Assembly (NCBI GenBank): GCA_045046875.1
Contig: JASFYY010000055.1
Span: forward strand, 1-64,000
Direction of reading: 5' to 3'
DNA length: 64,000 nucleotides
From: Verrucomicrobiota bacterium
Lineage (GTDB): Bacteria > Verrucomicrobiota > Verrucomicrobiia > Verrucomicrobiales > DEV007
Position 1 is the stretch's first letter, and each line of letters begins with the position of its first letter. Below the pieces are notes generated by a model, which saw nothing but the letters and a program-made list of their open reading frames with translations, was not told the origin of the DNA and made no database searches. This document shows, piece by piece, positions 1-64,000 of this stretch. A program made the translations under genes and the position numbers.

Positions 1-72
1 TGTCAAGCGGCCTGTTCACGTTGGGATTTGGAGCTTGAGGGATTTTCAATTTGCGTCGAGAATGATCGTCTG

Positions 73-1521
73 ATGAAAATAAAAATAAAAATTTCAGGAT
101 GGTTGATGGCTTTGAGTGTTTGTTTACTGACGGCAGGGATGCAGGCTGGGGAAAAACCGAATATTGTGTTTATTCTCGCCGATGACATGGGTTGGCCGGA
201 TTTGAGTTGTTATGGAAATAAGTTCAATGAGACCCCGGTGATCGATCAGTTGGCCAGTGAGGGCATGAAGTTCACTGATTTTTATGCGGCGACGCCGGTG
301 TGTTCGTCCACCCGCTCGACGATTCAGACGGGGCAGTATTCGGGGCGCACAGGTATCACCGATTTTATTCCGGGGCATTGGCGTCCGTTTGAGAAATTGA
401 TCGTGCCGGAAATTGATCACCACTTGAAAGACGGGGTGAAGACGCCGGGTGATGTGTTGGGGGCTGCGGGTTACGCGACAGGTTATTTTGGTAAGTGGCA
501 TTTGGGCAGGGAAGCGCAGCATTTGCCGAACAAACAGGGTTACCAAATGACTGAGCGTGAGTTGGGTAAGGTTTTTAACAAAGCCCATCCGAAAAGCAAA
601 AAAGGACCCAAGAGTATCGATTATCTGACAGATGCGGGACTTTATTTTATCGAGAAAAATAAGGCTAAGCCATTTTTTCTAACCATTTCACACTATGCGG
701 TTCATATCCCTCTGGAATCGCGCGCAGTGACGGTTGCCAAATACGAAAAAAAGAAAAAACCTGCTATGGGAGTTAATAATCCTCGTTATGCGGGAATGAC
801 CGAGGATCTCGATACCAGTGTGGGGCGGGTTTTGGCTAAATTGAAAGAATTGGGATTGGATCAGAATACGGTGGTGGTTTTTGCTTCTGATAATGGAGGC
901 CTGCGTAAGATCTATACCGGAGTGGGGGAAGTGGTGTCGTCCAATGCGCCGCTGAGGGATGAAAAGGGGACTTTGTATGAAGGTGGGATGCGGGTGCCTT
1001 TGATCGTGAGATGGCCGGGAGTGGTGAAGGCTGGCACGGTGAGCCATGAGCCGACGACTACGGCGGACTTGTTATCGACGTTCAGTGAAATGGCTGGGGC
1101 AAAGTTGCCGCAGCAGCCGATTGATGGTTCGAGCCTGGTGGGGATTTTGAAAGATCCGCAGCAGTCACTGAAGCGGGATGCGATTTATTTTCACTACCCG
1201 CACTATCACCATTCGATCCCTGGTGGAGCGATCCGGTCGGGGGACTGGAAGTTGATCGAGTTTTTCGGGGGTGAGGGGATTGAACTTTATAATCTGAAGG
1301 AGGATATTGGGGAGAAGAATAATCTGGCGGCAAAGCATCCGGAGAAGGCGGCCAAGTTACAAGGACAGCTGGCGAGTTGGAGGAAAGAGGTTGGGGCGAG
1401 AATGCCTACGGTGAATCCCAAAGCGGATGCCAAGCGGGCGTCTGAGTGGTGGAGTAGGAGGAAAAATGAACCGCTCGATGTGGAGGCGATGCGTAAGCAT
1501 TATGAATCGAAGGTGAAGTAG
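73..1521 (+). CDS. Secreted sulfatase (formylglycine-dependent family S1)
   Basis: Signal peptide, KPNIVFILADDMG, active-site region TPVCSSTR (variant of CxPxR), GYFGKWHLG, SDNGG, YEGGMRVP. ATG at 73 preferred over the TTG at 28. Confidence 0.93.
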   Translation: MKIKIKISGWLMALSVCLLTAGMQAGEKPNIVFILADDMGWPDLSCYGNKFNETPVIDQLASEGMKFTDFYAATPVCSSTRSTIQTGQYSGRTGITDFIPGHWRPFEKLIVPEIDHHLKDGVKTPGDVLGAAGYATGYFGKWHLGREAQHLPNKQGYQMTERELGKVFNKAHPKSKKGPKSIDYLTDAGLYFIEKNKAKPFFLTISHYAVHIPLESRAVTVAKYEKKKKPAMGVNNPRYAGMTEDLDTSVGRVLAKLKELGLDQNTVVVFASDNGGLRKIYTGVGEVVSSNAPLRDEKGTLYEGGMRVPLIVRWPGVVKAGTVSHEPTTTADLLSTFSEMAGAKLPQQPIDGSSLVGILKDPQQSLKRDAIYFHYPHYHHSIPGGAIRSGDWKLIEFFGGEGIELYNLKEDIGEKNNLAAKHPEKAAKLQGQLASWRKEVGARMPTVNPKADAKRASEWWSRRKNEPLDVEAMRKHYESKVK

Positions 1522-1598
1522 GGGGGGGCTTAAATTTCAGCTTAAACTCCGACGAGGGATGCCGTTGGAAAGCAGCAAGAGAAGATATATTTTGAACT

Positions 1599-2567
1599 AT
1601 GAAGAAGATTCGAGCGGGTTCGGTGCAGTTCAATCATGCGCCGGGAGATAAGGTTTATAATCTGAAGCGGATGGAGGACTTTGTCGCGCAGGCGGCGGAG
1701 AAGGGGGTGGATCTGTTGGTTTTTCCGGAAATGTGTGTTTCGGGTTACTGGCATGTGAGGAATTTGTCGAGAGAGGGAGTGGAGGCCTTGAGTGAATCCG
1801 TGCCGGAGGGGGAATCGACCCAGCAGTTGTTGGCTTGGTCGAGGGAAACAGGGATGGCGATTGGGGCGGGTATCATTGAGCGGGCGGATGATGGACAACT
1901 TTATAATTCCTTTGTGGTGGCGATGCCGGACGGGGATTTTGCCTGTCACCGGAAGTTGCATACTTTCATCAGTGAGCACATGGAATCGGGAGATGAATAC
2001 ACGGTTTTTGATATTCCCCAGGGAGCGCGGGTAGGAGTGCTGATCTGTTACGATAATAATATCGGCGAGAATGTAAGAATGAATGCCTTGATGGGGGCGG
2101 AGATTCTGTTGTCGCCGCACCAGACGGGTGGTTGCCATTCGCCGAGTCCGAAATGCATGGGTAAGATAGATGTCGACTTGTGGGAGAACCGCGAGCAGGA
2201 CCCGGAAGCTATCGAGGCTGAGTTCAAGGGGGCAAAAGGCCGACAGTGGTTGCGGCGTTGGTTGCCGGCTCGGGCGCATGATAATGGGATGTTTTTGATT
2301 TTTTCGAATGGAGTGGGGCGGGACGATGATGAAGTGCGCACGGGCAATGCGATGATTTTGGATCCATATGGGGATACCTTGGTCGAGACCTGGGCGGCGC
2401 GGGATGAGTTGGTGGTGGCGGATTTGGATCCGGCACTCCGGACCATGAGCACGGGTGAGCGATGGATTCAGAGTCGGCGGCCGGAGCTGTATGAGAGTTT
2501 GACAAAAGCGACAGGCAAGGAGAAATCGACGCGGGAGGTGAGGTTCCAGGGGCAGGGGGGAGATTGA
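1599..2567 (+). CDS. Nitrilase-family carbon-nitrogen hydrolase
   Basis: Glu-Lys-Cys triad motifs FPEM, HRKLH and ICYDN. Confidence 0.9.
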   Translation: MKKIRAGSVQFNHAPGDKVYNLKRMEDFVAQAAEKGVDLLVFPEMCVSGYWHVRNLSREGVEALSESVPEGESTQQLLAWSRETGMAIGAGIIERADDGQLYNSFVVAMPDGDFACHRKLHTFISEHMESGDEYTVFDIPQGARVGVLICYDNNIGENVRMNALMGAEILLSPHQTGGCHSPSPKCMGKIDVDLWENREQDPEAIEAEFKGAKGRQWLRRWLPARAHDNGMFLIFSNGVGRDDDEVRTGNAMILDPYGDTLVETWAARDELVVADLDPALRTMSTGERWIQSRRPELYESLTKATGKEKSTREVRFQGQGGD

Positions 2568-2706
2568 TCACAGGACGTTAGGAAGATGCTAGTTTGATCT
2601 TGTTAAGTTGAGATTAAAAACCTCAACTTAAACCTGAGCACATCAAGGCTATGTGGCTTTCTATTTTCAACTGATGGCAGGTAAACTAAGAGTAGAGAAT
2701 ACGATT

Positions 2707-3693
2707 ATGAGAATGGGGACTGAAAAAATAATAGCTGCGGGCATACTTGGACTGATGTTATTCGGGCTGGTGGTGACAAGTCGGGCGGCGGATGGACCCG
2801 TGAAAGTGATTTTTGATACCGACATCATGGGGGATGTGGATGACGTCGGAGCGGTGGCGATGTTGCATGCTTTGGCGAATCGCGCAGAGGTTGAAATTCT
2901 GGCGATGGGGGTGTGTGCCAAAGGGGAGGACAGTGCCCGATGTCTGGATGTGCTGAATACTTATTTCGGTCGCCCGGAGATTGTGATCGGGGTGAATAAA
3001 GGTGTGGGGTTTTTGCGCGATTCCAGATACACCCGTCAGTTGGTGGAGGAGTTTCCTCATCGTTTGAAATCTTCGGACGATGCCCCGTCAGCGGCGCAGC
3101 TTTATCGCAAGGTGCTGGCGGAACAGGCGGATGGCAGTGTGGTGATGATTTCGGTGGGGCAGTTGTCGAATTTGAGCGCTTTGTTGAAGACCAAGGGGGA
3201 TGAGGTCAGCGTTTTGAATGGCAGGGATTTGGTGAAAAAAAAGATCCGCTTGTGGGTGTGCATGGGGGGGAAGTTTCCCCAGGGCAAAGAGGCGAATATT
3301 CGCAACGATGCGGCGGCGGCGGTTGATGCGGTGAAACGATGGCCGACGCCGGTGGTGTTCAGCGGTTTTGAGATCGGAGTAAAAATCCCGACTGGAGGTA
3401 AAATTAAAAACCTGCCGAAATCAAGCCCGGTGCGCCGGGCTTATCAATTGTTCAACGGTTTGAAAACCCGTCAGAGTTGGGATCAAACGGCCGTATTGTA
3501 TGGCGTGCGGGGGCTGGACGGAGCTTTGCAAAAAATGTGGGACACGGAACGTGGTGAATGCACGATCAATAGCGACGGAAGCAATCAATGGCAACCGGAT
3601 CCACAAGGGAGGCATGTGATTCTCAAAGAGAAAATGCGCCCGCCCAAGGTGGTCAAGGTGATCGATGAATTGATGATGGAACTGCCGAAGTGA
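2707..3693 (+). CDS. Secreted nucleoside hydrolase-like protein (IU-NH family)
   Basis: Signal peptide followed by VIFDTDIMGDVDD Asp-rich motif, SVGQLSNL, MGG...EANI, SWDQTAV. Start uncertain (2707 or 2713). Confidence 0.8.
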   Translation: MRMGTEKIIAAGILGLMLFGLVVTSRAADGPVKVIFDTDIMGDVDDVGAVAMLHALANRAEVEILAMGVCAKGEDSARCLDVLNTYFGRPEIVIGVNKGVGFLRDSRYTRQLVEEFPHRLKSSDDAPSAAQLYRKVLAEQADGSVVMISVGQLSNLSALLKTKGDEVSVLNGRDLVKKKIRLWVCMGGKFPQGKEANIRNDAAAAVDAVKRWPTPVVFSGFEIGVKIPTGGKIKNLPKSSPVRRAYQLFNGLKTRQSWDQTAVLYGVRGLDGALQKMWDTERGECTINSDGSNQWQPDPQGRHVILKEKMRPPKVVKVIDELMMELPK

Positions 3694-3706
3694 AAAACGA
3701 GAATAA

Positions 3707-5254
3707 TCACTCAAAGTGAAAGGCAAACAGGTCGGCGTCACGCAGAGTGAAGTGCAGACGCACGGTTTTTCCGGCAAGCGCGGAGACATCGCTGCCTTTG
3801 CCTTCCCAGTGAACCGGGCGCTCGATAGTATCACCAAAAACTTCGGCGCAGTCGGCTGCGCTGTATCCCGGGAGGGGCTTGCCCTTTTCGTCACGGATCT
3901 CAACTTTGATGCCGCCAGCGGCGGATGAGGAGAAGTTGAGTTTGAGCTCCTTGCCGGTGAAGGTGATCGGCTTGGTGGTGAAGCTGCCGCCTTTGAGAGG
4001 GGCGCTGGCGGAGACAAAACCGTCAAGGCGCATGGTGTAACGACGGACTTGGTCGCTTTTTTCGGTCCAGTAACCTTCGGTGGCGTAGAGGGAGATTTCG
4101 TTGGGGGCGCCTTTCATGTCAGAAGCGGTTTCGACCATTTGCCAGCCAATATACTGATGGCCGTAGTGCCAGGTGCCGGGGCGTTCGATGCCGGGACGCA
4201 GGAAGGCTTCCTGCCAGCGCTTGAAGGTGACGCCGTCGCGACTGCTCATGAACAGGCCTTCGGTGATTGCCATGCCGTAACGATCGGCAATGGAAGAGCG
4301 CAGTTTGCGGTGTTTGACTTCTGGCAAGGCTTCCATCGAGGGATTCCAACCACGTTCGACATAGCGGGTGGGGAAGCCGATGAAAAGATGGGGCGCACGG
4401 TAGTAGGGTTGAATCTGGTTGGTGTAGAGGTGTTCGTCGGGTGAGTCCACATACTTGAGATCCTTCTGACCGGTCCAGGTGATCATGTCCTTGGAAACGG
4501 CGGTGCGAATGTCCCGAAAACCAGCGGGTTTCCAGTTGTCCTTGTCAGTGACTCCGGCCGTGAAGATGCGCCAGTAAGCGCGGTATTCTTTTCTCACCGG
4601 ATCCCAGAACGCGAGGTTTTGGGAATCGAAAGCACCGGCAGTGATGACTGGTTTTTCGGACATCAGTGACCAGTGCAGGCCGTCGGGGGATTTGAGCGCC
4701 AGCAGGCCTTTTTCTCCGCGTGAACGCAGGATGGCTTTGTATTGCGCATCCTTGGGGCAGTCGGGGTTGCTGTCTTTAAAAATCGCAGGGTGAACCGGAT
4801 CGGGTTTGGCGTTTTTCATCCAGGCTTCTTTGAACAAGCCGATGACAATGTTGTTGTTTTTATCACCACTGCCTTTGGGGTATTCGACCAGGCCAAGGTT
4901 GGGTTTGGTCCAATGGATGCCATCTTTGCTTTCAGCATAACAAGTGAAGTTAGCGTCGGCGGGGGCAAGCTTTTTTTCCTGCACGGTGAGTTGCCAGGCT
5001 TTGTAATACATTTTGTAGGTATCGCCGTCTTTGAAAATACTGTGGTAACCACAGCCACTGCCTTCCCAGGGGGAGTTGTGATCGATGACGATCTCTTTTG
5101 CTGTGGGATGATGGAGTTGTAGAGTGGCGCCGTCCATGGAGTCGATCAGGTGGTCGTCAACGAGCAGCTCGCGGCGATTGCCGATGTCGATGGGTGCGGC
5201 GTGGGCGCTAAAAGCCGCCAACAGAAGGAGGGTGGAAAGGGATGGTGTTTTCAT
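3707..5254 (-). CDS. Secreted beta-propeller glycoside hydrolase-like protein
   Basis: Signal peptide; repeated Asp-box-like motifs ESKDGIHW, KSPDGLHW, VSKDMITW, SSRDGVTF. Confidence 0.65.
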   Translation of the reverse strand: MKTPSLSTLLLLAAFSAHAAPIDIGNRRELLVDDHLIDSMDGATLQLHHPTAKEIVIDHNSPWEGSGCGYHSIFKDGDTYKMYYKAWQLTVQEKKLAPADANFTCYAESKDGIHWTKPNLGLVEYPKGSGDKNNNIVIGLFKEAWMKNAKPDPVHPAIFKDSNPDCPKDAQYKAILRSRGEKGLLALKSPDGLHWSLMSEKPVITAGAFDSQNLAFWDPVRKEYRAYWRIFTAGVTDKDNWKPAGFRDIRTAVSKDMITWTGQKDLKYVDSPDEHLYTNQIQPYYRAPHLFIGFPTRYVERGWNPSMEALPEVKHRKLRSSIADRYGMAITEGLFMSSRDGVTFKRWQEAFLRPGIERPGTWHYGHQYIGWQMVETASDMKGAPNEISLYATEGYWTEKSDQVRRYTMRLDGFVSASAPLKGGSFTTKPITFTGKELKLNFSSSAAGGIKVEIRDEKGKPLPGYSAADCAEVFGDTIERPVHWEGKGSDVSALAGKTVRLHFTLRDADLFAFHFE

Positions 5255-5264
5255 GATGGGGGGG

Positions 5265-5292
5265 ATGAATTACGAATTATGAATTATGAATG
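5265..5292. repeat. Heptamer tandem repeat (AYGAATT)x4, intergenic
   Basis: atgaatt acgaatt atgaatt atgaatg read directly from the sequence. Confidence 0.7.
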
Positions 5293-5305
5293 TTGATGGT
5301 TAAAG

Positions 5306-6466
5306 TTATTTGGCGGACAACCAAGTGATGGGGACGCGGGTGATTTTGGTGATATTGAGTCCTCCGCCTTTGCTGGTATCGCCGGCGCAGTGGCCGAGTA
5401 AGATGTCGCTGTCGGTGAATTCTATCGCGGTGTAACAATACCAACCGGTGGGTAGATCGTAGAGGGTTTTGGCGGGTAGCCAGGTTTTGCCATCGTCTTT
5501 GGAGAGGGCGATGCTCAAGGGAGTTCGTTTGCCGCGCAGTTCTTTGGGGATCTTTGAGTGATCGTTCCATACTGCGACCAGGTCTTTGGTTTTTGGTAAA
5601 CGTTCGATGGAAGCGGGGCTCACCGGAGAGAGCAGCGACGAGGCTTCGAAGTCCGACCAGCTTTCACCGCGATCCTTGGAGTAACAGACAAACTGGGATC
5701 CGCCGTTGGTGCGAGTCCACATCATCAGGCGTCCGTCCTTGAGTTCGACCAGCCCGGGTTCTTGCAGCATGGTTTGTTTGCCGTTGGCTTGGCTTCCGTC
5801 CTGACTGGTTTTCGAACGGTGCCAAGTCTGGGCTTTGTCATCGGAAATGTAACAGTGGATGGTGCCGTTACCGTTGAATTTTTTCAAACTGGGGCTGTTG
5901 TGTTGGGCGGTGGGGAAGATCAGGCGACCGTCGGCCAGTTGCACCAGACGATCATTGTTGACGACATAATAACCTATCTCGTTTTCGCCGATGATTTCGG
6001 TGGCAGCCGACCAGCTCTCACCTTCGTCGGTGGAGAAACGAATGATCGGGCGCAGGTCGGTGATCGAGTTTTTGCGGCAGTAGAAAAGTGCGATGCGTCC
6101 GTCCTGTAATCTTAGCAACGAAACGGACATGATGTTTTCCTTGCCGTCGTTTTCCATCTCGAGCTTGTCTTTATTACTCCAGGTTTTTCCTCCGTCACTG
6201 GAGATGCGGCTGGCGAGGAAAGCCGGCGAGTTGTCACGGCCACCGCCGGTGAAGTGGGTATAAATGAAAAGAATGCGTCCGTCTTTGAGAGTGACGAAGT
6301 CGCCTTCGCTGTTGCGTGGGTTCTCCTTGCTGGGCGCGAGGGTCAAGGCAATCTGAGGTGTTTCGGCTGCCCTTAGCTTGGGGGAGGCCATGGCCAGTAG
6401 TGTGGCAGCGAGTGTCAACGATGATAATAGTCGTTTTTTGAAAAGAGTGGGGCGGGGTGGTTTCAT
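5306..6466 (-). CDS. Sialidase-like BNR/Asp-box repeat protein
   Basis: Signal peptide; five SxDxGxTW-type boxes (SSDGGKTW, STDEGESW, SDDKAQTW, SKDRGESW, SKDDGKTW), QEPGLVEL, RTPL. Confidence 0.8.
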   Translation of the reverse strand: MKPPRPTLFKKRLLSSLTLAATLLAMASPKLRAAETPQIALTLAPSKENPRNSEGDFVTLKDGRILFIYTHFTGGGRDNSPAFLASRISSDGGKTWSNKDKLEMENDGKENIMSVSLLRLQDGRIALFYCRKNSITDLRPIIRFSTDEGESWSAATEIIGENEIGYYVVNNDRLVQLADGRLIFPTAQHNSPSLKKFNGNGTIHCYISDDKAQTWHRSKTSQDGSQANGKQTMLQEPGLVELKDGRLMMWTRTNGGSQFVCYSKDRGESWSDFEASSLLSPVSPASIERLPKTKDLVAVWNDHSKIPKELRGKRTPLSIALSKDDGKTWLPAKTLYDLPTGWYCYTAIEFTDSDILLGHCAGDTSKGGGLNITKITRVPITWLSAK

Positions 6467-6527
6467 AGATAGGGGACATTCTGGCCTTGCGAATGGGGAT
6501 AAACAAACCTATTCTTCTGGTAACATT

Positions 6528-7616
6528 ATGATACCAGAAGAGTCTCAGACCCCTGATTTGCCCAAGCGCTGCTCATTGGTGGCTGAAACGGTGCAAAGTT
6601 TGTCAGAGGGGATTCTGCGAGGGCTGTGGCGGGATTTTTTACCTGCTGAGCGGGAGTTGAGTGATCAATTGCAAGTCAGCCGTCGTACTTTGCGCGAGGC
6701 TCTAGCGGAGTTGCAACGCATGGGGTGGATTGCCGTTTCGCCGCGCCAACGCAGTCGGATTATCAATAAGGGGGAAGTGGATCGAGTCAATAATGAAGGG
6801 AAAGTCATTGCGGTATTGTGCGCTAACTCTTTTGCTGATTCTTCCACGCCGATCACTTTTGTGATGGATGTTTTGCGGGACAAGCTGACTCGGGCGGGGT
6901 ATGTGGTGGAGTTTCATTCTCGACGTGATTGTTTTTCATCGAGACCGGCTAAAGCGCTGGCTAAATTGGTGAAAGAACATCCGTCCGTCGCCTGGTTGGT
7001 AATGGGGTCCAAGGCTCCTTTGCAGGCTTGGTTTGCTCGTCACCGCCTGCCTTGTCTGGTGGTGGGCACTTGTGTTGCGGGCATCGTGCTGCCCTCCGTT
7101 GATGTGGATTATCGTGCGGCTTGCCGCCATGCGGGCGGGGTGTTGTGGCGGGCGGGACACAGGCGGATCACTTTAGTGCAACTGGCGGATGCGCAGGGAG
7201 GTGATTTGGATGGGGAAAAGGGCTGGCTTGAATCTTTGCAACATTTGCCGGAAGCCAATGTCCAGGTGCTGCGTCATGACGGCACTTCGGACCACTTGTG
7301 CGCGTTGTTGGATGAAACCATGCTTTCACCTGATGCGCCGACGGCCTATCTGGTGGCGCGTCCGAAACATGTGCTGACGGTGATGATGCATTTGCAGGGA
7401 CGAGGCAAACGCATCCCCGGGGACGTGGCGATCATTTCACGGGATGATGCTTATTTTCTGGATGCCACGAGGCCGAAGCTCGCACGGTATGCAACCGATC
7501 CTAGTGGGTTGGCGCGTAGGGTGGCGAAGTGTGCCCGGCAATTGGCGGAGACGGGAACTTTGTCTGCGAGCGCGGTGCGGTTGATGCCGACTTTTGTGTC
7601 GGGGGAAACGGTGTAG
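6528..7616 (+). CDS. GntR-type HTH plus LacI-type sensor domain transcriptional regulator
   Basis: LPAERELSDQLQVSRRTLREAL winged HTH; C-terminal periplasmic-binding-protein-like domain (PSVDVDY, IPGDVAIIS). Divergent from the hydrolase pair. Confidence 0.85.
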   Translation: MIPEESQTPDLPKRCSLVAETVQSLSEGILRGLWRDFLPAERELSDQLQVSRRTLREALAELQRMGWIAVSPRQRSRIINKGEVDRVNNEGKVIAVLCANSFADSSTPITFVMDVLRDKLTRAGYVVEFHSRRDCFSSRPAKALAKLVKEHPSVAWLVMGSKAPLQAWFARHRLPCLVVGTCVAGIVLPSVDVDYRAACRHAGGVLWRAGHRRITLVQLADAQGGDLDGEKGWLESLQHLPEANVQVLRHDGTSDHLCALLDETMLSPDAPTAYLVARPKHVLTVMMHLQGRGKRIPGDVAIISRDDAYFLDATRPKLARYATDPSGLARRVAKCARQLAETGTLSASAVRLMPTFVSGETV

Positions 7617-7651
7617 GGGGAGAAGTTAGGAGATAGAATTAGGAAATACGT

Positions 7652-8548
7652 ATGTTTGATTGTTTTGCAGCAGCTCGGGTTATTGGTGAAGGATCTGTTT
7701 TAGCGGTGGTGGCTCCTTCGGGTGCATTTGACCGGGGGTCTTTTGATTTGGGGGTGGGGTGGTTGAGGCAGCGTTATGAGCTGCGTTTTGATGAGGGGAT
7801 TTATGCGCAGCAGGGATATTTTGCCGGCTCGGATGAACGGCGCTTGCAGGAGCTGCAGCATGCGATCCGGGATCCGCAAGTGGATGCGATACTGTGTGCT
7901 CGTGGTGGTTTTGGTGCGACACGTTTGTTGCCGGACTTGGCGGTGGAGGAAGTGCGGGCGGCTAACAAGTTACTGGTGGGCTTCAGTGACGTGACGGCTT
8001 TGCATGCTTTGTGGTCGAGGGCGGGTGTGCGCTCGTTGCATGCTCCGATGGTATCGGTATTGGGGCGGATGGATGAGTTGCAGCGGGATGGTTGGTGCCG
8101 AGCGTTAGAGGGGAAAGTTGGGAAAATGCAGTGGCAGGGACTAGAGACGATCACGTCTGGTGCTGCGGAGGGCAGGTTGATCGGGGGGAACCTGTCGGTA
8201 TTGTGCGCTTTGTTGGGAACGCCTTATTTTCCATCACTGGATGGGTGTATTTTGTTTCTCGAAGATGTGGGGGAGAGGCCTTACCGGGTGGACCGGATGT
8301 TGACGACGCTGTTGCAGTCGGGCTGTTTGCAGTCGTGTGCCGGGCTGGTGTTGGGGGCTTTCACCGATGGCAAAAAAGGCAAGGACGGGGTGTCGATCGA
8401 CGATGTATTGTTCGAAAGGTTGGGAGCATTGGGGATACCTGTGGTGACGGGATTTCCTGCCGGACATATTGAAAATAATGAGCCGCTGTTTTTTGGCAGG
8501 GGGGTGCGCTTGGATGGAGCAGGTGGCGTGGAGCTTGTTAGAGATTGA
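7652..8548 (+). CDS. LD-carboxypeptidase (peptidase S66)
   Basis: RGGFGA, GFSDVT (catalytic Ser), GGNLS, FLEDVGE, AGH. Confidence 0.9.
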   Translation: MFDCFAAARVIGEGSVLAVVAPSGAFDRGSFDLGVGWLRQRYELRFDEGIYAQQGYFAGSDERRLQELQHAIRDPQVDAILCARGGFGATRLLPDLAVEEVRAANKLLVGFSDVTALHALWSRAGVRSLHAPMVSVLGRMDELQRDGWCRALEGKVGKMQWQGLETITSGAAEGRLIGGNLSVLCALLGTPYFPSLDGCILFLEDVGERPYRVDRMLTTLLQSGCLQSCAGLVLGAFTDGKKGKDGVSIDDVLFERLGALGIPVVTGFPAGHIENNEPLFFGRGVRLDGAGGVELVRD

Positions 8549-8551
8549 AAA

Positions 8552-8950
8552 TCACCCCAAATTCATTATTAGCGGGGTGAAAATCAAACCACCGAGTATC
8601 ACCGCTCCCAATGCTGAAATCAGCACGGCAGCAGCGGCGACATCTTTGGATTTTTTGATCAGGGGATGAAATTCCGGATGGGCGACGTCGGCGAGAAATT
8701 CAAGCGAGCTATTGAGTGCTTCAGTGATCCATACTGCCATGATGGCAAGCAGGATCAGGCACCATTCGATACGTGATAGAGCAAAATAAAATCCCAGGGC
8801 GCAGACGACTCCGGTGGCGAGTAGGTGAATCCGAGCGTTGGGTTGAGATTCCAGTAGGGTAAGGATACCGCGGAGGGCATGTTTGAAGCTGTGCAAGCGG
8901 GCGATCATTTTGAAGGAATGGGGACGGGTATGAATCCCATCGTCGCACAA
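8552..8950 (-). CDS. dgkA: Diacylglycerol/undecaprenol kinase (DgkA family)
   Basis: SFKHALRG, NARIH, EALNSSLE, KDVAAAAV, three TM segments. True start may be 8908. Confidence 0.85.
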   Translation of the reverse strand: MCDDGIHTRPHSFKMIARLHSFKHALRGILTLLESQPNARIHLLATGVVCALGFYFALSRIEWCLILLAIMAVWITEALNSSLEFLADVAHPEFHPLIKKSKDVAAAAVLISALGAVILGGLIFTPLIMNLG

Positions 8951-9038
8951 TTTTTGGCACTACTCAAAAAATAGTGGGAGTGGTGAGCTTTGCCCTGGAG
9001 TGATGGGTGCTCAGAGCATAAAGCTGATCGAGATCAGC

Positions 9039-10316
9039 TTAGGGTTTGTTAGCGGTGTTTTCGTCACAGCAAGTACTGTCAGCTAGGGTTTTCCCGGCAG
9101 CATGTTTCTCATTACCTTCGGTGTAGCGAAAGGTTTGAAACTGGCCTTTGATGAGGACGGGGGTGGCTTGATCCAAGGGCAATACGGCTTTTTGATGGTG
9201 ATTGTTTTCCAGCCAAGTGACGAGCAGGGCGGAGTTGATATTATTTTTACCCTTTGTATTAGCTTTTTGATTAGTCTTAATTTGTTGCCATTTGACAACG
9301 GCGCGGGCGCGATTGCGGTGCTGCAGGATGTGCAGGGTCTGATCGCCCACTTTCACCTCAGCTGGCAGGGAATCGATTTGCTGACTGCTGAATTGGTTGT
9401 TTTTGTGATCCCAGATGAAAGCGGTCAGGTGACCGATTTGATCGTCATTGGCACTGAGCAGCAGCCGGTTTTTATCATTGCCCACTAGCTGGATCGGATC
9501 GCGGGCGGTGAGGCGGGATTGGCTGGCACTGTTTCCTTTCAAGCGGGTGGCCGGGAGCAGGGCGGGGTGGATGCCTTTGGTGAGTTCGGGGTGATCGAGG
9601 AAGCAGAGATGACGCTCGATGGTGCCTTCGTCGGAAGCCAGAGTGACTTCGATGGCACGGTTGGCGAAGTCGCTGTCGTTGCTCTCTTTGATGTTGCCGT
9701 TCTCTTCCAGTAAAGCGTGTTCGTAGCTGCGGATATTTTTGATAGTCCAACTGGGGAAGATTTCAGCTCCTGCTTCGGGTAGCGCATAAAAATGTCCCTG
9801 GTGTTCAAATTGAACCGTATCTTTGGCGGCCTTTAGCCATTGTCCGGGAGCTGAGGGCTGGCTGCCTGCAGGCAGCACACGAACTTGGACGCCGAGCTCT
9901 TCAAGCAGGCCGGCGGGGCCGTCCTCTTTGCTTTGGTAGATCCATTGTTGTTGTTTTGCTTTTTCATCAGCAGGGGCATTTTTTGTCCAACTGATTTCGA
10001 CCGCATGGGATTCCTTGTTACTTTGATTATCGGTTTCCGGCATGGCCTTTGCCTGCGGCCAGTATTCGAGGATGCGCAACTCGGTATCGGCGAGCTTCAG
10101 ATTTTGTCCAAGATGATCCGCTGTCACGCTGTCTGCTACGGAGAGCCCTTTGTCATCATGAGTCAAGAGTTCGATTGTCACATCAATGGGATCATGACCT
10201 TCTTCTACCAGTGACGTTTTTTGCGTGCTTTTGTTGCAAGATAAGGAGAAGAGGATTGCGGGTAGGCATGACAGAAATAAACGGGTGGTAGCAGAGAGGT
10301 GGATTGGAGCATTCAT
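9039..10316 (-). CDS. Hypothetical lipoprotein, last gene of the multiheme operon
   Basis: Lipobox-like SLSC after a hydrophobic stretch; starts 11 bp after the upstream gene. Confidence 0.6.
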   Translation of the reverse strand: MNAPIHLSATTRLFLSCLPAILFSLSCNKSTQKTSLVEEGHDPIDVTIELLTHDDKGLSVADSVTADHLGQNLKLADTELRILEYWPQAKAMPETDNQSNKESHAVEISWTKNAPADEKAKQQQWIYQSKEDGPAGLLEELGVQVRVLPAGSQPSAPGQWLKAAKDTVQFEHQGHFYALPEAGAEIFPSWTIKNIRSYEHALLEENGNIKESNDSDFANRAIEVTLASDEGTIERHLCFLDHPELTKGIHPALLPATRLKGNSASQSRLTARDPIQLVGNDKNRLLLSANDDQIGHLTAFIWDHKNNQFSSQQIDSLPAEVKVGDQTLHILQHRNRARAVVKWQQIKTNQKANTKGKNNINSALLVTWLENNHHQKAVLPLDQATPVLIKGQFQTFRYTEGNEKHAAGKTLADSTCCDENTANKP

Positions 10317-10327
10317 GGTGTGAGGCC

Positions 10328-10810
10328 TTATTTTAAAGAATCGGCAATTTGACAGAGTTGTTGATAGTAGTCTTCGGTTTCCATCCCCATCAGGGTGGCT
10401 CCGAAGGCCTCGGCAGCATCGGGTCCGGCGATGTCGCCGTAGTTGACGCAGACGAGGTGGTAGGCGACGAGCATTGGCAGCACCGCATCGTTGCCCTCGA
10501 AAGCCGGATGAACCGTCAGGATAAAACCACTGGTTGGATTGCCGTTTTCTACCGCCTGGATGAAAGCGAACTCGCCTTCCAGTAGGGGGTCGTTTGCAAA
10601 AACCAGCCGCAGTGGGTAACGCACAAAACGGCGGTCTTCGAGCAGGGCGTAAAGCGACTCAAGAGGCAGTCCGGGCAATAGGCTGATGCCGTATTCCTGT
10701 CGTGCCTCGTAAGCCTTGTCTGCAGCATGCTCGACGAGGGAGCGTTTACCGTCTTCCTCGGTCGGGCGGATGCGGGCAGGCATACGGTTGGGTTTAGCAG
10801 CAGCGGGCAT
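10328..10810 (-). CDS. Hypothetical protein in the multiheme operon
   Basis: 160 aa ORF tightly packed between the octaheme gene and the lipoprotein gene; protein-like composition. Confidence 0.7.
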   Translation of the reverse strand: MPAAAKPNRMPARIRPTEEDGKRSLVEHAADKAYEARQEYGISLLPGLPLESLYALLEDRRFVRYPLRLVFANDPLLEGEFAFIQAVENGNPTSGFILTVHPAFEGNDAVLPMLVAYHLVCVNYGDIAGPDAAEAFGATLMGMETEDYYQQLCQIADSLK

Positions 10811-10823
10811 GGTTTTGTCGGGT

Positions 10824-12287
10824 CTATTTGTTGTAGCGCGCTTTAAATTCCGCCGAGGCTTTTTCCCGGGCAGCTTTTTCTTCGGGATCCATGTCGCCGA
10901 TGAACCAGCGGTGGTTTTCGCTCTGGAGGGTTTTGTCGAGCACTGCCTGCAAGTTCTGGGCGGCTTTTTGTTTTTCCGGATCTTTATTGGCCATTCCTTT
11001 TTCGATCAGGTGCTCGAGTTCGGGGATGAACTTCACGTAGAAGTGCTGGGCGACTTCATAGGTGCCGTGCCAATGGGTGTAGTCGGGTCCCATCATCGAT
11101 GCGCCGTGGCGTGCGCGACGACCTTCGTGATGCCAGATCTCGAACCAGATGAAGTCGAGTTTGTTGCCGAACTTGATGGGTTTCATCAGTGGTTTGGCGG
11201 CGGCATAGAGGGCGAGTCCCGGTTTGGCAAATTTCTCGTTGTAGAGTTCGATCAGCGAGTCGTATTGCACATACCAGTTTTTCACCCAGTTTTCACTGTG
11301 GCAGTTTGAGCACACGTCCTGCATGTTGGAGCGTCGTTGGGTCCATGGGACATCTTTGCCGGGCAGTCCCATCTTGGCATCCGAGACTTCGGGTCTGACC
11401 GAAACGGCAGGCCGGTTGTTCCACGAAATGCGCATGCCGACGTCATGGGTGACCGCTTGGTTTTTGGTCTGCGACATGTGACAAGTGGCACAGGTGGGGG
11501 CGGCTGAATAATCCTCGCCGACGATCCACTTGGGAGAGTCGAGATTCATTTTGTTGATATTGGCAAAAAAGGCGATGCCGTGCTTAGACTCTTCGTAGAT
11601 TTCCTTTTGCGGATGGTCGGGGCCCATGTGGCATTTGCCGCAAGTGTCCGGATGGCGTGCCTGGGCAGCTGAGAATGTGTGGCGACTATGGCAAGCCGAG
11701 CAGGACCCCTCCGAGCCGTCCGGGTTGAGTCGGCCGATACCGGTATTGGGCCAGGTGGCGGGATCGAGCAGCCCTTTGCCACCTTCGAGCACTTTGACTT
11801 CGGTGCCGTGACACTGCCAGCAACCGTTGACGGCGGCAGCAGAAACTCCACCGGGGAAGGCTTTGGTTTTCATGCCTTTGTTTCCTTCGACGACTTCGGC
11901 TAGCACGTTGTCGAGTGAGCCGAGGATGCGTCCTGCCTTGGAGTGATGGGATCCTGCGAATTCCTTGACTTCCTGATCGTGACAGCGAGCACAATCCTTG
12001 GGTGTGACCAGCACGGCGATGAGTTCTTCGTAGTGAGTGTAAGCATCTTTGTCGCCTTTTTCTGCGTGATGGCATTCGAAGCAGCTTACCTTGGCACGGT
12101 AGTGTTTACTTTCGCCCCATTGCTCATATAAAGCAGGGTTAAGTTTCTTGTGACATTCGATGCATTTTTTGCTTTGCTCGCTGACTTTACTGAGTCCAAA
12201 CGGACCGGCAAAAGTATTGTGAATCCCGAACAGCAAAACGAGAGCTGTGATCCACGGGATGAGTAGGGATGTTCGGTGTGTTTTCAT
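10824..12287 (-). CDS. Octaheme cytochrome c, hydroxylamine oxidoreductase (HAO) family
   Basis: Eight CxxCH motifs (CIECH, CFECH, CARCH, CWQCH, CSACH, CGKCH, CATCH, CSNCH); MGPDHPQKEIYEESKHG; WHHEGRRARHGASMMGPDYTHWHG; Sec signal; AAAGGA RBS before the ATG at 12287. Confidence 0.9.
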   Translation of the reverse strand: MKTHRTSLLIPWITALVLLFGIHNTFAGPFGLSKVSEQSKKCIECHKKLNPALYEQWGESKHYRAKVSCFECHHAEKGDKDAYTHYEELIAVLVTPKDCARCHDQEVKEFAGSHHSKAGRILGSLDNVLAEVVEGNKGMKTKAFPGGVSAAAVNGCWQCHGTEVKVLEGGKGLLDPATWPNTGIGRLNPDGSEGSCSACHSRHTFSAAQARHPDTCGKCHMGPDHPQKEIYEESKHGIAFFANINKMNLDSPKWIVGEDYSAAPTCATCHMSQTKNQAVTHDVGMRISWNNRPAVSVRPEVSDAKMGLPGKDVPWTQRRSNMQDVCSNCHSENWVKNWYVQYDSLIELYNEKFAKPGLALYAAAKPLMKPIKFGNKLDFIWFEIWHHEGRRARHGASMMGPDYTHWHGTYEVAQHFYVKFIPELEHLIEKGMANKDPEKQKAAQNLQAVLDKTLQSENHRWFIGDMDPEEKAAREKASAEFKARYNK

Positions 12288-12300
12288 GTTAGTTTCCTTT

Positions 12301-13563
12301 CTATTGATAATTGATGGCTGTGAGATCTTCTTCTTTGGCAAAATCGAGGCGTCCTCCGTCAAAGGAATCGGCATCGACGGTGAGGCGACCACTGAGCACG
12401 GGTACGGTGATGCGGACGAGGATGGTGTAGATGAGAAATCCGGTGGCCCAGATGCCGAGCGAGACCAGGGTTTCGTTCAGGGTGGGGGTGTATTCGACGA
12501 TTTCGCCGAGCGGGGTGGGGATGAATCCGGGGATGATGAGGCCCATGCCTTTTTCGATCCAAATGCCGATGAAGAGCATGGCGCAAGCGACGTTGAGGAC
12601 GCGCAGGCGACGACTGATGGGGAGCACCAGAACGATCAAAGCGACCATGTTGAGTATGAAAGAAGTGCGGATCCAGGGGACAAGTGCGGATTTGCCATCC
12701 AGACCGAGATAGAGATACTTGGCCGAGGCGACGTGCACGGAGTCGGTGTAAAATTCGGTGAACCATTCACTTCCGAGCAGGAACATATTGATGAACATTG
12801 CCACGGTGACGATGCTGCGCAGGGTGAGCAGGGCCTGGCGTTCTACTTTCCAGTGGGTGAAATGACGAATCATCTGCAGGGTAATGATGAGCAAAGCTGG
12901 TCCTGCGGCGAAGGCTGAAGCAAGGAATCGCGGGGCGATGACGGCAGAGTTCCAGAAAGGTCGTGCGCCCAGACCGGAGTAGAGGAAGGCGGTGACGGTG
13001 TGGATGCTGATCGCCCAGGCAATGGCGATGAAAACAAAAGGCACGACAAAATTTTTGTGCGGTTTGCGTTTGTTGTAAGCACAATAAATAAGGTAGCCCG
13101 GTATGTGCAGGTTGAGCAATAAATAGCCGTTGAGAGCAATTACGTCCCAAGTCAGGATCGATACTGGGAAATGGAAGCGCAACATCATGTGATGCATTTG
13201 GTCGGGACGACCGAGATCGACGACGATGAAAAGCAGGCACATGATGATGGCTGAAACGGCCAGCAGTTCGCCGAAGATGACCAAGTGATGCAGCTCTTCG
13301 CGTTTGTAGATGTAAACGGGAATGACCAGCATCACCGCCGAGGCAGCGACGCCGACCAGGAAGGTGAAGTTGGCGATGTAGACTCCCCACGAAACTTGAT
13401 CAGTCATTCCGGTGGTGCCTAGGCCGTAAACATACTGACGGCAGTAGGCGTTGAGGCCGACCAGGGCAATGGTGAACAGAAAGCCTAGCCACAGGTGGTA
13501 TTTCCATCCGCCGACAAAGCTGCGTTTAAAACAGCGATAGAGAAATTTGAGGTAGGCCTTCAT
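12301..13563 (-). CDS. NrfD/PsrC/DsrP-family quinol-interacting membrane subunit
   Basis: About ten TM helices; VSWGVYIANFTFLVGVAA, VDLGRPD, SIHTVTAFL. Confidence 0.9.
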   Translation of the reverse strand: MKAYLKFLYRCFKRSFVGGWKYHLWLGFLFTIALVGLNAYCRQYVYGLGTTGMTDQVSWGVYIANFTFLVGVAASAVMLVIPVYIYKREELHHLVIFGELLAVSAIIMCLLFIVVDLGRPDQMHHMMLRFHFPVSILTWDVIALNGYLLLNLHIPGYLIYCAYNKRKPHKNFVVPFVFIAIAWAISIHTVTAFLYSGLGARPFWNSAVIAPRFLASAFAAGPALLIITLQMIRHFTHWKVERQALLTLRSIVTVAMFINMFLLGSEWFTEFYTDSVHVASAKYLYLGLDGKSALVPWIRTSFILNMVALIVLVLPISRRLRVLNVACAMLFIGIWIEKGMGLIIPGFIPTPLGEIVEYTPTLNETLVSLGIWATGFLIYTILVRITVPVLSGRLTVDADSFDGGRLDFAKEEDLTAINYQ

Positions 13564-14621
13564 GAGGTTTGGGGACTTTTGTCGGCCATGGCTTCATCGG
13601 AGCCGGGGTAACGTTCGTCGAAGTAATAAAAAAACCGTGGCAGGGTGCCGACTTCTTCTTTGAGCACAAAAACGCGATTGGTTTTGAGTATCTGCGAAAC
13701 CTCGCTGTTGGGGTCGAGCACGTTGCCGAATTTGCGTGCGCCAGTGGGACAGACTTCGAGACAGGCAGGCATTTTGCCTTCGCGTGTGCGGTGCAGGCAG
13801 AAGGTGCATTTTTCCACCACTCCCTTGGGGCGTGGGCGGTTGGAGAGGTAGGCCATGTCGGGATTGAGATCCTTTTTTGGCAGTTTGGGTTTGGTGAAAT
13901 TAAAACGTCGAGCCCAGTAGGGGCAAGCGGCTTCGCAATAGCGGCAACCGATGCACCAGTCGTAGTCGATGACGGTGATGCCGTCGGCTTCCTGCCAGGT
14001 GGCTTCTACCGGGCAGACTTTGACACAGGGAGGTTGGGCGCATTGGTGGCATTGCACCGGCATGTAGAAGTGATCGTTGTCGGGAACCTTGGGGCGATCA
14101 TAGTGATGGTTGCCTTTTTCGATATTAGTGGTGCCACGTGGCATTTCAAGCACGCGGATGTATTGGATTTCGGGGGAGCGACTCTGGTTGTTTTCCGCCA
14201 CGCAGGCGTGCACACATTTGCGACAACCAATGCAGCGGGTCAGGTTGAGCGCATAGACAAACTCTACTCCGTCCATCGGTTTGATGTCCCGGATATCGGG
14301 GCGTTGATCAAAGCGTTTTTCGACTTCGCCGGAGATGCGGGCAAGTGCTTTCTGCATCTCCTGTGCGTCCATTTCCTTGTAGTGTTTCTGGAGAAATTTT
14401 TCGACGGTGGGGAGGTCTTCGCTTTCCAATTCCATCAACGGTTTGAGCGCAGCCATGGCTGCGGCAAGACCGCCAGCGGCGACCGCCGAGGTGCGCAAAA
14501 AGCTGCGCCGGGTGGGAGCGGAACCGCTACCTCCACCTCCACAAGAGCCTCCCGCACACCCTCCCTGCGGAGACGATGTCTGTTTGTCCTGATCGGAGTG
14601 CTGTTTATTTTCCGGGTTCAT
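13560..14621 (-). CDS. Tat-exported 4x[4Fe-4S] ferredoxin (NrfC/DsrO-like)
   Basis: TRRSFL twin-arginine motif; CIGCRKCVHAC, CHQCAQPPCVKVCP, CIGCRYCEAACP, CTFC...PACLEVCP; ATGA overlap with the NrfD-like gene. Confidence 0.92.
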   Translation of the reverse strand: MNPENKQHSDQDKQTSSPQGGCAGGSCGGGGSGSAPTRRSFLRTSAVAAGGLAAAMAALKPLMELESEDLPTVEKFLQKHYKEMDAQEMQKALARISGEVEKRFDQRPDIRDIKPMDGVEFVYALNLTRCIGCRKCVHACVAENNQSRSPEIQYIRVLEMPRGTTNIEKGNHHYDRPKVPDNDHFYMPVQCHQCAQPPCVKVCPVEATWQEADGITVIDYDWCIGCRYCEAACPYWARRFNFTKPKLPKKDLNPDMAYLSNRPRPKGVVEKCTFCLHRTREGKMPACLEVCPTGARKFGNVLDPNSEVSQILKTNRVFVLKEEVGTLPRFFYYFDERYPGSDEAMADKSPQTS

Positions 14622-15339
14622 TTTTCGACGAATCAGAAGGGTGCGGGTCTTGGTGTTTGGGTGTATTTAGGAAAAGTAGTGGGTTTTTGTTGTGGCTCTG
14701 ATGGAGGGAGGAAGTGTCGTTTTCCTGATCACCCATGCGCAGGGTATGAGGGCCGGGCAGGGGTGGGATCGGATCAAAGCGCGGGTGATGCGGGTCGTGA
14801 CACTCAGTGCAGCTGAGTTTTTTTGACTGACCCATTTCGGCATTCCAGAAACCGAGGGTTTTGCCATGGATGCCTCGTTGCCACTGTCGATAGAGCGGGC
14901 CGTGGCACTGAGCGCAGAGCTGGGAGGCCTGCGCGTAGTCGAAAGTCTTGTTATCGAGGGTAGCCAATTTGTTGCGGTCCTTGGCATCGTGGCAATTCAC
15001 GCAGCGGGTGTTGATGCCGTGTTGCAGTTTGATATTGGCGTGTTGGTGGAGGTCAGTGGAGCGGGGTTGGGAATCGATGATGATGTGGCAGTCCATGCAG
15101 GTGCGTTCGAAGCCGTTGACCATGGCTTTGGGAGGATCGGATAGCGGCGTGAAGCGTGGGGCGGGGTTGATATCCGTAGCGCTGATGGTGATCGGATCCG
15201 GAATAGGGATGCTGCTTCCTGTTGGTAAAAAGAGGAAGCCCACTGCGGTGGCAAAAAAAACCAAAGTGAGCCCCCAGATCACCGGGCGATCCAGTGATTT
15301 GGTAGTTTGATTTTTGTTTTTTTGTGGGAATTCACTCAT
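14605..15339 (-). CDS. Membrane-anchored tetraheme cytochrome c
   Basis: N-terminal TM helix; CMDCH, CVNCH, CAQCH, CTECH; overlaps the start of the ferredoxin gene. Confidence 0.88.
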   Translation of the reverse strand: MSEFPQKNKNQTTKSLDRPVIWGLTLVFFATAVGFLFLPTGSSIPIPDPITISATDINPAPRFTPLSDPPKAMVNGFERTCMDCHIIIDSQPRSTDLHQHANIKLQHGINTRCVNCHDAKDRNKLATLDNKTFDYAQASQLCAQCHGPLYRQWQRGIHGKTLGFWNAEMGQSKKLSCTECHDPHHPRFDPIPPLPGPHTLRMGDQENDTSSLHQSHNKNPLLFLNTPKHQDPHPSDSSKNEPGK

Positions 15340-15652
15340 CGAAGTAATCTGTTTCCAACATGGGTTACGGCTACCAGTGGCTTTGAGTTGAGTTTGGATG
15401 TTTTAAAATTGGAGAGATGGAAAGGAAGTGGCAAAATGCGGGCAACCCAGCACAAGATAAGCTCAGAAGGGGGGGCAAGGATGATGATGGGGCCCTTTTT
15501 GGAAGTGATGTGTTTCAGTGATTCGGTGATTTATGGTCGTGAAGGGAGGATCCCCTTATTAAAAAGTTCTTGTGTGTGGTGGATGTTGTTGTATTATGGG
15601 GGGGCGAGGGAATTATTCGGGGGAGTCGAAGCACTTAGGAAAGGGATCAATT

Positions 15653-16738
15653 ATGAGGAAGATACGGGAATTTTTGTTGGGGCCGGAGGGGCAGACGAAT
15701 TATTATCATGTGGTGAGCCGGACGACGGGACGGGATATTTTGTTTGAGGATGATGAGAAGGAAACTTTTCGGATTTTGATGCTCAAACAGTTGAAGTTCA
15801 GTGGGCTGCGGGCACTGGCATGGTGTTTTATGGGCAATCACTTTCATTTGTTGTTGGAGGTGCCGGATAGGGAGTTGGCGACAGAGGGGTGGAAGGATGA
15901 GGATTATATTAAGCGTTTGGAGGTGTTTAAGAATGAGTGGTCGAGTAAGTTGGTGTTGGATGAGGTGGAGATGTTTAGGGGGAACGGGGCGGATGAAAAG
16001 GTGAGCGAGATTGCGGAATCGGTGAAGGCGCGACTGTTTGATCTGTCGATGTTTATGAAGGAGTTGAAGCTGAAAATGACATTGGCTTACAACCGGAAGC
16101 ACGACCGAGTGGGGACTTTGTGGGAGGGGCCATTTAAGAGCTTATTATTACAGGGGGCGGGTGAGGGTGAAAGTAGTGATGCTCTGCGGATGGTGGCGGC
16201 TTATATAGACCTGAATCCGATTCGCGCGGGGCTGGCGCAGGAGCCGGAGGGATACCGTTGGTGTTCGTATGCGGCGGCGGTGGCCGGGGTGCGTGGGGCG
16301 AGGCAGGGTTTGTGTTATGCGGTGACGGGGCGTAGTCGGGTGGCGTGGAAAAAGGTGGAGCAGGAGTATAGGTGTTTGCTGTATACCAAAGGGCAAACGG
16401 TGAAGACGGGTCAAAACCTCCGTCGCCAAGGCTATGGCGGTCAAGCGGTGGGCGGTTATGATAAAGGTAAGGGAGGGTTTAGTCGGGCGGAGATCAAAGA
16501 GGTGTTGGAATCAGGGGGGAGATTGTCGGTGGCGGAGGCATTGAGATGTAGGGTGAGGTATTTCACTGATGGGTCGGTGTTGGGGAGTCAGCGTTATGTG
16601 GATGATTTTTTTGAGAGCAAGAGGGAGTGCTTTGGCGCGCGGCGTAAGGATGGAGGAAGGCGGATGCGTGGAGCGCAGTGGGGGGAACTGCGGGTATTGC
16701 GGGATTTGAAGGTGGATGTGGTGTGCAAAGGGGGCTAA
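15653..16738 (+). mobile_element. REP-associated tyrosine transposase (RAYT, Y1/HUH family)
   Basis: YYHVVSR, MGNHFHLLL (HUH), GTLWEGPFKS, AYIDLNPIRAGL (catalytic Tyr), YRWCSY. Confidence 0.85.
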
Positions 16739-16833
16739 GAAGAGGTGGAAGTATTTTAACGAGTAGGGAGAAGTGGTTTGTTAAGGGCAGTTCAGGTTGG
16801 TTCTTATGAGTCGCGTGTCGAGTGCTCCCTGCA

Positions 16834-18069
16834 TCAGTCTTCGATGTTGATGTCGGGGATGTGGTTGAAGGCGATTTTAGCGTGCACGCTGTCGATCGCA
16901 TCATGGGCACCGCCTAAGTATAGGGCTTGTTTGCCGTATTTCGAGTTAACGGCATCGAGGGTTTCGTTGAGTCGGTTGAGCTTTTCGTTTTGGGCCGGGG
17001 CAAAAAGTGAGGGGGTGAATTGACCTTCTGCAACGAGCTTTGCTAAAACGATATTCACTTTGCGGATGGGGATGCCTGGATGGGGGCGTTGTTTCCAGAG
17101 TTTTTTTACGCTGCTGCTTAGGAATAAGGAATCCATGGTTTCGGGGAAAATTGCTCTGCCTGACCAGCTTGTCTGATTGAGGAAACGTAGATGCAGCTCC
17201 AGAGAGCTGGTTAATAATCCATGATGACGCATGCGGGTGCCGGCTTTTTGGGTCAGGCGGTGAACCACTGCGATGGCACGAGCGGGATGGCGCAGGTCGG
17301 GTGGCAGTACATGTCCGTGACTGATGGAGCGTTTGACCGGCTTGTCGCCATAGTCGTCGATATGATCACCGCGCAATTTGTGCCACAACCGATTGCCTTC
17401 CACGCTGTTCCAGATCGCCCGTAGGGTGGGTTTTGGGGTGGCGCAGAGTTCACGCACACTATGGATGCCGTGTGAATGCAAACGCAATTCCATGTTGGTT
17501 CCGATTCCGTGCAGATCGCTTAGTTTCAGAGTATACAACTTTTCAGGTAAGTCATTTGCTTCGATGATCACAAAACCGTCGGGCTTTTCCATTTTGGATG
17601 CGGTTTTTGCCAACCAGCCGTTGCAGGCAACGCCAATTGAGCAACGTAGAGCATCACTGAAGGTGTGTTTCATTTTTTCTTTAATCTGATCGGCGACTCT
17701 GCTTACGGTTTCCCGGCTGCGCCAATTGTTTGGCAGCCAACAGATCATTTCGTCGATTGATAGAACATGATCCACATGAATGCAGGATTCGACCAGTTCG
17801 ACGATTTGGTGGTGTACTTCGACATAGAGTGGTGGTCGGGCGGCAATAATTTGGATGTCTGGGCACAGACGGCGCGCTTCGGCCACCATGGTTCCGGTTT
17901 TGACTCCGTAGGCCTTGGCTTCATAACTGGCGGCAATGCAGCAGGTGGTTTCGGCCAACATTGGGGCGACGCCGACCGGACGCCCTCTTAAATGAGGTTG
18001 GACGTGTTGCTCTACGGAAGCGAAATAGCTGTCCATATCGATGAATAGAGCGCGTAAAGGATGGGTCAT
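16834..18069 (-). CDS. dinB: Y-family DNA polymerase (DinB/UmuC-like)
   Basis: FIDMDSYFASVEQ, AASYEAKAYGVKTG, SIDE, AKTASKMEKPDG, LHGIG; LexA box upstream. Confidence 0.88.
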   Translation of the reverse strand: MTHPLRALFIDMDSYFASVEQHVQPHLRGRPVGVAPMLAETTCCIAASYEAKAYGVKTGTMVAEARRLCPDIQIIAARPPLYVEVHHQIVELVESCIHVDHVLSIDEMICWLPNNWRSRETVSRVADQIKEKMKHTFSDALRCSIGVACNGWLAKTASKMEKPDGFVIIEANDLPEKLYTLKLSDLHGIGTNMELRLHSHGIHSVRELCATPKPTLRAIWNSVEGNRLWHKLRGDHIDDYGDKPVKRSISHGHVLPPDLRHPARAIAVVHRLTQKAGTRMRHHGLLTSSLELHLRFLNQTSWSGRAIFPETMDSLFLSSSVKKLWKQRPHPGIPIRKVNIVLAKLVAEGQFTPSLFAPAQNEKLNRLNETLDAVNSKYGKQALYLGGAHDAIDSVHAKIAFNHIPDINIED

Positions 18070-18116
18070 GGGCTGATCAGCATGGCACAAGGGTAAGATA
18101 AATCCAATCAAATAAC

Positions 18117-18130
18117 TGTTCTTTTGAACA
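18117..18130. promoter_or_regulatory. Verrucomicrobia-type LexA (SOS) box TGTTC-N4-GAACA
   Basis: tgttc tttt gaaca, 48 bp upstream of the polymerase start, at the centre of an 18-bp-arm perfect inverted repeat (18104-18143). Confidence 0.8.
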
Positions 18131-18336
18131 GTTATTTGATTGGGTGGGCTTCCTTTGGAGAAATGCTGCCTGCAGAAACTGAGGCTGGCATAGGGGCAGC
18201 CCTTTGGGCTTTGGAGGAAGGGGTTTTTGGTTGTTGAAAGTTGAGGGGATGAGTTACTAGATGAAGAGAGCTATTTTTTTGAAGCGACAGGGTCGAAAGT
18301 TGATGTCATAAAAAATATTCTGAATCACATACAGCT

Positions 18337-19095
18337 ATGCAGGTATCGATTATTGTTCCAGTCATTGATGAAGCGAAACAGATACAGGCTTTTTTGTTGC
18401 ATTTGAAGGAACGGGCACCAGGCGCAGAGGTGATCGTTGTTGATGGAGGTAGTTCTGATCATACGGTGGATTTGGCGAGGGGCTTGTGCGATCAACTTCT
18501 GGAGAGTTCCCGTAGTAGGCCGTTGCAAATGAATCTCGGGGCGGAGCATGCAAAAGGAGAGGTTTTGTGGTTTTTGCATGCAGACAGTGAGATTCCCAAA
18601 AACAGTTTGGAGAAGATTAAAAGTGAATTGTTGAATGATGAAACTGCAGGAGGTTGTTTCCGAATCAGGTTGCTGAAAGGTGAATGGATTTATCGTATTC
18701 ACGATGGTCTTGCTCATTATGCGGGAAAGATGCTGCGTGTTCGCTGTGGGGATCACGGATTGTTTGCCCGGCGCAGCGTTTTTGAAGCTGTCGGAGGGTA
18801 TCCAAATGTTCCTTTAATGGAAGATGTTGAATTTTTTCGTGCGATTCAACGAGTGGGCAAAGTGGTTTGGTTGCCTTCTCGTTTAATCATCAGTTATCGT
18901 CGACACGAGCAAATTGGTATTTATCGTTATACTTTTATCTGTGCATTGATGATTGCTCTTTATTGTTGTGGGGCCAATTCCAATTTCCTTGCAAATTTGT
19001 ATGTGAAGTTAATTCCGTTGAGGAATGATCACGATCATGTTGCCGAACTGCCGCCGGTGGAAGAGATGATTTTTTCTGAGTTCAGGGGGGAGTGA
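18337..19095 (+). CDS. Family 2 glycosyltransferase (TIGR04283-like)
   Basis: VSIIVPVIDE, VVDGGSSDHT, QMNLGA, FLHADS, GDHGLF, PLMEDVEF. Confidence 0.85.
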   Translation: MQVSIIVPVIDEAKQIQAFLLHLKERAPGAEVIVVDGGSSDHTVDLARGLCDQLLESSRSRPLQMNLGAEHAKGEVLWFLHADSEIPKNSLEKIKSELLNDETAGGCFRIRLLKGEWIYRIHDGLAHYAGKMLRVRCGDHGLFARRSVFEAVGGYPNVPLMEDVEFFRAIQRVGKVVWLPSRLIISYRRHEQIGIYRYTFICALMIALYCCGANSNFLANLYVKLIPLRNDHDHVAELPPVEEMIFSEFRGE

Positions 19096-19205
19096 AACAC
19101 AATGATCGAGTTGATTATGATAGGTAGTGAAACAGGCCTTGTTTATTCATTTTTATCGCTCTTGAATTTATTGTGTGATTGAGGGATTGTCTAGATTAAG
19201 GGGTT

Positions 19206-19838
19206 ATGATGAAAAATGCAGTCAAGTATCCGCGCACACCTCATTTGCCGTGGTCTCCAGGGGTAAGTAAGGATGATGTGTTTGCCGAAAATTTACAGAT
19301 TTTTGAAGGGCTAGAAGTTGTGGTGACTGAGAAAATGGATGGTGAAAATACCAGCTTATATAGAGATGGTATGCACGCACGCTCCATTGATGGTCGGGTG
19401 CACCCGTCGCGTGATTGGGTGAAGCGTTGGCATGCGGGAATTGCCCATGAGCTTCCGGATGGGTGGAGGTTTTGCGGAGAGAATGTGTTTGCGCGGCATT
19501 CGATAAGTTATGAAAACCTGGCGCATTATTTTTATTTATTTTCGGTTTGGACGGATGAAAATGTTTGCTTGAGTTGGAGTAAAACCGAGGAGTGGGCGGA
19601 TTTATTGGCATGCGCGAGACCTCATATTTATTATCAGGGCAGGTGGGATGAGGCTTTTATTAGAAATATTGCTATCGACGAGTCCAAGGAGGAAGGTTAT
19701 GTGGTGAGAACGTGTGAAGGCTTTTCTTTTGCTCAATTCGGAACTCATATAGCTAAGTGGGTGAGGCCGAATCACGTGCAAACGGATCAACATTGGATGC
19801 ATAGTAAAATAGTTCCTAATAAGCTGAGGCAATCATAA
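19206..19838 (+). CDS. ATP-dependent RNA ligase family protein
   Basis: KYPRTPHLPWSPG, nucleotidyltransferase motif I EKMDGEN, CGEN, EGYVVR, AKWVR. Confidence 0.85.
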   Translation: MMKNAVKYPRTPHLPWSPGVSKDDVFAENLQIFEGLEVVVTEKMDGENTSLYRDGMHARSIDGRVHPSRDWVKRWHAGIAHELPDGWRFCGENVFARHSISYENLAHYFYLFSVWTDENVCLSWSKTEEWADLLACARPHIYYQGRWDEAFIRNIAIDESKEEGYVVRTCEGFSFAQFGTHIAKWVRPNHVQTDQHWMHSKIVPNKLRQS

Positions 19839-21067
19839 TGAATCGTAAAGGTGAGGGGGCATTATTGATTGATAGAATCAAGGAGGGGAATAAAACGACT
19901 TTTTCTGAACTGAAAAATGCCTTTTTAGCGATTTTCCCTTTGCTGGGTGAATTGGATGAAACTCAACAAGACTCTGAATGGCATGGGGAGGGGGACGTGG
20001 CGATTCATACGTCGATGGTGTTGGATGAAATATGGAAGGATGTGGCAGGAGCCTCACCGGAGCACCGGGTGGTGTTGGTTTTGGCGGCTTTGTTCCATGA
20101 TATAGCCAAGCCATTGGTGACCCGTGAAACTGAAGTGAGGGGCAGGATGCGTATTACAGCGTCACGTCACGCAGAAAAAGGGCGGAACTACCTAGCTTTA
20201 CGTTTGCCAGTGTTAGGATTGAGTGGGGAAATGCAGGATCGGGTTCTTGCCCTTGTTGGGTATCATCATCACCCGCGTAAGTGGGTGCTAAGCGAGGCGG
20301 ATGGTGCTTCGTATGCTCAATTAGCTCGGATGGTAGATTTTACTTCGATAATAGCTTTGGAAAAAGCGGATTTACGTGGGCGAATTTGCCCGGATTCAGA
20401 ACAACAGTTGGAGCAGTTAGAATGGTTTAAGCTTCAGGCTGACGAATATGAGATAGGTTCGTGGAGGGATGAAATATGGTTGTCTGCAATGCAAAATGCT
20501 TTTGCTGGTAGGAATGAATCTTTTCATCGTCATGCAGCTGCCCACGGAAGAAAAGACTTTGAAGAAGGGTGCATTAAATCTGTAGAAGAGGCTGTTGCCC
20601 GGGCTTACCAATTACGTGATAACCCTGCAGTGCTAACCATTTTGGCCGGCCCTAGTGGGTCAGGTAAGTCGTCTTGGGTTGAAGGATTTGCAGCCGACGT
20701 TGACGTGGTATCGCTCGATGACCTTCGTCAACGCATTGCGGGGAAACGGAGTGATCAGTCGAAAAATGGCCAAGTGATGCAGGCGGCAAAAGAAGAATTA
20801 AAGGTTTTTCTACGCGCAGGAAAATCCGTGGTGTGGGATGCAACGAATATTCGTCGGGATGGCAGGTCTTGGGTTTCCCGGCTAGGTTTTGATTATGGTG
20901 CTTACGTGCGCATCGTGGCTTTTCGCAACACTGTGGATACTCTTTATCAAAGAAATAGGAAAAGAGAGGAATCGATACCAAAAGCAGTGCTGACTAAGCA
21001 AATTGATGCTTTTGAGTGGCCGACATTGGATGAATCTCATGAGTTAATAGTTGCAGATACTCAGTAG
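19838..21067 (+). CDS. HD phosphohydrolase-polynucleotide kinase fusion (HD-Pnk-like)
   Basis: WHGEGDVAIHT, LFHDIAK, YHHHP, ADLRGR (HD domain); GPSGSGKS P-loop, SLDDLR, WDATN, RNRKR lid; TAATG coupling to the ligase gene. Confidence 0.85.
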   Translation: MNRKGEGALLIDRIKEGNKTTFSELKNAFLAIFPLLGELDETQQDSEWHGEGDVAIHTSMVLDEIWKDVAGASPEHRVVLVLAALFHDIAKPLVTRETEVRGRMRITASRHAEKGRNYLALRLPVLGLSGEMQDRVLALVGYHHHPRKWVLSEADGASYAQLARMVDFTSIIALEKADLRGRICPDSEQQLEQLEWFKLQADEYEIGSWRDEIWLSAMQNAFAGRNESFHRHAAAHGRKDFEEGCIKSVEEAVARAYQLRDNPAVLTILAGPSGSGKSSWVEGFAADVDVVSLDDLRQRIAGKRSDQSKNGQVMQAAKEELKVFLRAGKSVVWDATNIRRDGRSWVSRLGFDYGAYVRIVAFRNTVDTLYQRNRKREESIPKAVLTKQIDAFEWPTLDESHELIVADTQ

Positions 21068-21145
21068 ATCGATTTTTGGGATTTGTTTGCTTCGGGAAAA
21101 CTATCCTGCTTGAAATTTGCCTGTGACGGTAGCAAGGTGGGATTG

Positions 21146-21607
21146 ATGACAGACAAATTGACACATATCCGGGCAGATGGTTCGGCGGCGATGGTGGACG
21201 TATCTGGAAAGCCGGTTTCCCGTCGCGAAGCCAGGGCTAGCGGTTTTATTCGCTTGCAGCAAAAAACGGTGCAAGTGATTGCGGATGGGCAGATGCCCAA
21301 GGGCGATGTGTTGTCGGTGGCGCGGATTGCCGGGATTCAGGCAGCCAAACAGACTTCGAATTTGATTCCCCTCTGCCACGCTTTGCCTCTGAGCAAGGTC
21401 GCGGTGGATTTTGAGATAGAAGAAGACGGGGTCAGGATCACGGCGCTGGCACGAACGGATGCCAAGACCGGTGTGGAGATGGAGGCTTTGGCGGCGGTCA
21501 GTGTGGCTGCACTGACAATCTATGATATGTGCAAGGCCATCGACAAAACGATGGTGGTTGAAAAAGTGGAATTATTGCAAAAAACCAAGCAGGTTTTGGA
21601 GCAATGA
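21146..21607 (+). CDS. moaC: Cyclic pyranopterin monophosphate synthase MoaC
   Basis: LTH...[34 protein letters not shown]. Confidence 0.96.
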
Positions 21608-21612
21608 ACAAA

Positions 21613-21643
21613 GAAGGGCAGGGAAAGCTTTTCCCCGCCCTTC
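21613..21643 (-). terminator. Hairpin between convergent moaC and DUF1501 genes
   Basis: gaagggcagggaaa / tttccccgcccttc stem (one G-U pair on the minus strand), followed by T residues on the minus strand. Confidence 0.6.
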
Positions 21644-21673
21644 ATGTTACGACTAGTGTTAGTAGTCCTGCCC

Positions 21674-22999
21674 TTATTTCAGAAAAGAGCGGCTTTTCTT
21701 TTTGGTGTCGGGAAGGAAATCAAGGTGTTTGTATTCCTTCTTCAGCACTTCTTGCGAATTGGTGTCCAACCAGCGATCAAGTACGGTCGCATAGAGTTGG
21801 CGAAAATCGGTTGAAGTTTCGTCTGACCAGGGGGCATCACTGCGTCCATCCGAGGGGATGATTGGATGGGTGCCGTATACGCCGCCTTTGAGCCCTGAGC
21901 CGACGACGTAAAAGGTAGACATGGTGCCGTGGTCGGTGCCGCCGGAACCATTCTCGTAGGGGCGTCGACCGAATTCGGAATAAGGCATGACGATCACCTT
22001 GTCGGAAAGGTTTTTAGCTGCCAGATCTTTGACGAAGGCATTGATGCTGCTGGACAGTTCCTCGTGCAGATCTCCGTGGCGGGCGAGTTGACTGCCATGG
22101 GTATCAAATCCCCCGATATCCAGTGAATAAACCCGGGTTCCCATTTCGGCGCTTACCATGGCGGCAACCGCTTTGAGATCCCTCGCCATCCGATGATCCG
22201 GATATTCGGAGTCGGCTTTGTAGGAAGAAATGGTTTCCCTGACTTTTTCCTCGGTGATGAGTGCGTTCATGTAGGCCATGTTGAGGTAGTTGACCTTGGG
22301 ATTTTTCTCGTGTTCTGCAGCATTGATGGCCGTTTTTAATAGCTTCGAAGTTTCATCATTGGCATCGAGGGTTCGACTTGCCTGGGATTTTATATCCGAA
22401 GATAACATGCTGAACACTGGCTGCGGGCTTTTCGAGCGCAGCGTGATCGGCAGGTTGCGGCTGATGTGGGTGGCGACCGGATAGTTGATCTTGCGCACTT
22501 GATCCTGTGGGCATTCTGAATCCAGGTAGCGTCCCAGCCAGCCGGTTCCCGAGAACTCGAGTCCGCCTCCGCGTTCGTAGAAATCCTGTCCCGAAAAGTG
22601 ACTGCGGGTGCTGTTGGGGTATCCTACGTCCAGCATGACCGCCATGTTGCCTTCCTTGAAGAGTTCTTCGTAACCGGGAGCCTGGGGGTTAAAACCGAAG
22701 TTCTCGTCGATCATCAGCGCATCCTTTTTGGGAATGGCTATCTTGGGGCGGTTTTTGTAATACTGGTCGTCATGGGTCGGTGCGAGCATATTCATGCCGT
22801 CGTTGCCGCCGCCTAACTTGATCAATACCAGTATTTTTCCGTCTTTGTCTAATGCTGCCGATCCGGCTGCGTTGACGGTGTCAACGAGGAAGGAAGGGGC
22901 AAAAGAACTGAGAGCCATCAGTCCCACGCCTGCGCCTCCGGTTGATAGGAACTCGCGTCGTGTGGTGAGTGATAATTTTTTGCTGCGATTTGTTTTCAT
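21674..22999 (-). CDS. DUF1501 family Tat-exported protein
   Basis: TRREFL, LVLIKLGGGNDG, RSHF, GGFDTH, SEFGRR, GTDHG. Confidence 0.9.
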   Translation of the reverse strand: MKTNRSKKLSLTTRREFLSTGGAGVGLMALSSFAPSFLVDTVNAAGSAALDKDGKILVLIKLGGGNDGMNMLAPTHDDQYYKNRPKIAIPKKDALMIDENFGFNPQAPGYEELFKEGNMAVMLDVGYPNSTRSHFSGQDFYERGGGLEFSGTGWLGRYLDSECPQDQVRKINYPVATHISRNLPITLRSKSPQPVFSMLSSDIKSQASRTLDANDETSKLLKTAINAAEHEKNPKVNYLNMAYMNALITEEKVRETISSYKADSEYPDHRMARDLKAVAAMVSAEMGTRVYSLDIGGFDTHGSQLARHGDLHEELSSSINAFVKDLAAKNLSDKVIVMPYSEFGRRPYENGSGGTDHGTMSTFYVVGSGLKGGVYGTHPIIPSDGRSDAPWSDETSTDFRQLYATVLDRWLDTNSQEVLKKEYKHLDFLPDTKKKSRSFLK

Positions 23000-23048
23000 G
23001 GCAGATAAGGTTGGTTGTGATTGTTAGGTTAAGTTGATGTTTATAAGT

Positions 23049-24710
23049 TTAGCAAACCTGGTAATATTGAGATTGCAGGATGGCTTGAATGATTTGTTTT
23101 AATCTGGCGATGCGATCAGCTTCACCGTCGGCTTTGGCAAAATGTTCCTGTAATGGAACGGTGTATTCATCGTTAGGAGTGATGGCCAGCAGGTAGGTGA
23201 TGAAATGATTGACGATTTCAACATCCGAGCGGTCTTCGGCAGCCTTGAGATATTCGCCGATGGATTCACTAGATACGGTGTAGTTACCTGTTCCTGTTTT
23301 AGACATTTTCATGCCACGGCGATGTCCGTCTTCGGAGAAAAGGCGATCAACCACGATGCGTCTACCGTTGATGGTTCCGTTGTTCATCCAGAAAGCGCCT
23401 CCGTTCCAACCGTTGACGTCCGGAGGATCGGCATAGGCTTGACCGAGGAAATCGAGTTCTCCCACGATGCTTGGGGTGGGTTCCACTTGCAATCCCAAAT
23501 CCTGCAGGGCGCCTATGTAGAACTGGAAGGGGCTTTTGTAGAGCTGGCCACGAAAGGCGAGATCATAAAACAGCCGGCTTTTGAAAAAGGTTTCAAACAA
23601 CCAGTAAACATTGAAATCGGCTTTTCTCCAGGCTTTGCCGAGTGGTGCGAGGTATTCCTCTGGTAAGCCGCCCTCGACGAGGAACTCGTGGCTCAATTCT
23701 TTTGCCAAATGGGTTTCGGCTTCCTCTTTGGAGAAAATCAGATCAACAATAGCGTCGCCATCGTAGTTGCGTGCGCGTCCGTAGACTCGCTTGCGACTGT
23801 CATCGTGCAGTTTGGGATTCAGGGTGAGTTCCTCGGCATCTTTTTCCAGGGTGTAAGGGTTGAGTTCGGGGTTCGGAACATAACCGGTGAATGCTTTGGC
23901 CGCTTCCTTGATGTCATCTTCGTCATAACCACGATCCACTCCTAAAACGAATAATTCCTGGACTTCCCGGGCAAAGTTTTCATTCGGATTGGCTTTGGTG
24001 CTGCCTATGATATCCAGCATTTTCCCCATGCCATGGGTTTTATACATTTTTTTAATCATGTCCGGATAGCTGCCGAAAAAATTATCGCGTAGTGCACGGT
24101 GATGGTTATGAATGTCCGCCATGTAGTCGGTTTGAGTCCGGATCGAACTGAAGTTGACCACGCAGATGTTTTGCAAAAAGAGATTGAGCTTCTCGAATGC
24201 TGAATTTTGCGGGCGGCTGGCGATTTTCAACCATTCGTGACCGTAGTCTGCCCAGTATTTGCGTTGTGCCATGTCGGGTCGACTAACAAACATAGTTGTA
24301 AACTTTCCGGTAGCCTTACGGGTTTCATTGCGCTGGTAGGCGTGATGGGCGATGACGATTCTGCGAGCATAAGGATCGCGAAAGGACATGTTCTTTATCT
24401 TGCCGGCCTGATCTTTCCATTTGGCTTGGCCTTTGGCCCATTCAACAGCGGTTTCGAATTCAGCAGAGAGCGCTTTGTCTGCATTGTCCGCATAAGAATC
24501 GATCACTGGATGGGGTTGAGGGTAAGCTGCTCGTTTGAAAAGGTATTCCATGGCACCATCGAGGCCTGCGCGTTTGAGGCGGGTGACATCTGCAGGGCGC
24601 GCGGTCCAAGAGGCTCGTCGCAGCAGGTGGCGAATTTTGTCTTCGCTCCACTCGGAAGCATCAATGGGTTTCCAGGCGTCTCGTGGATTTACGGCAGGTT
24701 TTACATTCAT
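23049..24710 (-). CDS. DUF1800 family protein
   Basis: HLLRRA, PNENFAREVQELF, AAKAFTG, KSP, PPDVNGW; directly upstream of DUF1501 as is typical. Confidence 0.88.
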   Translation of the reverse strand: MNVKPAVNPRDAWKPIDASEWSEDKIRHLLRRASWTARPADVTRLKRAGLDGAMEYLFKRAAYPQPHPVIDSYADNADKALSAEFETAVEWAKGQAKWKDQAGKIKNMSFRDPYARRIVIAHHAYQRNETRKATGKFTTMFVSRPDMAQRKYWADYGHEWLKIASRPQNSAFEKLNLFLQNICVVNFSSIRTQTDYMADIHNHHRALRDNFFGSYPDMIKKMYKTHGMGKMLDIIGSTKANPNENFAREVQELFVLGVDRGYDEDDIKEAAKAFTGYVPNPELNPYTLEKDAEELTLNPKLHDDSRKRVYGRARNYDGDAIVDLIFSKEEAETHLAKELSHEFLVEGGLPEEYLAPLGKAWRKADFNVYWLFETFFKSRLFYDLAFRGQLYKSPFQFYIGALQDLGLQVEPTPSIVGELDFLGQAYADPPDVNGWNGGAFWMNNGTINGRRIVVDRLFSEDGHRRGMKMSKTGTGNYTVSSESIGEYLKAAEDRSDVEIVNHFITYLLAITPNDEYTVPLQEHFAKADGEADRIARLKQIIQAILQSQYYQVC

Positions 24711-24908
24711 GATATCTTTTGGTTGTGTCTCTATGGGAAAATAACAAGTCCGCGCGGCTTTGTTACACAGTTCATCGGATTTGAAGCCGAATGTCAAAGC
24801 GTCGACAATTGATGCGCAGTGAATGACAATTGGTGCGCAAACCGGCTTAAAAGCGGTTAAATTTCTCTTAGTGGTTGCTTTTAAAGCTAAGCGAAGAGAG
24901 CACCTTGC

Positions 24909-25952
24909 TCACAGCTTATTTCCGCTGCGAGCATCGTACCAATGGGCGACTTTTCCGTTGAGCAGGGCGCACTTGATTTCTTTTTCGTTGAGACCAAAAG
25001 CGGTCTCTGATTCGATAACCACGTAGGCGGTGTCGTACTCAATACCATCGATGGTTTCTTTGCCCATCCACTTCCATTTTACCGCAGCTTCCAGCTCGAT
25101 GGTCGCACCGGCTTCGCCTTTGCGCAGGCTGTTTTTCAGGGGTTCAAAGCGGGGGTCGCTGCCATCATTATAAACGGCCAGGGCTTCTTCGTTGGCAATG
25201 GCTTTAAGAATACGTTTGCGCTCGGCATTGCGTTGGGATTCGAGGTCTTCCATTTTTTTTCTCACAAAAGAGTCGTAGCGAGCCTGGATGCGTTCTTTCA
25301 GATCGGTTTCGTCTATTCTGAGAGCTGCGGTAACGGGCATGCTGCTGCCTGCGGACAGATTGAGCACGCCGTTGTCCAATTTGCGAACTGACATGGTGGC
25401 ACCGATTGGAAGTTTACCCGTGGCTATGATTTTTCCGCCTTCTTTGATCTCAAATTCCACTGGCACCCGGATCGCGACCATTTTGGGAACGGCTTTGGGC
25501 GGGATGTTTTGCCAATTGGATACGATTTCGAGCAGTGGGGTGATTTTTGGGTCGGGGTATTGAGCCAGGACCTGCTTTTCGACTTCGATGCTATTGTCGG
25601 GTTGGGTTTTGGCAGGTTTGCTGGTTTTAACAAGCGGCTTTTTTTCTTCCGTTTTTTTGGGAGTAGGAGCAGTGACAGCTTTCTTTTTTGCTACTTTTGG
25701 AGCTGGAGTTTTTTTTGGTGCTGCCTTTTTTTCTTCAAGTGGGGGGGCTGCAGTGGTTTCAGCTAATAGCGGTTCATCGCCCTGGGGGCTTGCCAAGTGG
25801 AGCATGTAAACCGCAAAAACAACAGAGAGGGTGAGGGCGGAGTATATGCCGAAAAACAACCACATCGACGACTTATGCCGTCGTGTCCGTATGGTTCCTT
25901 TTTTTTTAGGGCGGCGAGCTTTGCTTTGCCTTCTTCTTGCGGGTTGTGTCAT
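24909..25952 (-). CDS. Hypothetical membrane-anchored protein with Lys/Pro-rich linker
   Basis: Basic N-terminus, single TM helix, K/P/A-rich stalk, globular C-terminus. Confidence 0.65.
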   Translation of the reverse strand: MTQPARRRQSKARRPKKKGTIRTRRHKSSMWLFFGIYSALTLSVVFAVYMLHLASPQGDEPLLAETTAAPPLEEKKAAPKKTPAPKVAKKKAVTAPTPKKTEEKKPLVKTSKPAKTQPDNSIEVEKQVLAQYPDPKITPLLEIVSNWQNIPPKAVPKMVAIRVPVEFEIKEGGKIIATGKLPIGATMSVRKLDNGVLNLSAGSSMPVTAALRIDETDLKERIQARYDSFVRKKMEDLESQRNAERKRILKAIANEEALAVYNDGSDPRFEPLKNSLRKGEAGATIELEAAVKWKWMGKETIDGIEYDTAYVVIESETAFGLNEKEIKCALLNGKVAHWYDARSGNKL

Positions 25953-26111
25953 CGTGTTTAACCGGTCATGTTTAGCAGCAGACAGTAAATACGATTCTAT
26001 CAAACTTTTAAGCTATGGGGATCCGTTTTGTCAAACAAATCACGTTGCAGTTGAAAATAAGTGAGCATATTTTGTTGTCCATAAGCTCAAAAGTGGGCTT
26101 AGATTGGCTAC

Positions 26112-27305
26112 GTGAATGATGAATTGATCTATCTTGATAACAATGCCACCACACGAGTGCATCCGGAGGTGTGCGCGGCGATGGAGCCGTATTTGTCGGG
26201 AGCTTGTTATGGCAACCCGTCGGCAGGTTATCGTTTTGGTAAACAAGCGAGGCAGGCGGTGGAGCGGGCGAGGGAGCAGGTAGCGTTGTTATTAAATGCA
26301 CAAGCGGAGGAGATTGTTTTTACCGGTTGTGGCACGGAATCCAACAATACTGCGATCGAATCGGCTTTGCGCTGCTATCCGCAGCGGCGTCATTTGGTGA
26401 TCAGTGCCTCCGAGCACAGTGCGGTGGAAAAGCCTTGTGAAGCTTTGCAGGCTCGTGGTTATCGGGTGACCCGGGTGGCTGTGGATGGAGAGGGTATGAT
26501 CGATTTAGAGGAATTGGAGTCGGTGGTGGATGGGGACGATACGGCTTTGGTTTCTTTGATTTGGGCGAATAATGAAACGGGTGTTTTGGCTCCGATTGAA
26601 GAGGCCGCAAAAATTGTCAAAAATAAAGGCGTGTTGTTTCACAGCGACGCGGTTCAAGCGGTGGGCAAGGTGGATTTGGATCTGAGTGATAGCGCCGTAT
26701 CGATGTTGTCTGTGTCGGGACATAAGCTGCATGCAGCCAAAGGAGTCGGTGTGCTTTATGTGAATCGGCAGGTGCGCTTTGAAGCAAGTATGCTCGGTGG
26801 CGGGCAGGAGGAGGGGCGTCGTTCGGGCACAGAGAATGTGGCGGGTATTGTGGGTCTGGGCAGGGCAGCGGAATTGCTGCAGTCATCGCTGGTGGGTGGA
26901 GGGCATCAGCAAGCTATGCGGCAGTTGCGAGATCGTTTTGAGCAAACTTTGATCGAGCGGATTCCTCATACGCTGGTGAACGGTCACCGTGAGCAGCGTT
27001 TGCCCAATACTTCGAATCTATGTTTTACGGGGGTGGACGCGGAGGGGCTTTTGATCTTGTTGGACAATGCGGGCATTTGTTGTTCGCCGGGATCGGCGTG
27101 CAGCACGGGTGCAGTCAAGCCATCGCGGGTACTGACCGCGATGGGGATGTCAGCGGCCAGAGCGCGTAGCAGTGTGCGCTTTTCGCTGTCGATGTTTACT
27201 ACGGAAGAAGAAATCGAGCGAGCAGTTGATCTGGTTGAACAGGCCGTGGGCAAGTTGCAAATTGTCCTGCCTGCGGGTGGGGGTCCGGTGGTCAGGCATA
27301 CCTGA
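26112..27305 (+). CDS. Cysteine desulfurase (IscS/NifS family)
   Basis: IYLDNNATT, GNPS, HSDAVQ, SGHK (PLP Lys), RSGTEN, GSACS. Confidence 0.95.
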   Translation: MNDELIYLDNNATTRVHPEVCAAMEPYLSGACYGNPSAGYRFGKQARQAVERAREQVALLLNAQAEEIVFTGCGTESNNTAIESALRCYPQRRHLVISASEHSAVEKPCEALQARGYRVTRVAVDGEGMIDLEELESVVDGDDTALVSLIWANNETGVLAPIEEAAKIVKNKGVLFHSDAVQAVGKVDLDLSDSAVSMLSVSGHKLHAAKGVGVLYVNRQVRFEASMLGGGQEEGRRSGTENVAGIVGLGRAAELLQSSLVGGGHQQAMRQLRDRFEQTLIERIPHTLVNGHREQRLPNTSNLCFTGVDAEGLLILLDNAGICCSPGSACSTGAVKPSRVLTAMGMSAARARSSVRFSLSMFTTEEEIERAVDLVEQAVGKLQIVLPAGGGPVVRHT

Positions 27306-27355
27306 TTGCTGCCCCGATTTTGCAGGTTTGATGGAGCGCCCTTGCGGTGGCCGGA

Positions 27356-27802
27356 TCAATGGAAGGCCTTGAGGTTTTGCTGGGTTTGTTCAGCATCAAA
27401 AACTGCCATTGTTTGGATTTTAGGCTCTTTTTTGAACAAGCGGATATCGCCGTGGATTTTGGGTACGTGGTGGTCGGTGGCGGCGACGCTTCCCGGAGGG
27501 TAGTTGGGATCACCGGGACGGGTTACCCAGGTGCGGTTTTTGTTGAGAACGATGAAATAGCGGTAACCTTCGTTGAGCACTACGGTGGAAATACGCTGAC
27601 CGACGATGTTTTCCGCCTGGGCATGAGTCATGCCGGTGGTGCCAGTGTAGGTGACGGTGTAGAGGTCGTTCTGGGTTTTGTGCAGGTTAAATTTGCCCGG
27701 CATATTGGAAAAGTCCGGTTGCGGGGCTGAAGCGCAGCCGATGGAAAAAAGGATGACCGCAAGGGCGGCGGTGAATAGTGAGCGGATGACAAGTGAGTTC
27801 AT
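27356..27802 (-). CDS. Small lipoprotein of unknown function
   Basis: Lipobox SIGC; YTVTYTG and GYRYFIV motifs. Confidence 0.7.
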   Translation of the reverse strand: MNSLVIRSLFTAALAVILFSIGCASAPQPDFSNMPGKFNLHKTQNDLYTVTYTGTTGMTHAQAENIVGQRISTVVLNEGYRYFIVLNKNRTWVTRPGDPNYPPGSVAATDHHVPKIHGDIRLFKKEPKIQTMAVFDAEQTQQNLKAFH

Positions 27803-27903
27803 GGGTTTTTATTAAAGGATTCGAGCCAGACTGTAAAGTGAGATGTGAGGGAATTTGGGGGTTAATAGGTGGGGGACGTCCAATCAATTGGCGGGTTGTG
27901 GGT

Positions 27904-28329
27904 TTAAGATAGAACAGTCAACGTGGTAGCTCCACCTGGAACCCGATCAGTATTGATACGGTGGTCAAGGGTGAGAAATTTGGCTTGGTGTTTCAAAGCG
28001 AGCGCCAGTAGGTAGATGTCGGTGAGTTGTGCCGGGGTGACACCATTTAGCGAAATAGATGGAGTAAGTAGAGAGAGGTTTTCTGCCGAAAAACGGTGAC
28101 CTACTATGGAACTAATCATGCCTTTTAAGGCGAGAGCTGCCATTCTGGGGCTTTGGGCTCCATTGCCAGGGTATTTGGGATCACCCAATATGCGTAACAA
28201 GCCATTTTCAGTGATGGCGCAAGTTGCCCATCCATCCGTATTTGAATACATCCAATCTTTTGTAAGCTGATGATGGGGGTGACTGGTATCGGCGCGGGCG
28301 ATCAGTATATTAACATCGAGTAAGTGCAT
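27904..28329 (-). CDS. vapC: PIN-domain toxin (VapC family)
   Basis: LLDVNILIA, TENGLLR, TDIYLLALA, FLTLD. Confidence 0.9.
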   Translation of the reverse strand: MHLLDVNILIARADTSHPHHQLTKDWMYSNTDGWATCAITENGLLRILGDPKYPGNGAQSPRMAALALKGMISSIVGHRFSAENLSLLTPSISLNGVTPAQLTDIYLLALALKHQAKFLTLDHRINTDRVPGGATTLTVLS

Positions 28330-28332
28330 ACT

Positions 28333-28608
28333 TTACGCTCCAAGCTCTTCTTGTAGTTGATCGATTTGGGACAGGAATTCATCGCGAGCAGGAACCTTAC
28401 GATTTTTTAATACAGGAACACCGAATTCATCGATAAGGTAGATTTTGGCTTCTTCAGGGCTGAGTTGAATAGGTTCATGAGAGTGGGGACTCGGCATGAT
28501 TTTTTCCAACCCGTCGATGACGAGTTGTTTTAACGTGATTTGGCGTTGAGCGCTCACTACCTTGGCTTGATGAAACAAGGCGTCGGGGAGTTCAATAGTG
28601 GTTTTCAT
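28333..28608 (-). CDS. Antitoxin (VapB-like, RHH N-terminus)
   Basis: MKTTIELPDALFHQAK; ends 3 bp before vapC. Confidence 0.82.
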   Translation of the reverse strand: MKTTIELPDALFHQAKVVSAQRQITLKQLVIDGLEKIMPSPHSHEPIQLSPEEAKIYLIDEFGVPVLKNRKVPARDEFLSQIDQLQEELGA

Positions 28609-28626
28609 GACTGTGAATATTAGTAT

Positions 28627-28642
28627 ACCCATAAATATGGGT
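28627..28642. promoter_or_regulatory. Probable vapBC autoregulatory operator
   Basis: acccata-aa-tatgggt perfect inverted repeat about 20 bp upstream of the antitoxin start. Confidence 0.5.
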
Positions 28643-28669
28643 CGATAGCTTCGGTGAGTCAAGAGGGAG

Positions 28670-31528
28670 TTATTTTCGCGAGAGGTGGGTGAGGGTGTGT
28701 TCGATGGTGTTGAGTATGCCTTCGAGGTGACTGCTGATGTCTTCTGCCAGGAAGCGTAGGATGAAATAATTGGATTCCTGCAGCAGAGCATCTTTGCGGC
28801 GATCGCGGCGGTAGGCTTCGCTGCTATCGAGATGTTGATGGCCGTCGAGTTCGATCACTAGTTGATATTTTTCGCATAAAAAGTCGACTTCCATCTGGCT
28901 GGTTTGGTCGAAGGGAATACTTAGTTGGGCATTGAGTTGGAATAGGTCGGTGGTACCGGGCAGGGATTGCAGGCGTTGATAAAGGAAGGCTTCGGAGGCG
29001 CTGCGCGCGCGTTTGGCTCCGGTGGCATCTGGCTCGGGTTTTTGGGTGGCGTGAAGGAATGCGCGTGCGAGGGGAGGATCGATACCGTCACGGATCAGGC
29101 GTTGTACGCTGGCGCTGTAGTCGTTTTTCCATTGGGCATCGAGCGGTAGAGGTACGTCGGTGGGCCAACCGGGTAGAGCGCTGGCGGGTAGTAGGAGGGT
29201 ATAACCGACGGCTTCATAACCTTGGCATCGACGGTCGAACATGCGCGATAACATCGGCACATCGAGATCGGCGTAATCATAGACACGCACTTCTTTTTTG
29301 TCATGGTGCAGTCGGTGCAGGCGACCGACGTATTGGGCGATGGTGCCGCGCCAGGAAACGGGTAAGGTGAGAAACAGGGTGTCGAGGCATGGATCGTCGA
29401 AACCTTCGCCGACAAAACGTCCGGTGGCGATGATGACACGGGAGCTTAGCTCGTTGGTTTCTTCAAGAGTGGCGAGGGATGCCGTCAGGGCTTTTTTGCC
29501 CATGCCGCCTCGCAGGGTGATGACGTGTTTGATGTAGGGGCGTAGCTGGTCGGCAAGCGTTTCGAGATGTTGGGTGCGCTCGGTGAGCACTAGTGGGGAT
29601 CTGCCGTCTCGAACAGCGGCGATCACGTCGTTGCAAATGAGTTGGTTGCGAGCTTCGTTGATTAAAAGTTCGCTGTAGAGTTGTTGGAACTGGATGCGTT
29701 GATCCGGATCGGAGGGGGCGCTTGGTCGGAAGCCTGTGGGGCGGACGATGACTTGGTGGTTGAAGGGGCGGGTGGCGGCTTGCTCGCGGGCATTGACTCG
29801 GTAGCGAATAGGGCCGCATTGCATGAATACGATGGGGTGGTGACCGTCTTTGCGAATAACGGTGGCGGAGAGCCCGAGGATATAGCGGGCTTTGCTACGT
29901 CGAATGGCGAGTTCAAAACTGCGGGCGGAGATGTGGTGGCATTCGTCGACGATAACGTGACCGTAATCGGCTACCCGGTCATCTACGACGCCTTTGCGCA
30001 CGAGGCTTTGGATCAGAGCGACATCTAGGTTTCCGGTCATATTTTTGCGACCGCCGCCCAGTCGGCCTATTTTTTTGGGATCGATATTGAGGAACTGGGA
30101 GAGGCGCTCTACCCACTGCTCTTGTAGTTGCTGGCGATGCACCAGGATGAGGGTATTGACGCCGCGTTGGGCGATCATCCAGGCGGCCAATACGGTTTTA
30201 CCAAAAGCGGTGGTGGCTGCCAGAACCCCGGTGTCGTGTCGCAGCATGGCAGCGGCGGCTTTTTCTTGATCGGGACGCAGTTTGCCTTGGAAGGTGAGTT
30301 TGAGTTTTTCACCTTTGAACTGTTTGTTTTGAATGCGGGGTTTGATTTTTAATTTTTTGAGCAGCTTACGCAAATCATCGAGGCATCCACGCGGTAGGGC
30401 GAGATGTTGGGAGTGGTCTTCGGCGCAGTCGATGATGCGGGGTTTGTCGTAGGTGGGCAGGCGCATGGCCTGGGCGCGATAGAATTCGGGGTTTTGGAAG
30501 GCGGCCAGCCGAATGAGTCGATTGAGCAGGGGCGGTGGTAGATTTTCTTTGGGAATGTAGAGTTGATCGGCGAGCACGATTTTGAGTTGATCGGGAAGCG
30601 TTGCATTGATGACGGTCTCTTTGTATTTTCTCGAGGGCAAGGCAGTCCACGGTTGGGCGTCATCTTCATCGCTGGAGGCGAAGCGGACGCCGATGATGCT
30701 GCCGCGTTTGCTCGCTTCGTCAGTGAGTTGATTCACCTCATCAGGTGAGATTTTTTTTATCGAATTAAGAAAGACCCACTGATCGACGTGAGGCTTGAGA
30801 TTTTGATCAACAAAGACGCTGTTGTCCTGTTCACGGGCTTTGCCTTGTAGCGGCAGAGCAATGAGATTACCAAAGCCTCCTTTGGGTAAGGTGTCTTGAT
30901 TGGGAAATAGCCGGTCATACGAGCGCAGGCCGATGCCGGGATGTTGCTCCATGGTGTGGGTCAAAAGGTAGGAGCCGAGTTGGCGGGCTTTGATGGCGGG
31001 CAGGGCTTCGGAAAAGAAAAGCCAAACGTGGGCACCATTGCCGGAGCGGGAGCGTTCGAGAGCGCAGGGGATTTTGGCTTGTTCGCAGGTGGCGACAAAA
31101 GCGAGAGCGTCTTCCTGCCAGCAGTCGCGGTCAAAATCGACGGCGAGAAAGTAGCAGCAGTCGTCGAGCAGCATGGGATAAAGGCCGATGACAAAATCAT
31201 GACCCTGTGGATCGTGGCCGGACAGATGTGAGTAGATTACTTCGTCGGTGACGGGAAGGAAGCTGCGGTTGGTGCAATCAAAACATTTGATCCGGGGTTT
31301 GTCGCAAAGTAGGCGCACCCATTCGTTGGCGCAGGCGGGTTGGTAGCCGGAGCGTCCGGTGCGCTGGCTCTCGAAACGTAGAGGATAGACATCGCTGCGA
31401 CCTTTGAAGAGAGAGCGGAAGAGCTCGACCTTATCGTAGGCGGGGGAGTGGTGGTTTAGTGAGGCGGGTGTGGTTGTAGGGAGTTGGAAGGGAAGGACGT
31501 TGTCGTCGGATGAGCTTGTCTTATCCAT
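28670..31528 (-). CDS. AEP primase (TOTE-type)-SF2 helicase-DUF559/Vsr-like nuclease fusion
   Basis: AEP motifs AVDFD, SRSGNGAHVW, DRLFPNQ, GNLIALP; helicase motifs TTAFGKT, DECHH, SAT, QYVGRLHR; C-terminal VDFLC...IELDGHQH...RDRRKD...ILRF. Confidence 0.85.
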   Translation of the reverse strand: MDKTSSSDDNVLPFQLPTTTPASLNHHSPAYDKVELFRSLFKGRSDVYPLRFESQRTGRSGYQPACANEWVRLLCDKPRIKCFDCTNRSFLPVTDEVIYSHLSGHDPQGHDFVIGLYPMLLDDCCYFLAVDFDRDCWQEDALAFVATCEQAKIPCALERSRSGNGAHVWLFFSEALPAIKARQLGSYLLTHTMEQHPGIGLRSYDRLFPNQDTLPKGGFGNLIALPLQGKAREQDNSVFVDQNLKPHVDQWVFLNSIKKISPDEVNQLTDEASKRGSIIGVRFASSDEDDAQPWTALPSRKYKETVINATLPDQLKIVLADQLYIPKENLPPPLLNRLIRLAAFQNPEFYRAQAMRLPTYDKPRIIDCAEDHSQHLALPRGCLDDLRKLLKKLKIKPRIQNKQFKGEKLKLTFQGKLRPDQEKAAAAMLRHDTGVLAATTAFGKTVLAAWMIAQRGVNTLILVHRQQLQEQWVERLSQFLNIDPKKIGRLGGGRKNMTGNLDVALIQSLVRKGVVDDRVADYGHVIVDECHHISARSFELAIRRSKARYILGLSATVIRKDGHHPIVFMQCGPIRYRVNAREQAATRPFNHQVIVRPTGFRPSAPSDPDQRIQFQQLYSELLINEARNQLICNDVIAAVRDGRSPLVLTERTQHLETLADQLRPYIKHVITLRGGMGKKALTASLATLEETNELSSRVIIATGRFVGEGFDDPCLDTLFLTLPVSWRGTIAQYVGRLHRLHHDKKEVRVYDYADLDVPMLSRMFDRRCQGYEAVGYTLLLPASALPGWPTDVPLPLDAQWKNDYSASVQRLIRDGIDPPLARAFLHATQKPEPDATGAKRARSASEAFLYQRLQSLPGTTDLFQLNAQLSIPFDQTSQMEVDFLCEKYQLVIELDGHQHLDSSEAYRRDRRKDALLQESNYFILRFLAEDISSHLEGILNTIEHTLTHLSRK

Positions 31529-31543
31529 GATAGTATTGGTGAA

Positions 31544-31804
31544 TCATGCATTATCGGCGAGGCGAATATCCGTTACTTTTACTTCGCACGCCGCGTGGTC
31601 TGTCCAATAGCTGATCGCGTATTTTCCGATTAGCTTAATCTCAATCCGACGTTGACTGTTGTCTTGCTCAGAATAATCACCTTCTTGAAAAGGGTTTGTT
31701 GCCAATGATTCAATGAAACTCGCAAGCGAGAACTGTATTAGGGAATTTACTGATCTCAAAGTGTTGGCTGCTTCGAGGCTCAGGAATGTTTTGTAAGAGT
31801 CCAC
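31544..31804 (-). CDS. Putative RelE/ParE-like toxin
   Basis: 86 aa, GTG start with GAGGAG RBS, LATNPF, YAISYW and VKVTDIR pattern; follows a small antitoxin-like gene. Confidence 0.55.
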   Translation of the reverse strand: MDSYKTFLSLEAANTLRSVNSLIQFSLASFIESLATNPFQEGDYSEQDNSQRRIEIKLIGKYAISYWTDHAACEVKVTDIRLADNA

Positions 31805-31810
31805 CTCCTC

Positions 31811-32014
31811 TTACTTGGGTTCTTCAAAATCAAAATCAGACTTGATATCATCCCACGAAATCCAATTTGAAGGGTTTTTATCGTTAAGGCGTTGTTGTAT
31901 TTCCTTTAGTGTGCCATCTCTTTTCATGCGTAGAGCTGTTAGGAACGCGGCAATCTGATCTTGTTGCGTTTCTGGCAGAGTTTTGATCTCTTGTTGAAGG
32001 CTTGTCAGGTTCAT
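31811..32014 (-). CDS. Putative addiction-module antitoxin
   Basis: 67 aa, IKTLPETQQDQIA...EIQQRL...ISWDDIK pattern typical of addiction-module components. Confidence 0.55.
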   Translation of the reverse strand: MNLTSLQQEIKTLPETQQDQIAAFLTALRMKRDGTLKEIQQRLNDKNPSNWISWDDIKSDFDFEEPK

Positions 32015-32162
32015 CTCAACATAATATATCGTTTTTGCCCGATAGGGCAAGTATCGAGTGGTTTGCACTTTTAAAAGTGGGTGATTTTAGGATTTGACCA
32101 AATGGGGGCTTGCTATCACCGTAGCGCTCGCTTTTGAACAAGGAGTTACCCGCAATAGAACC

Positions 32163-32678
32163 ATGACTGACCAGACCATCATACCGCGCCATACGATCTC
32201 AGTGCTTGTAGAAAACAAGTTTGGAGTGTTGGCGCGTGTCGCGGGCATGTTCAGTGGCCGTGGTTATAATATCCACTCTTTGAATGTGGCTCCGAGCCAC
32301 GACCCCGGGCTGTCACGGATGACGATCACGGTGCGTGAGCGGGAGGACAAACTCGACCAGATCATCAAACAATTGCACAAATTGGTCGATTCGCTTGAGG
32401 TGGTGGATTTTCGTGAGGGAGATCATGTGTTTCGTGAGTTGGTATTGATCCGGATCAAGGCGGACAAGGAGACTCGTCCCGCGATCATCGAAATGTGCGA
32501 TATTTTCCGGGCAAAGATCGTTGATGTCAGTCCTGACAAAATCACCGTCGAGGTGACCGGCAATGAAAGTAAGATCAACAAATTCATCGCTTTGATGGAG
32601 GATTACGAAATCCTTGATCTCACTAGAACGGGAAAAATTGTATTGCCGCGGGCGAGTCAGGAACGTGTGGGGGAATAA
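32163..32678 (+). CDS. ilvN: Acetolactate synthase small (regulatory) subunit
   Basis: HTISVLVENKFGVLARVAGMFSGRGYNI, SRMTI, RELVLI, RTG. Confidence 0.95.
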   Translation: MTDQTIIPRHTISVLVENKFGVLARVAGMFSGRGYNIHSLNVAPSHDPGLSRMTITVREREDKLDQIIKQLHKLVDSLEVVDFREGDHVFRELVLIRIKADKETRPAIIEMCDIFRAKIVDVSPDKITVEVTGNESKINKFIALMEDYEILDLTRTGKIVLPRASQERVGE

Positions 32679-32836
32679 ATCCAGTAGGGAGAGGGTGAGC
32701 TTGTGCCACCCAGCAGGCAACAGTTATTTCAACGGACAGATTACCAGAGGCTGAGTTGGCTTCGATCTGAGTGGGCAGCGAGTTTTTTGATGATTCTATC
32801 GGGCTTTTGTAATCAATAGCTTAGGATACTAAAACG

Positions 32837-33592
32837 ATGAAAAAAAACGGATACGCATTGTTTGATCTAGACCACACCTTGTTGCCTTTTGATACTCAGG
32901 TGCTGTTCTGCAATTTTGTGTTGCAGCGTCAAGCCCGTCGGCGGCGACTGTATGTGTTTCTGTTTGCGCTGTTTTTGCCTTTAGCTTTGTTGCGGATTAG
33001 CAGTTTACGCAAGATGAAGCGGGTATTTTCATCTTATCTCTGGAGGCTGCCTGAGCAGCGCTTGAGGCAGTTAGCGCGGGAATTTGCCGAGCAAGAGGTG
33101 CCAAGGGTGGTTTACCCGGAAGTATTGGCTGAGTTAAAAAAACATCAGCAGGCGGGACGGGTGACCATTTTGAATAGTGCGAGTCCCGATGTTTATGCTA
33201 AAGAAATTGCCCGAGTGCTGGGCTTTGATCACTGTGTGGCCACACGCTTGCGGATCGAAGACCCGATGCCTTTGATTCCACACATTGATGGTCCGAATAA
33301 TAAACATGGTGCAAAAATTCCACCGATGATCGAGCGGGGGATGTTGCCTGATGGTTTTGATCCAGAGCGAGGAGATCAATTGCCGGATAGTTACGGGTAT
33401 TCCGATAGCAGAGCAGATGTGCCTCTGCTTAGTATTTGTGAGAAGGGTATTATGATTCATCCGAGTGAAGCTTATGCCGAGATCGGCAAAGAGCGTGGAT
33501 GGACGACGATGGTGCCGCAGCAGCCTTACGCGGGAAAGTGGGGTGGACGTTGGGCGTCGATTCAGCAGGCGCTGGGGATTTATCAAGTGTGA
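32837..33592 (+). CDS. HAD-IB family hydrolase
   Basis: FDLDHTL, NSAS, K in NNKHGAK, YSDSRAD. Confidence 0.85.
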   Translation: MKKNGYALFDLDHTLLPFDTQVLFCNFVLQRQARRRRLYVFLFALFLPLALLRISSLRKMKRVFSSYLWRLPEQRLRQLAREFAEQEVPRVVYPEVLAELKKHQQAGRVTILNSASPDVYAKEIARVLGFDHCVATRLRIEDPMPLIPHIDGPNNKHGAKIPPMIERGMLPDGFDPERGDQLPDSYGYSDSRADVPLLSICEKGIMIHPSEAYAEIGKERGWTTMVPQQPYAGKWGGRWASIQQALGIYQV

Positions 33593-33610
33593 TGACTTCT
33601 TCTACTTTGT

Positions 33611-33781
33611 TTAAGAGGCCAGCTTGTCGCGGATTTCTTCCAGCGTGAATCGCTTCTCTTGCAGCTGGATGATTCGTTTTGTTTGCTGTGCCATGGCGGG
33701 GGAATAAAGTTGGTAGTTTGCTTCGGTGATTTCTGCCACTTCGAGTGAGTGCTTTTTTTGCGTCAGAATTTTATCAGTCAT
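33611..33781 (-). pseudogene. 56-aa ORF resembling the C-terminal half of a MerR-type DNA-binding protein
   Basis: Below the ORF-track cutoff; manual translation MTDKILTQKKHSLEVAEITEANYQLYSPAMAQQTKRIIQLQEKRFTLEEIRDKLAS. Confidence 0.5.
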
Positions 33782-34064
33782 TTCGTAAAACCATAAACTG
33801 TAACCTTACGGTTTACAGTTTGTTTGATTGGTTTCGGAATTATCATGGAAGGCAGGTGATCTAGTTTAAATTCTCATGGTTAGAGCAGAGAAATTTAAAT
33901 ATTGGGGTGTTAAAAACAGGGAGGATGTTGAGGGGGAATGGATGTGATAGGGCACAAAGGCGCGGGGGGGCGCTGTGTCACTGAGGCTTTGCCGGACAGG
34001 AGCCGAAGACAGACGGTAGTCAATGTCCGCTACTAAAGGCGAGTTGATGCCATTCAGGTTTCGC

Positions 34065-34086
34065 CGGACAGGAATGTCCGCCCTCC
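34065..34086. repeat. REP-like hairpin (cggacaGGAAtgtccg-ccctcc)
   Basis: Short GC-rich palindrome with a GGAG foot on the minus strand; degenerate copy near 34015-34033. Confidence 0.55.
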
Positions 34087-34095
34087 TGTATGAGC

Positions 34096-34131
34096 AAAAA
34101 ATAGCCCCATGCACCAAGTGCATGGGGCTAT
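34096..34131 (-). terminator. Rho-independent terminator of ilvC
   Basis: atagccccatgcac-caa-gtgcatggggctat 14-bp stem plus T tract on the minus strand. Confidence 0.85.
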
Positions 34132-34162
34132 GAAAGTTAAAGGTAAGTCTTTAACTTTTTAA

Positions 34163-35644
34163 TTAAGCTTGTGCGGTGGCGATGGGCTTCATGGCGGTCA
34201 TGTAGCCTCGTAGCTCGGCACCAATGATTTCAACCGGGTGGCTGTAAATCGCCTGGTTGACTTCGGTCAGGCGGCTGTTGTCCACTTGGTTGTCTCCGGT
34301 ATTGAAGGCGGTGCCGATCACGCTGGTATCCACTTTGTTCATGAAGTCTTCGAGTAAAGGCACGCAGGCGTGGTTGAAAAGGTAACAACCATATTCAGCC
34401 GTGTCTGAAATAACCGCGTTCATTTCATACAATTTTTTGCGTGAAATCAAATTGGCGATCAATGGGGTTTCGTGCAGAGACTCATAATAAGCGCTGGCAT
34501 TGATGATGCCGGCAGCGGTCATGGTTTCAAAAGCAAGTTCGACACCGGCTTTGACCATAGCCACCATCAAAACACCATTTTCGAAATACTCTTGTTCGCT
34601 GATCGCCATGTCGCCGGCGCTTGATTTTTCAAAAGCTCCCTCGTTGGTCGCCTCGCGCCAGGTGAGCAGATCTTTGTCATCATTGGCCCAGTCTGCCATC
34701 ATGGTTTGAGAGAAGTGACCGGTCATGATGTCGTCCTGATGTTTTTCAAACAGCGGACGCATGATGTCTTTCAACTCTTCTGCCAAGTCGTAGGCTTTGA
34801 TTTTTGCTGGATTGCTGAGGCGATCCATCATGGTGCTGATGCCGCCAAGTTTTAAAGCTTCGGTCACGGTTTCCCAGCCGTATTGAACCAGCTTGGATGC
34901 ATAACCTGCATCAATGCCGCCAGCGATCATTTTGTTGTAACAGTGGATGGACCCTGTTTGCAGCATACCGCAGAGAATGGTTTGCTCGCCCATGAGATCG
35001 GACTTCACTTCAGCGACGAAGGATGATTGCAGGCAACCTGCCAAATGTCCGCCGGTACCAGCTGCGTAGGCTTTGGCAATTTCCCAGCCGTCACCGTTGG
35101 GATCGTTTTCGCGATGAACGGCGATCAAGGTAGGAACGCCAAAACCACGTTTGTATTCTTCACGCACTTCGGTGCCGGGTGACTTGGGAGCTACCATGAC
35201 GACGGTGAGGTCTTCACGAACCTGCATGCCTTCTTCAACAATGTTGAAACCATGTGAGTAGGACAGGCAAGCGCCGTTTTTCATCAAGGGAACCACGGCT
35301 CCAACCACTGCGCTGTGTTGTTTGTCCGGAGTCAAGTTGATCACCAAGTCGGCGGTGGGCAACATTTCTTCGTAGATACCAACAGTAAAACCGTTTTCGG
35401 TAGCGTTTTTCCAGCTCTGGCGTTTTTCTTCAATCGCCGCTGCACGCAAGGTGTAAGACACATCCAAACCCGAATCGCGCAGATTTAAACCTTGGTTCAA
35501 TCCCTGTGCGCCACAACCGACGATGACAATTTTTTTTCCTTTGAGCTTTTCGACGCCATTGAACTCGTCCAATTGCATGAAGCGGCATTTGCTGAGTTCT
35601 TCGAGTTGAAGACGAAGAGGAAGGGTGTTGAAATAATTAGCCAT
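34163..35644 (-). CDS. ilvC: Ketol-acid reductoisomerase, long (class II) form
   Basis: [36 protein letters not shown]; 493 aa with a duplicated C-terminal domain. Confidence 0.97.
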
Positions 35645-35740
35645 GTGGTATTTTCCTGTTTTTGTTAATGATTAACTGTTGTGAGAAGCTCATCATAGAA
35701 GGTGTCTGTCTTGCGTAAAGTGATTTATTTGGCATACTGT

Positions 35741-35757
35741 ATTGCGTTTTTTGCAAT
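35741..35757. promoter_or_regulatory. Probable IlvY operator (LysR T-N11-A dyad)
   Basis: attgcg-ttttt-tgcaat between divergent ilvC and ilvY. Confidence 0.6.
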
Positions 35758-35776
35758 TAAGGTTAAACGTTCCAGT

Positions 35777-36679
35777 ATGGAGCTGGAGCAGTATCAGCAT
35801 TTTCTCGTTTTAGCGCAAACTTTGCATTATGGGCAAGCGGCGCAGAATTTGGGTGTGAGCGCATCTGCTCTCACGCGTTCGATTCAAAAAATTGAAGGCA
35901 CGCTGGGTCATTCGCTTTTTAATCGAGACAAACGCAGTGTGCGCTTGAGCCAGGCGGGTCACCTTTTTCGCGTGCATGCTCTAGAAGCGAGCAAAGGGTG
36001 GGCGGAGCTTAAAGATCATCTTGATCAGGAAAATGATTCACCAACGGGGGATTTGAAAATCTTTTGTTCCGTCACCGCTTGTTACAGTGTGTTGCCTGAT
36101 TTGCTGGCGCCGTTTCGGCGAGCCTATCCAGGGGTGCAAATTCACTTGCAGACAGGGGATGCGGCTGATGCGATGAGCAAGGTGCTCGATGGAGTCGCTG
36201 ACTTGACCATCACCGCGGTGCCGGATCAGTTGCCGAGCCGTTGCGTTTTTAATTCCATTCTTAAAACCCCATTGGTTTTCATTCATTCACCCAACGATCC
36301 TAATGCGGATCTATATAGAGATGGCCAAGCGCTTGATTGGTCGAAAATTCCGATGGTTCTGCCTGAGCGAGGTCTCGCTCGTGAGCGGATTGACGGCGGT
36401 TTTGCAGAGCTAGAGATTCGACCGAAAATTTACGCTGAGGTCAGTGGTCATGAAGCCATTTTGGCGATGGTTAATTTGGGTTTTGGAGTAGGTGTTGTCC
36501 CTGCTTTGGTGTTAGAAAAAAGCCCGTATCATAATACGCTTTCTATCCTGCCTTCGCCAAAATTTAGCAAGCCTCTCGCTGCTTATGATGTGGGGCTTTG
36601 TATGCTCAAGCGAGACATGACTCGCAGCCCCCTCAAGCAGTTTTGGGATTTGGTTTTATCTCTTGGGGCTGTTGAATAA
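35777..36679 (+). CDS. ilvY: LysR-family regulator IlvY
   Basis: LysR HTH; IFCSVTACYS, TGDAADAM, IYAEVSGHEAI; divergent from ilvC. Confidence 0.9.
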   Translation: MELEQYQHFLVLAQTLHYGQAAQNLGVSASALTRSIQKIEGTLGHSLFNRDKRSVRLSQAGHLFRVHALEASKGWAELKDHLDQENDSPTGDLKIFCSVTACYSVLPDLLAPFRRAYPGVQIHLQTGDAADAMSKVLDGVADLTITAVPDQLPSRCVFNSILKTPLVFIHSPNDPNADLYRDGQALDWSKIPMVLPERGLARERIDGGFAELEIRPKIYAEVSGHEAILAMVNLGFGVGVVPALVLEKSPYHNTLSILPSPKFSKPLAAYDVGLCMLKRDMTRSPLKQFWDLVLSLGAVE

Positions 36680-36686
36680 ATAGATT

Positions 36687-38129
36687 ATGAATCCCTGGCT
36701 TATTCGTTTGCAAAACGCCCAAGTAAGATTGGCTTCGGAAATCTTGCTGAAGAATACCAGTCTGCGCATTGATGCTGGGCAACACTGGGCGATTTTAGGA
36801 AACAACGGTTCGGGCAAGAGCACCTTGGCACGATTGTTGTCGGGTGAGTTGGCAGCGTGTGGGGGCACGGTTGATTATCAATGTGGTAAAAGTGCGGCAG
36901 ATGTTGCCATTGTTTCGCTTGAATCACAAAAAGCGCTCATCGACCATGATCGGCGTTTTAATAGTTCTGAAGAAGGGGACGGTAAGCCTGATAACGGTAG
37001 GTCGGTGCGTGAGGCGATTCTTGATGGGGGGGCAGATCAACAGGCTTTGCAGCATTGGCTTGAGGTATTTGGTTTGCAGAGTCTGCTCGATCAAGGGATC
37101 GGCACTTTATCAACTGGGGAGGGGCGGAAAATGATGTTATGTCGCGCATTGTTGAAATCGCCCAAGCTGCTGATTCTGGATGAGCCATATGCAGGGCTTG
37201 ATCAAGCCAGTCAGGTTGAACTTATCCGGATCCTCGCTGAAATTGCGGCAAAAGGTATATCGCTGGTACAGGTGGCATGCGCAGAAAACGAGTTGCTGGC
37301 TTGCATCAGTCATGTGGCTTTGCTCGAAAATAACCATCTTGTGCAAAGCGGCAAACGCAAAGAGGTGTTCGAGTCGAAAGCTTTTGTCGCCATTTCACAA
37401 ATCGATACTGATGAAAAATGGCAACTCCCAAAAGCGGGAGATGAAAATAAATCGCTGCGGTGGAATCAACAATGCCCTCTTATTGAGTTAAGTGATGTCA
37501 GTGTCACTTATGATGGAAAGATTGCTTTGCAGCCAACGAACCTGACCATTCGTCCCAAGGAACACTGGCAAATCGAAGGGCCTAACGGCGCAGGAAAAAC
37601 CACGCTGCTTTCGATGATCAGTGGCGACAATCCACAAAGTTACGCTAATGATGTCAAGTTGTTCGGCAGGCAACGTGGCAGTGGGGAAAGTCTGTGGGAT
37701 ATTCGACAGCGCATTGCTGTGGTTTCTGCGGTCTTTCAAATGGATTATCGTTTGCCGGTGAAAGGCCGTGATGTGGTGATCTCTGGTTTTTTTGATTCTA
37801 TCGGGCTTTACAAAAATTACACCGGGCAGCAGATGCAGATCGCCGATGAATGGTTGGCAGCACTTCATATTGAGGAGCTGGCAGAGAGTCGTTTCACTGA
37901 GTTGTCTTACGCTCAGCAACGCATGCTTTTACTCGCGCGTGCGATGGTGAAACACCCTACACTATTGCTCATCGATGAACCTTGTTTGGGGTTGGATGTT
38001 CCTAATACACGGCGCATTTTGAACTTACTGGATACGATTGCCAAGCAAACCCACACTCAGCTTATTTATGTTTGCCATGACCCTGAACAGCAACTGGATT
38101 GTATCACGCACAGGCTCACTTTGGCGTGA
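36687..38129 (+). CDS. modF: ModF-like double ABC ATPase
   Basis: Two ABC domains (GNNGSGKS, LSTGEGRK, LDEP; GPNGAGKT, LSYAQQR, IDEP); LFGRQRGSGESLWDI. Confidence 0.8.
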   Translation: MNPWLIRLQNAQVRLASEILLKNTSLRIDAGQHWAILGNNGSGKSTLARLLSGELAACGGTVDYQCGKSAADVAIVSLESQKALIDHDRRFNSSEEGDGKPDNGRSVREAILDGGADQQALQHWLEVFGLQSLLDQGIGTLSTGEGRKMMLCRALLKSPKLLILDEPYAGLDQASQVELIRILAEIAAKGISLVQVACAENELLACISHVALLENNHLVQSGKRKEVFESKAFVAISQIDTDEKWQLPKAGDENKSLRWNQQCPLIELSDVSVTYDGKIALQPTNLTIRPKEHWQIEGPNGAGKTTLLSMISGDNPQSYANDVKLFGRQRGSGESLWDIRQRIAVVSAVFQMDYRLPVKGRDVVISGFFDSIGLYKNYTGQQMQIADEWLAALHIEELAESRFTELSYAQQRMLLLARAMVKHPTLLLIDEPCLGLDVPNTRRILNLLDTIAKQTHTQLIYVCHDPEQQLDCITHRLTLA

Positions 38130-38166
38130 CCTGTTTAGTTTTTTGATTTAGAATGATTAGAAGTTT

Positions 38167-38568
38167 ATGAAGCAGGTTAAATTAGTCTGGTGGTTTGTTT
38201 GGGGGGCTTTGACAATGTCAGCACTTATGTATTTGGTGCTGTTACAAACGGGGGAGAGTGAGGCTGATCCGGATTATTCAGACTCAGGTTTGCGTTCCAT
38301 TCTGATGATGGTTTCACTGGTGAGTGTGATGATCAGTTTTGCGGTTCATTTTTTTATCACCAAGCGTATGGTCGCTAAGCGGGAGGGAGTTGCGGTGATG
38401 AAAGCTTTGACTCCTTTTATTGTCTCACTGGCACTTGCGGAGTCGGTAGCCATTTATGGATTGTTGCTGGGAATGCAGGGAGAGGATTTCACTAACTACA
38501 TCCCTTTTTTCGTGATCTCGTTTTTCACTTTGCTGTTGATCGCGCCTGTTTATTTATTGCGTAAATAA
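38167..38568 (+). CDS. Hypothetical four-TM membrane protein
   Basis: Hydrophobic segments; ALAESVAIYG. Confidence 0.7.
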   Translation: MKQVKLVWWFVWGALTMSALMYLVLLQTGESEADPDYSDSGLRSILMMVSLVSVMISFAVHFFITKRMVAKREGVAVMKALTPFIVSLALAESVAIYGLLLGMQGEDFTNYIPFFVISFFTLLLIAPVYLLRK

Positions 38569-38652
38569 ATGCTGGGAGAGGAGGCTTGCGAAGGGCATTG
38601 TCCTGGCTCGCAGAGGGCGTTGTAGTTATGTGAACTCTTGTGAAAATTCAGC

Positions 38653-39312
38653 TTGAGTTTATTATTTAATCGTATATGCCTATGCATGAATTCTCCCGAT
38701 TTAAGAAACAGCTTTTTTTTCGATTTGGCACTATCCGATGTTTATGGCAGCGGGTGCTCGGCTTTGCGTTTGATCTATCATGGCTCTGAGCAGGGAGCGT
38801 TTGCTAAAAAATCTGACAAAGCCAAACAGCCCATAGCTTTAGAGGATGTGAAGGCGTTCCAAATAGGCCTGAACCATCGCACGGTGAGTCCTTTGTCGGA
38901 TGATTATGATTACAATTTGGTTTATTACCGCAAGGAGTTCGCCGAAGCTTTTTGGGATGGAAAGATTCGTAAAGGGTGTCCAACTCTGAGAAAAATAACT
39001 CGGCGGGTTAAATTTTCGCAAAAACAAAGTTTGAAACCCAAGCGCTTGAAATTGTTTTATATCAAATCCAACCGTCCTGTGCATGTGGCGCGCTACAGTG
39101 ATAAAGTGCCTACGGATAATTACGTGCCGGCACCCTACCTCGCTGAATTTGGCAGAAGTTTTGGAGGTTTTCTGATGCGTTGTCCAAAGGGCTATGCCTT
39201 GGTATCGAATTTATTTGCAGCCCAGGGATTGGCAGTGAGTGATCAACGGCAATTGTCCGAGGGGGCGGATGGCAGGCCGCGGGTGCGAGCTTATGCTGCG
39301 CACGTTGCTTAA
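38653..39312 (+). CDS. Hypothetical protein (uncertain, possibly degenerate)
   Basis: Only long ORF in the interval; no recognisable motif; start unclear. Confidence 0.35.
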   Translation: MSLLFNRICLCMNSPDLRNSFFFDLALSDVYGSGCSALRLIYHGSEQGAFAKKSDKAKQPIALEDVKAFQIGLNHRTVSPLSDDYDYNLVYYRKEFAEAFWDGKIRKGCPTLRKITRRVKFSQKQSLKPKRLKLFYIKSNRPVHVARYSDKVPTDNYVPAPYLAEFGRSFGGFLMRCPKGYALVSNLFAAQGLAVSDQRQLSEGADGRPRVRAYAAHVA

Positions 39313-39372
39313 AGGAAATGCGTCTGTTACCTAATGGGGAAAGTTGGGGCCAGGCTTGGGTTGTCAGGTGGC

Positions 39373-40698
39373 TCAAAGCGCTTCGATTTTGTCACCGAGG
39401 AATTGGATGCCTCCGACGCGTAAGCGGGTGCCTTGGTATTTCTCCCCTTGCAGTTCCTTTTCTGGATTCTTGAGGCGGTGGGAAACGGCTTTGCGGTCGG
39501 GCTGCTCTGGGTGCACTTCGACTTTAATGGTATGGAATTTTTTCGGATCCAGACCGCTGGTTATTTTGAGCGTGGCGATGCGGTGATAGGTGCAGTAGGA
39601 ATCAAAACGTGGAATGAGTTTGTCTTGTCGCACTCCATCGATGGTGATGATGACTTGTCCGCCATCGGGGCCGAGCAGGTCGTAGAGCTTCACTGCTGAG
39701 CCACGGAAACGGAAGTTCAAACTTTGACCGGGTGTGTCGGCTTGCCAAAGTTGTCCGAGACGTTTGCTGAATTTTTTCATGAGACTGTTTTCGGCAGGCA
39801 GTTTTTTCCAGTCACCTTGTAACATCGCGGGATCAATCACGACCATTTGAGCAGCTTGCCAGTGACCGGGGACAAAGCTGGTGGCCAGTTTTTTGGAGTG
39901 ATCGATGGCGGTAATTTTGTCCTGGTTCCAATCTTCCAAGGCTTTACTGATCACTTCGGTGTAGATGCGGTGGCCGGCTTCGACCGGGTGCACACCGTCT
40001 TTGCTGAAAACGATTTGTCCTTTTGCTTTAGCCGCTTCAGCTTCGGCTGAGTCAGGCTCCGCTTTGTAGATCAGTTTGCCTTCGTCCGCTATTTGCACGG
40101 TGCGCAGAGCCATATTGATGGAGGGGATACGATAATGTTCGGCGAGTTTTTCGTTGGCGGAGGCGGCGCGGGGCAGCAGTCCTTGGGAGAGTTCTTTTTC
40201 GTATCCGACACGGAAGGTGTAAACAAAACAGATGTCGCAATTGGGAAAGCGGGCCCAGGTTTGGCGTACGATGCCTTCCATCGCTTTCCAGATTTGCCGG
40301 GGATCCGCGCCGCCGTCATTGACGGCGAATTCAACAAACATCAGATCGGGTTGGTATTGTAAAACATCGTGGCCGAGGCGGTAAACGCCGAGGTCGGAGC
40401 CGGTTCCGCCGATGGCGGCATTGATTTCGATGAACTCGGTTTGCGGAAACTGTTTGCCCAGCCATTCACGGGTGAAGATACGCCACCCTTGGGCGGCGGT
40501 GATCGAGCCGCCGAGGTAAGCGACATTCACTTTGCCTTCTTTTTTTGCCTTGGCAAAAAAGTTAGGCAAACCGTCACGCTGGATTTGTAGGTGGGCTTTT
40601 GTCGGCGGTAGCTCAGTGGCGGGTTCCGCAGTTTGACCAGAGCTTTGAATGAAGGCAAAGAGTGCGAGCAAGAGAAAAGGTCGAGCAAGGGAAATCAT
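39373..40698 (-). CDS. Secreted SGNH/GDSL hydrolase
   Basis: Signal peptide; LGGSIT, AIGGTGS, EFAVND, DGVHP. Confidence 0.9.
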   Translation of the reverse strand: MISLARPFLLLALFAFIQSSGQTAEPATELPPTKAHLQIQRDGLPNFFAKAKKEGKVNVAYLGGSITAAQGWRIFTREWLGKQFPQTEFIEINAAIGGTGSDLGVYRLGHDVLQYQPDLMFVEFAVNDGGADPRQIWKAMEGIVRQTWARFPNCDICFVYTFRVGYEKELSQGLLPRAASANEKLAEHYRIPSINMALRTVQIADEGKLIYKAEPDSAEAEAAKAKGQIVFSKDGVHPVEAGHRIYTEVISKALEDWNQDKITAIDHSKKLATSFVPGHWQAAQMVVIDPAMLQGDWKKLPAENSLMKKFSKRLGQLWQADTPGQSLNFRFRGSAVKLYDLLGPDGGQVIITIDGVRQDKLIPRFDSYCTYHRIATLKITSGLDPKKFHTIKVEVHPEQPDRKAVSHRLKNPEKELQGEKYQGTRLRVGGIQFLGDKIEAL

Positions 40699-40760
40699 GA
40701 TCAGTGAAAGGTGGAGGCTTGTTGAGTTAGAGGGGGATTTGAGCTGAAAATCTGCTCTGT

Positions 40761-42053
40761 TCAGACACCTAGGCTGGTGGATTCTGATTTTTTAAGCATA
40801 GATGGCACCAGTCCCAGGGTGGCGACCAGGATGAGGGTCATCAGGCTGAAGCAGAGTAAGACGCCGTCGAAGGAGCTTAATTGTTGGGCAGCGCTGAGCC
40901 CCCAGCGACTTTTCAGAATGCCGATTTTCAAGAACCAGGCGGGCAGCAAACCAGACAGGGCGGTGCCTGCCATTTGGTAAATGATGAACATGGAGGAGGC
41001 GACGGATTTGTTCTTATTTGGCAGGATGCCTAAGAGTTCGGTGGTCATGGCGATGCCGACGGCACCGAGGGCTGCTCCGAGCATGAAATGAAGGATGCCT
41101 AGATAAAAAGGCACAAAGGAGAGTGGAACAAATACCCTGAGAAGGAAGGCGACCATGGTTTGTGCCAGCATGATGTGACAGCCGGCAAAAACCGAACGCG
41201 TTCCATGGCGGTCGATGATGCGGCCACCCATGAACATGCCGAACATGCTACCGACCAGCGTGATGTTGGATAATAGAATAATGCGGGAATCTGAAAAGGC
41301 GAGCACTCGGTTTTCGACCAGAGCAAAGAGGGTGGCGGCTCCGGCGGTGAACAGGCTGAGGAGGAACATGTAGGAGCAAAAGGCGGCGAAATTTTTGGTG
41401 CGGAATACTTTGGCAAAAATTTGGGAGAAGGTTTGATCTCCGACTTTTGCCACTGGGGGTTCTAGCTCGGGGATGCGGCGATAGGTGAACCAGCGGGCGA
41501 TATAAGCGAGTGTGGCGATGGCGTAGATGCCTTGATACATGGCGATACTATTATGGAGGGACAGTAGCCAGGCAAAAATCACCGAGAGGCTGAGCGAGAC
41601 GATGCCGACGGTAAGCCGTAGTTGGCCAAAAAAACGTCCACGGCTTTCCGCGGGTACGATCGGACTTAGCAGGGAGAACCAGCCAGAGCTAAACATGGCA
41701 ATGCTGCAGGAGGCAAAAATAATGCCGATGACAACAATCGTTTCGGAGGATTCCTGGCTGAAGGCGGCGAGCGCGACGATGCCCCAACCGATGATGCCTA
41801 CGGTGATGCCTGCCTGGCCGATGAGCTTTTTACCATAACGATCTGCCAGATAGGCGGCGGGTAGCAGCAATAGGGCGTTGAGTAGGGATGGCAGCGCCAA
41901 ATAGATCATGGTGCGCACGGCAGAGGCGCCGATCGAGGTCAAGTAGAGCAAAAGGGTGCCGTTGATAGTGGTGCCCAGTGCGATGATCTCAAGACATTGT
42001 GTCAGGAGGATGTTGCGCATCGCGGCTTTTTCTTCTGCTGGATTTAAAGTCAT
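40761..42053 (-). CDS. MFS transporter (tandem paralog 2)
   Basis: About 12 TM; LADRYGKK, SRGRFFG, GRIIDRHGTR. Confidence 0.88.
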   Translation of the reverse strand: MTLNPAEEKAAMRNILLTQCLEIIALGTTINGTLLLYLTSIGASAVRTMIYLALPSLLNALLLLPAAYLADRYGKKLIGQAGITVGIIGWGIVALAAFSQESSETIVVIGIIFASCSIAMFSSGWFSLLSPIVPAESRGRFFGQLRLTVGIVSLSLSVIFAWLLSLHNSIAMYQGIYAIATLAYIARWFTYRRIPELEPPVAKVGDQTFSQIFAKVFRTKNFAAFCSYMFLLSLFTAGAATLFALVENRVLAFSDSRIILLSNITLVGSMFGMFMGGRIIDRHGTRSVFAGCHIMLAQTMVAFLLRVFVPLSFVPFYLGILHFMLGAALGAVGIAMTTELLGILPNKNKSVASSMFIIYQMAGTALSGLLPAWFLKIGILKSRWGLSAAQQLSSFDGVLLCFSLMTLILVATLGLVPSMLKKSESTSLGV

Positions 42054-42144
42054 TGGCGGAGCTGATCCGGCGGAAGAATAGGTATGGATCGAGAGTATTC
42101 TAGCGGGATGAATATTGAATGACAAGGACAAGATGCAAAAGATC

Positions 42145-43443
42145 TCACAGGCGGTTTAATCCCAGGCTGGCAGCTTCTGATTTTCGTAACATGGAGGGGA
42201 CCAAGCCCAAAGTTGCTACGAGGATGAGGGTCATCAGGCTGTAACCCGCGAGGATCGCGTCGAAGGAGCTGAGTTGGTGACTGCCGATTTGCCAAAAGTC
42301 GCGCAGGATTCGGGCTTTTAGAATCCATGCGGGGATCAAGCCGGAGAGAGCTACTCCCGAGGTTTGAAAAATAATAAATATGGATGCCGCAACGGATTTA
42401 TTCTTCTGCGGCAGGATGCCGAGTAGTTCGGTGGTCATGGCGATGCCGATGGCACCCATGGCGGATCCAAAGAGGAAGTGCAGGCTGCCGAGATAGATAG
42501 GCTGTGAGTTTGGGGAAACTAGAACCCGGAGTAAAAACGCCATCAGGGTGAAAGCGAGCATGATGTGGCAAGCGGCAAATACCAGGCGGGTGCCGTGGCG
42601 ATCGACGATGCGGCCACCGATGAACATGCCTAACATGCTGCCGACCAGAGTGGCATTGGAGAGCAGGATGACCTGGGTGGCGGAAAAATCGAGCACTCGT
42701 TTTTCGATCAGGGCAAAAAGGGCGCTGGCGCCGGCGGTGAATAACCCGAGTAGGAACATGTAGGAGCAAAAGCCGGCAAAATTTTTCACCCGGAACACTT
42801 TGGAAAGAATTTTGAGGAAAGAGCTGTTGCTGTTTTTTGCGGTGGGGGGTTCGAGTTCGGGGATGCGGCGGTAGGTGAACCAGCGGATGATGAAAGCGAG
42901 CGTGGCCATGGCGAAGATCCCTTGATAGACAATGATTTCCGAGTGCATCGATAGGATCCAAGCGTAGGTGATGGAGAGGACAAGGGATACTGTGCTGAAG
43001 CTCAGGCGCAGACGGCTGAAAAAACGGCCGCGGGATTGCTCCGGAATGATGGGGCTGAGCAGGGAGAACCATCCGGCGCCCATTAAGGATGAGCAGATAG
43101 CAGCCAGGATCAGGCCGAGCACGACCAGTGATTGGGAGGCGTTGCCAGCGAAAGAACCGAGCGAGATGGTGCCCCAGCCAAAAATGCCGATGGTGAGTCC
43201 GATTTGTCCGATGCGTTTTTTGCCGTAACGATCCGCTAGGAAAGCGGCAGGCAGCAGCAGGGTGGCGTTGCTGAGCGGCAGGATGGCCAGATAAATCATG
43301 GTTCTGGCAGCGCTGGAGCCGATGGCGGTGAGGTAGAGCAAAAGGGTGCCGTTGACGATGGTGCCGAGGGCGACGATGGCCAGGCATTGCGTCAGGATGA
43401 TGTTGCGCAGGGCGGACTTTTCTTCGGCGGGACTCAGGGTCAT
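42145..43443 (-). CDS. MFS transporter (tandem paralog 1)
   Basis: About 12 TM; LADRYGKK, SRGRFFS, GRIVDRHGTR; colinear with the neighbouring paralog. Confidence 0.88.
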   Translation of the reverse strand: MTLSPAEEKSALRNIILTQCLAIVALGTIVNGTLLLYLTAIGSSAARTMIYLAILPLSNATLLLPAAFLADRYGKKRIGQIGLTIGIFGWGTISLGSFAGNASQSLVVLGLILAAICSSLMGAGWFSLLSPIIPEQSRGRFFSRLRLSFSTVSLVLSITYAWILSMHSEIIVYQGIFAMATLAFIIRWFTYRRIPELEPPTAKNSNSSFLKILSKVFRVKNFAGFCSYMFLLGLFTAGASALFALIEKRVLDFSATQVILLSNATLVGSMLGMFIGGRIVDRHGTRLVFAACHIMLAFTLMAFLLRVLVSPNSQPIYLGSLHFLFGSAMGAIGIAMTTELLGILPQKNKSVAASIFIIFQTSGVALSGLIPAWILKARILRDFWQIGSHQLSSFDAILAGYSLMTLILVATLGLVPSMLRKSEAASLGLNRL

Positions 43444-43666
43444 GGTTTGCTTGAGGCTATCCAAAAACTGCGTTTGAGATGACGGGGAAAGGCGGGAAGA
43501 GAGGGCGGCGGTAAAAAAATGTTATTAATGAATGTAAGTACTTGGGTTTTGCCCGCGTCCGTGTTGTAGTTGTCAGATTAGGTGAGAGCGGCCCAAGTTG
43601 CTCTGCGCTGCTGAGACTGACAAGGTCTGAACCATAAACTGAAATAAGTAAATAACTCGAAAAAAT

Positions 43667-44101
43667 ATGAACGAAAAACAAGAATCATCGATTCAAGATC
43701 AATCACGCCGTAACTTTTTTAACAAGTTGGCGGTTGCCGCCGGAGGCGGAGTCCTTTTGGGCGCTGCGGGAATGGCTCGCGCTGCTGATGATGAAAAGAG
43801 CCCGCTGTTAAGCGACCCACACACCTGTAAGGGCTTGAATACCTGCAAAGGCAAGGGCGCTGGTGGAAAAAATGACTGTGCCGGACAAGGGGCTTGTGCC
43901 ACGGCTGAAAAACACAGCTGCCACGGGCACAATGCGTGTAAAGGGCAGGGTGGATGTGGATCTTCTGCTGGCGAAAATTCCTGTAAGGGGAAAGGCGAAT
44001 GTTCGGTCCCTCTGAGCAAGAAGACCTGGAAAAAAGCACGCCGGGCTTTTGAAAAAGAAGCTAAAAAAGCGGGTATCAAAGTTGGGCCTGCGCCTAAATA
44101 A
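43667..44101 (+). CDS. Tat-exported Cys-rich RiPP precursor (bufferin BufA2-like repeats)
   Basis: SRRNFF Tat motif, ARA cleavage site, nine Cys in CxGxNxCxGxGxC-type repeats; first gene before DUF692. Confidence 0.8.
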
Positions 44102-44118
44102 GCAGAGCGTTTAATTTT

Positions 44119-44160
44119 TCCGTTGTTGGATGTTCACCATCCAACAACGGATTTTTTTTT
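44119..44160 (+). terminator. Intra-cluster terminator-like hairpin after the precursor gene
   Basis: tccgttgttggatg-ttcac-catccaacaacgga perfect 14-bp stem followed by nine T. Confidence 0.85.
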
Positions 44161-44175
44161 CGACCAGAGCGAGCG

Positions 44176-45111
44176 ATGAAAGTTCCCAAACGATTAGGTC
44201 ATCCGAATCTCGGACTCGGACTGGGGCTACGCACACCGCATTTTGAGTATATTCTCGAACACCGGCCGCCGGTGGATTGGTTTGAGATTATTTCAGAAAA
44301 TTTCATGGACAGCCAGGGGCGCCCGCGCCATGTGCTCGATCAGATTGCGGAACATTATCCACTGGTGATGCACGGGGTGTCATTATCGATTGGCAGCACC
44401 GATGTTTTAAATTTTGAGTATTTAAAAAAACTCAAAACCCTGGCCGAAGAGATCGATGCCAAATGGGTGTCTGATCATTTGTGTTGGACGGGAGTGGCGG
44501 GAAAAAACTCACACGACCTGCTGCCGATCCCTTTGACGGAGGAGTCCTTGGCTCACGTCATTGCGCGTATCGATGTGGTGCAGGACGTGATGGAACGGGC
44601 TTTTGTGTTTGAGAATCCGAGCAGCTATGTCGGTTTCACTGGCTCGACGATGAGTGAATGGGAGTTCCTGTCACGCATGACGGAGGCGACTGGCTGTGGA
44701 TTGTTGTTGGATGTGAACAACGTTTATGTGTCGGCACGTAATCATGATTTTGATCCCGAGGAATATATCCGTGCCATTCCCCATGATCGGGTGGTGCAAT
44801 TTCATTTGGCCGGGCATACCGATTGCACCACGCATTTGATTGATACCCATGACCACCCGGTGATCGCCGAGGTGTGGGCTTTGTATCGTCTGGCTCATGA
44901 GCTGACTGGTGGGGTTTCGACTTTGTTAGAATGGGATGCGAATATCCCTCCGTTCGAAGAATTGCACGCCGAGGTATTAAAAGCTAAAAAATATCTACAA
45001 GGCGAGGGAGTGCAAGGGCCGGTGGTGGAGGAAGCATGTGAGTGCGCGCCGGTGGAAGCAGGTTGTGTGTCGCCACATCCTTTGCACCATTCTGTAGTGG
45101 AGGTCGAATGA
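44176..45111 (+). CDS. Multinuclear non-heme iron oxidase (MNIO, DUF692)
   Basis: [58 protein letters not shown]. Confidence 0.95.
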
Positions 45112-46025
45112 AGAGTGAGCCAATAGAAACAGCACCGGAACTGGACCGGGTGCAGCGGTGGATGCAGGCGGTGATCACTCACCCGGACGGGGTGTTGAGT
45201 GGAGCTGACGGAGAGGCTGCGCGTGAGTTGATCGATGCGGGACGCGGGAATTTGGAATCGGTGGTGACCCGTTCGCGGGCATTGGGAGCGGCGGACCGCC
45301 TGGCGATTTATGCCAATGCGTATTATGCGAGATTGATCGAATGCGTTGGTGATGTTTTCCCCGTTTTGAAGCGGGTGCTGGGAGACGAGGTGTTCGACAG
45401 TTTTGCTTTTGATTATTTGCAGGCCTACCCATCAAAGAGATACACTTTAAATTATCTGGGTGATAGTTTTGTCGATTTCCTGCGCGAGACACGACCTGAC
45501 CCCGAGGAGGAAAAAGACGAGGCCGACTGGGCGGATTTATTGATCAATCTGGCAATTTTGGAGTGGAGTATTTACGAAGTGTTCGACGGACCGGGTAATG
45601 AAAAGACGGCGATGCTGGAAGAGCAGGATGTGGTCGGGGTGGAGGCGTCAGCCTGGGTGCAGATCCGTTTGCAGACGCCGCCTTGTTTGAAATTGTTGGA
45701 ATTGGCTTATCCGGTGAACCCGTTTTATACCACGGTGCGCGCTTCGCAAGATGAGTTGGAAGTGGACTATCCGGATACGGTGACCTCCTACGTGGCGATT
45801 TCCCGGCGGGATTACATTGTCAGGCGCTATGACTTGAGCCGTCCGCAGTATGAACTGCTGAAAGTGCTGCAAGCGGGCGGCACGATGGGCGAAGCCCTGG
45901 AGGCTTGCATGGATGTCGTGCCGGATGGTGAATTGGATCAGTTGCTGGTTGATGTGCAGCAGTGGTTCAGCAACTGGACGGCGGAGAGGTGTTTTTTCCA
46001 GGCCGTGGGCACAAAAAAACCCTGA
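45108..46025 (+). CDS. DUF2063-family MNIO partner protein
   Basis: [25 protein letters not shown]...L...[17 protein letters not shown] overlap with DUF692. Confidence 0.85.
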
Positions 46026-46048
46026 CCTCATGATGAGATCAGGGTTTT
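46013..46048. terminator. Bidirectional terminator between DUF2063 and fusA
   Basis: aaaaccctga...tcagggtttt stem flanked by A and T tracts. Confidence 0.7.
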
Positions 46049-46069
46049 AGATTTTTTAAGCTCGCTCGC

Positions 46070-48157
46070 TTATTTGCCGGCAGCTTTTTCGGCTGCAGCG
46101 GCTGCGATGATGTCTTCCGATACATTGCGTGGGCATGGCGAGTAGCGCTCGAACTCCATCGAGAACTGGCCACGGCCGGAGGTCATGGTGCGCAGGTCAC
46201 CGATGTATCCGAACATGTCGCTCAGCGGAGCGTCGGCTTTCACCCGGATGCCGGTTGGCGTTTTCTCCTGCGACTTGATCATGCCACGACGACGGTTGAG
46301 GTCACCGATCACATCACCAACGTTATCTTCTGGAGTGAAGACGTCGAGTTTCATGATGGGTTCGAGCAACTGCGCACCGGCTTTTGGCAAGCTTTGGCGG
46401 TAGGCTGATTTAGCTGCGATTTCGAAGGCCACTGCTGAGGAGTCCACTGCGTGGAAACCACCGTCAAGTAAGGTGACTTTGAAGTCCTGACAAGGGTAAC
46501 CAGCAAGCACACCTTTTTCACAAGAGAGCCTGAAGCCTTTTTCAATCGCGGACCAGAATTCTTTTGGAACTTTACCGCCGACCACTTTAGATTCGAATTC
46601 GAAGCCTGAGCCTGATTCGAGAGGTTCGATGATGTAGTCGATTTTGGCGTATTGACCAGAACCACCCGATTGTTTTTTGTGAACGTAAGTATCTTCGATC
46701 GTCTGAGTGACGGTTTCGCGGTAGGCCACCTGTGGTTTGCCGACTTCTACTTCGCAGCCATGGGTGCGTTTGAGGATGTCTACTTTAATATCGAGGTGCA
46801 ACTCGCCCATGCCTTTGAGGATGGTTTCGCCACTTTCCTGATCCGTTTCCACGTGGAAGGAGGGATCTTCTTTGACCATTTTGCCAATCGCGACACCGAG
46901 TTTTTCAGAAGCTCCTTTGTCTTTGGGCGAAATAGCAATGGAGATCACCGGATCGGGGAAAACCATAGGTTCCAAGGTCGCTGGGTTTTTCGGATCACAG
47001 AGAGTGTGCCCCGTCTGCACATTTTTCAGACCTACTAGTGCGATGATGTCACCAGCGCTGGCGATATCGACGTCTTCACGGTCATCCGCATGCATTTCTA
47101 CAATACGACCAACACGTTCGGTTTTGCCTGTAAAGGTGTTGAGGATCGTGGTGCCTTTTTGCAAGGTTCCTGAGTAGATACGAGTGAAGGTCAGGGCGCC
47201 GTATTGGTCGTCCATGATCTTGAATGCCAAAGCACGCAGTGGCGCGTCAGCTGTCACAACGGCAAATTTGCCAGTAGCTGTGCCTTCGAGATCCACTTCA
47301 GGCTGTGGTTTGACTTCAGTCGGGCTAGGCAAATAATCGATCACTGCGTTGAGGATCAACTGGATGCCTTTGTTTTTGAAAGCCGAACCGCAATAGGTTG
47401 GGAAAAAGTCAAGGTTGATGGTGCCTTTGCGGATGCATTTTTTGATAGTCTCGATATCGGGTTCTTCACCTTCGAGGTATTTTTCCAAAGCGTCGTCGTC
47501 TTGTTCAACGGCGGTTTCAATCAATAGCTCACGATATTTTTCGACTTTGTCCACCATGTCGGCAGGCACGTCTTCGATTTTGTAGTCGGTGGGGTCATCG
47601 TTGCCTGCCCAGATCCAGGCTTTGCGGGTGAGCAAGTCCACCATGCCGACCATGTCGTCTTCGATACCGATGGGCAGCACCATGACGAGAGGATGGGCTG
47701 CGAGCACGCTTTTGATCTGGTCGATGACGCGATAAAAGTCAGCGCCGATACGATCGAGTTTGTTGACAAAAATGATACGAGCGACTTCCGATTCGTTGGC
47801 GTAACGCCAGTTGGTTTCGGATTGGGGCTCTACTCCGCCGGATCCACAGAAAACGCCGACGCCGCCGTCGAGAACTTTGAGTGAACGATACACTTCGATG
47901 GTGAAGTCAACGTGACCGGGTGTGTCGATGATGTTAAAGCGGTGATCGTCCCAGAAACAAGTGGTGGCGGCTGATTGAATCGTGATGCCACGTTCTTGCT
48001 CCTGATCCATGAAGTCGGTGGTTGCTGCGCCGTCATGCACTTCGCCGATTTTATGGATTTTACCGGTGAGCTTGAGGATACGTTCCGTGGTCGTGGTTTT
48101 GCCCGCATCGACGTGAGCAAAAATGCCGATGTTTCTGTATTTAGATAGATCTTTCAT
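46070..48157 (-). CDS. fusA: Elongation factor G (stand-alone copy)
   Basis: [39 protein letters not shown]; not flanked by rpsL/rpsG/tuf. Confidence 0.95.
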
Positions 48158-48444
48158 AGTGAATTTTCTTGGTTTCCCGGCGCACCGAGCTTGCGGTTGA
48201 CAGGCAGTTTCTGTTGTGTGGCACTCCGTTTAAGGCGATTTGCCAACATCGCAATTCCTTTTTTCTGAAAGTTTGAAATTTTTAGTCAAAAATAAAGAAA
48301 AATGGCAATTTCCGCCCGATGGGTTTCGTTTTTGCCGCTTTACTCGACAAAATTCGCCGCTGTCAGGTGAAGGCCACGTAAAGTGGCGATTTTGAGGACA
48401 AAGTCAAGTGCTTGAAGCGGATGAAGTTGGGAGAGCTGAATTCT

Positions 48445-49626
48445 TTAGATCAACCACAGCAGAGTGAGCACGATCACGGTGAGGGTGACCCACGAAAGCA
48501 TCGCGGCGATAATGGCTTTTTTGCCAGCGGTCAGCATTGATTTGAGGTTCACTTGCAGGCCGATGGCGGCCATCGCCATGGCCAGCAGCAACTTGCCGGC
48601 GGTGCGGATCATTTGGGTGCTGTCGAGAGTCAGCGGTTCTGTGGAAAAAACGGTCGAGGGAAAGGAGAGTTCGGGTAGCAGGCCGAGACTGCCGGTGAGC
48701 GCCATCAAGGCAAAGCCCCAGACGAACCAAGGGATCAATTTGGTGCCACGGCTGAGGAGGGAAGAGCTTTTTGTCCCGTTACTGGAGGTCGTGGCATTGA
48801 GTTGGCGGTGTTTGACCAGGGCGATGATAATGATCAGCGGCACCAGCATGGCTACGCGTCCGAGTTTGACCAGGGTGGCGATTTCTCCCGCTTCCATACT
48901 GTGATCAAAGGCCGCTGCGGCTACAGTGGGCACGGCATGGATGGTGGCTCCGGTCCAGATGCCGAAGGTTTGTGCGTCGATGTGAAAAGACGCTCCGATG
49001 GAGATGCAAATGAACATCGCCAGGATGCCGATCAGATTGATCGCGCCAACGGAGACGATGATGTCTTCTTCGTCGGACTTGAGGATGGGGGCGATCGCGA
49101 GGATGGCCGAGCTACCACAGACACCGGTGCCGCAACCGATTAGCAGGGCGGTTGATTTTTTGAGTTTCAGTAGTTTTCCCAAAAACAGGGCGCTGACGAT
49201 TGAGACGCTGATGGCGGTGACGATGAAAAACAGATACCGCAGGCCACTGCTGGCGAGCACGGATAGGTCCAGCCCGGCACCCAGGGCGACGATGGCGATG
49301 GGGATCAAGCGGGTGACGATCCAGCGGCAGCCGCTTTGGATAACGGAGGGCAGGGTGAGCAGGTTTTGCAGGGCAATGCCCACGACCATGGCAAGGGCGG
49401 TACTGCCGAGCGGGATGCCGGCGGGTTTGAGTAGATAGTGGTGACTGGCTATTGCTGTTGCGGTGATGGCGAAGGCCAGCAGCAGGCCTTTGAGGATGGA
49501 GGGGGATTTGCTTTGCGGAAGGGTGTCCCAATCCATGGCTTCCATCGAGCCGAGTGAAGCAAAGGCGCCTTCGCTCATCAGTTCGAGGCCTGAGAAGGGA
49601 TCGCGGGTGAGTGAAGAAGAGGGCAT
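48445..49626 (-). CDS. YeiH/UPF0324 family membrane protein (putative sulfate exporter)
   Basis: LIGCGTGVCGSSAILA, GATIHAV, ATLVKLGRV, MAAIGL. Confidence 0.88.
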   Translation of the reverse strand: MPSSSLTRDPFSGLELMSEGAFASLGSMEAMDWDTLPQSKSPSILKGLLLAFAITATAIASHHYLLKPAGIPLGSTALAMVVGIALQNLLTLPSVIQSGCRWIVTRLIPIAIVALGAGLDLSVLASSGLRYLFFIVTAISVSIVSALFLGKLLKLKKSTALLIGCGTGVCGSSAILAIAPILKSDEEDIIVSVGAINLIGILAMFICISIGASFHIDAQTFGIWTGATIHAVPTVAAAAFDHSMEAGEIATLVKLGRVAMLVPLIIIIALVKHRQLNATTSSNGTKSSSLLSRGTKLIPWFVWGFALMALTGSLGLLPELSFPSTVFSTEPLTLDSTQMIRTAGKLLLAMAMAAIGLQVNLKSMLTAGKKAIIAAMLSWVTLTVIVLTLLWLI

Positions 49627-49769
49627 GGGACGGTGTCGAAGGGAGAAGGAGAAGTATGTGTGGCAATAATTACGAAAACATAATAAAGGAAGGTTTAAAG
49701 GAAATCAAGTGGAAGGCGGAAGTTTTCTGTCATGCGGGTCGGGGATTGGGGTGTAGGATGGGTGGAGTT

Positions 49770-50297
49770 ATGGCAGATAAGGAAATAAGTAATAGAGGGG
49801 CGCAGGGGATCCAGGTGCGACCGGCGCTGCAGGCGGATGTGGTTTTTATTCACGCTTTGATTTCCGACTTGGCTGATTTTGAGAACTTACAGCATCAGTT
49901 TGTGGCGAGTGTGGCCGATTTGGAGCAGGGCTTGATTGGGGCGGATCGTGCGGCGGAGGCTTTGGTGGCGGAGGTCGAGGGGCAGGTGGTGGCTTATGCG
50001 ATCTTTTTCCCTTCGTATTCGACTTTTATTGGGAAAGCAGGTTTGTGGTTGGAGGATTTGTATGTGAAGCCGGAGTTTCGTGGGCGCGGAGTGGGCAAGG
50101 CTTTGATCACGGCGGTGGCGGGTTTGGCAGAACAACGTGGCTGCCAGCGTTTTGAGTGGTCGGTGCTGGATTGGAATCAGCGGGCGATAGATTTTTATCA
50201 ATCGTTGGGAGCAGATGTGATGCCGGATTGGAGGACGGCGCGCTTGGACCGTGAAGGGATCGAGGCGTTGGCGGGAAGTGAGGGAGAGGGGGATTAG
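49770..50297 (+). CDS. GNAT N-acetyltransferase (SSAT-like)
   Basis: YSTF, LEDLYV, RGRGVG, WSVLDWN, AIDFY. Confidence 0.9.
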   Translation: MADKEISNRGAQGIQVRPALQADVVFIHALISDLADFENLQHQFVASVADLEQGLIGADRAAEALVAEVEGQVVAYAIFFPSYSTFIGKAGLWLEDLYVKPEFRGRGVGKALITAVAGLAEQRGCQRFEWSVLDWNQRAIDFYQSLGADVMPDWRTARLDREGIEALAGSEGEGD

Positions 50298-50417
50298 GGA
50301 AATGATTCAAAAGGCAGGGGCAACACAATAAATAAAATGAATGAGGTCTGACCCTTTATAGAACTTAGGCCGGCGCGGACAGATTTGAAAATCTATCCTA
50401 CGGAGGAATTGTGATGC

Positions 50418-50451
50418 AAAAAAAATGCCGGGCGTGATGCCCGGCATTTTT
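50418..50451 (-). terminator. Rho-independent terminator of the peroxiredoxin gene
   Basis: aaaaatgccgggc-gtgat-gcccggcattttt. Confidence 0.85.
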
Positions 50452-50472
50452 GGAAGGATTGGTAAGTTTTTC

Positions 50473-51072
50473 TTACAAATCGTTGGAGTGGGATGCTAGG
50501 TAGTCGGCGACTCCACTGGCATCGGGTTTCATGGCGTCGTCGCCTTTTTGCCAGCCAGCAGGACAGACTTCGCCGTGTTCTTCGGTGAACTGAAGGGCGT
50601 CGATCAAGCGCAGCATCTCGTCGATGTTGCGGCCGAGGGGCAAGTTGTTGACCACTTGGTGCTGGACGATACCTTCCTTGTCGATCAGGAAAGAAGCGCG
50701 CAGGGCGATGCCGGCGGCGTGTTCGACTCCGTAAGACTGGGTGATCGAGTGGCTGAGATCAGCGACCATGGGGAACTTCACTGGGCCGATGCCACCTTTT
50801 TCGATGGGGGTCTCGCGCCAGGCGTGGTGAGTGAATTGCGAATCGATCGATACACCGACGACTTGCACGCCGCGTTGTTCGAACTCAGCGATGCGTTTGT
50901 CGTGGGCGATGATTTCTGTCGGACAGACGAAGGTGAAATCCAGTGGCCAGAAAAACAGCACGACGTGCTGTCCTTTGAGAGAGGAAAGGCTGAAATCTTC
51001 TTTGATCGAGCCATCGCCCATGACGGCGGCTGCGGTGAAATCCGGGGCTTCTTGATTGACGAGTACGCTCAT
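50473..51072 (-). CDS. ahpC: 2-Cys peroxiredoxin (AhpC/TsaA)
   Basis: DFTFVCPTE and GEVCPAGW. Confidence 0.95.
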   Translation of the reverse strand: MSVLVNQEAPDFTAAAVMGDGSIKEDFSLSSLKGQHVVLFFWPLDFTFVCPTEIIAHDKRIAEFEQRGVQVVGVSIDSQFTHHAWRETPIEKGGIGPVKFPMVADLSHSITQSYGVEHAAGIALRASFLIDKEGIVQHQVVNNLPLGRNIDEMLRLIDALQFTEEHGEVCPAGWQKGDDAMKPDASGVADYLASHSNDL

Positions 51073-51274
51073 AATTACAGTGTGTTTGTATTTTTCTTTT
51101 GATGGGTGCTGAATTCAGACGACACCCGATTGATGAGAGAGATTTAAGCGGGTTTGAGTGACCTTGCAATGGATTTTGCAGATCTGGGTGGAAGGATATT
51201 GCGTTTTTGTTCTGTTAGTGAGTTGGAATGTGGTTTATGCAAAGCCAAGTAATTGGAAAAACGAAGGGTCAAAG

Positions 51275-52663
51275 ATGGACGATCAAGCAAAACATTTTTA
51301 TTTTATGGGGATCTGCGGCACGGCGATGGGATCGGCGGCGGTGGCACTGAAGGAGCGTGGTTACCGGGTCACGGGTTCGGATGCGTCGGTTTACCCTCCG
51401 ATGTCCACATTTTTGACCAGTCACGGCATTGAACTGAAGGAAGGTTATCAGGCGGAGCATGTGCCTGAAGATGCGGATTACATTGTCGTGGGCAACGCAC
51501 TGAGCCGGGGCAATGCGGAGGTCGAGACGGTGCTCAATCGCAAGCTGCGTTATTTGTCGCTGCCGGAGTTGTTGAAGGAGTTTTTTCTGCGAGGCAAACG
51601 TAATTTTGTTATCAGCGGGACCCATGGCAAAACCACGACGTCTTCGATGTTGGCGTGGCTGTTGCAGCACGCGGGTTTACAGCCGGGATTCATGATCGGC
51701 GGTATTCCGAGGAATTTCGGGGAGGGCGCGCGTTTAATGGATTCGGATTTTGTGGTGATGGAGGGGGATGAATACGATACGGCTTTTTTTGACAAACGTT
51801 CGAAGTTCCTGCACTACCTGCCCGAGTTTGTGGTGGTGAATAATATCGAATTTGATCATGCGGATATTTTTGACAGCATCGAGGACATCAAGCTGTCGTT
51901 TCGCCGGATGCTGAACATCGTGCCGTCTAATGGTTTGGTTTGCATCAATGGTGATGATGCTAATTGCCTTGAAGTAGCGGAGAATTGTCCGGCTCCGGTG
52001 AAGACGGTGGGGATGGGTGAGGCGTGTGATGTGCGGATTGAACAAGTGGAGTATTCGGGGGCGTCATCCTCTTTTGTGATCGATGCGGAGACATATACGA
52101 TAAACATGGGAGGGGAGTATAATGTGCGCAACGCAGCGATGGCGGTGTCAGGTGCGCTTTTTGCGGGGGTGGATCCCGAGGTGATTCAAGCGGGTTTGTT
52201 GAAATTTGAAGGGATTGCGCGACGTCAGGAAGTCCGTGGAGTGACGGACAGTGGTATCACGGTGGTCGATGATTTTGCCCATCATCCGACGGCGATTCGC
52301 GAAGCTTTGATTGGCATGCGACGTCGTTTTGAGGGCGCGCGGGTTTGGGCGGTGTTCGAGCCCCGTTCGAATACCACTCGGCGCAAGGTGTTCCAGAATG
52401 AGCTGCCGGAGGCTCTGAGCGAGGCGGATGCGGTGTGTGTGTGTGCGGTCGCGGATCCTGCTAAGGTGGCGGAGGATGACCGGCTTGATCCGGAGTTGGT
52501 GATGGCGACTTTGAGAGAAAAAGGGGTGCCGGCTTTTTATGAAGCGGGAGCCGATGCGATTGTCGAGCGTCTGAAGGAGGAAAGTCGTGAAGGGGATGTG
52601 GTGATCGTATTGAGCAATGGAGGTTTTGGCGGTATTCATGAAAAGCTATTATCTACCTTGTAG
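51275..52663 (+). CDS. mpl: Murein tripeptide ligase Mpl
   Basis: GICGTAMG, VYPPMS, GTHGKTTT, EGDEYDTAFFDKRSKF, DDFAHHPTA, EPRSNT, SNGGFGG. Confidence 0.93.
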   Translation: MDDQAKHFYFMGICGTAMGSAAVALKERGYRVTGSDASVYPPMSTFLTSHGIELKEGYQAEHVPEDADYIVVGNALSRGNAEVETVLNRKLRYLSLPELLKEFFLRGKRNFVISGTHGKTTTSSMLAWLLQHAGLQPGFMIGGIPRNFGEGARLMDSDFVVMEGDEYDTAFFDKRSKFLHYLPEFVVVNNIEFDHADIFDSIEDIKLSFRRMLNIVPSNGLVCINGDDANCLEVAENCPAPVKTVGMGEACDVRIEQVEYSGASSSFVIDAETYTINMGGEYNVRNAAMAVSGALFAGVDPEVIQAGLLKFEGIARRQEVRGVTDSGITVVDDFAHHPTAIREALIGMRRRFEGARVWAVFEPRSNTTRRKVFQNELPEALSEADAVCVCAVADPAKVAEDDRLDPELVMATLREKGVPAFYEAGADAIVERLKEESREGDVVIVLSNGGFGGIHEKLLSTL

Positions 52664-52690
52664 GGCTGCTGTGTAATTTGAGAGAGAACC

Positions 52691-53485
52691 ATGAAAGCTA
52701 CGGATAAACAGTGGTTGTTTCATCATTCGTCGCACAACTATGAGTTGTTGGTGACCAGGTGGAAACGAGTAGCGGAAGAGGTGGGTTTGGAAATTATTTC
52801 ATTAGCGGATCAAGGCGGGTATGAAATTTTTGCTTTGCGTGGGGGACGATCGGATCAGGGGGATGGTGTGTATTTATCGGCTGGGGTACACGGTGACGAG
52901 CCAGCGACGGTGTGGGCTTTGTTGCAGTGGGCGGAAGCGAATCGAGAGCGCTTGGCGGGAGAGCCGATCATTATCCTGCCCTGTGTGAACCCTTGGGGTT
53001 TGGTCAATAATATGCGAGGGGATGAAAAGGGGCGTGATTTGAATCGTATGTTTCAGAATGAAACATTGCCGTTTTTTTTGTCATGGCGAAAATTACTGGG
53101 CAAGCAGCAATTCCGAATGACGCTGAATTTGCACGAGGACTACGATGCGCAGGGGATTTACGTGTATGAGTTGGCTCCACCTGATGTTGATGTATCGGAT
53201 CAGGTTTTCACTCGCATAGAATCCATTATTCCGCGTGAGAGTCGTAAGGAGATTGAAGGTAGGCCGGTTAGAGCAGGTATGGTTCATCGCAGCGAGGACC
53301 TCCGGCGGGTGGTGGAAGAGGAACTTGACGGAGGTTGCCCAGAGGCGATATACCTTTACCTGAATCATACCCAGCTTGCCTTGACGTTTGAGACGCCATC
53401 AGAGTTTGCTTTTCACGAACGGGTGCAGGCGCAGATGGGGTTTATCGAGGGGGTGATGGAAAATACGCGGAGAATTACGCTTTAA
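52691..53485 (+). CDS. M14-family zinc peptidase (MpaA/AstE-like)
   Basis: GVHGDE, NPWG, DLNR, NLHED, TFETPS; follows mpl. Confidence 0.8.
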   Translation: MKATDKQWLFHHSSHNYELLVTRWKRVAEEVGLEIISLADQGGYEIFALRGGRSDQGDGVYLSAGVHGDEPATVWALLQWAEANRERLAGEPIIILPCVNPWGLVNNMRGDEKGRDLNRMFQNETLPFFLSWRKLLGKQQFRMTLNLHEDYDAQGIYVYELAPPDVDVSDQVFTRIESIIPRESRKEIEGRPVRAGMVHRSEDLRRVVEEELDGGCPEAIYLYLNHTQLALTFETPSEFAFHERVQAQMGFIEGVMENTRRITL

Positions 53486-53582
53486 AAATGGAGTGGAAAA
53501 TTTGGCGGCGTTATTGTGAGCGTTTCATTTCAAGTTACGTAAAAATGAGGGTTGATATGATTCATGATGGGGAAAAAGCTTA

Positions 53583-53669
53583 GAGCCGCACCGTTGGTGC
53601 TAAAAGGTGGAGGCGATTATCCCCGAGCGTTGCTCGGGGCTGACATAGGGGCAGCGCTTTGGGCTTGGG
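53583..53669. repeat. Composite REP-like element
   Basis: Hairpins gcacc-gtt-ggtgc and ccccgagc-gtt-gctcgggg; the 3' part matches 18181-18214 at 30 of 34 positions. Confidence 0.6.
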
Positions 53670-53867
53670 TAGAATAAGGTCACACGCAGAGGCGCAGAGT
53701 TAGGAAAAAGAGAGGGCTTCTTTTTTAGAAGTCTTTAGTGCTGATACTTTGAATATCGAGTATTCGACGCAGGTGGAAAGTGATAGGGGAGTCGTGGTTG
53801 ATTTTGTGAATGAGCAAAGTATGGTTTTAATGATCCTTGGATATTTGTGCGTCTTATTTTATTGATT

Positions 53868-54602
53868 ATGCCTAACCATTCTCACCCCAATAGTCGCATC
53901 GCTTTGTTTATTGATGCGGATAATGCACCTGCGGTAAAGATAGAGTTTATTATTTCGGAACTTGCTACTTACGGAGTGGTGAATATCCGGCGCGCTTATG
54001 GGAACTGGAAAAAGCCGGCGCTTTCAGGGTGGGAACAGGTACTACATGAGTACGCGATTAAACCGATTCAAACTTTCGATATCGTAAAGGGGAAAAATGC
54101 TTCGGATATGGCCTTGTTGATTGATGCCATGGACACTCTGTATACAAAAGAGGTGGAGATATTTTGTTTGGTTTCATCTGATAGTGATTTTACTCCGCTG
54201 GTATTGCGGCTTCGTGCAGAGGGTAAGCAGGTAATAGGTTTTGGTAAACAAAGCACACCGGCACCTTTTGTGAATGCTTGCAGTAAGTTTTTGTTTCTCG
54301 ATGAGAGTCCTGCGAACAAGAAGTCAAAGAAGAAGGTGCCGGTCAAACAGCTCAAAGGCAATTCCAAGTTGATGACCACTTTGAAAAATGCGGTTAAAGA
54401 GGCAGCCGGGGACGACGGGTGGGCGTTGCTTGGTCCGGTGGGTTCGCATATTTCCAATCAAGGGCCATTTGATCATCGAACTTATGGCTTTAAGAAATTG
54501 AGTGATCTGTTTGCGTCGATTGATATTTTTGAAGTGGAGCAGGTTCAGCGCGAGCAACAAAAAGTGATACGGGTGCGCTTAATAGGGCTGCATCCCGCTT
54601 AA
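53868..54602 (+). CDS. NYN domain protein with C-terminal OST-HTH/LOTUS domain
   Basis: FIDADN, RAYGNW, GKNASD, SSDSDF, FDHRTYGFKKLSDL. Confidence 0.9.
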   Translation: MPNHSHPNSRIALFIDADNAPAVKIEFIISELATYGVVNIRRAYGNWKKPALSGWEQVLHEYAIKPIQTFDIVKGKNASDMALLIDAMDTLYTKEVEIFCLVSSDSDFTPLVLRLRAEGKQVIGFGKQSTPAPFVNACSKFLFLDESPANKKSKKKVPVKQLKGNSKLMTTLKNAVKEAAGDDGWALLGPVGSHISNQGPFDHRTYGFKKLSDLFASIDIFEVEQVQREQQKVIRVRLIGLHPA

Positions 54603-54619
54603 ATATTGAAACGACCATT

Positions 54620-56053
54620 TCACAGAGTCTTTAAATATTCGATCAAGGCGGTGCGTTCTTGCTCACTGAGCTCATCGGCGAAGTCGTGGCCTTGGTTGCC
54701 GTAACCGGGCAGGGTGGTGTCGTAGATATTGCTATCGCCTCCGCTGGCGCGTTTTTGATAATTCCACCCGACGGTTTTAAAATTGTAATCAGAGGTGTTG
54801 AAGCTGCGTTGCCAGAATTTGGGGCGCAGTTTGCTGTTGAGGAGGGTGAGCAGGTCGGGCACTGAGCCGTTGTGCAAATAAGGAGCGGTGGCCCAGATGC
54901 CGTCGAGTGGGGGGGCGATGTAACCGTCTCCGGGTTCTAGTCGAGCGGCGTGCGGGCCCTTGCCGAACCAGCTGTTGGCGTAAGTGTGACTGTCCACGCT
55001 GCGTTGCCAATCGGATAACATGGCATCGGTTTTGATGGTCTTCAGCTTGATCATGTAATTGGGGTAGTCGGGCTGTGGGCCGTGTTTGCCATGACAGCGG
55101 ACACATTCGTCGGCGAAAATCTGCTTGCCTTGTTGTGTTAAGGTGGAGTTGATGGTGTCAGGCCAGCTTGGGGCTTGCAGGGTAAGCAGGTAGGAGTGCA
55201 CATCGGCGAATTTTTTATCGATTTCAGCGGCTTCGTTGCTGTCTTTGAGGGTCAATAAGCTGGAGGCCATCATCAAGCGGGCAAAATCCCCACGTCCGGA
55301 TCCGGTGTAGTAGAGCGCGTTTTTTTTCTTTAACAACCACAGCGCAGGCACATCGGTGGGGATCACCGTTTGTTTTTTGTCTTCCTTTATTATCGGGGGA
55401 TTTTCGATCCACTCCAGGGTAAGAGGATTGCGGTGGCGTCCGAGCACAAAGGCGAGGTTGTCGGCGGGATTGACGCCGCGCACGCGGGTTTGGATCAGGG
55501 GGGAGACCAGTAAAAAACGCTCATGCAGGGTTTTGTAGGCTTGACGCTGGGGGGAGTCGGCTCCGTGCATGGCAAGGATCATTTTGTCGACCATGTCTAC
55601 TGTGGAGGTGCGGTCGGCGCTGAAGTCGACGATTGAATTGCCTAGGCCAATGATGAATTTGCCATTCAAGGTCTGGGCGTGGCAGCGCAGGCAGTTGGAG
55701 GTCACTACGCGCACGCCGTTGGGCGCGGTGACGGCGGTGTAGTGATAGGCTAGAGCGGCTTGATCCCCTTTACGTTTGAGTTGGTTTTTGCCCGCCGGGC
55801 GAGCCATGGTGAAAAGATCGATCGGAATGCCACTGACGATGTAATCACCTTCGATCAGATAGCGGTAACCTTTTTCGGGGTCTCCGGGGCGTTGTTCGGA
55901 GGCTGGGATGCGGGTGCGGTAGCGTGATTTAGATTTTTTTTTGTCAGTTGAGCTATCGCCTGCTGCGGGCATTGGGGGTGAAAGCAAAATAGCAGCCAGG
56001 GCTGTAATGAGGGGGAATGGTAGGCTTGGCCATTTTAGGAGGGTGAATTGCAT
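54620..56053 (-). CDS. Secreted diheme cytochrome c (RoxA/MauG/CCP superfamily)
   Basis: Signal peptide; CLRCH and CVRCH; PLDGIWATAPYLHNGSVP; GNQGH; LIEYLKTL. The upstream part of the ORF-track call (to 56371) runs through intergenic REP DNA and the 3' end of acs. Confidence 0.82.
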   Translation of the reverse strand: MQFTLLKWPSLPFPLITALAAILLSPPMPAAGDSSTDKKKSKSRYRTRIPASEQRPGDPEKGYRYLIEGDYIVSGIPIDLFTMARPAGKNQLKRKGDQAALAYHYTAVTAPNGVRVVTSNCLRCHAQTLNGKFIIGLGNSIVDFSADRTSTVDMVDKMILAMHGADSPQRQAYKTLHERFLLVSPLIQTRVRGVNPADNLAFVLGRHRNPLTLEWIENPPIIKEDKKQTVIPTDVPALWLLKKKNALYYTGSGRGDFARLMMASSLLTLKDSNEAAEIDKKFADVHSYLLTLQAPSWPDTINSTLTQQGKQIFADECVRCHGKHGPQPDYPNYMIKLKTIKTDAMLSDWQRSVDSHTYANSWFGKGPHAARLEPGDGYIAPPLDGIWATAPYLHNGSVPDLLTLLNSKLRPKFWQRSFNTSDYNFKTVGWNYQKRASGGDSNIYDTTLPGYGNQGHDFADELSEQERTALIEYLKTL

Positions 56054-56152
56054 CGGGTAGGTGGGCGTGGGGCTAGCTGTTTTTTTGAGAGGAGAAGCGC
56101 GAAGCTTGATAGATAACATATCGAAACTGGAAGGGGTTGACAACAGAAAACG

Positions 56153-56228
56153 GGGCAGGCGGAGCGCCCGCCCTACAGTTAATTTCCTGAATGCTAACCG
56201 TATTGTAGGGTGAACGCTCCGCTTGCCC
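56153..56228. repeat. Inverted pair of GTAG-type REP sequences (REPIN-like)
   Basis: gggcaggcggagcgcccgccctaca and tgtagggtgaacgctccgcttgccc, 21 of 25 complementary, 26-bp spacer. Confidence 0.7.
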
Positions 56229-56243
56229 GTAGGGTTCGCTGAA

Positions 56244-58217
<1,974 letters not shown>

Positions 58218-58222
58218 GGTTC

Positions 58223-58257
58223 TAGGAGTTAGAAGGTAGAAGTGAGAAGATAGAATA
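58223..58257. repeat. Degenerate heptamer tandem repeat (TAGAAGN)x5
   Basis: taggagt tagaagg tagaagt gagaaga tagaata; a similar run lies at 7620-7646. Confidence 0.55.
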
Positions 58258-58296
58258 TTAGGTAGGGCGGGACGGTAACAAGAATTGTGGTGGGGC

Positions 58297-59067
58297 TCAA
58301 ATCTTTTTCTGCGCCCGTGCCCGTTTTGTTTTTTTAGGTAAGTTGTTTTGCATCATGGCGGCTTCGATTTCCTGATGGCTGAGGATTTTCCATTTCCCCG
58401 GCAAGAGGTCGTGAGCCATGAGATTGCCGATGCGGATGCGTTCGAGGTTTTTTACCCGGTAGCCGAGTTTGTCGAACATGTTGCGGATCTGGCGTTTGTA
58501 TCCTTGGGTGAGGACGACACTGACCCGTCGCACACTGAGAGGTTTGACGCTTTTGGCCACGGCCAGGCCGTCTTCCAGGCGGATGCCCCGGGTGAGGCGT
58601 TCGATGTGGTCGTGGTTGAAATTTTGATTGAGGGTGACGTGGTATTCTTTCTCAATTTGGTGTTTGGGATGCGAGAGATGCTCGGAGAGCTTGCTGGCAT
58701 TGCTGAGCAGGATGAGTCCGCGGCTGTCTTGATCCAGGCGACCGATGTGCGGCAGGTGATGAAAGGCGGGCGGTATCAGGTTGTAAATGGTGTCGCGACC
58801 CTGTGGGTCTCCGCGAGAGCAGAGGAAGTCTCTGGGTTTGTTGAGCAAGATGGTGGTCTCGCGTGCCTGCTGCAGGATCATGCCGTTGTGGCGAACGGTG
58901 TCATCGGGCAGTACCCGGGCGCCCATGTTTTTGCAGGTTTCGCCGTTGATTTGGATTTGTCCGGCGGAGATGAGATTCTCGCAGCCACGTCGCGAGCCGA
59001 GTCCGCAGGATGCTAGAAAGCGGTTGAGGCGGATGCCTTCACGTGATGTCGATGATCGGGAAGGCAT
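58297..59067 (-). CDS. rRNA pseudouridine synthase (RsuA/RluB family)
   Basis: S4 domain RLNRFLA...[25 protein letters not shown]. Confidence 0.92.
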
Positions 59068-59144
59068 GAGATCGAGGATCTGTTTTTGAGGGCGTGTTGT
59101 TTTCTTCGCCGAAGGGGCGTGAAAAGGCACTCTAAGTTAACTAA

Positions 59145-59168
59145 TCATGGACAGGTTGCCCATGCTAC
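59145..59168. repeat. Single GTAG-type REP-like hairpin
   Basis: Minus strand gtag-catgggcaacctgtccatga. Confidence 0.55.
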
Positions 59169-59191
59169 GCAGGATGCCTGCGTGGCGGACT

Positions 59192-59347
59192 TTAGGCGTC
59201 GGGTTTGGTTTTTGGCAAACCAAGAGGCGTGGTGCCTTCTTTCCATTCGCCGCGTTCGCGCATCAATTTGATGCGTTCAAAACGTTTCAATACGCTGCGT
59301 TTAGAACCAACGCTTTTTGAACCTTTAAGACTGGGATGTTGAGACAT
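59192..59347 (-). CDS. PVC-superphylum small basic signature protein (TIGR04137-like)
   Basis: MSQHPSLK...KRSVLKRFERI...W...GLPK, 51 aa. Confidence 0.88.
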   Translation of the reverse strand: MSQHPSLKGSKSVGSKRSVLKRFERIKLMRERGEWKEGTTPLGLPKTKPDA

Positions 59348-59526
59348 AATACCAAGAATTGAATGTTTTTTACTGAGCCCTCGTGGAGGGGCGGCGAAAG
59401 TAGACGCAGTATGAGGGAATTGCAAGCGATGCTTCAAATTTACTTGCGGGGAGAATTTGCAGGTGTGAATGCAGAAAATTGCAGTGGGAAAAATCGGCAG
59501 GAATAAGAATGCCTAATATAGGAGGA

Positions 59527-59568
59527 GAAAAATAACCGAAACTTTGTCCGGGCGGACAAAGTTTCGGT
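59527..59568 (-). terminator. Terminator of the RND operon
   Basis: accgaaactttgtccg-gg-cggacaaagtttcggt 16-bp perfect stem, T-rich tail on the minus strand. Confidence 0.8.
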
Positions 59569-59584
59569 CACGCTTCAGTTGGTT

Positions 59585-62500
59585 TTAGTTGGGTTCAGTC
59601 GGGTTGGGGGCTTGGGGGCGGTAGAGGGATTTGATGTCTTCGAGGATGAGGTAGTTGATCGGGACGAGGAAGAGGGTGATGGCGGTGGCGAAAAGGATGC
59701 CGTAACCGAGGCTGATAGCCATCGGGATGAGGATCTGCGCCTGAGTGCTTTTCAGCTGCAACAAGGGGTAGAGGCCGGCGAAGGTGGTGATGGAGGTGAG
59801 CAGGATGGCGCGGAAGCGGGCGGCACCGGCGGTGTGCACGGCTTCAAAGACGGAAAGGCCTTCTTCTTTGACTTTGCGGTTGATGAAATCGACCAGCACC
59901 AGGCTGTCGTTGACCACTACCCCGGAGAGCGCCAGCATGCCGAATTCGCTGAGCTTGCTCAGGCTGTGGCCTTCGATCAGGTGGCCGAGCACGGCGCCGA
60001 TGATGCCAAAGGGGATGACCGACATGACGATCAGCGGCTGCACGTAGGAGCGAAAAGGGATGGCGAGCATGGCGTAGATGCCAAAAATGATCAGCAGGAT
60101 GCCGGCCAGCATGGCGGTATTGGCTTCGCGTTCGTCGCGGGCTTCGCCCTCGAAGCTGTAGCGCATGCCGGGATAATCGTGCATGAGGGTCTGTAGGTAA
60201 TTGCTGAGATCTTCGCGGATGGCATCGAGGTCGGCGGTTTCTTTGTCGGCATCGGCGCGGATGTTGAGCGCGCGGTGACGGTCGATGCGTTGGATGCGAG
60301 GAAAACTGCGGCCGATGGTGGCGTCGGCGACGGTGGTGAAGGGGACTTCCTGACCGTCGGTGGTGCGGATGCGCATGCGGTCGAGGCTGGCCAGGGAGCG
60401 TCGGGCGTCCTCGGGGTAGCGCATCATTACCCGGACTTCGTCACGTCCGCGTTGCAGGCGTTGGATTTCTTCGCCGTAAAAAGCCTGGCGAACCTGGCGG
60501 GCGAGGTCGGCCATGGTCAGACCGAACTGTTCGGCTTCGGGTTTGATGCGCAGTTGGATTTCTGCGCGACTTTGATCGAGGCTGTCGGATATGTCGAACA
60601 GACCGGTGTAGGTTTCGAGCTGTTTGCCAATGAGGGTAGCGGCGGCGGTGAGTTGTTCGGGATCGGGGCCGGTGAGTTGGATGTCGATGGGGTCGCGTCC
60701 GCGGAACATCTCGGCGCGGAAGTAGAGTTCCTTGGCACCGATGATTTCGCCGATGCGTTGGCGCCAGTCCTTGACGATGGCAACCGAGCTGATTTGTTTG
60801 CTGCGCTCTTCCGGTGGGGTGAGGGTGAACACCACTTCGCCGAGATGGCTTTGTCCCTGTGAACCTTTTGATCGAGAGGATGAGAGTCCTTGACCGCCGA
60901 TGCTGGTGATGTTGGCTTCGATCATTGAATGGCCATTTTCATCCACATAATCTTTTTTCATTTCATCGACGGTTTTTTCGATGCGCAGGATGTGGGCTTC
61001 GGTGATGTGAAAGGGAGTGCCTTCCTGCATCGTCAGTTTGCAGGTAACGGTTTCGCTTTCGATGCGTGGGAAAGAGACCCGGCTGATGCGTCCGCCGCCG
61101 ATGAGACCGAGGAAGAGGATCAGGATACCGGTGAATATAGACAAGGTGAGGTAGCGCCATTCCAGGGTCCAGTGCAGAATGGGTTGATAGACTTTTTTGA
61201 TCAATAATTCGAGTCCGTCTGAAAACCAGCTCTGCACACGGTTGAAAAGTGCGAGCAGCACCGCGTAGATGCGGAGAATGAAAGCGGGCAGGATGAGTTG
61301 CCAGAGGGAGTTTTTTTTCTTTGCCAGGCTGTGAGCCAGATGGGAGGGCAGGATGAGTTTGGATTCGATCAGCGAGAAGGCCAGCACCGCGATCACAATG
61401 ATGGCGATCTGTCCCTGCCACTTGCCGTGGAAACCGGCGGCAAGCATCATGGGGACAAAAGCGAGCATGGTCGTCAGCACTCCGAAGACCACCGGCACGG
61501 CGACTTCCTTGGCCCCTTCGACGGCAGCGGTCTGGGAGTCGATACCGCGTTGATTCCAGGTGTAGATGTTTTCTCCACAGACAATGGCGTCATCGACGAC
61601 CACACCGAGCACCAGAATAAAAGCAAACAAGCTGACCACATTGATGGAGACGCCGAGGTAGGGCATCAGTGCCAGGGCACCGAGAAAACAGACCGGGATG
61701 CCGATGACAACCCAGAATGCCAGGCTTGGGCGCAGGAAGAGGGTTAACATCAGGAAAACCAGCAGCATGCTTTTCCAGCCACTGCCGATCAGCGTATTGA
61801 GACGCCCTTTGACGATTTTGGAGCGGTCGCCCCAGTAGTCGATGCCGACACCGTCGGGTAAGCGGTTTTTGCTTTCTTCCATGTAGGCCTTGATATCGTC
61901 GGCGATTTTGATCGCGCTTTGGTTGCCTTCGCGGGAGACGGCGATGAGCACACAGCGCTGACCGTTGAAGCGGGCGATGAAGGGGTTTTCGTTGAAGTCA
62001 TTGCTGACGGTGGCGATGTCGGCAAGGGTAATCCGTACGCCATCTTCGCGTGAACGGATGACGATGTTGTCGAAAGCTTGTTGGTTGTAGGCACGGCCTT
62101 TGGTGCGCAGGGCGATTTCGCCTGCGGCGGTTTTCAGGGTTCCGGCTGAGACGTCGATGGAAGAGTTGCGCAGGGCGCGGGCGACTTCGTCGAAACTGAG
62201 CCCGTAGCGGCGCAGGGTGTCTTCGTGGATTTCAATGATGATCTCATAGGGGCGCACGCCTTGCAGTTGCGCATCGGTGACTTCCGGTAGAGCGGCGATT
62301 TCGTCGCGCACCTGTTCGCCGAGTCTTTTGAGATCACGTTCGTTGAGTTTGCCGTAGAGCACTACGCCGATCACCGAGCGGTAAATCGTCGACAGGCTGA
62401 TGGAGGGGCGTTCGGTCAGATCCGGTAGGGTGGAAATCGAATCGACCTGTGATTTTACATCGTTGAGCACCTCGCGGCGGTCGTGGTCGTCGTGGACTTC

Positions 62501-62788
62501 GATACTGATGGATGCGGAGTTCTCGGTGGCGAAGGAGGTAATGCGTTCGATGCCTTCCACCTCTGCCACGGCTTCCTCGATGCGGATGACGACGGATTCT
62601 TCGACTTCTTCGGGAGTGGCTCCGCGATAGGGGACGGTGATCCGGATGATGTTGCTTTCAAATTCAGGAAAGACTTCCAGCGGGATTTTTTTGGTGACCA
62701 GGGTGTAAATGCCGGCAATGGCGATGGCCGCCATCAGAAGATTGGCGGCGACACCGTTGCGGGCAAACCATGTGATCAAGCCGTGCAT
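59585..62788 (-). CDS. RND efflux permease (AcrB/AcrD/AcrF family)
   Basis: 1067 aa; GATPEEVEE, GVVVDDAIV, GVVVNDSLVLV, RFRAILLTS. Confidence 0.95.
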   Translation of the reverse strand: MHGLITWFARNGVAANLLMAAIAIAGIYTLVTKKIPLEVFPEFESNIIRITVPYRGATPEEVEESVVIRIEEAVAEVEGIERITSFATENSASISIEVHDDHDRREVLNDVKSQVDSISTLPDLTERPSISLSTIYRSVIGVVLYGKLNERDLKRLGEQVRDEIAALPEVTDAQLQGVRPYEIIIEIHEDTLRRYGLSFDEVARALRNSSIDVSAGTLKTAAGEIALRTKGRAYNQQAFDNIVIRSREDGVRITLADIATVSNDFNENPFIARFNGQRCVLIAVSREGNQSAIKIADDIKAYMEESKNRLPDGVGIDYWGDRSKIVKGRLNTLIGSGWKSMLLVFLMLTLFLRPSLAFWVVIGIPVCFLGALALMPYLGVSINVVSLFAFILVLGVVVDDAIVCGENIYTWNQRGIDSQTAAVEGAKEVAVPVVFGVLTTMLAFVPMMLAAGFHGKWQGQIAIIVIAVLAFSLIESKLILPSHLAHSLAKKKNSLWQLILPAFILRIYAVLLALFNRVQSWFSDGLELLIKKVYQPILHWTLEWRYLTLSIFTGILILFLGLIGGGRISRVSFPRIESETVTCKLTMQEGTPFHITEAHILRIEKTVDEMKKDYVDENGHSMIEANITSIGGQGLSSSRSKGSQGQSHLGEVVFTLTPPEERSKQISSVAIVKDWRQRIGEIIGAKELYFRAEMFRGRDPIDIQLTGPDPEQLTAAATLIGKQLETYTGLFDISDSLDQSRAEIQLRIKPEAEQFGLTMADLARQVRQAFYGEEIQRLQRGRDEVRVMMRYPEDARRSLASLDRMRIRTTDGQEVPFTTVADATIGRSFPRIQRIDRHRALNIRADADKETADLDAIREDLSNYLQTLMHDYPGMRYSFEGEARDEREANTAMLAGILLIIFGIYAMLAIPFRSYVQPLIVMSVIPFGIIGAVLGHLIEGHSLSKLSEFGMLALSGVVVNDSLVLVDFINRKVKEEGLSVFEAVHTAGAARFRAILLTSITTFAGLYPLLQLKSTQAQILIPMAISLGYGILFATAITLFLVPINYLILEDIKSLYRPQAPNPTEPN

Positions 62789-62822
62789 TTAAAATGAAAA
62801 GTGAAGAATGAAAAGTGAGGGA

Positions 62823-64000
62823 TTAATGATGGGGAGGGGCTGGGGGATGGTCGGGCCTTTTTTCTTTTTTCTTTTTTGGAGGCACGCCGTCGATGGTGGG
62901 GGAGACTTGGGCGCCGTTGGCGGGGAAGGCGAGTGGGGTGAGGCAGATGATCTGTCCGCTTTCGAGGCCGCCGTCTTTATTGGCGGGGATGATGACGGAG
63001 TTTTTGTCTGACCAGACGGGTTGGGTTTTTTGTCGACGGATGCGGTTTTTCTGGTCGATCAGGATGACTTCGTTGCCGGCTCGCACGGCTTTGCGCGGCA
63101 GGATGTAAACTTGGTCGAGGACTTTGGCTTTGATGGTGGCGTGGACAAACAGGCCTATCTTGAGAGGGGGGCGGTTTTTGTCATCTTTTTTGTAGGGGTC
63201 ATCAACTTGAGCGACGACAAAAAGTTGCCGCGAGCGTTGGTCAATGGCGCCTTCGACTCGCACGATTCGGCCGCTCCATTCGGCGGTTTGTGCTCCGATG
63301 GTGCCTTTCAAGGTGACGGATGAAAGGGCCTTTTTTTCCTCAGCGGAGTTTTGACCACGGTAGGCTTCGGGCAAGTCGATGAAAGCGAGTTGGCGATTGG
63401 TCAGGGGTAGGCGGATCTCAACGTAGTCCACGGCGTAACAGCGGCCGAGGGTGGTGGTGGGGCCGACGTATTGGCCGATATCTACTTCTTTAGTTAAGAT
63501 TCGTCCAGCGTAGGGTGCGCGGATTTGGGTGCGCTCCAGATCACGCTCCGCACGAATGACACCCGCTTTGCTGGAGGCGACGCGGGCGGCGGCTTCAGCG
63601 AGTTGGGGTTTGCGCAGGACCAGATCACCGGGTTGGCCGGTTTTGCCTAGTCGTTTCCAGTTTTCTACGGCTTGCACGGCGCGGGCTTTTTCTTCTTCGA
63701 TGACGGTTTGTGCTTGGGCGAGAGCCGCTTTGCTGATGGTGATGGCGGTTTCGTAATTAAGTGGATCGATTTTCAGTAGCAGCTCGCCTTTTTCAAAAAA
63801 TCCGCCTTCGCGGAATGAGGGGGACATTTCGATGATGGTGCCGGCCACTTCGGGAATGAGAGTGGTTTCGGTTCGAGGGCGCACGGTGCCACGGCTTTCG
63901 AGCATCACTTGATAGCTCTGCACTTTAAGTCGGGTGGCTTCGACTTTGGTGATCGCCGGCGGCATGGTGTGCTGGCGTGGTTCGGGTTTGCTGGAGATCA
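62823..64000 (-). CDS. RND periplasmic adaptor (MFP), 5'-truncated by the window edge
   Basis: PEVAGTI, GELLLKID, IRAPYAG, GLFV; the reading frame stays open to position 64000. Confidence 0.92.
   Translation of the reverse strand, partial: ISSKPEPRQHTMPPAITKVEATRLKVQSYQVMLESRGTVRPRTETTLIPEVAGTIIEMSPSFREGGFFEKGELLLKIDPLNYETAITISKAALAQAQTVIEEEKARAVQAVENWKRLGKTGQPGDLVLRKPQLAEAAARVASSKAGVIRAERDLERTQIRAPYAGRILTKEVDIGQYVGPTTTLGRCYAVDYVEIRLPLTNRQLAFIDLPEAYRGQNSAEEKKALSSVTLKGTIGAQTAEWSGRIVRVEGAIDQRSRQLFVVAQVDDPYKKDDKNRPPLKIGLFVHATIKAKVLDQVYILPRKAVRAGNEVILIDQKNRIRRQKTQPVWSDKNSVIIPANKDGGLESGQIICLTPLAFPANGAQVSPTIDGVPPKKKKEKRPDHPPAPPHH

Follow-up and report, generated by a model that had tools for sequence, protein, structure and literature searches.

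A DsrOP-like membrane module encoded with an octaheme HAO-family cytochrome and a predicted zincin-fold chaperone: a candidate NrfA-independent nitrite reductase of Verrucomicrobiota and other phyla

The best explanation for five conserved genes in a verrucomicrobial operon, and one that we hold with moderate confidence, is that they encode a quinol-fed, NrfA-independent respiratory nitrite reductase in which a 160-aa protein serves as the chaperone for the twin-arginine signal of the iron-sulfur (FeS) subunit. Quinol would be oxidised at the DsrP-like membrane subunit, and electrons would reach the periplasmic octaheme by way of four [4Fe-4S] clusters and an anchored tetraheme cytochrome; the uncross-linked heme 4 of the octaheme would reduce nitrite, with ammonium a more likely product than free NO. 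We infer the direction, substrate, product and electron path of this reaction, as well as co-transcription of the genes. A wider proposal is tentative: the DsrOP-type quinol module may be a portable unit, matured with the help of a dedicated twin-arginine chaperone derived from a dead zincin protease, that hundreds of PVC and other genomes combine with a Tyr-less HAO and still others with porin-cytochrome-like clusters. In this view the HAO version may be a widespread, energy-conserving path from nitrite to ammonium, overlooked in nrfA surveys and mistaken for nitrification by annotation pipelines. In its available text, PMC10716430 describes ammonifier surveys that count nrfA and onr. Should members of the clade convert nitrite to ammonium, current counts would understate how much nitrogen PVC heterotrophs retain, and 'hao' matches in these organisms would be misread. 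If the proposal is true, the quinol link missing for related pMHC enzymes would be supplied and a pseudo-protease fold would join the Tat chaperones; the predicted chaperone also opens complex assembly to direct testing by peptide binding.

Six ORFs were found on the minus strand of the window (the 64,000-nucleotide stretch analysed, from contig JASFYY010000055.1) between positions 9039 and 15339, where a sequence-only reading had placed them (Table 1). The intergenic gaps were -17, -4, +13, +13 and +11 nt in operon order, and the ORFs, motifs and family matches agreed with that reading in giving six co-oriented, overlapping or tightly spaced genes of the types it named. Likewise, no cycAB, nrfA or molybdenum catalytic subunit was detected among the six genes using Pfam and NCBIfam. 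Scans for promoters and terminators returned chance-level counts (4 versus 4.0 and 7 versus 9.0).

Table 1. Genes of the operon, in operon order, with their positions in the window
Feature	Coordinates	Strand	Basis
Membrane-anchored tetraheme cytochrome c	14605..15339	-	4 CxxCH, one N-terminal hydrophobic (TM) helix
Tat-exported 4x[4Fe-4S] protein, DsrO/NrfC/PsrB type	13560..14621	-	TRRSFL, 16 Cys in 4 groups
NrfD-family integral membrane subunit, DsrP-like	12301..13563	-	PF03916, DsrP HMM
Octaheme HAO-family cytochrome, Sec-type signal	10824..12287	-	8 CxxCH, PF13447, 4QO5 match
Cytoplasmic protein with a predicted zincin-like fold, without HExxH, 160 aa, predicted chaperone	10328..10810	-	AF2 model, fold matches
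Lipoprotein, 425 aa, ResB-derived	9039..10316	-	Profile of 6 sequences versus ResB, lipobox Cys

Synteny and residue conservation were counted in 80 related loci. The gene arrangement is far beyond chance, because the order cytochrome-FeS-NrfD-HAO was kept in 69 of the 80 loci and the five genes were contiguous in 51; synteny, which the sequence-only reading put forward as a check, was strong across PVC and other phyla. Full-length homologues of the sixth gene occurred in only 5/80 loci (L001-L005), indicating that the conserved unit comprises five genes and that the six-gene unit of the sequence-only reading must be shortened by a lineage-restricted ResB derivative outside the core. The tetraheme gene was found in 70 loci and an NrfD-family gene in 75. 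Among the 70 loci with room to see the module, the HAO gene lay directly behind NrfD in 65 and was present without the module in four. The module itself occurred without HAO in seven loci, beside DmsE-like multiheme clusters; it is therefore not dedicated to HAO, as had been supposed, and its presence leaves the substrate unfixed. At least 585 stretches of the octaheme clade were confirmed in the GTDB genome set, and in a protein search clade members took up all 8000 of the candidates that were scored.

The octaheme was correctly assigned to the HAO family at the outset: it contained eight CxxCH motifs and matched PF13447 (E 3e-24), and its best PDB sequence match was 4QO5 (E 4e-52), the Ignicoccus IhOCC, which was closest by both sequence and fold. 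No CxxCK was present, and its partner is a tetraheme cytochrome. All eight PDB sequence matches were HAO, HDH or IhOCC, with MccA and OTR absent among them. The structure model, mediocre without hemes (pLDDT 69.5), was used for the fold search alone. A GTG start at 12392 gave a longer frame overlapping NrfD; the ATG at 12287, which is preceded by a purine-rich, ribosome-site-like stretch and yields a 487-aa database protein, was preferred.

The cross-link tyrosine of oxidative HAO (Tyr467 of N. europaea, with the column position counted in the alignment) corresponded to either His405 (79 His and 1 Gln among 80) or Trp406 (80/80), depending on a one-residue gap. At neither candidate column did any of the 80 family members carry the tyrosine; it was retained in Ruegeria HaoA and in four verrucomicrobial oxidative-type HAOs. 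Tyr403 was rejected as the cross-link residue because its position is out of register and 6/80 sequences have Ile there. Asp224, His225, Arg292 and Met398 were invariant (80/80), and the Asp224/His225 pair after heme motif 6 matched Asp267/His268 of N. europaea HAO, presumably catalytic. As shown by a tree of 21 of the 80 clade sequences (L062 left out; outgroups only NapC-linked and oxidative), the clade was separated from five oxidative-type HAOs with support of 100/100, on long branches. Omission of L062 shifted the labels of four rows (L065, L069, L073 and L077) by one locus, and the organism names of these rows were disregarded. The absence of the cross-link tyrosine suggests that the octaheme is probably of the reductive type; according to the available text of PMC8042395, the assayed Tyr-less HAOs are reductases. 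Database names for the clade were inconsistent ('hydroxylamine dehydrogenase' or 'cytochrome c552 nitrite reductase'). No haoB or cycAB was detected among the operon neighbours by Pfam and NCBIfam, and no amoA was found in the host by a search that had no positive control.

The module preceding the octaheme resembled DsrOP. The tetraheme cytochrome, which would carry electrons between the FeS subunit and the octaheme, retained its four CxxCH motifs together with His100, His107, His158 and His184 in all 70 sequences compared. The 16 cysteines of the FeS subunit form four ferredoxin groups, and Arg38, Arg39 and Phe41, in the region of its twin-arginine motif, were invariant (70 sequences). Its top NCBIfam match was DsrO (179 bits, below the cut-off of 200), and its PDB matches included ArrB (6CZ7, E 2.5e-34) and NrfC/PsrB (2VPW, E 1.8e-32). 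The membrane subunit, the presumed quinol-oxidising site, matched Pfam NrfD (PF03916) at E 4.8e-42 and DsrP at 424 bits, above the cut-off of 350, and a crude scan gave eight hydrophobic segments. The equivalog cut-offs of NrfC and NrfD were missed by wide HMM score differences (108 of 378 and 29 of 348, respectively). The module had been described as NrfCD/Qrc-like; by HMM score it was nearer to DsrOP than to NrfCD or Qrc.

Genes of nitrate respiration recurred near these loci. napA lay within 8 kb in 22 of the 80, and in several loci a napD-napA-tetraheme gene set was inserted between the HAO and the 160-aa gene. Fifty carrier genomes contained napA in 15 cases and a NarG/NxrA-type gene in 19 (27 in union; NarG matches may include NxrA), with NrfA-like, NirK and NirS each found in two; neither nitrate reductase was found in 23 at the thresholds used. 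Known nitrite reductases were missing from 24 of the 27 nitrate-reductase carriers. Among 301 control genomes of the phylum, 53 had an NrfA-like gene and four had napA, three of the four together with NrfA; this contrast is unmatched, because the carriers come from several phyla as metagenome bins whose completeness is unknown, whereas the controls are near-complete Verrucomicrobiota. The a-priori FNR/DNR-type pattern TTGAT-N4-ATCAA (at most one mismatch) was present upstream of 9 of 68 loci, compared with 0.7 on average after shuffling. The stricter pattern TTGAY-N4-RTCAA gave 14 of 66 loci against a shuffle mean of 0.06; because it was picked after the first count, only the former count is used as evidence. 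The host copy had no FNR/DNR box upstream and no adjoining nap. The host carried NirK, qNOR and an assimilatory nasA-nirA-narK cluster, indicating that the enzyme fills no gap there; neither NrfA nor hcp was found in it, and its ACIII-like cluster was located elsewhere, on contig C46. In sister-clade HAO loci the partner was NapC/NirT. Nap adjacency and the boxes in relatives favor the nitrogen-oxide respiration of the sequence-only reading, and its sulfur-oxyanion option drew no support.

Other readings of the same genes were weighed against a nitrite-to-ammonium reductase. An enzyme with the same wiring could stop at NO, as Kuenenia Kustc0458/7 does, and replace NirK/NirS in partial denitrification. 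Kustc0458/7 lacks the tyrosine and produces NO according to the available text of PMC8042395, that of PMC11266412 proposes the same for Phycisphaerae octahemes and attributes such an octaheme to Poriferisphaera corsica, and Nor matches were found in 12/50 carriers but in 0/29 controls, albeit in an unmatched comparison. However, 18 of the 24 carriers that have a nitrate reductase but lack a known nitrite reductase had no Nor match, the host already possesses NirK, and the octaheme matched IhOCC (E 2.5e-64) much more closely than it did Kustc0458 (E 9e-23); we consider an NO-releasing enzyme fairly unlikely. A detoxifying NO or hydroxylamine reductase that dumps quinol electrons and is minor in growth would suit the Rrf2 regulators near nine loci and the Crp-type regulators near four, the lack of hcp in the host and the many carriers with no detected nitrate reductase, and in vitro reduction of NO and hydroxylamine is known for Tyr-less HAOs (PMC8042395, available text). 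Such a role nevertheless appears unlikely, since a five-gene membrane module, dedicated maturation genes and repeated nap insertion would suit respiration better.

The conserved module can also be viewed as a general hub between quinol and cytochrome c, with the octaheme a loosely coupled client or even working oxidatively, from hydroxylamine or hydrazine to quinone. The seven loci with the module alone and the four with HAO alone are in line with this, but the near-constant position of HAO behind NrfD, the missing cross-link tyrosine (with the nearby Tyr403 replaced in some members) and the failure to find amoA in the host (a search with no positive control) make a hub of this kind very unlikely. 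Action on a sulfur compound such as sulfite, tetrathionate or polysulfide is suggested by the DsrOP ancestry and the MccACD precedent, with the DsrP score above its cut-off, and the available text of PMC5276818 raises this alternative; the invariant Arg292, near the putative active site, could bind any anion. In contrast to nap, however, sulfur genes did not recur among the 45 largest neighbour clusters, dsrA was found in 0/51 genomes (a search with no positive control), and neither MccA nor OTR was among the eight PDB sequence matches, so that a sulfur substrate is highly improbable.

Nitrite reduction also agrees with what has been proposed for similar loci. The arrangement is not new to the literature: a four-gene HAO-like/NrfD/4Fe-4S/cytochrome locus for which nitrite reduction was proposed is in print (available texts of PMC5276818 and PMC9676032), and in MccACD an octaheme sits on an NrfCD-type pair (PMC8076601). 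The matching Thermosulfurimonas arrangement of 2017 comprises, in the text available, a Hao-like multiheme protein, an NrfD-family protein, a periplasmic 4Fe-4S protein and an anchored cytochrome c beside nap. Its hosts are NrfA-less ammonifiers, nitrite reduction is only hypothesised, and that text does not mention a fifth or sixth gene; the likeness is one of description. According to the available texts, the Hao clusters of Caldithrix and Deferribacter have other partners (PMC5317091, PMC6896113) and the NrfD cluster of PMC10732223 is ACIII-like; both were set aside. IhOCC (4QO5), epsilon-Hao and the Maribeggiatoa/cable-bacterium pMHC share the octaheme HAO fold without the cross-link tyrosine (PMC9250108; PMC8042395, available text; bioRxiv 10.1101/2020.02.22.960823) and are nitrite-reducing, often beside nap, and 4QO5 and the octaheme both have Met at the His459 column. 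Unlike the octaheme described here, these enzymes have known or proposed electron donors other than an NrfD module, and the cable-bacterium paper found no quinol link for pMHC (bioRxiv 10.1101/2020.02.22.960823).

The MccACD sulfite reductase and NrfABCD likewise feed a multiheme head through a 4x[4Fe-4S] protein and an NrfD-like subunit (PMC8076601), and a Tat-type 4x[4Fe-4S] protein and an NrfD-family membrane subunit are common to NrfABCD and our operon. The head, however, is MccA in the former and pentaheme NrfA in the latter, whereas here it belongs to the HAO clade; the shuttle is an anchored tetraheme cytochrome, and the HMM scores for NrfC and NrfD fall well short of their cut-offs. 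NrfABCD has an NrfA with CxxCK and a pentaheme NrfB, neither of which is present in the operon. DsrO and DsrP of DsrMKJOP were the top HMM matches of the FeS and membrane subunits, but DsrM, DsrK and DsrJ are absent, as is the molybdopterin-oxidoreductase-like subunit of QrcABCD/ACIII. The openly available literature that was searched contained no characterisation of the complex proposed here and no zincin-type Tat chaperone. New here are the predicted zincin-fold Tat chaperone, the module without HAO and the ResB-derived lipoprotein.

Searches of Pfam and NCBIfam at E 0.01 assigned the 160-aa protein to no family. Its AF2 model (pLDDT 93) gave zincin/IrrE-like fold matches with Z of 6.5-8.2; many zincins matched it (Z 4-8.2, rmsd 3.2-4.6, approximately 100-116 aligned residues), the top Z being near the typical background, and the Atlas TM against IrrE/M48 clusters was 0.51-0.54. 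The HExxH zinc site was found in 0/150 relatives, and the cleft helix carried Tyr117 (93%) followed by a variable residue. Its profile had no match among PDB sequences, Foldseek returned none at E 0.001, and 65 family members did not match the NapD, TorD, DmsD or NarJ Pfam families at E up to 1. The predicted complex of the 160-aa protein with the FeS twin-arginine signal scored 0.61 and the best control 0.02; 116 of the 157 solved pairs attained this mark, as did 2 of the 215 mismatched ones. The runs agreed in at least 43% of contacts, partner pLDDT was at least 83, and FeS residues 38-45 were predicted to lie in the zincin cleft. By co-occurrence, the 160-aa gene tracked the FeS module, not HAO, and two module copies were accompanied by two chaperone copies in three genomes. 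Six module-bearing genomes (G308, G328, G354, G355, G357 and G358) had no 160-aa match, nor did G347, which has a more distant FeS homologue. The predicted signal binding, the co-occurrence and occasional fusions to a NapD-like domain suggest that this protein is likely a new kind of Tat chaperone for the FeS subunit.

Like the REMPs (NapD, TorD, DmsD and NarJ), the 160-aa protein is small, cytoplasmic and operon-encoded, with the twin-arginine signal of a single redox subunit as its predicted binding target. In contrast to them, it has no sequence match and a zincin-like fold, and its client would be an FeS subunit instead of a Mo or Ni enzyme. The NapD-like fusions score below the Pfam cut-off and are mutually related, and gene adjacency could explain them; a metagenome scan gave no locus with the fused form. 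An apparent FeS/160-aa fusion in G069 was discarded as a possible misassembly because the remainder of the FeS gene begins another contig.

The sixth gene product likewise had no family match in Pfam or NCBIfam at E 0.01. A profile of six lipoprotein sequences matched ResB proteins whose genes occupy the equivalent place in the operon in L019 (E 5e-20), where a CcsA gene is next, and L018 (E 5e-14). The homology was limited to the periplasmic part of these ResB proteins, and the lipoprotein had neither a TM segment nor PF05140. Its Atlas structure neighbours were ResB clusters (TM 0.45-0.48, below the bar), and BLAST gave no match with the host's own ResB-like ORF. As judged from the profile, the lipoprotein is a lineage-restricted add-on derived from the periplasmic domain of ResB, a component of system II cytochrome c maturation, and it may act as a local helper of heme attachment. 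The lipobox cysteine was kept in all six aligned sequences.

The six closely spaced minus-strand genes that the sequence-only reading had assigned to one operon were all borne out, with spacings of -17, -4, +13, +13, and +11 nt. A family search returned no match for either the 160-aa protein or the lipoprotein. The genome scan yielded at least 585 confirmed stretches, of which the best 80 (66-99% identity) were retained; most of these belong to Verrucomicrobiota or Planctomycetota, and the rest include Myxococcota. Among these best 80 of at least 585 loci, the NrfD gene was present in 75, the FeS gene in 71, the tetraheme gene in 70, the 160-aa gene in 65, and the lipoprotein gene in six, one being a weak ResB match only. 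The synteny across PVC genomes on which the earlier claim depended was also recovered: the order cytochrome-FeS-NrfD-HAO occurred in 69 of the 80, and five genes were contiguous in 51. Where at least 3.6 kb of upstream sequence was available (70 loci), the order was kept in 65, HAO stood alone in four, and the cytochrome-FeS-NrfD module was divergent in one. The nearest locus among the matches listed, L001 from a Verrucomicrobia bin, was 93-100% identical in all six genes, supporting the host assignment. The HAO clade was patchy, the host being its sole carrier among 301 high-quality phylum genomes.

Features of the operon, its surroundings, and related loci (G000, host genome; C20, C54, and C149, host contigs; L numbers, loci in other genomes unless marked G000)
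Feature	Location	Strand	Remarks
Tetraheme cytochrome c, membrane-anchored	operon	minus	
FeS protein, 4x[4Fe-4S]		minus	twin-arginine; 16 Cys in four groups
NrfD-family protein		minus	DsrP score 424, cut-off 350
Octaheme, PF13447		minus	closest solved structure Ignicoccus 4QO5, E 4e-52
Palindrome, 20 bases	window 9021-9040		exactly at operon end, ahead of diacylglycerol kinase gene
REP-associated tyrosine transposase-like gene	window 15572-16738	plus	divergent, just upstream of operon; likewise in L001
Gene similar to the host/L001 transposase-like gene	L005:3459-4571		
Two neighbouring ORFs	window 19206-21067	plus	
Alginate-export-type porin (example)	L034:10028-11485		
Molybdoenzyme cluster	G000:C20:8604-18824 (L081)		four-heme cytochrome, molybdoenzyme, three NapG-like and two or three NapH-like genes
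nirK with C-terminal cytochrome c, then two small genes	G000:C54:12819-15797		FNR/DNR-type box at C54:12569
qNOR-like protein, 829 aa	G000:C149:44870-47359		longer than solved qNORs; ~35% identity to most carriers' copies

The octaheme matched Nitrosomonas europaea HAO more weakly (E 2e-19) than the Ignicoccus octaheme IhOCC (E 4e-52). We take N. europaea Tyr467, in the motif G-G-W-T-Y, to be the heme cross-link residue that marks oxidative HAO. Its column, located by counting in the N. europaea sequence and bridged through Ruegeria HaoA and IhOCC, fell on His405 or Trp406 of the window octaheme, and none of the 80 clade sequences had Tyr at either position. Tyr403 was rejected as the cross-link residue, being off register and replaced by Ile in 6 of the 80 sequences. 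Asp224 and His225 were invariant in all 80. Tyr334 and His459 of N. europaea, both of which have functional roles, corresponded to Arg292, which may bind an anion, and to Met398, as in IhOCC. The sequence-only reading had suggested that the enzyme may be reductive. A 29-row tree set five oxidative-type HAOs apart (100/100) from the clade (97/93) and its NapC-linked sisters, with long branches. More distant octahemes had NapC/NirT in place of the NrfD-type module. Assayed Tyr-less HAOs are described as reducing nitrite and not oxidising hydroxylamine (PMC8042395), and IhOCC is assigned to a P460-less branch (PMC9250108).

The operon would encode a real and widespread complex, for which the favoured reading, somewhat more likely than not, is a nitrite reductase of the Tyr-less HAO type that draws on quinol. 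A four-gene Hao-like/NrfD/4Fe-4S/cytochrome locus beside nap was described in two NrfA-less ammonifiers, with nitrite reduction proposed and sulfur as the alternative (PMC5276818), a description repeated in PMC9676032. No dsrA was detected in the 50 carrier genomes searched, in a search run without a positive control. A list of NrfD complexes in PMC8076601 includes the octaheme MccACD and, within that list, none headed by HAO. Such octahemes were noted in Phycisphaerae (PMC11266412), and a cable-bacterium preprint that ties a related enzyme to ammonification reports finding no quinol link. The new parts are the predicted pseudo-protease Tat chaperone and the portable module.

The genomic surroundings of the operon suggest a link with nitrogen oxides. 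napA lay within 8 kb in 22 of the best 80 of at least 585 loci, and napD and a tetraheme gene were often inserted straight behind HAO. An alginate-export-type porin stood beside the operon in 22 of L001-L080, as often as napA. Fifty of the 80 carrier genomes (L002-L051) were searched: napA was found in 15 and NarG/NxrA-type enzymes in 19 (27 with either), NrfA-like proteins in two, NirK in two, NirS in two, and Nor-like proteins in 12. No known nitrite reductase was found in 24 of the 27 nitrate-reductase carriers, and 18 of these 24 also gave no Nor match, making ammonium a likelier product than free NO. In the control sample, unmatched to the carriers for phylum and completeness and with related genomes counted as if independent, NrfA-like proteins occurred in 53 of 301 genomes, napA in four (three with NrfA), and Nor in none of 29. 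Rrf2 and Crp regulators lay near the operon in nine and four of the best 80 of at least 585 loci, respectively. FNR/DNR-type boxes (at most one mismatch) were found upstream in 9 of 68 loci versus 0.7 in shuffles; unlike these relatives, the host operon had no such box upstream.

The host genome (94.7% complete) contained NirK and qNOR, cbb3- and aa3-type oxidases, an ACIII-like cluster, system II heme maturation, and an assimilatory nasA-nirA-narK cluster; searches of it for NrfA, NarG, NosZ, and Hcp found none. In this host the octaheme would form an added branch alongside partial denitrification and fill no gap, which tells against its being a simple replacement. On C20 there was also a divergent, twin-arginine molybdoenzyme of the Nap/Nas family (872 aa, under every cut-off), and its cluster is a candidate for an unusual periplasmic nitrate reductase.

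A search at E 0.001 gave 317 representatives of the discrete, unnamed family to which the 160-aa protein belongs. Members generally lack a signal peptide, a hydrophobic N-terminus occurring in 3 of 150, two of which resembled miscalled fusions. The confident structure model of the 160-aa protein (pLDDT 93) resembled IrrE/PprI, CapP, minigluzincins, and the PrpR domain, with Z of 6.5-8.2, each near background and consistent in kind; Atlas neighbours had TM of 0.51-0.54. HExxH was missing from all 150 members. In four of the 150 a NapD-like domain was fused at the C-terminus, with E of 1.5e-5 to 0.028 inside the set and a Pfam match under the cut-off; three of these fusions were mutually 41-52% identical and may represent one event. 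Because of these fusions, a complex of the 160-aa protein with FeS residues 28-340 was predicted; it scored 0.61, versus 0.02 for the best control. Of 157 solved pairs, 116 attained the 0.61 mark, as did 2 of 215 mismatched ones. At least 43% of contacts were common to runs, and partner pLDDT was at least 83. In the model, the twin-arginine motif (FeS 38-45) sits in a cleft of Phe81, Tyr117, Ala133, Tyr149, and Cys153, with a second contact patch at FeS 204-206 and 221-236. The 39-residue interface held 9 of 17 conserved residues (hypergeometric 0.011, dependent on the alignment used). We know of no comparable complex. Considered by itself, the prediction that the 160-aa protein is a pseudo-protease Tat chaperone is probably correct. 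Redox enzyme maturation proteins are described as partnering Ni-Fe and Mo enzymes, and zincins go unmentioned in the relevant passages (PMC13673990).

The distribution of the 160-aa gene agrees with FeS as its client. It was absent from search results for four HAO-only genomes and present in five genomes of the phylum that lack this HAO, four of which had an intact module adjoining; three genomes had two modules and two copies each. Six module-bearing bins gave no match when searched, and in genome G347, where the FeS homologue was more distant, the gene was not found. In L018 and L019, the lipoprotein profile matched ResB proteins encoded at the corresponding place in the operon, and in L019 CcsA follows. 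The lipoprotein retains only the periplasmic part of ResB and is lipid-anchored; it might conceivably serve in heme attachment.

The module occurred without HAO at seven loci (L113-L116, L119, L121, and L123). The three scanned (L114, L115, and L119) had as neighbours either DmsE-like heptahemes with adjoining unclassified 740-770-aa ORFs, or multiheme/cytochrome b proteins of large size, or a cytochrome b of ExtP-like type. These modules may provide a quinol link to extracellular electron transfer. Their neighbourhoods recall verrucomicrobial porin-cytochrome clusters, in the description of which NrfD goes unmentioned in the relevant passages (PMC5615132). The NrfD subunit of L114-L116 was about 570-580 aa, the L115 copy having an acetyltransferase-like insertion.

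The palindrome at the operon end was missing in the near-identical L001, where a 934-aa ORF separates the operon end from the kinase gene. The two neighbouring plus-strand ORFs of the window presumably resemble an RNA-ligase-family protein and an HD-domain/kinase protein, a possible RNA repair pair.
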